NCBI RefSeq assembly: GCF_000829315.1
Contig: NZ_AP013028.1
Coordinates: 570,001 to 602,000, forward strand
Length of the DNA stretch: 32,000 nt
Direction of reading: 5' to 3'
Source of the DNA: Wolbachia endosymbiont of Cimex lectularius
Lineage (GTDB): Bacteria > Pseudomonadota > Alphaproteobacteria > Rickettsiales > Anaplasmataceae
Each line of letters begins with the position of its first letter. Positions within the stretch are counted from its first letter, which is position 1. The notes under the pieces are model-generated. The model saw only the letters and a list, made by a program, of their open reading frames with translations. It did not search any database and was not told the DNA's origin. Position numbers and translations under genes: made by a program. Positions 1 to 32,000 of the stretch are shown here, in pieces.

Positions 1-15
1 AAGCTGTGGCATGTG

Positions 16-243
16 TTAAGCAACAAACATCAATAACATTGCAAGGAGAAACGCAAGTAACCCCATAAATTCAACCATAGCAGCACCAATATAAACGTAA
101 ATTTTCATTTTACCTTCCGATTCAGGGTTTCTTGCAAGCCCACTTAACATAGTAGAAAATATATTTGCTACACCAAGACCTGCCCCGAACATGCCAAGTA
201 CGCTTAAACCAATCGCTATAAACTTTAAAGCTACTAAATCCAT
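16..243 (-). CDS. atpE: F0F1 ATP synthase subunit c
   Basis: 75-aa two-helix hydrophobic protein with the loop motif ARNPE, typical of subunit c. It lies immediately downstream of atpB on the same strand. Confidence 0.9.
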   Translation of the reverse strand: MDLVALKFIAIGLSVLGMFGAGLGVANIFSTMLSGLARNPESEGKMKIYVYIGAAMVEFMGLLAFLLAMLLMFVA

Positions 244-302
244 ATATCACCTTTAACTATTTCTTTATGTATTAATTATAAAATGTTCTAAAGAAAAGTC
301 AA

Positions 303-1028
303 TTACTTTACTGCATCTGACAAATATACGCATGTTAATATAGTAAATATATAAGCCTGTAGAATTGCAACAAACACTTCAAACCCTATTAATGTGATTA
401 TAAATAAAAACGGTATAGGGGTTAGAGTTACGTGCATATCCATAATAAACCCCGCTATCACTTTGATGATCGTATGACCCGCAATCATATTTGCTGCAAG
501 CCTTATTGATAAACTTATAGGCCTTGCCAAGTAGGCAAATAGCTTAATGAAAACCATCATGGGCGCCAGCCATGACGGAGTGCCTTCAGGCAGCAATATG
601 CGTAAAAATTTTACTCCCCTTTCTTTGAATCCAACAACCGTTGTATAAGTAAAAACTACCATCGATAAGGCAAAAGTAACTATCACATGACTTGTAACTG
701 TAAAACTATAAGGAAGAACGCCTACTAAATTACACGACAAAGTGAAAATAAATACTGTAAATATCAACGAAATGTGCTCCAAGCCTTTGCTTCCAGTGTT
801 ACTTTCTATTATTGAAATAACAAAATCGTATACACACTCAACTGCAGCCTGCAAATGTCCTGGTATTACTGATCCTTTCCTTACTCCCAAGAGCAAGAAG
901 AATATAACTGATATTACTGAAATCATCATAAAAAGAGATGAGTTGGTAAAATTTATATCATGCCCAAATAGTTTGGGTAATTCTACTATTGTATGTATCT
1001 TAAACTGTTCTAGCGGATTTAACGCCAT
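303..1028 (-). CDS. atpB: F0F1 ATP synthase subunit a
   Basis: 241-aa polytopic membrane protein with the conserved subunit-a C-terminal region ([13 protein letters not shown]). Confidence 0.9.
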
Positions 1029-1109
1029 ATTTCAACCCTATAAACTTAGACTGCAACAGTAAATAAAGTATAAATTTTATAAGGTAAAGTCAAGAGTTAA
1101 GATGATATA

Positions 1110-1134
1110 GGCTCTGTAGCACAGAGCCCTTTTT
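1110..1134. terminator. GC-rich hairpin GGCTCTGT-agc-ACAGAGCC followed by CTTTTT
   Basis: Perfect 8-bp stem read directly. The T-run follows the stem only on the + strand, while both flanking genes are on the - strand, so its function (terminator, attenuator or processing site) is uncertain. Confidence 0.3.
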
Positions 1135-1136
1135 AC

Positions 1137-1490
1137 TCACTTCACTTTAAAACCGTAATTTTTAATACTATCTTTGATAGCCTGAATATCTGTTTCGATT
1201 GCAGCTTGAAACTTCACATTTATAGTAGGGTTATCACTTTCATGATCAAATTCAATTTTGTTGATAGACAAATCTTTTTGAAGGTTATCTTCAACACAGC
1301 TAGGAAATGTTAGCATTGTGTAATAAGTCATATCGTTTGGATCATGAGAACGATTATAGTCCAGCAAAGACACAGGGCCTTCCTCATTGTATCCCCATAT
1401 CCGTATAGATTCAGAACCTTCACGATGATTAAAAGAAGACTCAATGTTATATTCATTTGCTGGTAGTTCAAATGTTATTGTGTTATCCAT
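1137..1490 (-). CDS. hypothetical acidic protein, 117 aa
   Basis: Clean ORF between rsmA and atpB on the same strand. No recognisable motif. Confidence 0.45.
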   Translation of the reverse strand: MDNTITFELPANEYNIESSFNHREGSESIRIWGYNEEGPVSLLDYNRSHDPNDMTYYTMLTFPSCVEDNLQKDLSINKIEFDHESDNPTINVKFQAAIETDIQAIKDSIKNYGFKVK

Positions 1491-1626
1491 AGCATTACCT
1501 AATTAATTAAAACTGTTATTATAATGTTGGTATATTAACAAAATATTTACTAGAGTGGCCAATTATAATCAGCGCTGTATTTCAAAAATTACTAAGTTGT
1601 TTAACATCCCGATTTAACATGCTATC

Positions 1627-2433
1627 TTAACTATTGAACAATTCTTTTTGTATAACATTTGCTAGCAAACAAAATTGTTCAATAGTTAAGTTTTCTGGAC
1701 GTTCGCTACCATTTAATTTAGCGTTTTCAAGAATGGTTTCAGCATGATTTGTTATATTTTGCAAGCTATTTCTTAGCATCTTTCTTCTTTGAGCAAAAAC
1801 AGCGCGCGTTAATTTTGTCAAAGTTTCCAAATTTACTGCAAATCTTTGGGTAGGTAAAGGATTTACTGTAATTACTGAAGAATGCACTTTCGGCCTTGGA
1901 AAAAACTCTTTAGGTTCAATATCAAATTCCTTTCTTATATTGCACAGCAACTGGCTTAGCACCGATAGAGAACCGTAGTCTTTGGAATTAGGTCTTGCTA
2001 TGATGCGATCTGCTACCTCTTTCTGAAACATCAATGTCAAACTTGTAAAAAATTTTATATTGTTTAACCACTTCAAAAATAATGCTACCGAGACATTGTA
2101 AGGTAGATTAGCAATGACTTTGACTGGGCGTTCTATTAGCTTTTCTTCTATAACATGCAGTGCATCCGCTTCTACAATTCTATACCTTCCCTGATGCTCA
2201 TTTAGCAGTTGGTTATGGTATTTCACTAAGTTGCTATCTTTTTCTATAGCAAGCAGAGACTTTGGATTATGTGCCAATATTTCCCTTGTTAATGCACCAT
2301 ACCCAGGACCAATTTCAATAACGTTAAAATCTTCTAGATTACCAGCTAAAACGACTATTTTTTTCGTTATCTCACTCGATAAAATAAAATTTTGCCCTAG
2401 ACTCTTTTTTGGCTTCAATAAAAATTTTCCCAT
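1627..2433 (-). CDS. rsmA: 16S rRNA (adenine1518/1519-N6)-dimethyltransferase
   Basis: KSLGQNFL-type N-terminus, the SAM motif IEIGPGYGALT and the NLPYN motif. ATG start at 2433. Confidence 0.9.
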   Translation of the reverse strand: MGKFLLKPKKSLGQNFILSSEITKKIVVLAGNLEDFNVIEIGPGYGALTREILAHNPKSLLAIEKDSNLVKYHNQLLNEHQGRYRIVEADALHVIEEKLIERPVKVIANLPYNVSVALFLKWLNNIKFFTSLTLMFQKEVADRIIARPNSKDYGSLSVLSQLLCNIRKEFDIEPKEFFPRPKVHSSVITVNPLPTQRFAVNLETLTKLTRAVFAQRRKMLRNSLQNITNHAETILENAKLNGSERPENLTIEQFCLLANVIQKELFNS

Positions 2434-2474
2434 ATTATTGTATTATGCAGTATTTTGATAATTTTAAAAATTAG

Positions 2475-2503
2475 TTGACGAAAATTCATTGATAATTGTA
2501 TAT
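2475..2503 (+). promoter_or_regulatory. candidate sigma70-type promoter for tRNA-Thr/tpiA
   Basis: TTGACG (2475-2480), 17-nt spacer, GTATAT (2498-2503), 16 nt upstream of the tRNA 5' end. Confidence 0.3.
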
Positions 2504-2519
2504 TGTTAACGTATTTAAC

Positions 2520-2592
2520 GCCGGCTTAGCTCAATTGGTAGAGCAGCTGACTTGTAATCAGTAGGTTGTCAGTTCAAGTCCGACAGCCGGCA
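2520..2592 (+). tRNA. tRNA-Thr (anticodon UGU)
   Basis: Folded by hand. The 7-bp acceptor stem GCCGGCT/AGCCGGC is present, with a GCTC/GAGC D-arm. The anticodon stem GCTGA/TCAGT carries the loop CTTGTAA, and the T-loop is TTCAAGT. There is one mismatch in the T-stem. Confidence 0.9.
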
Positions 2593-2618
2593 CTCTCACC
2601 TAATATAGTAAAAAGCTG

Positions 2619-3320
2619 ATGTCCTTTTTAATAGTAGCAAATTGGAAGATGAATGGAACACGATCTTCGTTCGTTGACTTTATAGGCAAGCTTAACGGCA
2701 AGAGCAATGAAATTACCTCTAAGCTCGTGATTTGTCCACCTTTTACATCATTTCCAGATAACATAAAGCTAAGCAACAGTATTAGTATAGGAGCACAGAA
2801 CTGCCATCATAAAAAATCTGGTTCTTATACAGGTGAAATTAGCGCAGAAATGCTGAAAGAATTAGGATGCACTTACGTAATACTTGGGCATTCTGAAAGA
2901 ACCGACGAAACAGATAGTGAAATAAAGCTTAAATCAGAAACAGCAATAGAGTTGGGCTTACACCCAATAATTTGTGTAGGTGAAAATGTAGAAGATTACA
3001 AGAGTGGAAAAACAAAGGAAGCAATAGAATATCAATGCAAAAACCGCTTGCCAACGCATGGTGAATATACTGTAGCATACGAACCGATATGGGCAATGGG
3101 TACAGGACATGTGCCAAGCAATAATGTAATTGCTGAGGTGATAGAAGTGGTAAAATCCTGCACTGGTAAAAAGCACGTTATATATGGTGGTTCAGTCAGT
3201 TCAGAAAATATAGAAAACTTGTTGAATATATCAAGTTTATCAGGAGTTTTAATTGGTAGTGCAAGCTTAGATTTTGACTGCTTTTATAAAATTGTACAAC
3301 AGGTTGAAAAGGCCTATTAG
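2619..3320 (+). CDS. tpiA: triosephosphate isomerase
   Basis: N-terminal ANWKMNG, the catalytic GHSERT region and the [10 protein letters not shown] motif. Confidence 0.9.
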
Positions 3321-3423
3321 TTCTGAAATCAGCAATTAAGCGACCTCGCATTGTACCCGTTTAGCGGAGTAGTAGAATGAGATAGACAAGATGCCCTAAA
3401 AGTACCCTTTACGGTTGCTTAAC

Positions 3424-3810
3424 ACCAATTTTCACTACACAGGAAGTGAATAGACAACAGTGGAAAAAAGTTATAACGTCATCCAATAGAGACGAAAAAA
3501 CTACTTGACAAATTCCAACAATTTCATTATTATAGTAGCAAGGGTATTTCTGACTCAAAACTTGTTTTTGATCTGCAGGCTCAATGACAAAATTCAGTAA
3601 AAAACTCAGGGTATTTTTTGGCGGATTGTATCAAATTATAGCGGCTGCATGTCTTTTTCATTTTTTCTACATTCAGCCAAATTGCGCTTGAACTAAGCGT
3701 CAGCAAATTATTATAGCGCCAATTTAAAGTATTATAGAGTCAAAACTCGCCACTCGGAATTTCTTTGTCTTTTTTTTGCTTGGTAAATTTCTTAAATATT
3801 TATTATCAAA
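3424..3810 (+). repeat. promoter-leader repeat module, copy A
   Basis: Collinear with 12130-12650, and from the promoter onward with 20195-20680. It has a shared upstream block (CACTACACAGRAAG..AGACAACAGT), the promoter core AAAAAACTACTTGACA, and a terminal subunit ending GGTAAATTTCTTAAATATTTAT. Confidence 0.75.
3505..3533 (+). promoter_or_regulatory. sigma70-like promoter TTGACA-N17-TATTAT (module copy A)
   Basis: Read directly, with an A-tract immediately upstream. It is oriented toward the terminase remnant. Confidence 0.5.
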
Positions 3811-3821
3811 GTAGTATTCCG

Positions 3822-3915
3822 AGTCCCAGTGTCAAGCACTGGAATGACAGGAGGGGGCCACTTTTATGACACCATCATAAAGGAACCAGTGTCCGCTACT
3901 TGGATAACAGGAGGC
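3822..3915. repeat. palindromic repeat elements (CCCAGTG..CACTGG/ATGACA family)
   Basis: Contains CCCAGTGTCAAGCACTGGAATGACA and CCAGTGTCCGCTACTTGGATAACA. The same family occurs at 5752-6082, 8696-8905, 12680-12706 and 23305-23692. Confidence 0.75.
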
Positions 3916-3918
3916 TAA

Positions 3919-4538
3919 TATGAAAACATAAACTTTCTAAAATTCATTGAGTTATGCTTTAAAATGGTGATGCCGGGATGTGAGTATAACGACTATCAAT
4001 ATATGAAAATCATAGCAGACAGGCTGGAAGCGACAAGTGCCAGTGAAGTGAGGCGCATAATATTCAATATGCCGCCGCGCTCGATGAAGTCCATGTGCGT
4101 CAGTGTTGCATGGCCCGCGTGGATACTGGGAAATCAACCAACTGCGAGAATAATAGTTGCAAGCTATTCTCAGCGGCTGAGCGAAAAGCACTCACTCGAC
4201 ACAAGGTGTATAATGCAGTCTGGTTGGTATAAGGAGCTATTTCCGGAGGTAGAACTATCCAAAGAGCAAAACACCAAATACAAATTTCAAACAGTGCAGA
4301 GAGGATACAGAATTGCAACATCTGTTGGTGGAACATTAACCGGTGAAGGCGGTGATTTCATTATCGTGGATGATCCACTGAGTTCAGTCCAAGCTTTGAG
4401 TGAAACGCTTAGAAAGCGTGCTACAAACTGGTTCGACCAGACTTTAGTAAGCAGGCTCAACAATAGAAAAAAAGGAGTTATTGTCCTTGTGATGTACAGG
4501 CTACATCAAGAGGACTTAACCGGACACCTTCTCTCTAA
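3919..4538 (+). pseudogene. phage terminase large subunit, ATPase-domain fragment, cut by IS insertion
   Basis: Walker-A-like PPRSMKS, Walker-B-like GGDFIIVDDP and the coupling-type motif YRLHQEDLTGHLL. The frame is open only from 3919, so there is no proper N-terminus. The frame is interrupted at 4538 by the IS. After the IS nest only about 23 more codons remain before a stop. Confidence 0.7.
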
Positions 4539-5398
4539 GAACCTGTTTAAAATCTTGGAAATGTGAGGTAAAGTAAGCATAGATTAATAATGAGGTGTCT
4601 ATGCAGAAAAGTTATCCAAGTAATATAAGTCAAGAGCAGTTTGAAAAAATCAGGCCAATTTTGGAGAGTAGCAAGCAGAAAACAAAACCAAGAAAACTTG
4701 ATTTGTATGATGTATTTTGTGGGGTGTTGTACGTCTTAAAAAGTGGTTGTCAGTGGAGGATGTTACCAAAGGGTTTTCCAAGATGGGAAAGCGTATATTA
4801 CTATTTTCGAGTGTGGAGTAAAAAGAATGGAGAAGAGCCAAGCTTGTTGGAATTAGTCTTAAAAAAAATTAGTTGGAGAGGTCCGTATCAGCAATGGTCG
4901 GAAAGAGAAAACTAGCTTTTGTATAATTGATTCTCAAAGCGTTAAAAACGCAGATACTGCTGAAAAAAAAGGCTATGATGCAGGTAAAAAGATTTCAGGG
5001 ATAAAGCGCCATATTGCAGTTGATACACAAGGTTTGCCACATGCAATTTATGTAACAACGGCAGAAGCAACTGACCGTAGCAGTGCTGTGAAAATGGTCG
5101 AAAATGCTAAAGCAAACCTCTCTGAAGTTAAAAACATACTGGTTGATGCTGGCTACACAGGAGAAAATTTTGCAACACAAATAAAAGCTATCATTGGTGC
5201 GACTGTTGAAGTAATAAAGCGAAGTGAGTTACACACTTTCGTCGTATTGCCAAAAAGATGGGTTGTTGAACGCTCTTTTGCCTGGTTAGAAAAGTGCAGG
5301 CGATTGTGGAAAAATTGCGAGCGGAAGCTCAACACTAGCTTACAGATGATAGTCCTCTCCTTCATTTCTCTCCTGTTACGAAGATTTTAAACAGGTTC
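4539..5398 (+). mobile_element. IS5-family insertion sequence, full copy 1 (860 bp)
   Basis: Terminal inverted repeats GAACCTGTTTAAAATCTT / AAGATTTTAAACAGGTTC, flanked by TAA at 4536-4538 and 5399-5401. Near-identical to the copies at 13022-13882 and 14357-15216. Confidence 0.9.
4601..5390 (+). CDS. IS5-family DDE transposase, orfA + orfB joined by a +1 shift in the A8 run at 4861-4868
   Basis: orfA (4601-4915) has the CQWRMLPKGFP motif typical of the IS4/IS5 N-terminal domain. The orfB frame opens exactly in the A8 run and reads LVGEVRISNGRKEKTSFCIIDSQSVKNADTAEKKGYDAGKKISGIKRHIAVD... through to 5390. Confidence 0.8.
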
Positions 5399-5401
5399 TA
5401 A

Positions 5402-5722
5402 GACTAATTCCAACAAGCTTGGCTCTTCTCCATTCTTTTTACTCCACACTCGAAAATAGTAATATACGCTTTCCCATCTTGGAAAACCCTTTGGTAACAT
5501 CCTCCACTGACAACCACTTTTTAAGACGTACAACACCCCACAAAATACGTCATACAAATCAAGTTTTCTTGGTTTTGTTTTCTGCTTGCTACTCTCCAAA
5601 ATTGGCCTGATTTTTTCAAACTGCTCTTGACTTATATTACTTGGATAACTTTTCTGCATAGACACCTCATTATTAATCTATGCTTACTTTACCTCACATT
5701 TCCAAGATTTTAAACAGGTTCT
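5402..5722 (-). mobile_element. truncated IS copy (left end plus 5' part of orfA only), inverted relative to copy 1
   Basis: Reverse complement of IS positions 1 to about 321, ending exactly at the GTCTTA that precedes the A8 run. The outer inverted repeat ends at 5722 and is followed by TAA. Confidence 0.85.
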
Positions 5723-5751
5723 AAGATTAATCTCTACCAGGAAGGATGTTA

Positions 5752-6082
5752 TGCCAGTGCCCAGACACTAGTATCCAGAAATTTTACCAAGTAGGTGAGC
5801 ATAAAAGTAGCTGTTTTATGTTAAAATATGACGTTTTGATGATTATGGAAAGGATGGATCCCAGTGCCGGAGCACTGGGATGACACCATCTGTTACGCAA
5901 ATTACCTGCTAATTGCAATGTTCGTACAGTTGTGTGTCAAGCACTGGAATGACAAGAAAAGGCTACTTGGATGACAAGAAGAGGATGCGCTGGAATGACA
6001 TCATAGGGATTAGGATGACAGGAAAAGGAGGCACTGGGACGATAGGAGGAGGGATGCATAACAGGAGGAGGGGTTACTTGGT
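5752..6082. repeat. cluster of palindromic elements plus a tandem ~22-bp half-palindrome array (5935-6082)
   Basis: Contains GGATCCCAGTGCCGGAGCACTGGGATGACACC. This is followed by repeated units of the form RCTGGRATGACA + purine-rich tail, about 7 units. Confidence 0.75.
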
Positions 6083-6451
6083 GTATTTTTGTATCAGAAA
6101 ACACCCTATTAGCAGAATTGTGAGTGGAATAACCCATAAAACATAAGTACTAGATTTTACAGGCGGAACAATTATAATTGAATCTCCATAAGAATTTTTT
6201 AGCTCTGAGATTATTTGCTCGTTAGTATGTCCATCACTGATCTTTTTACGAATCGTCTTGCGCATATCGTGTGCAATCTTAGATTCGGATTCAGATAATG
6301 ACTCACCAGAACATATTGGACACTTTATTATTTCAAATAAATTAGTTGCTCGCTTTTCAATACTTTTGTCTATGAGTTTATCATCCAAAGTAAAAGCGTT
6401 TATGCTTAAGTGGAATGTCAATGTAAAAAGTAAGCTAACTACCGCTTTCAT
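6074..6451 (-). CDS. ccmH: cytochrome c-type biogenesis protein CcmH
   Basis: Signal peptide, the CPxC motif (CPICSGESL) and a C-terminal transmembrane segment. Size is typical. Confidence 0.8.
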   Translation of the reverse strand: MKAVVSLLFTLTFHLSINAFTLDDKLIDKSIEKRATNLFEIIKCPICSGESLSESESKIAHDMRKTIRKKISDGHTNEQIISELKNSYGDSIIIVPPVKSSTYVLWVIPLTILLIGCFLIQKYTK

Positions 6452-7493
6452 TCTTGGTTAGCTCAATGACTTTACTTAGTTGGTTCATAAAATCAGTGGT
6501 AGATAACTTTCCAATAAAACTTGACCCTACATCATCGTCGTATTTTATTGAAAATTGAATGCTGTCGTCAGTTGTTTTTTCTGATAAGGAAGATATTAAC
6601 TTTTCAAATGCATCTGAAGCTTTTAAGTGATTTTTCTCACCAGTTAAAAGCGGGATCAATTCCTTGTAATTTGACACAGCCACGTTGATTTTATTTTTAA
6701 ATGAAGATGTAACCAGATTGTAATTGTTTATTCCACCGTCTGCAGTAAGAGAAAAATTATTACTCTGAACTAAAAATTTTTCTATGTTGAAATTAATTCT
6801 GGAAGCTGAAATGTGGTTTACAAATTCATAATTAAATTTAGTGTCGATATTAAGATAACTTTCGGGACTTGCAGTATTTTTATACCGGTAAGTATAAAAA
6901 TCAAATCCTAGCTTAACATTTCCATTCAGTTCTTTGTTGAGGTGAATTTGAATGTAATTACTTTTATCGTTCACTTCAGTTATAACACTCTGCTGATTTT
7001 CTGAATCAGCTGCAACATCACATCTCAGTCCATGATCTTCGTAACGAAGTGTGTCTATATAGTCTATCATGGTGCCATTTCTGTCAAACCTTAGCGAAGA
7101 TGGTAAATCGTTTAGTTTTACAACAAAGTGATTGTTATTGTTTGTGTGACATTTTATATTCTTTGTTTCATCGCCATGAATGGTGATATTGATTTCATTG
7201 CTTGGTATGTAGATATATACTGATTTATCGAATAATTTATTTTTTATCACTAAAGTTTCTGATGAGATAGTTAATTGCTCACTGGAGAACTTCGGGTTTG
7301 TTACGTGGAAGATTAGACTAGAAGGGAATCCGCTAAAATCATGTGAAATATCAAATTTTTCGTCGTTAATGTATAGTATTGTTTCCGCTAAAAGATTTTT
7401 TATTTTACATGCAGAAAAATACCAAAACCCACTATAAGCTGCGGGGATAAATAAAAGTAAAGAGATGATAATATAGATAAAAACCTTACGCAC
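6435..7493 (-). CDS. hypothetical N-terminally membrane-anchored protein, 352 aa (possibly DUF2125-like)
   Basis: GTG start, a single N-terminal transmembrane segment and a long Asn/Ser-rich soluble part. The family assignment is from memory only. Confidence 0.5.
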   Translation of the reverse strand: MRKVFIYIIISLLLFIPAAYSGFWYFSACKIKNLLAETILYINDEKFDISHDFSGFPSSLIFHVTNPKFSSEQLTISSETLVIKNKLFDKSVYIYIPSNEINITIHGDETKNIKCHTNNNNHFVVKLNDLPSSLRFDRNGTMIDYIDTLRYEDHGLRCDVAADSENQQSVITEVNDKSNYIQIHLNKELNGNVKLGFDFYTYRYKNTASPESYLNIDTKFNYEFVNHISASRINFNIEKFLVQSNNFSLTADGGINNYNLVTSSFKNKINVAVSNYKELIPLLTGEKNHLKASDAFEKLISSLSEKTTDDSIQFSIKYDDDVGSSFIGKLSTTDFMNQLSKVIELTKNESGS

Positions 7494-7495
7494 AG

Positions 7496-7855
7496 CTAAT
7501 CATTCCCTTGTTTATCAAGCGATATGTTTCTTGTTCCCCTTGGTATGGTTAGACACAAGCCATCAATATCTTTTGTAATTTTTATTTGGCACCCAAGCCT
7601 TGATGTCTCTGTCAAGCCAAAAGCTAGATCTAACATATCATTTTCCTCATCAGATATAGGATTATACATTTCTACAGCATCGTAAAATTTCGGATCAACG
7701 ATTACATGGCATGTAGAGCAGGCAAGAGAACCTTCACATGCGCCTTCAAGCAAGTCTGGGTCGTTTCTGTGAGCTAAGTTAAGCAGAGTCTCTCCCTCTG
7801 CAGCTTCATAACTTTTCTTACTTCCATCAGGTAAAATAAAAGTGACGGATGGCAT
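7496..7855 (-). CDS. fdx: adrenodoxin-type 2Fe-2S ferredoxin
   Basis: Cysteine pattern CEGSLACSTCHV ... C in a 119-aa protein. Confidence 0.85.
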   Translation of the reverse strand: MPSVTFILPDGSKKSYEAAEGETLLNLAHRNDPDLLEGACEGSLACSTCHVIVDPKFYDAVEMYNPISDEENDMLDLAFGLTETSRLGCQIKITKDIDGLCLTIPRGTRNISLDKQGND

Positions 7856-7967
7856 ATTACTTTCCTATTAAAACCCTTACTAACTTTTCTATATTCTACA
7901 GGTAATAATTAACATTTGCAAATTCTTTACGTTAAGCCTATTATATAACATCTTCCGAAAACAAGTA

Positions 7968-9506
7968 ATGCAACTGAACAAATACAAAAATCAAAATGTT
8001 GCGGTTTTTGGTCTTGGTAAAACTGGTTTGTCCGTTATTAACGCTCTAATGAAGAGCGGTGCAAGAATATATGCGTGGGATGATAACGAAGAGCAAATAG
8101 CAGATGCAAAAATGATGTATCGGGGGTGTAATTTTATTCATCCCAGAGAATATAATTGGCATGAAATAGGAACGTTGATTTTAAGCCCTGGAGTGCCAAT
8201 TTCATATCTAACGCCGCATTGGATAGTGAAACTTGCAAGAAGCGTTGACTGCAAAATAAAATCGGATATTGAGCTATTTCTTGAAACTAAAACTGCAAAT
8301 CAGAAGGTAATAGGTGTCACAGGAACAAATGGCAAGTCAACCACTGTGTCACTAATAGGGCACGTATTAAAATCTGCAGGGAAAAAGGTAGCTATTGGTG
8401 GAAATTTAGGTGTTCCTGTTTTGGAGCTAGAAAGAGATGCAGAAATTTATGTAATTGAGTTCTCCTCTTTTCAATTGGAGTTGATGAATGAAATTAACGT
8501 GGACATTGCAGTGTTGCTCAACATTACACCAGACCACATAGACAGACATGGAAGTATGGAGAATTATATAGCAACTAAATTGAAACTGATAAACGGTAGT
8601 GAGACTGCCGTGATAGGGTGTGGTAACAAAATTACCGCTGATGCATTCAACAAATTCACTGGGAACAAGATTCCAATTTTAGGGACATACTTTCCGGTGT
8701 CATTCCAGCGCGTGACGCTGGAATCCAGAAAAGAAAAACCACTGTCAGTTACTCAAATGATAGAGGGTGGTACAAGAGGTCTAATATCATTGATAGGTAA
8801 TAATTTGCTTGACTATAGTGAACAGATTACTGGTACAGAACAAAATTGCCTGGATCCCAGTGTCAGCTACTTGGATGACAAAAAAGGTGCTGCGATCCAG
8901 AAAAACTTGATAAAGTTAGAGAATTATAACTTATCAATAAATGACGTGAAAATAAACTTAACATCCAACGCAGAAAATATAGCAGCCGCATATACCGTAT
9001 GTAAGCTGCTTAAAATAGATAACAACACTATTATTGATGGAATCAAATCCTTTCCAGGTTTGAAACACAGAAATGAATTACTTGGCAAAATAGAAAATGT
9101 GTTTTTTGTGAACGATAGCAAAGCAACTAATGCCAAGTCGAGCGAACAAGCGATTTTGTCTTATAAAAACGTATATTGGATTGTTGGCGGAAGAAGTAAA
9201 GAAGGTGGCATAGAGTCACTAAGCAAGCACTTTACAAGAATTAGAAAAGCTTTTCTAATTGGAGAATCAACAGAAGCTTTTGCAAATGTTATGAAGAATA
9301 AAGTAGATTATATGAAGTGTTATGATCTAGAAAACGCATTTAAACTGGCTTTCGAAGAGGCCATAAATAGCAAAGAAGAAGTAACGATATTGCTTTCTCC
9401 TGCATGTTCTTCTTTTGATCAGTGGAAAAATTTTGAAGAACGAGGTGACACATTTTGCAGAATGTTTGAAAATCTCAGGTACAATTACATGTACTGTTTA
9501 GTATAA
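7968..9506 (+). CDS. murD: UDP-N-acetylmuramoylalanine--D-glutamate ligase carrying an in-frame repeat-element insertion
   Basis: Rossmann-like N-terminus GLGKTG and the Mur ligase P-loop GVTGTNGKSTT. At 512 aa it is longer than the usual ~440-450 aa because of the repeat segment at about 8696-8905. Confidence 0.85.
   Translation: MQLNKYKNQNVAVFGLGKTGLSVINALMKSGARIYAWDDNEEQIADAKMMYRGCNFIHPREYNWHEIGTLILSPGVPISYLTPHWIVKLARSVDCKIKSDIELFLETKTANQKVIGVTGTNGKSTTVSLIGHVLKSAGKKVAIGGNLGVPVLELERDAEIYVIEFSSFQLELMNEINVDIAVLLNITPDHIDRHGSMENYIATKLKLINGSETAVIGCGNKITADAFNKFTGNKIPILGTYFPVSFQRVTLESRKEKPLSVTQMIEGGTRGLISLIGNNLLDYSEQITGTEQNCLDPSVSYLDDKKGAAIQKNLIKLENYNLSINDVKINLTSNAENIAAAYTVCKLLKIDNNTIIDGIKSFPGLKHRNELLGKIENVFFVNDSKATNAKSSEQAILSYKNVYWIVGGRSKEGGIESLSKHFTRIRKAFLIGESTEAFANVMKNKVDYMKCYDLENAFKLAFEEAINSKEEVTILLSPACSSFDQWKNFEERGDTFCRMFENLRYNYMYCLV
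8696..8905. repeat. palindromic repeat element embedded in the murD reading frame
   Basis: GGTGTCATTCCAGCGCGTGACGCTGGAATCCAGAAAAG at one end and CTGGATCCCAGTGTCAGCTACTTGGATGACAAAAAAG at the other. Both belong to the intergenic repeat family seen elsewhere in the window. Confidence 0.7.
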
Positions 9507-9512
9507 TGTTGT

Positions 9513-10112
9513 ATGGAACAAGATGAAATAAAGTCAGTAGTAGACGAACTGATTAGGGTCATTCCATTTGAGGGGATAAGCGATGAAACCTTATTGAAAG
9601 TGTGCACGGACCTTAACCTAGCCAATAGCTTTTGCAAATTTCAAAATGGAATATACAGTGCTTTGGAGCATATAGCTGAGGACTTAAATAGTTCAATGGA
9701 AGCTGAGCTAATAAACTCCAATTTAGAAGATATGAAAGTGCGGGAGCGAGTAAAATTAGCTGTTCAAATACGCCTCTCAAACTACGCTAAACTACCAAAT
9801 TATAGAGAATTTTTAAAAAATGTTTTACTATTTTCTGTATTGCCAAAGAATACATACTTTTCTAGTAAACTCTTGTACAGAACTGTTAGTGCAATTTGGT
9901 ATGGCATCTACGATCAATCAACAGATTTTAATTACTATACAAAACGGGCAATATTAGCTGGGGTATATTTAAGCACAATGCTTTTCTTTATCAATGACTA
10001 CTCAGAAGGTTTTGCAGATACTCTATCATTTCTTGACAGACGTATCGACAACGTCATGGCATTTCAAAAGTTCAAAACTCGCTTAAAAGGAATTGTGGGA
10101 AGTTTCCTATAG
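9513..10112 (+). CDS. COQ9-family (rpsU-divergently-transcribed type) protein
   Basis: Matches the remembered COQ9 C-terminal pattern: AIWYGIYDQSTDFNYYTKRAIL...LSFLDRRIDNVM. Confidence 0.6.
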   Translation: MEQDEIKSVVDELIRVIPFEGISDETLLKVCTDLNLANSFCKFQNGIYSALEHIAEDLNSSMEAELINSNLEDMKVRERVKLAVQIRLSNYAKLPNYREFLKNVLLFSVLPKNTYFSSKLLYRTVSAIWYGIYDQSTDFNYYTKRAILAGVYLSTMLFFINDYSEGFADTLSFLDRRIDNVMAFQKFKTRLKGIVGSFL

Positions 10113-10131
10113 GTTTTTTAAGCTATGTTTT

Positions 10132-10160
10132 AAAGCCATTTTGGCTTTCTTTAGTTTTTA
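10132..10160 (+). terminator. weak intrinsic terminator candidate
   Basis: AAAGCC-atttt-GGCTTT stem followed by the T-rich CTTTAGTTTTTA, downstream of the murD/COQ9-like pair. Confidence 0.3.
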
Positions 10161-10175
10161 TGTTAAGATAGTAGG

Positions 10176-11516
10176 ATGTTTATCAATGAAAAAATGAAAG
10201 TTATTTGTTATCCTGACCCTAACATTAAACCAGAAAAAGATGCAAAGCACATAATAAACTTTTTTGGGATACTTGGGTGTATTAAGGTTAATGCACTTGG
10301 TAAAGACGAATCCAAAGAGCAAGAAGGTGAATTTAATGTAGTTAGACATTACTTCGACTATCCTTATTTTTCTAGAATTGTCAACCCAAAACTCTTTCAA
10401 AAAGAATTGGACGATGAAGAAAAAAAATTTACTAGAAGGATAGTATCACTATGGTTATGTTTTGCTATATTGTCCACTGCTTCTATTGTGTCGTTATACC
10501 TGGCGTACCAGAATCAAAAATCAAAAAAAGTGCTTACGGGGTTAGCTTGTGCATCAACAGTATTATTAATTTTGGCTACCATATGTTTTATCGTAGTTTT
10601 ATCGTGGGTGTTTTTTGACTTTATTAAGGCAAAGTTTGTTGTACATAGAATTAAAAGCTTCTTGGAAAATGAAGTCAGCCCTGAATGGATAAGGCGTTAT
10701 AAGAAAGAGTTTATAGGTGAGACTTGCGATCAAGAGTTAGAAAAGGATATAGAAGATATTATAGAGTTTCTTTTGGAGAGAAAGAAGATTGTAGCACTGT
10801 ATAACTTTCTAACAAATGGGGAAGAATTAGTCCAAGCTGGAATGGCAATGGTGAACAAGTTGCTTATAGATGGCATACGTCCAGACAACATAGTTTTAGA
10901 TACTAACTCTCTCGGAGGAGGAGTTGCAGCAGAAGTTCTAAAAAGATTTGAAGATCAGGGTATCCATTTGACACTAATTCACAGTAATTCTTTTAGTTCA
11001 CTCAAAGATGCAACTAATAACTTTCCTCATGGAGTAGGGGGCTTTTTCACGAGGTGGCTTCCCGCAAAGTTTTTGAATTTTTGGTTTGGGCGTTGCGGAT
11101 TAGATTTTAATCCACAGAAGGTTGTAGAGAATACGAAATGCCCTGTCTTAATTGCTGGCAGGAGAGGTGATACTGTGATTCCACAAGCAGCACAACTTGT
11201 TAACAAATTTGATGATCTATCCGGAGAAAGGTTAAGAAAAAATATAGTGCTGGAACATAATCCTAATGTTCCTTGTGAGAATAAAAATATTCACACCGAC
11301 CGTAAAGAACATTTAGTTTGTTGTGAGGATAATAAAGGTACAACAAAATACACCAGTTACAAAGAAAAAGAAAATGAATTTATTCAAGAGGCACATGGGT
11401 ATTCAGTTAAACTTAACAGAGAATTTGATCTAGAAAACTACCGTAAGAGTGTTGTTTCCAAAAGTTTGACACAAATAGAATCAAAATTCATAAATGAAGA
11501 GTATATGCAAGTTTAA
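10176..11516 (+). CDS. hypothetical membrane protein with two adjacent transmembrane helices and a lipase-like alpha/beta-hydrolase domain
   Basis: Hydrophobic hairpin at about residues 90-150, the nucleophile-elbow-like motif DTNSLGGGVAAEV, and later candidate acid and His residues (RRGDTVIP, NIHTD). The start codon is uncertain (10176 or 10194). Confidence 0.5.
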   Translation: MFINEKMKVICYPDPNIKPEKDAKHIINFFGILGCIKVNALGKDESKEQEGEFNVVRHYFDYPYFSRIVNPKLFQKELDDEEKKFTRRIVSLWLCFAILSTASIVSLYLAYQNQKSKKVLTGLACASTVLLILATICFIVVLSWVFFDFIKAKFVVHRIKSFLENEVSPEWIRRYKKEFIGETCDQELEKDIEDIIEFLLERKKIVALYNFLTNGEELVQAGMAMVNKLLIDGIRPDNIVLDTNSLGGGVAAEVLKRFEDQGIHLTLIHSNSFSSLKDATNNFPHGVGGFFTRWLPAKFLNFWFGRCGLDFNPQKVVENTKCPVLIAGRRGDTVIPQAAQLVNKFDDLSGERLRKNIVLEHNPNVPCENKNIHTDRKEHLVCCEDNKGTTKYTSYKEKENEFIQEAHGYSVKLNREFDLENYRKSVVSKSLTQIESKFINEEYMQV

Positions 11517-12061
11517 GTTGATAGAGAAAGGAAAATTATTCTTGCTATGCCGTAAGTGCGCTCCAAGACTATACTAAAATTTTTATTGCACTGAAAATCT
11601 TCGTTTTTCCTAATCTCTAGAATTATCAATGCATCATCACTTAGCCAGCCTGAGTGAGCTAATCCATCTAAAGTTGAGTGGACCAGATTACTATTGTAAG
11701 GTGGATCTATAAAAACTATGTCGCATTGTGAAATGGGTTTTGGTAATTTGTCAGCGCTGCAGCAAATTAGCGTAATATCGTCCGTAGTTCCAAGATTTCC
11801 TGCCGTTTTCTTAGGCAATTGCAAATTGTAATAGTCTGAATCTACCATGAATGCATGTTTAGCACCGCGGGAAAGTGCTTCAAATGAAAAAGAGCCACTT
11901 CCACAGAATAAATCAAGTACGTTTGAGTTATGAATAGGCTTTTTTGAAAAAAGTGTGTTGAATATTGCTTCCCGGACAACGCCCATGGTAGGCCGTGCGG
12001 CTAAATGCTTACCTGTGGCTATCTTTCTTCCACGATATTTCCCTGCAATAATACGCAGCAT
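11513..12061 (-). CDS. rsmD: 16S rRNA (guanine966-N2)-methyltransferase
   Basis: N-terminal RIIAGKYRGRKI, the SAM motif LDLFCGSGSFSFEA and the DPPY motif. Confidence 0.85.
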   Translation of the reverse strand: MLRIIAGKYRGRKIATGKHLAARPTMGVVREAIFNTLFSKKPIHNSNVLDLFCGSGSFSFEALSRGAKHAFMVDSDYYNLQLPKKTAGNLGTTDDITLICCSADKLPKPISQCDIVFIDPPYNSNLVHSTLDGLAHSGWLSDDALIILEIRKNEDFQCNKNFSIVLERTYGIARIIFLSLST

Positions 12062-12129
12062 ACTAAATAAGCTCCAAATTAGCTAATTATTTAGTAGTAC
12101 ATGATTAGTGTCAATATAACTTTGGCAGT

Positions 12130-12650
12130 CCAATTCTCACTACACAGAAAGCGAACAGACAACAGTAGAGAAAGGCTACCCAACAGAAACAAAAAAACTA
12201 CTTGACAACCTTCGCCGTTACCCTTACAATGATACTGAAGCTATTTGTTTATCTTCGCAATCTGTGCAGGTTAATGACAAAAAACTTAGGGTATTTGGCG
12301 TCTCATGTTTAAATTTTTGCACTATGTGCACCTTACGTCTTTTTAAAACTTCTGGTTTTTACCTATACAAGCTGAAACGCGCTTATAAGTCGTTTAAGAC
12401 AGTATAGAACGTCAAATAGACAAGGGAGAATTTGAATACTAGCTGCCCTAGAGTTTTTTTGCCCTTTTTCCTGCTTAGTAAATTTCTTAACGTTTACAGT
12501 TTTGGTTATTTACATTTAAAAGTAGCTGAATCGTAGCGCTGAGAATAAAAATGCCGATATTTGAGGTACATATAAATAATTAGCCACCAACCGGGGCTTC
12601 TTTTGCTTTTTTTCTCCATTTTGTAAGTTTCTTAAACATTAAAGCAATTC
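12130..12650 (+). repeat. promoter-leader repeat module, copy B
   Basis: Collinear with 20195-20680 over about 450 bp and with 3424-3810. It contains two tandem subunits, 12409-12490 and 12547-12635. Confidence 0.8.
12202..12230 (+). promoter_or_regulatory. sigma70-like promoter TTGACA-N17-TACAAT (module copy B)
   Basis: Read directly and preceded by AAAAAAACTAC. It is oriented toward the ankyrin gene. Confidence 0.5.
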
Positions 12651-12679
12651 ATGAACGAACATTTATTTTTACAACAAAT

Positions 12680-12706
12680 GGTGTCATTCCAGTGCGTGAC
12701 GCTTGT
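12680..12706. repeat. single palindromic element
   Basis: GGTGTCATTCCAGTGCGTGACGCTTG, the same family as at 8696 and 23311. Confidence 0.6.
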
Positions 12707-12783
12707 ATTTTTGTGGCTGTACATCAAAGCTCACAGATTATTAATAATCTTACTATAAAATATAATTTTATAAGAGATATGAG

Positions 12784-13021
12784 GTGAGCGTTTCAGATAC
12801 TGAGTTACTTGATGCTGCTAGAAACGGTAATATTGAGAAAGTAAAATATCTGATAAATGAAGGAGCAGATGTTGATACGCGAGATCAAGACTACAGTACT
12901 CCTTTACATTTGGCTGCTTACAATAGCCATACAGATACAGTAGAAGCTCTATTAAACGCAGAAGGAATCAATGTTAATGCGAAAGATAATAATGGATTAA
13001 TTCCTTTACATTTTGCCATTA
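12784..13021 (+). pseudogene. ankyrin-repeat protein, truncated by IS copy 2
   Basis: Two ankyrin repeats (TPLHLAAYNSHTDTVEALL, GLIPLHFAI). The frame runs directly into the IS inverted repeat at 13022. GTG start. Confidence 0.7.
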
Positions 13022-13882
13022 GAACCTGTTTAAAATCTTCGTAACAGGAGAGAAATGAAGGAGAGGACTATCATCTGTAAGCTAGTGTTGAGCTTCCGCT
13101 CGCAATTTTTCCACAATCGCCTGCACTTTTCTAACCAGGCAAAAGAGCGTTCAACAACCCATCTTTTTGGCAATACGACGAAAGTGTGTAACTCACTTCG
13201 CTTTATTACTTCAACAGTCGCACCAATGATAGCTTTTATTTGTGTTGCAAAATTTTCTCCTGTGTAGCCAGCATCAACCAGTATGTTTTTAACTTCAGAG
13301 AGGTTTGCTTTAGCATTTTCGACCATTTTCACAGCACTGCTACGGTCAGTTGCTTCTGCCGTTGTTACATAAATTGCATGTGGCAAACCTTGTGTATCAA
13401 CTGCAATATGGCGCTTTATCCCTGAAATCTTTTTACCTGCATCATAGCCTTTTTTTTTCAGCAGTATCTGCGTTTTTAACGCTTTGAGAATCAATTATAC
13501 AAAAGCTAGTTTTCTCTTTCCGACCATTGCTGATACGGACCTCTCCAACTAATTTTTTTTAAGACTAATTCCAACAAGCTTGGCTCTTCTCCACTCTTTT
13601 TACTCCACACTCGAAAATAGTAATATACGCTTTCCCATCTTGGAAAACCCTTTGGTAACATCCTCCACTGACAACCACTTTTTAAGACGTACAACACCCC
13701 ACAAAATACGTCATACAAATCAAGTTTTCTTGGTTTTGTTTTCTGCTTGCTACTCTCCAAAATTGGCCTGATTTTTTCAAACTGCTCTTGACTTATATTA
13801 CTTGGATAACTTTTCTGCATAGACACCTCATTATTAATCTATGCTTACTTTACCTCACATTTCCAAGATTTTAAACAGGTTC
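13022..13882 (-). mobile_element. IS5-family insertion sequence, full copy 2 (861 bp), flanked by TTA/TTA
   Basis: Same inverted repeats as copy 1. TTA occurs at 13019-13021 and 13883-13885. It is one nucleotide longer than copies 1 and 3 because of a T9 run (A9 in sense) at 13450-13458. Confidence 0.9.
13030..13820 (-). pseudogene. IS5-family transposase with an extra frameshift (A9 instead of A8 in the second A-tract)
   Basis: orfA is intact with one N-to-S change. The orfB frame entered from the A8 run is broken at the A9 run, so two shifts would be needed. Confidence 0.65.
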
Positions 13883-14356
13883 TTAGACGAAAGTTTATTT
13901 GGCAGCTTATTATCAGACTACTCTGGTACAAAGGTCGAAAAAGACGGACCGGTGTTGTCATTTGGAAGAGTGAATTTTTTCAGGTTTAGTTGTCCACCAA
14001 TTTTGGTTATAGACGTTTGCTTACGCGACCATTATGAACAAGCTTTTAGTAATGATGTATATTGTCTAGATGTAGCAGTACTTGGAGAAACAGAGCCTCA
14101 CACAAAGAATTATAAAGGTATTTATGAAAGAAATCATCAATGGTATAATTTCAAAACACTTTACCCTTTACCACAGAGTTTACTACCAGAAATTAAGTTT
14201 GCCAAAGCAGAGATAGTATTATCGGATAGTTGGAACTTAGGGGAAATAAATGCGTGTTTTCCGGTTACAAGTGTAGAAGAAACAGGGAATAAATTTGTAC
14301 TAGGAAGTGATAGACTATCTGAGCAACGTTGGAATTTAAAGTACGAGCCAATTTTA
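13883..14356 (+). pseudogene. internal fragment of an unknown gene, open across all 468 bp, cut at both ends by IS copies
   Basis: A single stop-free frame (LDESLFGS...NLKYEPIL) runs from one IS boundary to the other, which is unlikely by chance in AT-rich DNA. No motif is recognised. Confidence 0.5.
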
Positions 14357-15216
14357 GAACCTGTTTAAAATCTTGGAAATGTGAGGTAAAGTAAGCATAG
14401 ATTAATAATGAGGTGTCTATGCAGAAAAGTTATCCAAGTAATATAAGTCAAGAGCAGTTTGAAAAAATCAGGCCAATTTTGGAGAGTAGCAAGCAGAAAA
14501 CAAAACCAAGAAAACTTGATTTGTATGACGTATTTTGTGGGGTGTTGTACGTCTTAAAAAGTGGTTGTCAGTGGAGGATGTTACCAAAGGGTTTTCCAAG
14601 ATGGGAAAGCGTATATTACTATTTTCGAGTGTGGAGTAAAAAGAATGGAGAAGAGCCAAGCTTGTTGGAATTAGTCTTAAAAAAAATTAGTTGGAGAGGT
14701 CCGTATCAGCAATGGTCGGAAAGAGAAAACTAGCTTTTGTATAATTGATTCTCAAAGCGTTAAAAACGCAGATACTGCTGAAAAAAAAGGCTATGATGCA
14801 GGTAAAAAGATTTCAGGGATAAAGCGCCATATTGCAGTTGATACACAAGGTTTGCCACATGCAATTTATGTAACAACGGCAGAAGCAACTGACCGTAGCA
14901 GTGCTGTGAAAATGGTCGAAAATGCTAAAGCAAACCTCTCTGAAGTTAAAAACATACTGGTTGATGCTGGCTACACAGGAGAAAATTTTGCAACACAAAT
15001 AAAAGCTATCATTGGTGCGACTGTTGAAGTAATAAAGCGAAGTGAGTTACACACTTTCGTCGTATTGCCAAAAAGATGGGTTGTTGAACGCTCTTTTGCC
15101 TGGTTAGAAAAGTGCAGGCGATTGTGGAAAAATTGCGAGCGGAAGCTCAACACTAGCTTACAGATGATAGTCCTCTCCTTCATTTCTCTCCTGTTACGAA
15201 GATTTTAAACAGGTTC
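14357..15216 (+). mobile_element. IS5-family insertion sequence, full copy 3 (860 bp), flanked by TTA/TTA
   Basis: Same inverted repeats as the other copies. TTA occurs at 14354-14356 and 15217-15219. Confidence 0.9.
14419..15208 (+). CDS. IS5-family DDE transposase, orfA + orfB joined by a +1 shift in the A8 run at 14679-14686
   Basis: Codon-by-codon reading: the orfA frame gives TTA AAA AAA ATT AGT. The orfB frame starts TAA AAA AAA TTA GTT GGA and stays open to 15208. Confidence 0.8.
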
Positions 15217-15911
15217 TTATATGCAGCAAGATACTGGCTGTTAGATTCTGAATTGGGAATTTGCAAAAGATTTGATGGAATAGCTCCTCCATTATCTTTG
15301 CCAAAGCTACTACCAATATTGTGCCCTGATGGCCGTTCCTTTGGAGTATAATAAGCCTTTGGGTTCTCTATAAGTTTTTTCATCCGGCCACTGTATTCAA
15401 CTAGCACTTTTGTGACATCTGCTTTAGGCCACTCGGTCTTGCTGAACCACCACACAGCATTAACAGAATCTTTTACTCTGATTTTTCTCTTATTGACCCA
15501 TTCAATCGGACTTGGCAATTTAGAGGGATTATACCAATAGAAATCTTCTGCAAGGAAGAAGCCTATATCATCACAAAAATGCATAAGCACCCTAAAATTA
15601 TATAAACTCCTTGATGGCGCGCCTTTTTCATAAGCCCCACCTAAATCAAGCACAAAGCTGCCTGTATCTTTTAGTTTGCTGTGTACTAATTTTGCAAATT
15701 GGCTAAGCCATGAAACATATTCCGTTTGGGATTCATTTCCGTATTCTTTTTTTCTTTGCAAAGCAAACGGTGGACTGGTTATTACGAGATCCAAGCTATT
15801 ATCTGGTAATTGCGGCAATAGGTCAAGCGAGTCTTCACAATATGCAACTCCCATATCTGTAGTATATGTGGGTTTATTATTAAATTTAAAGTTTTCCAAT
15901 ATGTGTACCAT
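15217..15911 (-). pseudogene. beta-class N4/N6 DNA methyltransferase, 3'-truncated by IS copy 3
   Basis: Motif IV TSPPF lies near the N-terminus. The expected C-terminal AdoMet-binding motif I (FxGxG) is absent because the frame runs into the IS at 15217. Confidence 0.7.
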
Positions 15912-16217
15912 TGGAATTCTTGAATTTTACTGAATTGATTGGTAGTTTTAAGGCACCTGCTACTTAAATTTAGGTGCCCATTAAGTAGTTGGAAATAACA
16001 AACCGGTTCAGTTGCCTACCCCATAAGTTTGGTACTCCCTTTCAATCATAAGGTACCTTGCTGCTTGAAATATTTCCCTTGTAAAATTAAGTTACCTTTT
16101 ACATCAGCTTATTTAAGCTGCACTAGCACGTTTTGGCCTTTTGTAGATGAGTAATTCTCTAGGAATTATCCTATTGAATTCTATGATATTACTTTTTGTA
16201 TCATTGTACTCATTATC

Positions 16218-16246
16218 ATGATAAGGGTGTCGGCGGAGGTTGTCAA
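16218..16246 (-). promoter_or_regulatory. sigma70-like promoter TTGACA-N17-TATCAT (module copy D, promoter part only)
   Basis: The minus strand reads AAAAAAAACTACTTGACAACCTCCGCCGACACCCTTATCAT. The spacer is nearly identical to copy B. It is oriented toward the methyltransferase remnant. Confidence 0.5.
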
Positions 16247-16283
16247 GTAGTTTTTTTTGCCAACGCTGAAATTAGTAGGCAGC

Positions 16284-18023
16284 TCAGCTAATAGTCAATA
16301 CATCTTCTATTAAAAATTGTACAAACTCATTGCCATTCCAATAATTCATAGAGATTTTGCCCAAAATAGCTTCAACATTACCCTTCATGATAGCAGAACC
16401 AAGATGAGTATTTGCAGAACGAAACGCAATGGCTCTAACCATAGCATTATCGTCAGCAATGAAGCATTTTATATGGTCAACTCCTATAACTTCAGGCCTC
16501 CTAATCTTTGCTCCTTGGATAATAAACCTCGGCTCAGGATTGCCAACACCAAATGGCTCCAAACGTCGCAGTTGATTCCACAGGGATAAGTTTATTGCCT
16601 TAGCAGTTACTATACCGTCGGCTTTTAAAGCCTTATTATGCGTAAAGTGCGCAAACCTCTCAGTAAAAAAGTCATATAAATCGTTTATTTTGTCTTCCTT
16701 AATCGCAAACCCTGCTGCCATACTATGGCCGCCACCTTCAATAATCAGATTTATAAATTTTGCAGAAAGAACTGCAGCTCCGATATTAATCCCAGGAATT
16801 GACCTGCTGCTTGCTTTTCCTATTCCGTTATTAAAAGATATCACTACTGCCGGCAAGTGAAACCGCTCTTTCAGCCTTGATGCAATTATACCGATTATTC
16901 CCTGATGCCAATTACCGCTTACCATTATAAAATTCGCACCTGATTTCATGGACTTTTCCACTTGTGTTGTGGCTTCTAAAATAGCCTCATTTTCCATCAT
17001 CTTCCTTGCATTATTCAAGTCTATTAATTTTAGCGCGATGGAATGTGCCTCCTCTTCATTGTCTGTAGAAAGCAGCCTTGCGCCAAGAGATGCTTCTCCG
17101 ATTCTTCCTCCAGCATTTATGCATGGCCCAATATTAAAACCCAGCCGGGAAACGCTTGGTTTTTCGAGAATTCCTAAAGCATCAAATAAAACGCGAAAGC
17201 CGACGTTTTTTCTTGCTGACATCACTTTTAATCCTTGTGAGACAAATGCTCTATTGAGGCCAGTGATCTGCATAACATCGCAAACAGTGCCAAGGGCAAC
17301 CAAATCCAGCAGATCAAATAAATCTGGTTCCTTTCTGTTGGTAAAAAATCCCTGTTCACGCAGGTTTTTGTTAAGAGCAACAATTAGCAGAAATGACACT
17401 CCAACTGCTGCAAGGTTAGTATAAGGGGAGCTCTCATCGAGGCGATTTGGATTAACAACTGCTACAGCGCTTGGTAGTTTTTCCGTGCCAAGGTGATGAT
17501 CGATAACTATAATATCAAGACCGAAGTTCTTGGCATCCTCTATCGGTTGATATGCAAGTGTGCCGCAATCAACGGAAATACATAGATCAATACCTTTCTT
17601 TTTAAGTTGCAATAAAGCGTCTGCATTTAATCCATAGCCCTCATTAATACGATCTGGAATGTAAATTATAGAGCGTATACCAATCGTCCTTAGGTATCTG
17701 TTAATTAATGCTGATGACGTTGCACCATCAACGTCGTAGTCACCGAATATTGCTATGTTTTCACCATTATTTATTGCCCGTATTATGCGGCAAACAGCTT
17801 TATCCATGTCAAGAAGATGGAAGGGATCTGGTAATAGCGATCTGATTAGTGGATATAAGAAGTTGCCTGCACTTTCTACATTAACACCGCGAGTAACAAG
17901 TGCCCTAGCTAGTATTTCTGGTAATTCAAATTTTTGAGTAAGGGTTAAAATTTCCCTTTGGTCTGCTTCTTGTAACCTCCATAGTGCATTTGTTATGCTG
18001 CGCTTTTCAATATCAAGTAGCAT
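16284..18023 (-). CDS. recJ: single-stranded-DNA-specific exonuclease RecJ
   Basis: DHH motifs (IAIFGDYDVDGATS, VIDHH) and the DHHA1 region (GGGHSMAAG). An ATG at 18023 is preferred over the TTG at 18041. Confidence 0.9.
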   Translation of the reverse strand: MLLDIEKRSITNALWRLQEADQREILTLTQKFELPEILARALVTRGVNVESAGNFLYPLIRSLLPDPFHLLDMDKAVCRIIRAINNGENIAIFGDYDVDGATSSALINRYLRTIGIRSIIYIPDRINEGYGLNADALLQLKKKGIDLCISVDCGTLAYQPIEDAKNFGLDIIVIDHHLGTEKLPSAVAVVNPNRLDESSPYTNLAAVGVSFLLIVALNKNLREQGFFTNRKEPDLFDLLDLVALGTVCDVMQITGLNRAFVSQGLKVMSARKNVGFRVLFDALGILEKPSVSRLGFNIGPCINAGGRIGEASLGARLLSTDNEEEAHSIALKLIDLNNARKMMENEAILEATTQVEKSMKSGANFIMVSGNWHQGIIGIIASRLKERFHLPAVVISFNNGIGKASSRSIPGINIGAAVLSAKFINLIIEGGGHSMAAGFAIKEDKINDLYDFFTERFAHFTHNKALKADGIVTAKAINLSLWNQLRRLEPFGVGNPEPRFIIQGAKIRRPEVIGVDHIKCFIADDNAMVRAIAFRSANTHLGSAIMKGNVEAILGKISMNYWNGNEFVQFLIEDVLTIS

Positions 18024-18182
18024 ATTTTGTAAGTAAAACAAAACTACTTTACCAGAACTTTTAAACTTGTTCTACAATTGAATTTGCCATTCTTTCGAAG
18101 CGTGGTACAATTCCAGCAAATATCTTGCAGATCCGAAGTAGAAGTGCTATTATGTGCGTTTCAATGAGTATTAGGGGGTTAT

Positions 18183-18734
18183 ATGGGTAGGAAAAGAAAT
18201 TATAGGTCCAAGCTTAACAAGCAAATAGATAGTTTGTATGAATTTCAGCTTGGCGCAAGGATAGTTATAGGGGCTATAGTAGGAGTGGGTGCTGTAGTTG
18301 GAGCGCTTGCAGGATTAGGGCTCAGCTTTACAGCCTTGTCGCCTTTAGTTGCAGGTGGAATTATTGGTGCTATATCTCCAGCTCTGCTAGCGCTCGTAGT
18401 TATAGGGTTGCGCTGTTGCTACCGTGATAAGATCAACAAATTTAAAAAGGAAAAAGGTATTGTAGAAAAAGATGTAATAGTAGCGTTTGTACCGCCTTTT
18501 CTTCTTGCAACAATTGCAAGTGTAGCAGTTGGAGTGGGTCTTGCTGCAACCGCAAATGTTATTCTTCCTGGTGTCTTTGCAACTTGGTGGGCAATAGCAG
18601 CAGGTGCAGGAATAGGCGCTCTTGCACTACCTACAGGAATAGTTACGGGGGTAACTGTTTCGTCAATGTTCGTAGGTAGTATGTATGAATCTATTGTCTC
18701 AGACGAGTATGTAATTGGACCACGGACCGCTTAG
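18183..18734 (+). CDS. hypothetical Gly/Ala-rich polytopic membrane protein, 183 aa
   Basis: Good Shine-Dalgarno sequence (AGGGGG) before the ATG and two long hydrophobic blocks. A possible promoter is TTGCAG-N17-TATTAT at 18125-18153. Confidence 0.55.
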   Translation: MGRKRNYRSKLNKQIDSLYEFQLGARIVIGAIVGVGAVVGALAGLGLSFTALSPLVAGGIIGAISPALLALVVIGLRCCYRDKINKFKKEKGIVEKDVIVAFVPPFLLATIASVAVGVGLAATANVILPGVFATWWAIAAGAGIGALALPTGIVTGVTVSSMFVGSMYESIVSDEYVIGPRTA

Positions 18735-18841
18735 GTAGAACGAAAAGGAGGCCATTTTAAATGTTTGGCAAGCTTCAAGGTAATTGTTTACTGTTTGCGA
18801 AAATATTCGCATAATTTAAACAACATCAATTGATAAAAGTC

Positions 18842-19369
18842 ATGGAGCTTAATAAGATCGCAGCATCAATTTTGCTTTCCGGACTGATTATTGTGACAGT
18901 CAGCAATGTGGTTGATATGCTCTACAGTCCGGAGAAATATAAGATTGAACACCAAACGATAGTAGCTGCTGGCGGTGGCGGACCTCAGCAAAAAATTGAG
19001 CAAGTAGCGCTTGATATCGGAGCGCTCATGCAAAATGCTAGTTTTGAGAAAGGCAAGTCAGCAGCGAAGAAATGTATAGCTTGCCATAGTTTTGAGAAAA
19101 GTGGAGCAAATAAAGTAGGGCCAAACTTATGGAACATAGTTGGAAACAAAAAAGCACACCTTGGCAACTCATTTAATTATTCAAAAGCAGTGCTCGAAAA
19201 GGGCGGAAAGTGGGGATATGAAGAGCTATTTGCCTTCTTGAAGAATCCAAAAGCTTATATAAAAGGTACACGTATGGCGTTTGCAGGTATTTCCAATCCC
19301 CAAGAAATTGCAGATTTAGTCAGCTACTTGCGTCAACTAAGCGATAGCCCCGTTGATTTACCAAAGTAA
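18842..19369 (+). CDS. membrane-anchored c-type cytochrome
   Basis: N-terminal transmembrane anchor, the haem-binding motif CIACHS and the downstream Met ligand region GTRMAFAG. Confidence 0.8.
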   Translation: MELNKIAASILLSGLIIVTVSNVVDMLYSPEKYKIEHQTIVAAGGGGPQQKIEQVALDIGALMQNASFEKGKSAAKKCIACHSFEKSGANKVGPNLWNIVGNKKAHLGNSFNYSKAVLEKGGKWGYEELFAFLKNPKAYIKGTRMAFAGISNPQEIADLVSYLRQLSDSPVDLPK

Positions 19370-19370
19370 T

Positions 19371-20117
19371 ATGGATTACTGTAAACTATTCGGTGAAAGT
19401 GGCAAGTATATAGCATATCGAAAGCTACAGGGAAGGAGAACTTCTATAGTCTTTTTTGGTGGGTTTGCATCAAATATGAATGGAACTAAAGCAACTGCTA
19501 TTTACAAATTTTGCCAAGAAAATGATGTAGCGCTTGTGCTATTTGACTACTTTGGCCACGGCCATTCAAGCGGTGATTTCACTGATTACACGATAAGTGA
19601 TTGGCAAAAAAATTGTACTAGAGTAATCAATGAATTAACTAGCAGCAAACAGATAATTATAGGCTCAAGTATGGGAGGGTGGCTGATGTTGCTCACTGCT
19701 CTTCAAATTCCAGAAAGAATTGCAGCATTGATTGGCGTATCATCTGCTCCTGACTTCACTGAAGATTTAATATTCAAGCAGTTATCAGGCAAGCAAAAAG
19801 AAGAACTAGATTCTAAAGGCGTAGTGGACTTTACTTCAGGGCGTTGTGCGTACAAAATCACCAAGAATTTGATAGAAGACGGCAGGAAAAAACTTCTTTT
19901 AAATAAAGAGACAATAGACATAAACTCTCCTGTACGCTTATTGCATAGCATTAACGATAAAGATGTTCCTTACCAAACCTCATTAAATTTAGCTGAAAGA
20001 GTCAAATCAACCGATGTTGAGGTGCACTTGACAAAATCAGCGGAGCATAACATGTCTGACAGCCATTCATTGAAAATTTTATTTCAGGCTATTAGAGAAT
20101 TTTTGCCTACTGTGTAG
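19371..20117 (+). CDS. alpha/beta hydrolase
   Basis: Nucleophile elbow GSSMGG, with Asp and His candidates later. An ATG at 19371 is preferred over the TTG at 19353. Confidence 0.7.
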   Translation: MDYCKLFGESGKYIAYRKLQGRRTSIVFFGGFASNMNGTKATAIYKFCQENDVALVLFDYFGHGHSSGDFTDYTISDWQKNCTRVINELTSSKQIIIGSSMGGWLMLLTALQIPERIAALIGVSSAPDFTEDLIFKQLSGKQKEELDSKGVVDFTSGRCAYKITKNLIEDGRKKLLLNKETIDINSPVRLLHSINDKDVPYQTSLNLAERVKSTDVEVHLTKSAEHNMSDSHSLKILFQAIREFLPTV

Positions 20118-20194
20118 TTATAGCTAAAGTAATTGTGGTTTACCGATGATTAAAAAACCTCCATTTTGCATAGCTTTTAGTAGCACATTTGATA

Positions 20195-20680
20195 AAACAA
20201 AAAAACTACTTGACAAGTTCCTTCAACCCCCTTATAATGAGACTGAAGCTATTATTTATCTTCAGTCTGTGCAGATAAAATGACAAAAAACTCAATGTAC
20301 TTGGCGTCTCATGTTTAATTTTTTGCACTATGTGCACTCCATGTCTTCATAAAACTTCTAGGTTTTTACCTAATATAAGCTAAAATGCGCTTGCTAAAGC
20401 ATTTAAGACAATAAAAAACGCCAATTTAAAAGATAGATAGTGAATAACTAGCTAGTGGGGTTTCTTTTGCCTTTTGTCTGTTTAGTAAATTTCTTAATGT
20501 TTAAATTTAGATCAGTTGCGGTTTAAAAGCAGCTAGATTAGACGTTTAGAATAAAAAAACGCCAATTTATAAAGTTAATATAAATAATTAGCCACCGACG
20601 GGGCTTCTTTGCTTTTTTTTCTGTTTGGTAAATTTCTTAAATATTTATAGCTAAAGGTTAGTTGCAGTTTAAGATACAAT
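20195..20680 (+). repeat. promoter-leader repeat module, copy C
   Basis: Collinear with 12192-12650. It contains two tandem subunits, 20414-20497 and 20553-20640, with a period of about 139 bp. Confidence 0.8.
20210..20238 (+). promoter_or_regulatory. perfect consensus sigma70 promoter TTGACA-N17-TATAAT (module copy C)
   Basis: Read directly and preceded by AAAAAAACTAC. It lies 549 nt upstream of the fumC ATG. Confidence 0.6.
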
Positions 20681-20786
20681 ACAGTATGATTTAATTAACC
20701 AGAAAGTGGAGATATTAACATGAAAAACTTATGTAGCGAAACTGGATTACAGTTTCAGCTATTTGTATGACATCAAGGAGGAAGAT

Positions 20787-22178
20787 ATGGATAAAAAAAC
20801 CAGAACAGAATCAGACAGCTTGGGGGAAATAAAAGTACCAAGCGAACGTTATTGGGGAGCGCAAACACAGCGTTCTTTGGAAAATTTTAAAATTGGCACG
20901 GAAAAGATGCCAGAGCCTATAATTGAAGCATTAGCAATAGTAAAACTTGCAGCAGCACGTATGAATATGAAGCATAGTGCTATAGATGAAAAAGTAGGGA
21001 ATGCGATCTGCACAACTGCACAGGAGGTAATAGACGGCAAATTTAACGACGAATTTCCACTTGTCGTGTGGCAAACTGGATCTGGAACTCAAACCAACAT
21101 GAACATGAATGAAGTGATCAGTAATCGTGCAATAGAGATTTTGAGTGGCGATTTGGGCAGCAAGTCTCCAGTACACCCAAACGATCATGTGAACTTTGGC
21201 CAGTCATCAAATGACACTTTTCCAACAGCAATGCACATAGCAGCAGCAAAGCAGATAAATTGCTCTCTCATTCCAAGTCTTGAAGTGCTACATAAGGCAC
21301 TGAATGATAAGGTTCAGGAATTTAAAAATATAATAAAAGTAGGGCGTACTCATTTGCAAGATGCAACGCCTCTGACACTGGGACAGGAATTTTCTGGCCA
21401 TGCAGTTCAAATTAAAAAGGGAATAGAAAGAGTAAAATCAGCTCTGAACAATGTGTATGAACTTGCACAAGGTGGCACCGCGGTTGGTACGGGACTCAAT
21501 ACTAAAAAAGGCTTTGCTGAGGATTTTGCTAGAGAAGTGGCAGAAATTACCAATCTTCCATTTATTTCAGCAAAAAATAAATTTGAAGCATTAGCAGCAA
21601 ATGATGCTCTGGTTGAGCTAAGTGGAGCACTCAATACAGTAGCGGTCAGTTTAATGAAAATTGCAAATGATATAAGGTTGCTTGGTTCTGGTCCAAGGTG
21701 CGGAATTGGAGAAATAATCTTGCCAGAAAATGAGCCAGGTTCTTCAATTATGCCAGGTAAAGTGAATCCAACTCAATGTGAGGCAGTAACTATGGTATGT
21801 GCTCAAGTTATGGGAAATCATGTTACTGTAACCATCAGTGGTTCAAACGGCCATTTTGAACTAAACGTGTTTAAGCCAGTAATAATTTACAATGTTTTGC
21901 AGTCTATAAGACTTTTAGCTGACGCAAGTTTAAATTTCACAGAAAAATGTGTGATTGGCATTAAGGCAAATGAAAAGAGAATAAAAGATCTGCTGAATCA
22001 GTCATTAATGTTGGTCACTATATTAAATACGCATATAGGATATGATAATGCAGCAAAAATAGCCAAACTTGCTTACAAAGAAAATATCACCTTAAAGGAA
22101 GCGGCAGTGAAGCTTGAGCTGCTCACTGAAAAAGAGTTTGAAAGAATAGTAAAACCAGAAGAAATGGTAAATTTATAA
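20787..22178 (+). CDS. fumC: class II fumarate hydratase
   Basis: GSSxMPxKxN signature ([11 protein letters not shown]) and the N-terminal [12 protein letters not shown]...YWGAQTQRS. The ATG at 20787 is preceded by AAGGAGG. Confidence 0.95.
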
Positions 22179-22427
22179 ATCACTAGTTTTATTACCAATG
22201 TTTAAAGCAGTTTCCTTTATCTCCTTTATTCTCTCGTCTGCTAACATTTTTAATTTCTCACCGTATCTGTAATAATTTCGCTTTATAGTGCACAGCTCAT
22301 CTGCAGAGTTATGATCCAATTTAGGGTAATATTCGTAATCGCAGTTTTCTTTGATGCCCTCAGTGCTTGTAAATGATGCTGAGAGTGGAAACGAAGCTAA
22401 TAGTAAAGTAAGTGCGAAGCTTTTCAT
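22173..22427 (-). CDS. hypothetical small secreted protein, 84 aa
   Basis: Clear signal peptide ([17 protein letters not shown]) and two Cys residues. It is convergent with fumC and overlaps it by 6 nt. Confidence 0.45.
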
Positions 22428-22572
22428 ACTGAATATTTAAGCTCAATTGCGTTATAAATCTATTAATAGTGAAAGAAGAAAAACCGATCAATAGATCTCT
22501 TGAACAACCTGCTTTCTGATTTAGCGCCAAAACTTGCTTTCGCTCCTCAAATTTTCCCGTTTTTGTAAACGT

Positions 22573-23217
22573 TTATTGTTTTGCATTCCAATCTTGTTCA
22601 AATATTACAAGCCCCTGGTCGGTAAGTGGATGGTTAAGTAATTGTCTAAGTATTTTCGCTGGCACAGTAATTGAATCAGCACCAAGCCTTGCAGCTTCTA
22701 CTACATGCGTTGGACTTCTTACCGATGCAACAAGAACTTTGGTATCAAAGCCGTAATTAGAATATATAGTGCATATATCTTCTATTAGTGACAAGCCATT
22801 ATAGCTTATATCATCAAGGCGGCCAACAAAAGGGGAAATAAAACAAGCACCGGCCTTAGCGGCAAGCAGTGCTTGTCCAGGAGAAAAACATAATGTAATG
22901 TTAACAGGTATTTTATGTTCTGTCCACAACTTTTTACAAGAAATTAATCCTTCATGTGTAAGAGGCAGTTTGATTACGATATTGCTAGCGATTTTCGCTA
23001 ACTTAAGACCTTCTTTAATCATATCTTCATGATTATCTGCAACAACTTCCACACTAACAGGCCCTTCTATAATAGAGCATATCTCACTTATTAAATCTTC
23101 ATACTTATCTTTACGCCCAGACTTTGCTATCAAAGAAGGATTGGTTGTTATGCCATCAATGAACTCTTTTAGTTCTTTAATTTCATTTAAATCAACGCTA
23201 TCAAGAAAAATTTCCAT
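22573..23217 (-). CDS. tal: short-type transaldolase / fructose-6-phosphate aldolase family protein
   Basis: 214 aa, N-terminal MEIFLDSVDLNEIK...GITTNPSL and the Schiff-base lysine region VIKLP. Confidence 0.85.
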   Translation of the reverse strand: MEIFLDSVDLNEIKELKEFIDGITTNPSLIAKSGRKDKYEDLISEICSIIEGPVSVEVVADNHEDMIKEGLKLAKIASNIVIKLPLTHEGLISCKKLWTEHKIPVNITLCFSPGQALLAAKAGACFISPFVGRLDDISYNGLSLIEDICTIYSNYGFDTKVLVASVRSPTHVVEAARLGADSITVPAKILRQLLNHPLTDQGLVIFEQDWNAKQ

Positions 23218-23304
23218 ACTAACCTCTCATAAAAAAAATATCTTTGCAAAATCTTGCCATTAAACTCCTTGCATACCATTGTTTACATGAAAAACCAGTA
23301 GCCC

Positions 23305-23692
23305 ACCCTTTAGTGTCATTCCAGCGCGTGACGCACAACTGTACGAACATTGTGATTTGTAGGTAATTTGCGTAGCAGACATTGTCATTCCAGTGCGTAA
23401 TACTGGAATCCAGTTTTTTGTTAATTTCATCGAAAATGTTGTGTAGTGCGCTTGTTTACGATCAATTTTTCTGGATCCCAGTGTCTCGCTACTTGGATGA
23501 CACCCTCCTGCTAGTCTCAAACCACAATGCTCGTACAGTTGTGCACGTGACACTGGAATCCAGAAAAAAAAGAAAACAGGTTCCAGTGTCATGCACTGGA
23601 ATGATAGGAGATAATGCAAGAAACCTATTGGTTTGCAAAATAGATCCCAGTGTCGGAGCACTGGGATGACACCTTGGAGTTTCTGGGATAAC
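23305..23692. repeat. dense cluster of palindromic elements
   Basis: At least five hairpin units (for example TTCCAGCGCGTGACG, CCCAGTGTCGGAGCACTGGGATGACACC). A ~75-bp core at 23320-23395 is the reverse complement of 5876-5950. Confidence 0.8.
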
Positions 23693-23761
23693 GAAAAAAG
23701 AGCATTTGGAGCAACAATCTTACAGCCATTTGAATAATAATTGATTTTTTGCCTAAGGCAG

Positions 23762-24106
23762 CTAAGAAAGATGTTTCTCATTAAGATAACTTAAACATAT
23801 ACTAATTCTTTTGCTCTTCAACGATTCCTCATCATGAATTACATGATCAAAAATCTGAACTTGGTTTGTCACAATGCTACAATTATTATCTGCAACTTCC
23901 AACACACCATTATCAACCATAACTTTTTCTTTTTTTTGATTACTCATTTTAACAGTAATGATACCAGGCAATAAATAAATCAAGTGAGGAGAATGGTGAG
24001 CTAAAACCATAAGCTCTCCTTCAAGCCCATTTATTGAAAGAGAAGTCACTTTATTGAATGAAATTTGATTATCAGGAGAAAAAAATTGCACTTTGAAGGT
24101 ATTCAT
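23762..24106 (-). CDS. atpC: F0F1 ATP synthase subunit epsilon
   Basis: 114 aa, directly downstream of atpD, with a typical N-terminal beta-sandwich sequence pattern. Confidence 0.8.
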   Translation of the reverse strand: MNTFKVQFFSPDNQISFNKVTSLSINGLEGELMVLAHHSPHLIYLLPGIITVKMSNQKKEKVMVDNGVLEVADNNCSIVTNQVQIFDHVIHDEESLKSKRISICLSYLNEKHLS

Positions 24107-24111
24107 AATCT

Positions 24112-25611
<1,500 letters not shown>

Positions 25612-25661
25612 TCAAGAAAATAAATCTTATATTATTAATAGAAATTTTGCAACAACATTTG

Positions 25662-26750
25662 CTAATTACACTTTATTATGAACAGTGCAAACGCATTTAA
25701 GAGCCAAGTAATAATAAATAACACTAAACTAAGTACATAAGCAGCAAGTGTCTGCACACTATTGAAATCTTGATCTCCGGTAAGCAATGTAGCAATCTGT
25801 ACAGTAATAGTAGTAACTGAATTGAGAGGATTAAAAGTCAAGTTTGAGTTGATTCCCACAGCCATCAGCACGATCATTGTTTCGCCTATCGCTCTCGAAA
25901 TTGACAACAGAATTGCACTTAAAATTGTCGGCATTGCATAAGGTATTGTTATGTGCCATACAGTTTCTGCTGGAGTGGCCCCCAATGCCATAAAGCCGTA
26001 GCGTAAGCTCTTTGGAACAGACCTGATTGCGTCTTCCAATAAAGAAATAATAAAAGGAAGAATCATTATCCCTATCGATAGACCAGCAACTAAGGCACTC
26101 TCTGAGTGTATATTCAAACCAAAAAAACTTGCTATCTGTTTCACAGAAGAGGATAAAAATACAACCGAGAAATATCCATACACGACTGTGGGAATAGCAG
26201 ATAAAACTTGCAAAGTTGTATTAACAATGTAACGCACTTTCCCACTCGCATATTCACTAATATATATTGCAGAAAACAAACCAAGCGGAACAGCAACCAG
26301 CATTGCTACAATAGTTATAACCAACGTGCCAACCAAAAGCGGGGTTATACCGAAACATCCTATTTTTTCTCCATTGATAGTTACCACACTATGGCTCCAT
26401 TTCAAGCAAAACAAGAATTCTGAAATAGCTACTTCTTTAAAAAAATTAACAGATTGGGTAAGAATAGATAACATTATAAATAAAGTGATAAAAAACGATA
26501 TGGCTAGAGCCACAAACAGTGAAAATTTGATTATCTTATTTCCTTTGCTTTTAAATATAAAAGCAAACACGAAAAAAAGTAACGCTATAGAAATAGAAGT
26601 TATAAAACAATTGTTACAGAGTATTAATAACCAAGTTAACATCCATATACAACTGAGATATAAATAAGATTTAACCTTATCCACTTGCTTAAAGCAAAAT
26701 AAAAGAATTAGTAGCGTAGGTATAGAAAGGATTATTGCCAACAAATTCAT
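25662..26750 (-). CDS. pstC: phosphate ABC transporter permease (PstC-like)
   Basis: EAA-loop region EDAIRSVPKSLRYGFMALGATPAETV and an LSAIPTVVYG block. PstC versus PstA was decided from remembered patterns only. Confidence 0.6.
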   Translation of the reverse strand: MNLLAIILSIPTLLILLFCFKQVDKVKSYLYLSCIWMLTWLLILCNNCFITSISIALLFFVFAFIFKSKGNKIIKFSLFVALAISFFITLFIMLSILTQSVNFFKEVAISEFLFCLKWSHSVVTINGEKIGCFGITPLLVGTLVITIVAMLVAVPLGLFSAIYISEYASGKVRYIVNTTLQVLSAIPTVVYGYFSVVFLSSSVKQIASFFGLNIHSESALVAGLSIGIMILPFIISLLEDAIRSVPKSLRYGFMALGATPAETVWHITIPYAMPTILSAILLSISRAIGETMIVLMAVGINSNLTFNPLNSVTTITVQIATLLTGDQDFNSVQTLAAYVLSLVLFIITWLLNAFALFIIKCN

Positions 26751-26864
26751 CTATCGAATCTTATTTTACGAGAATACAACTTTAAGATTATCCAAATATA
26801 ATGCAACCATCATTTGACAATAAAGTAAAATAAATTAAAATAACTAATTATATTTATAAAAACA

Positions 26865-26999
26865 ATGAAGAGAACATTTCAACCGAAAAATTTGATAAGA
26901 AAGCGCAGGCACGGCTTCCGCTCACGTATGGCAACAAGGGCTGGAAGGAAAATTCTCAATAGGCGTCGCTCATTAGGATGCAAAAAACTATGTGCATAA
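26865..26999 (+). CDS. rpmH: 50S ribosomal protein L34
   Basis: Hand translation gives [44 protein letters not shown] (44 aa). It is absent from the ORF track because it is short. Confidence 0.95.
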
Positions 27000-27351
27000 T
27001 TAAGTTATCGAGCATAAAAAAAAAGAGTTTTCATTTGCTTTTAAAAATAAGCTAGCACCTGGTAGTCTTTTTTATCGTGGGCTCTACGTATCGTTATATG
27101 CCATAAAAGAGAAAGAGCCCGAAAAGTATATTTACACTATTAAAATAGGTCTAGTTATCAGTAAAAAAGCTGGAAAAGCAGCAAAAAGAAACAAAATCAA
27201 AAGACGATTACGGGCACTTGCCAGATTCATCATTCTAAATATAAATAACACAGGATACTATTACATAATATTGACTTATAGAAATATAATGCAAGCAAGT
27301 TATAAAAACTTACAGAAAGATCTAACTATTTGCCTAAAAAAAATAAAATAA
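26990..27351 (+). CDS. rnpA: RNase P protein component, readable only with a -1 shift in the A9 run at 27016-27024
   Basis: The downstream frame (from 27025) gives EFSFAFKNK...[26 protein letters not shown]...LKKIK*, the RnpA signature region. That frame has no start codon after the stop at 27001-27003. The ATG at 26990 gives [12 protein letters not shown] in the frame one position off. Confidence 0.6.
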
Positions 27352-27437
27352 AAAAAAATCTCAATTAAGGTATTTACAACTATATTATTTATGATAACAT
27401 AGGTAAAATTTTTAAAAATAGTTAATGGGTGTGGTGA

Positions 27438-27704
27438 ATGATAGAGCACATAAATGAGGTAAATAATATAAGCTTTGGTGAGATGTATGAGCATTTATTT
27501 CCCTCTAGAGAAAAAGGAACACGGATAGATTGGAAATCAGCATTTCTTCAACAAGAAGTATTATTAAAGAGTATGAAGAATAATGTAATATTACCAGAGA
27601 TCAGTCATTCCCCTTCAAAAGGAAATCAACTAGGAGAAGTAGGAACAATGTTAAATGATATAAAAGACCATGGAAATATAAGAAAAAAAAGGCAACGTGG
27701 TTAA
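27438..27704 (+). CDS. hypothetical protein, 88 aa
   Basis: ORF only. No motif and no clear Shine-Dalgarno sequence. It lies between rnpA and the 5S rRNA. Confidence 0.25.
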   Translation: MIEHINEVNNISFGEMYEHLFPSREKGTRIDWKSAFLQQEVLLKSMKNNVILPEISHSPSKGNQLGEVGTMLNDIKDHGNIRKKRQRG

Positions 27705-27784
27705 AGTAAAGATTTAAAAAACAATAGCAAAATAAGGGAATTAAAATAAAAGCACACTCACCACTTAAAAGAAATTCTTATAAA

Positions 27785-27890
27785 CTTGGCAGCGACCTAC
27801 TCTCCCTTTTCAAGTACCATCAGCGCTAAAAAGTTTCACTTCCGAGTTCGAGATGGGATCGGGTGTTTCATTCTTGCTATAGCCACCAAG
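27785..27890 (-). rRNA. rrf: 5S ribosomal RNA
   Basis: The reverse complement reads CTTGGTGGCTATAGC...CCCGATCCCATCTCGAACTCGGAAGTGAAAC...GGGAGAGTAGGTCGCTGCCAAG. Ends are +/- 5 nt. Confidence 0.9.
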
Positions 27891-27964
27891 TTAATAAAAA
27901 TCTCTAATTCAATAAATTCAATTTAATATTTAACACTGCATATGCACACATAGAAAGCAAATAA

Positions 27965-30745
<2,781 letters not shown>

Positions 30746-30803
30746 TTACTCGACTATATGCAGAATATGCAGAGTTAAATATTATTGGAATTGAATTGAG
30801 ATT

Positions 30804-30832
30804 AAATTAATCTCTACCATAAAACTTGTCAA
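30804..30832 (-). promoter_or_regulatory. candidate proximal rRNA promoter TTGACA-N17-TAATTT
   Basis: The minus strand reads TTGACAAGTTTTATGGTAGAGATTAATTT, about 60 nt upstream of the 23S 5' end. The -10 element is weaker. Confidence 0.3.
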
Positions 30833-30860
30833 ACATCTAAAAATCAAATTAACTTCTTAC

Positions 30861-30889
30861 ATGTTAGAAACTAATAAGCAATATGTCAA
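30861..30889 (-). promoter_or_regulatory. candidate distal rRNA promoter TTGACA-N17-TAACAT
   Basis: The minus strand reads AAAAAAGCATTGACATATTGCTTATTAGTTTCTAACAT, about 115 nt upstream of the mature 23S 5' end. Confidence 0.4.
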
Positions 30890-31093
30890 TGCTTTTTTAC
30901 ACAAAATATTTACTTACATTAGCAACAATAATAATATACTTGTAATCCTGAGTAGGTAAAATTTATAATTTAAGTGAGTGTTAAAGCAGAATTATATACA
31001 ATTAAAGATCAATAAAAAATATTCCATAATATAAAATGCTTTAAAAATCAGGTCTACTCAAAAATGATAGTAAGCACCAAGGGTATCTAAAAT

Positions 31094-32000
31094 ATGAAAG
31101 GCAATTTATCCTTTATAAGTGTTATTTTAAGTTTTATTCGCAAGTTAATCGGTATGTTTAATATTAAGAAGACCAAACAATTCGCTGTAAATCAATACAA
31201 TAATCTCTATAGAGAAGCAACAGCACTTTTCGAAAAGTCCAAAAACCTGTTAAACACCAACATTGAAATCGGTTTATATCACTTCTATAAGGGTCACATA
31301 CCAGATGCAAAACTAAGATTTTGGTTGATCAGCATATTCTACTCCAATTTACCCGTAATTTGGTACAACATTGGAAGGTGTCATTTTGCAATGGGAAATA
31401 TTAACAAAGCTCATACCTATTTAACAAAGACACTAAAACTAGACAGTAACTATGAAGAAGCTTCTTATTACATAAACAAAATGATAAATCCAGCATCGAT
31501 CACAAAATTGCCAAAAAATCTCATAAAACAGTATTTTGATTACACTGGCGAGTATTTTGTTGAGCATTGGTTAATCGCTAAACAATACAGAGGACATGAA
31601 CTTGCGCATATGGTAATTACAGAAATCTTTAATAACTCCACTTCTGCACTCAACATACTTGATCTTGGTTGTGGAACTGGAATATGTGGTCATTTCTTAA
31701 AAATACACAATACTGGAAATTGCATAATAGGAGTTGATATTTCAAACAGAATGCTAAACATTGCCAGAGGATGCTTTATAAAGGGTAAACCTGTTTATAA
31801 TGAATTAATACACATGGAAATGACAGATTTCCTTAAACAAGAAAGAAACTACTCGTATGATGTCATTATTTTTGCCGAAGTGTTACATTATCTACATGAC
31901 TTCCGAGCAGAATTGGAACTAGCAAAAAGATCTATGAGCAAAAAAGGAGCAATCATATGCTTAATAAGAAGAAAGGAAGGTGAAGGTATTGACTTTGTAA
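31094..32000 (+). CDS. TPR-like + class I SAM-dependent methyltransferase domain protein (3' end outside window)
   Basis: Hand translation is open from the ATG at 31094 to the window end. It has the SAM motif ILDLGCGTGICG and an upstream TPR-like helix pair (WYNIGRCHFAMGNINKAHTYLTKTLKLDSNYEEA). It is missing from the ORF track because no stop lies in the window. Confidence 0.7.
   Translation, partial: MKGNLSFISVILSFIRKLIGMFNIKKTKQFAVNQYNNLYREATALFEKSKNLLNTNIEIGLYHFYKGHIPDAKLRFWLISIFYSNLPVIWYNIGRCHFAMGNINKAHTYLTKTLKLDSNYEEASYYINKMINPASITKLPKNLIKQYFDYTGEYFVEHWLIAKQYRGHELAHMVITEIFNNSTSALNILDLGCGTGICGHFLKIHNTGNCIIGVDISNRMLNIARGCFIKGKPVYNELIHMEMTDFLKQERNYSYDVIIFAEVLHYLHDFRAELELAKRSMSKKGAIICLIRRKEGEGIDFV

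Follow-up and report, generated by a model that had tools for sequence, protein, structure and literature searches.

Repeat elements and genes in the window

The window, i.e. the whole 32,000-nt stretch of DNA analyzed, comes from a supergroup-F-like Wolbachia. A non-coding repeat family present in supergroups A, B, and F is represented in it by three complete copies (A, B, and C) and a split one (D). Full elements measure about 450–530 bp. They may begin with an upstream extension of about 70 bp, and go on with a promoter, a leader of about 170 nt showing strong conservation, and T-rich units, each about 145 bp long, of which there are one or two and whose number varies among strains. The family promoter, near-consensus for sigma-70, reads A-tract, CTAC, TTGACA, 17 nt, and TATCAT or TATAAT.

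Copy A, on the forward strand, features the optional extension (CCAATTTTCACTACACAGG...CCAATAGAGAC, 3425..3493, homologous to 12130-12190 in copy B, and found also in metagenome copies L135, L163, L172, and L176), a promoter (3494..3533) in which the A-tract and CTAC are followed by the -35 box TTGACA (3505-3510), a 17-nt spacer and the -10 box TATTAT (3528-3533), and a transcribed body (3540..3806; nhmmer match at 3483-3800, E = 5e-24) of a diverged subfamily, with a single T-rich unit ending in GGTAAATTTCTTAAATATTTA. Copy B, same strand, carries the extension as well (12130..12190, from the repeat alignment with A), a promoter (12191..12230) matching 11 of the 12 consensus positions (-35 TTGACA 12202-12207, -10 TACAAT 12225-12230), and a transcribed body (12237..12640) in which the leader of about 170 nt is followed by two T-rich units. 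The forward-strand promoter of copy C (20199..20238; -35 TTGACA 20210-20215, -10 TATAAT 20233-20238) is a perfect consensus, 12 positions out of 12, as the preliminary description of this DNA had it. The body of C (20245..20672), delimited by alignment with B and by the nhmmer profile, includes two tandem units (20381-20526 and 20524-20672) 72% identical to each other; the array was not reported by Tandem Repeats Finder, most likely because the units are too divergent. Copy D is the promoter half of a split element on the reverse strand (16208..16257; -35 16246-16241, -10 TATCAT 16223-16218), and lies 26 nt past the recJ stop codon.

All four copies feature TTGACA, a 17-nt spacer and TAnnAT, each at the position where it had been reported at the outset, and a nhmmer profile of 12 full copies retrieved the same four sites and none other in the window (E = 6e-149, 9e-118, 5e-24, and 5e-9), the match in D being restricted to model positions 13-60. 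In the window, TTGACA-N17-TAnnAT occurs five times, whereas shuffled sequences lead one to expect 0.15 occurrences; the fifth site (30861-30889, reverse strand) is unrelated to A-D, and precedes the 23S rRNA gene by about 114 nt. The shared ancestry proposed from the spacers holds, since homology extends far beyond them: B (12187-12640) matches C (20195-20645) with 78% identity over 463 bp, and A (3425-3795), a diverged member, shows 61% identity to B (12130-12490). D and B have only 48 bp in common (16257-16210 vs. 12191-12238; 87.5%). The sequence AAAAAAACTAC, initially said to precede all four promoters, is exact in B, C, and D, and is replaced in A by GAAAAAACTAC, which differs by one mismatch.

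Three of the four genes next to the elements are fragments. Downstream of A lies a terminase large-subunit fragment (3964-4566, forward; partial match to phrog_4758, E = 7e-52), prophage debris interrupted at 4538 by an IS5-family element; downstream of B an 86-aa ankyrin-repeat fragment (12784-13044, forward; Pfam Ank families), cut by an insertion sequence at 13019-13900; downstream of D a DNA methyltransferase fragment (15180-15911, reverse; partial Pfam N6_N4_Mtase, phrog_67). Copy C adjoins fumC (20787..22178, forward; Pfam Lyase_1 and FumaraseC_C), encoding a class II fumarate hydratase, a protein with an exact match on NCBI Wolbachia-like contigs. Homology between supergroups F and A picks up again at 20683, just beyond the end of C, and within this resumed stretch a proximal promoter is predicted (20690..20701, forward; -10 TTTAAT at 20690-20695, start at about 20701; GTATGATTTAATTAAC conserved with wMel). 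In wMel, the mapped start site pTSS_-_473553 lies 59 nt ahead of the ATG of fumC (PMC12558409). By this conservation, fumC retains a proximal promoter of its own.

Promoter activity and transcripts

Among 53 distinct copies of the family, 51 have TTGACA as the -35 box, and 51 have TATCAT, TATTAT, or TATAAT as the -10 box; several spacer positions are only 50–60% conserved across the 53 variants, the hexamers being far better kept. The Cappable-seq tables of PMC12558409 for wMel and wAlbB include start sites for homologues of each of the three transcript types. These start sites fall 6–9 nt after the -10 box, and most were classed as orphan. B/C-type start sites in wMel are oTSS_-_131390, oTSS_-_528421, iTSSps_+_1067756, and iTSS_+_713865; A-type and D-type start sites in wAlbB are oTSS_+_1119165 and oTSS_-_1469961, respectively (PMC12558409). 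The first 100 nt of oTSS_+_1119165 are 84.5% identical to A, those of oTSS_-_528421 are 91% identical to B and share the same GAAGCTA start, and the first 100 nt of C are 91–94% identical to wMel transcripts with mapped start sites. Judging from these homologues, the window sites are very likely functional sigma-70 promoters, with predicted starts at about 3540 (A), at G 12237 (B), at G 20245 (C), and at about 16210 (D). RNA polymerase would start at the G of GAAGCTA, 6 nt past the -10 box, a position mapped in the homologues and inferred for the window strain, and each element would be a separate transcription unit yielding an orphan non-coding RNA. Start sites in the wMel and wAlbB copies score 34–69 c.p.m., against a stated median of 111–135 for gene-linked primary start sites; expression of the repeats is probably undercounted, because multi-mapping reads were discarded (PMC12558409).

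Within the element, conservation is higher in the transcribed part than in the promoter spacer. Between supergroups A and F, the transcribed part is about 91% identical, the promoter spacer about 70%; leaders of wMel and of the window strain are 90–94% identical, their promoter regions about 70%. A coding function is not apparent, as neither a conserved ORF nor a three-base periodicity of substitutions was found across copies, and the small proteins considered (MTKNLGYLASHV, or a 38-aa ORF of one subfamily) were discarded because frame and length shift between copies, one subfamily lacks an ATG, and codon periodicity is missing.

The leader may alternatively be the functional part of a small or medium RNA acting in trans, of which the number of copies would set the dose. 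Active, orphan start sites are on record for it from two strains, its degree of conservation is no less than that of the start of the fumC coding sequence (88%), and the locus appears to be a site of phage attachment, as tRNA and tmRNA genes often are. Yet the window contains no Rfam match at the gathering threshold, and copy C yielded nothing noteworthy even at E = 10; folding energies are no better than those of shuffled sequences (z = -0.31 and -1.63), and the consensus fold (-11.4 kcal/mol) has a covariation term of +0.53 and lacks covariation support. A structured sRNA was discarded on these grounds. Moreover, no clear terminator was detected, nor any complementarity between the element and the rest of the window, and the promoters are apparently dead in both wMoz copies. 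A trans-acting RNA family is accordingly rather unlikely. The hairpins of unit 2 are weak (-6 to -7.5 kcal/mol), that of unit 1 is negligible, and the search for intrinsic terminators within the elements called none, returning only weak hairpins ahead of T-runs; read-through into neighbouring genes is therefore possible.

Dispersal, orientation, and effects on neighbours

The family is dispersed and high-copy. Scanning of metagenomes retrieved 45 Wolbachia contigs with 51 further distinct promoter variants, most from one sample, in line with the dispersal guessed from the window. The contigs are assigned to Wolbachia by GC content (36.3%) and by alignments longer than 1 kb in which they are 81–88% identical, at the nucleotide level, to supergroup A/B loci. 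Most of them break inside the element: of the 48 pattern matches, 32 fall no more than about 110 nt from the end of a contig, and elements often occupy both ends of the same contig. The element has multiplied so far, in one lineage at least, that the assembly is fragmented every few kilobases. The exact promoter pattern returned two unrelated matches and no Wolbachia from 185,579 reference genomes, the pattern being perhaps too strict or the sequences masked; a loose pattern run on viral contigs included unrelated phage contigs among the matches listed, and further viral contig scans gave chance matches or nothing. In a phage collection, the element body was not found in the WO phage records; the matches obtained were att-adjacent sequences and a 91-bp truncated copy in a wRi 'phage' record, which is really chromosomal DNA. 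No earlier description of the family was found in the open-access literature.

Small size, lack of coding capacity, the many copies (at least 51 distinct ones in metagenome contigs, mostly from a single sample) and assemblies broken within the element are what would be expected of a MITE-like, non-autonomous element mobilized by a transposase acting in trans, its promoter being either incidental or of service to the element. Gene order also breaks at elements, both between the window and wMoz at recJ and between metagenome contigs L170 and L169, and the wMel genome paper mentions families of repeats that are multi-copy, unclassified, and marked by features typical of mobile elements. Other observations tell against it. 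The inverted-repeat search in A, B, and C found only matches of A/T runs and no shared terminal inverted repeats, the left boundary shows neither an evident target-site duplication nor a common target motif, the 5' extent differs among copies, and the loci fetched include no clean pair of filled and empty sites, flanks showing rearrangements only. Mobilization of this kind is possible but, on balance, doubtful. A single-stranded DNA element of the IS200/IS605 type was rejected, as left flanks have no common target motif.

In the window, all four copies are co-oriented with the next ORF. A mobile promoter cassette of about 45 bp had been proposed, inserting upstream of genes and rewiring their expression; this co-orientation, the high conservation of the hexamers, and copy D, which consists of the promoter core alone, speak for it. 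The co-orientation stands for the window and fails for the family: outside the window, 26 copies are followed within 1 kb by an ORF of 100 aa or more, and this ORF runs in the direction of the element in 13 of them and against it in the other 13. Random orientation had been set beforehand as the outcome speaking against the proposal, which is largely refuted by this count. As to the size of the unit, homology in A, B, and C extends about 410 nt beyond the promoter, and the spacer is less conserved than the transcribed part: the unit is the whole element, not a 45-bp cassette. As to rewiring, three of the four supposed targets are pseudogene fragments, and the fourth, fumC, has its own promoter, with a start site mapped in wMel. 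The bare core of D is better accounted for by a phage breakpoint, supported by four independent sequences, although the wAlbB record was not aligned across the break (see below). The cassette is thus most improbable, and the case calls for caution in method, since the co-orientation of four local copies out of four falsely suggested gene targeting. Placement of the elements would be independent of neighbouring genes, any effect on the latter being exerted by read-through.

Read-through could still matter at some sites. At fumC, the element promoter may supplement or replace the native one: no strong terminator occurs between 20245 and fumC, the native -35 region abuts the end of the element, the wMel -35 box TTGACT has no counterpart in the window (20667-20672 reads GTTTAA), and the arrangement is kept between the window strain and wMoz. 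On the other hand, the wMoz element upstream of fumC has a spacer of 11 nt, so that its promoter is probably dead, whereas the fumC-proximal region is intact and almost unchanged; in addition, supergroup A/B strains express or encode fumC without the element. Use in cis at some sites is hence rather unlikely. The number of tandem units is polymorphic at this site, two in the window and exactly one in wMoz.

Copy D, phage WO, and similar repeats

Copy D switches at TCATGAT (16221-16215), a sequence overlapping the -10 box, to DNA found beside the attP of phage WOVitA1. The DNA joined to the promoter (16159..16214, reverse) is homologous to the gwv_1089 side of this attP, being 92% identical to KX522565 15880-15928 and 80% identical to the WOVitB end. 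When D is aligned with the WOVitA1 attP region, the WOVitB prophage end, and an intact wMoz element, the homology between D and phage begins at CATGAT. The same order (promoter, TCATGAT, phage DNA of the gwv_1089 side) is found in D, in metagenome contig L145, and at the WOVitB end, and a D-type junction is seen at wAlbB oTSS_-_1469961, a record for which the alignment does not span the break. The phage form has the 3' end of the recombinase gene ahead of the TCATGAT core. The attP was sited between the recombinase and gwv_1089 in published text, and primer VitA1_attF lies just upstream of the breakpoint. In wMoz, an unsplit element resides at the same recJ flank as D.

D looks like an attL-type junction, because the switch at TCATGAT, two further sequences and the wAlbB record agree. 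Sequence comparison suggests that WO phages of the WOVitA1 (sr2WO) type integrate into the element, and D would be an attL-type junction followed by a decayed prophage. As the homology break overlaps the -10 box, integration would part the promoter from the RNA body, and would aim the promoter into the prophage end. The predicted attB spans TTATCATGAT/ACTGAAGC, and the predicted attR would consist of the recombinase 3' end, TCATGAT, and ACTGAAGCTATT. The reciprocal junction, i.e. the recombinase 3' end joined to a promoterless element body, was absent from all sequences fetched, among them the phage records, which are cut at their ends, and the window, where the prophage is decayed. Copy B was considered as the partner half of the D prophage, and rejected because it is complete and oppositely oriented.

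Taken together, the family is probably a self-transcribed non-coding repeat, not placed with respect to genes and apparently targeted by phage WO. Most likely, the repeat would be selfish or neutral, with selection or gene conversion maintaining its promoter and leader. A bolder reading, to which we give little credence, regards the repeat as a multi-copy RNA gene where WO integrates at -10/+1 to form a promoter-capture switch, the copies serving as landing pads or decoys. The captured host promoter, a strong one, would then fire into the prophage end, antisense to genes of the gwv_1089 type, and the RNA body would become attached to the recombinase gene, so that expression would be tied to the state of integration; chromosomal copies would shape both WO spread and genome rearrangement.

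Several loci already known resemble the element. The WOVitA1 (sr2WO) attB is described as 'non-coding, repetitive' and as VNTR-105 in PMC5062602 and PMC9203015; in wMel, VNTR-105 is sited at 1,080,340-1,081,546. Like the element, VNTR-105, VNTR-141, and this attB are non-coding, intergenic, and repeated within the genome (PMC3287509, PMC5062602, PMC9203015); the two VNTRs have units of about 105–145 bp in strain-variable number, as the element does (PMC3287509), and both attB and element join WOVitA1-type phage ends where attP lies (PMC5062602, PMC9203015). The likeness is one of description, and in the passages considered these loci figure as markers for strain typing or as the site where the phage attaches. 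The word promoter was looked for in PMC3287509 and PMC9203015, and found in neither, and neither a transcript nor a dispersed family is described for these loci in the portions of PMC3287509, PMC5062602, and PMC9203015 at hand. Candidate sRNAs of Wolbachia (ncrwmel01/02, WsnRNA-46/59; PMC4349823, PMC12558409, RF02625) are, like the element, intergenic, with start sites of their own and no known function. Element homologues figure in the same lists of orphan start sites (PMC12558409), and one of them, in the hemC/sucB intergenic region, was chosen by Woolfit et al. for 5' RACE (PMC4349823). In contrast to the multi-copy element, which has no Rfam family, ncrwmel01/02 reside at single intergenic loci (PMC4349823 Table 4). 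The start sites of the element homologues were not grouped into a family in either PMC4349823 or PMC12558409.

The WOVitA1-type attB, some of the Cappable-seq orphan start sites and the VNTR-like intergenic repeats of strain-variable unit number appear to be one object, a promoter-led repeat of which each genome carries many copies. Wolbachia is not yet transformable, and the serine recombinase of phage WO with its att sites is seen as a route. If the reading is correct, the copies would be candidate natural landing sites with the apparent core TCATGAT, the element would offer a compact native promoter for constructs, and the dropping of multi-mapping reads would conceal a whole class of Wolbachia transcripts.

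As with tRNA and tmRNA att sites, a phage integrase or recombinase here appears to target a conserved, transcribed, non-coding host locus. Unlike at those sites, the apparent crossover is at the -10 box and not in the 3' part of an RNA gene, the locus is not restored by the phage, and the target is a repeat present in many copies. In Neisseria, Correia repeat-enclosed elements are high-copy, non-coding, and intergenic, and carry functional sigma-70 promoters whose transcripts are unrelated to gene positions; they measure about 100–155 bp, end in inverted repeats of 26 bp, and duplicate TA at the target. The Wolbachia element is likewise a high-copy, non-coding, intergenic repeat carrying a promoter, but is larger (about 450–530 bp), lacks terminal inverted repeats, and has one 5' promoter in fixed orientation and a long conserved body. 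RPEs and REP-like palindromes are, as the element, selfish-looking short repeats proliferated in Rickettsiales genomes, and RPEs can also insert within genes; both are palindromic and 30–150 bp long, whereas the element is non-palindromic and promoter-led. REP-like palindromes are abundant in the window, and REP-like hairpins are often found directly 3' of the element.

Organization and abundance of the repeat

The sequence TTGACA-N17-TAnnAT occurs five times in the window, 0.15 occurrences being expected. As claimed in the preliminary description, four of these sites are homologous promoters, a profile built on 12 full members matching in the window exactly copies A (3425-3806, +), B (12130-12640, +), C (20199-20672, +) and D (16257-16208, -). 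The A-tract and CTAC said to precede all four are exact in B, C and D, and carry one mismatch in A. The fifth site (TTGACA-N17-TAACAT, 30861-30889, -) does not match the element profile and is unrelated to the four copies; the 23S rRNA gene (27957-30747, minus strand) begins about 114 nt downstream of it, and the site is probably the promoter of the 23S-5S operon.

Across 463 bp, identity between B (12187-12640) and C (20195-20645) is 78%; A (3425-3795) is 61% identical to B, and homology of D to B is limited to 48 bp. In an alignment of 12 complete copies, from the window and metagenome contigs, an optional extension of ~70 bp precedes the promoter, behind which come a ~170-nt leader and one or two ~145-bp units, each starting with AAAACGCCAA and ending with a T-rich stretch and GGTAAATTTCTTAA. 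The repeated unit is far larger than the promoter alone. At the fumC site two units are found in the window and exactly one in wMoz, the Mansonella ozzardi symbiont, so that unit number varies in the manner of a variable-number tandem repeat. In the leader, the motif TTGGCGT is perfectly complementary to ACGCCAA, which recurs at the start of every unit (12316-12322 with 12405-12411; 20324-20330 with 20416-20422 and 20559-20565), complementarity being kept in 11 aligned copies, with G-C to G-U changes.

JGI metagenome contigs were scanned once with a 25-base leader motif. The 45 contigs returned are Wolbachia (36.3% GC; 81-88% nucleotide identity over >1 kb to supergroup A/B loci), and the high copy number found in them bears out the proposed dispersed family. 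Motif matches reside within ~110 nt of a contig end in 32 of 48 cases, and many contigs have the element at both ends, as is expected from a high-copy repeat in short-read assembly. Among 53 distinct promoter variants, two of them from the window, the -35 box is TTGACA in 51, the -10 box TATCAT, TATTAT or TATAAT in 51, and several spacer positions are conserved at only 50-60%. Identity between wMel and the window is 90-94% over the first 100 transcribed nt, and only ~70% over the 50-nt promoter. Such conservation of hexamers and leader fits selection or gene conversion acting on both. The exact promoter pattern (22 specified bases, matching all four window copies) hit no Wolbachia among 185,579 species representatives, in which its sequences may be masked or absent, a result unexpected given the spread of the element.

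Both wMoz copies (contig L131, 5651-5351, -, and 9562-9885, +) feature an identical 6-bp shortening of the spacer, to 11 nt, and their promoter should hence be inactive. That two separate copies share the change points either to gene conversion among copies or to a defective subfamily. In an unrelated IMG/VR phage contig (L088, 1831-1868, -) a promoter is identical to copy A at 33/39 positions, including GAAAAAACTACTTGACAAATT; the resemblance probably reflects convergence on a strong, UP-element-bearing promoter, aided by the search pattern itself.

Start sites and nature of the transcript

Cappable-seq tables of wMelPop-CLA (reads mapped to the wMel reference) and wAlbB, reporting 50 nt upstream and 100 nt downstream of each start site (PMC12558409), were searched with family motifs. 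The wMel sites oTSS_-_131390, oTSS_-_528421 (hemC/sucB intergenic region), iTSSps_+_1067756 and iTSS_+_713865 feature TTGACA-N17-TATCAT upstream and GAAGCTA... downstream. In wAlbB, the transcripts from oTSS_+_1119165 and oTSS_-_1469961 are 84.5% identical to copy A and 85.4% identical to copy D, respectively. The promoter call was sound, homologues in both strains having mapped start sites. By homology, start sites in the window are predicted at ~3540 (A), 12237 (B), 20245 (C) and ~16210 (D), and the promoters of the window copies are almost certainly active. Most matched records in wMel and wAlbB are classed as orphan, no gene being assigned. Read counts for element copies are likely too low, because multi-mapping reads were discarded in the study (PMC12558409).

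The element transcript is non-coding: among the copies neither the frame nor the length of any ORF is conserved, and substitutions in the element show no three-base periodicity. The element matched no Rfam family, folded no more stably than shuffled sequence (z = -0.3 and -1.6), and no covariation supports a structure for it. Units end in T-runs preceded by weak hairpins only, and no terminator was called in the element.

Genomic surroundings and orientation of the copies

The window derives from Wolbachia. The core genes tpiA, rsmD-like, recJ, alpha/beta hydrolase and fumC flank the four sites. Window fumC shares 96% identity with its homologue in the M. ozzardi symbiont, of supergroup F, vs. 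~90% with supergroup A. Prophage fragments lie between core genes, and include terminase large subunit (3964-4566), ankyrin (12784-13044), tail protein (13841-14368) and DNA methyltransferase (15180-15911) remnants, interrupted by three copies of one IS5-family insertion sequence (4538-5740, +; 13019-13900, -; 14354-15235, +); the IS5-family transposase is split into 106-aa and 118-aa ORFs. Rfam matches in the window are 23S rRNA, 5S rRNA, tRNA-Thr and the Wolbachia sRNA family WsnRNA46, the latter match (23365-23521, minus strand) being composed of REP-like palindromes. Such palindromes (e.g. CCAGTGTCAAGCACTGG) form several repeat families in the window (23314-23673; 3823-3913; 5854-5976; 8698-8884; 12682-12712), and are often directly 3' of the promoter-bearing element.

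The repeat had been regarded as a possibly mobile promoter cassette, aimed at downstream genes and rewiring their expression. No terminal inverted repeats were found in the element, and no common target motif or evident duplication at the left boundary of its copies; the 5' extent differs among copies, and flank comparisons revealed rearrangements at elements, not clean insertions. All four window copies are co-oriented with the next ORF, 3/4 of the targets being pseudogene fragments. The pattern is not family-wide. In a census using ORFs as a stand-in for genes (≥100 aa, ≤1 kb downstream), 13 of the 26 copies outside the window are co-oriented with the ORF and 13 are opposed; the corresponding figures for upstream ORFs are 36 vs. 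24 (p = 0.16). A truncated wRi copy is oriented into the rnhB 3' end.

At fumC, homology among supergroups resumes at 20683, immediately past the element end, and GTATGATTTAATTAAC is conserved between the window and wMel, in which the primary fumC start site maps 59 nt before the ATG (PMC12558409). At the wMoz fumC site the element spacer is 11 nt long, the fumC-proximal region nearly unchanged. Given the even split outside the window and the evidence at fumC, co-orientation of the window copies is a small-sample coincidence. The cassette model is replaced, since the unit is larger, orientation is balanced, and the fumC-proximal motif is kept in wMel. The predicted fumC 5' UTR contains a 7-bp hairpin with a T-rich tail behind it (20738-20756, +); the wMel 5' UTR is shorter at that point, and lacks the hairpin.

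Copy D and phage WO

Copy D, the promoter half only, lies 26 nt past the recJ stop codon. In wMoz a complete element adjoins the same recJ flank (96% identical). Similarity of D to the element ends after TATCATGAT, and the next 50-90 nt resemble phage WO, with 92% identity to WOVitA1 (KX522565 15880-15928, in the 3'-terminal part of the recombinase gene) and 80% identity to the final bases of the WOVitB prophage record. WOVitB aligns in the order promoter, ATGAT, phage DNA, as D does; in the packaged WOVitA1 genome the recombinase coding sequence precedes the same CATGAT. A further D-type junction resides in metagenome contig L145, and orphan start site 1469961 of wAlbB points to transcription from a D-type junction.

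Published reports (PMC5062602; PMC9203015) locate attP of WOVitA1 between the recombinase and gwv_1089, call its attB "a non-coding, repetitive sequence", and have sr2WO phages, with WOVitA1 as reference, integrating into VNTR-105. The published primer VitA1_attF sits just upstream of the breakpoint in the alignment. We infer that the attB of WOVitA1-type phage is the element, matched to the published attB and VNTR-105 by description. The shared att core would be TCATGAT, overlapping the -10 box, and D a putative attL-type relic of an integration since decayed. None of the sequences retrieved contained the reciprocal junction. The picture is one of a promoter-led, non-coding, high-copy repeat from which orphan transcripts would be made, and into which phage WO appears to integrate. 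Parts of it have already been published under other names, as VNTR loci, repetitive attB and orphan start sites; joining the three, and locating the att core at the -10 box, appears new within the open-access literature searched.

Truncated elements in metagenome contig L163 (6739-6835, -) and in sequence L129 (4001-4091, +) keep the promoter and end shortly after AATGACAA in the leader, with ~50 transcribed nt in L129. The L163 stump adjoins, inverted, the 3' end of a recombinase sharing 67-77% identity with its WOVitA1 counterpart; the element may have a second phage attachment point here.
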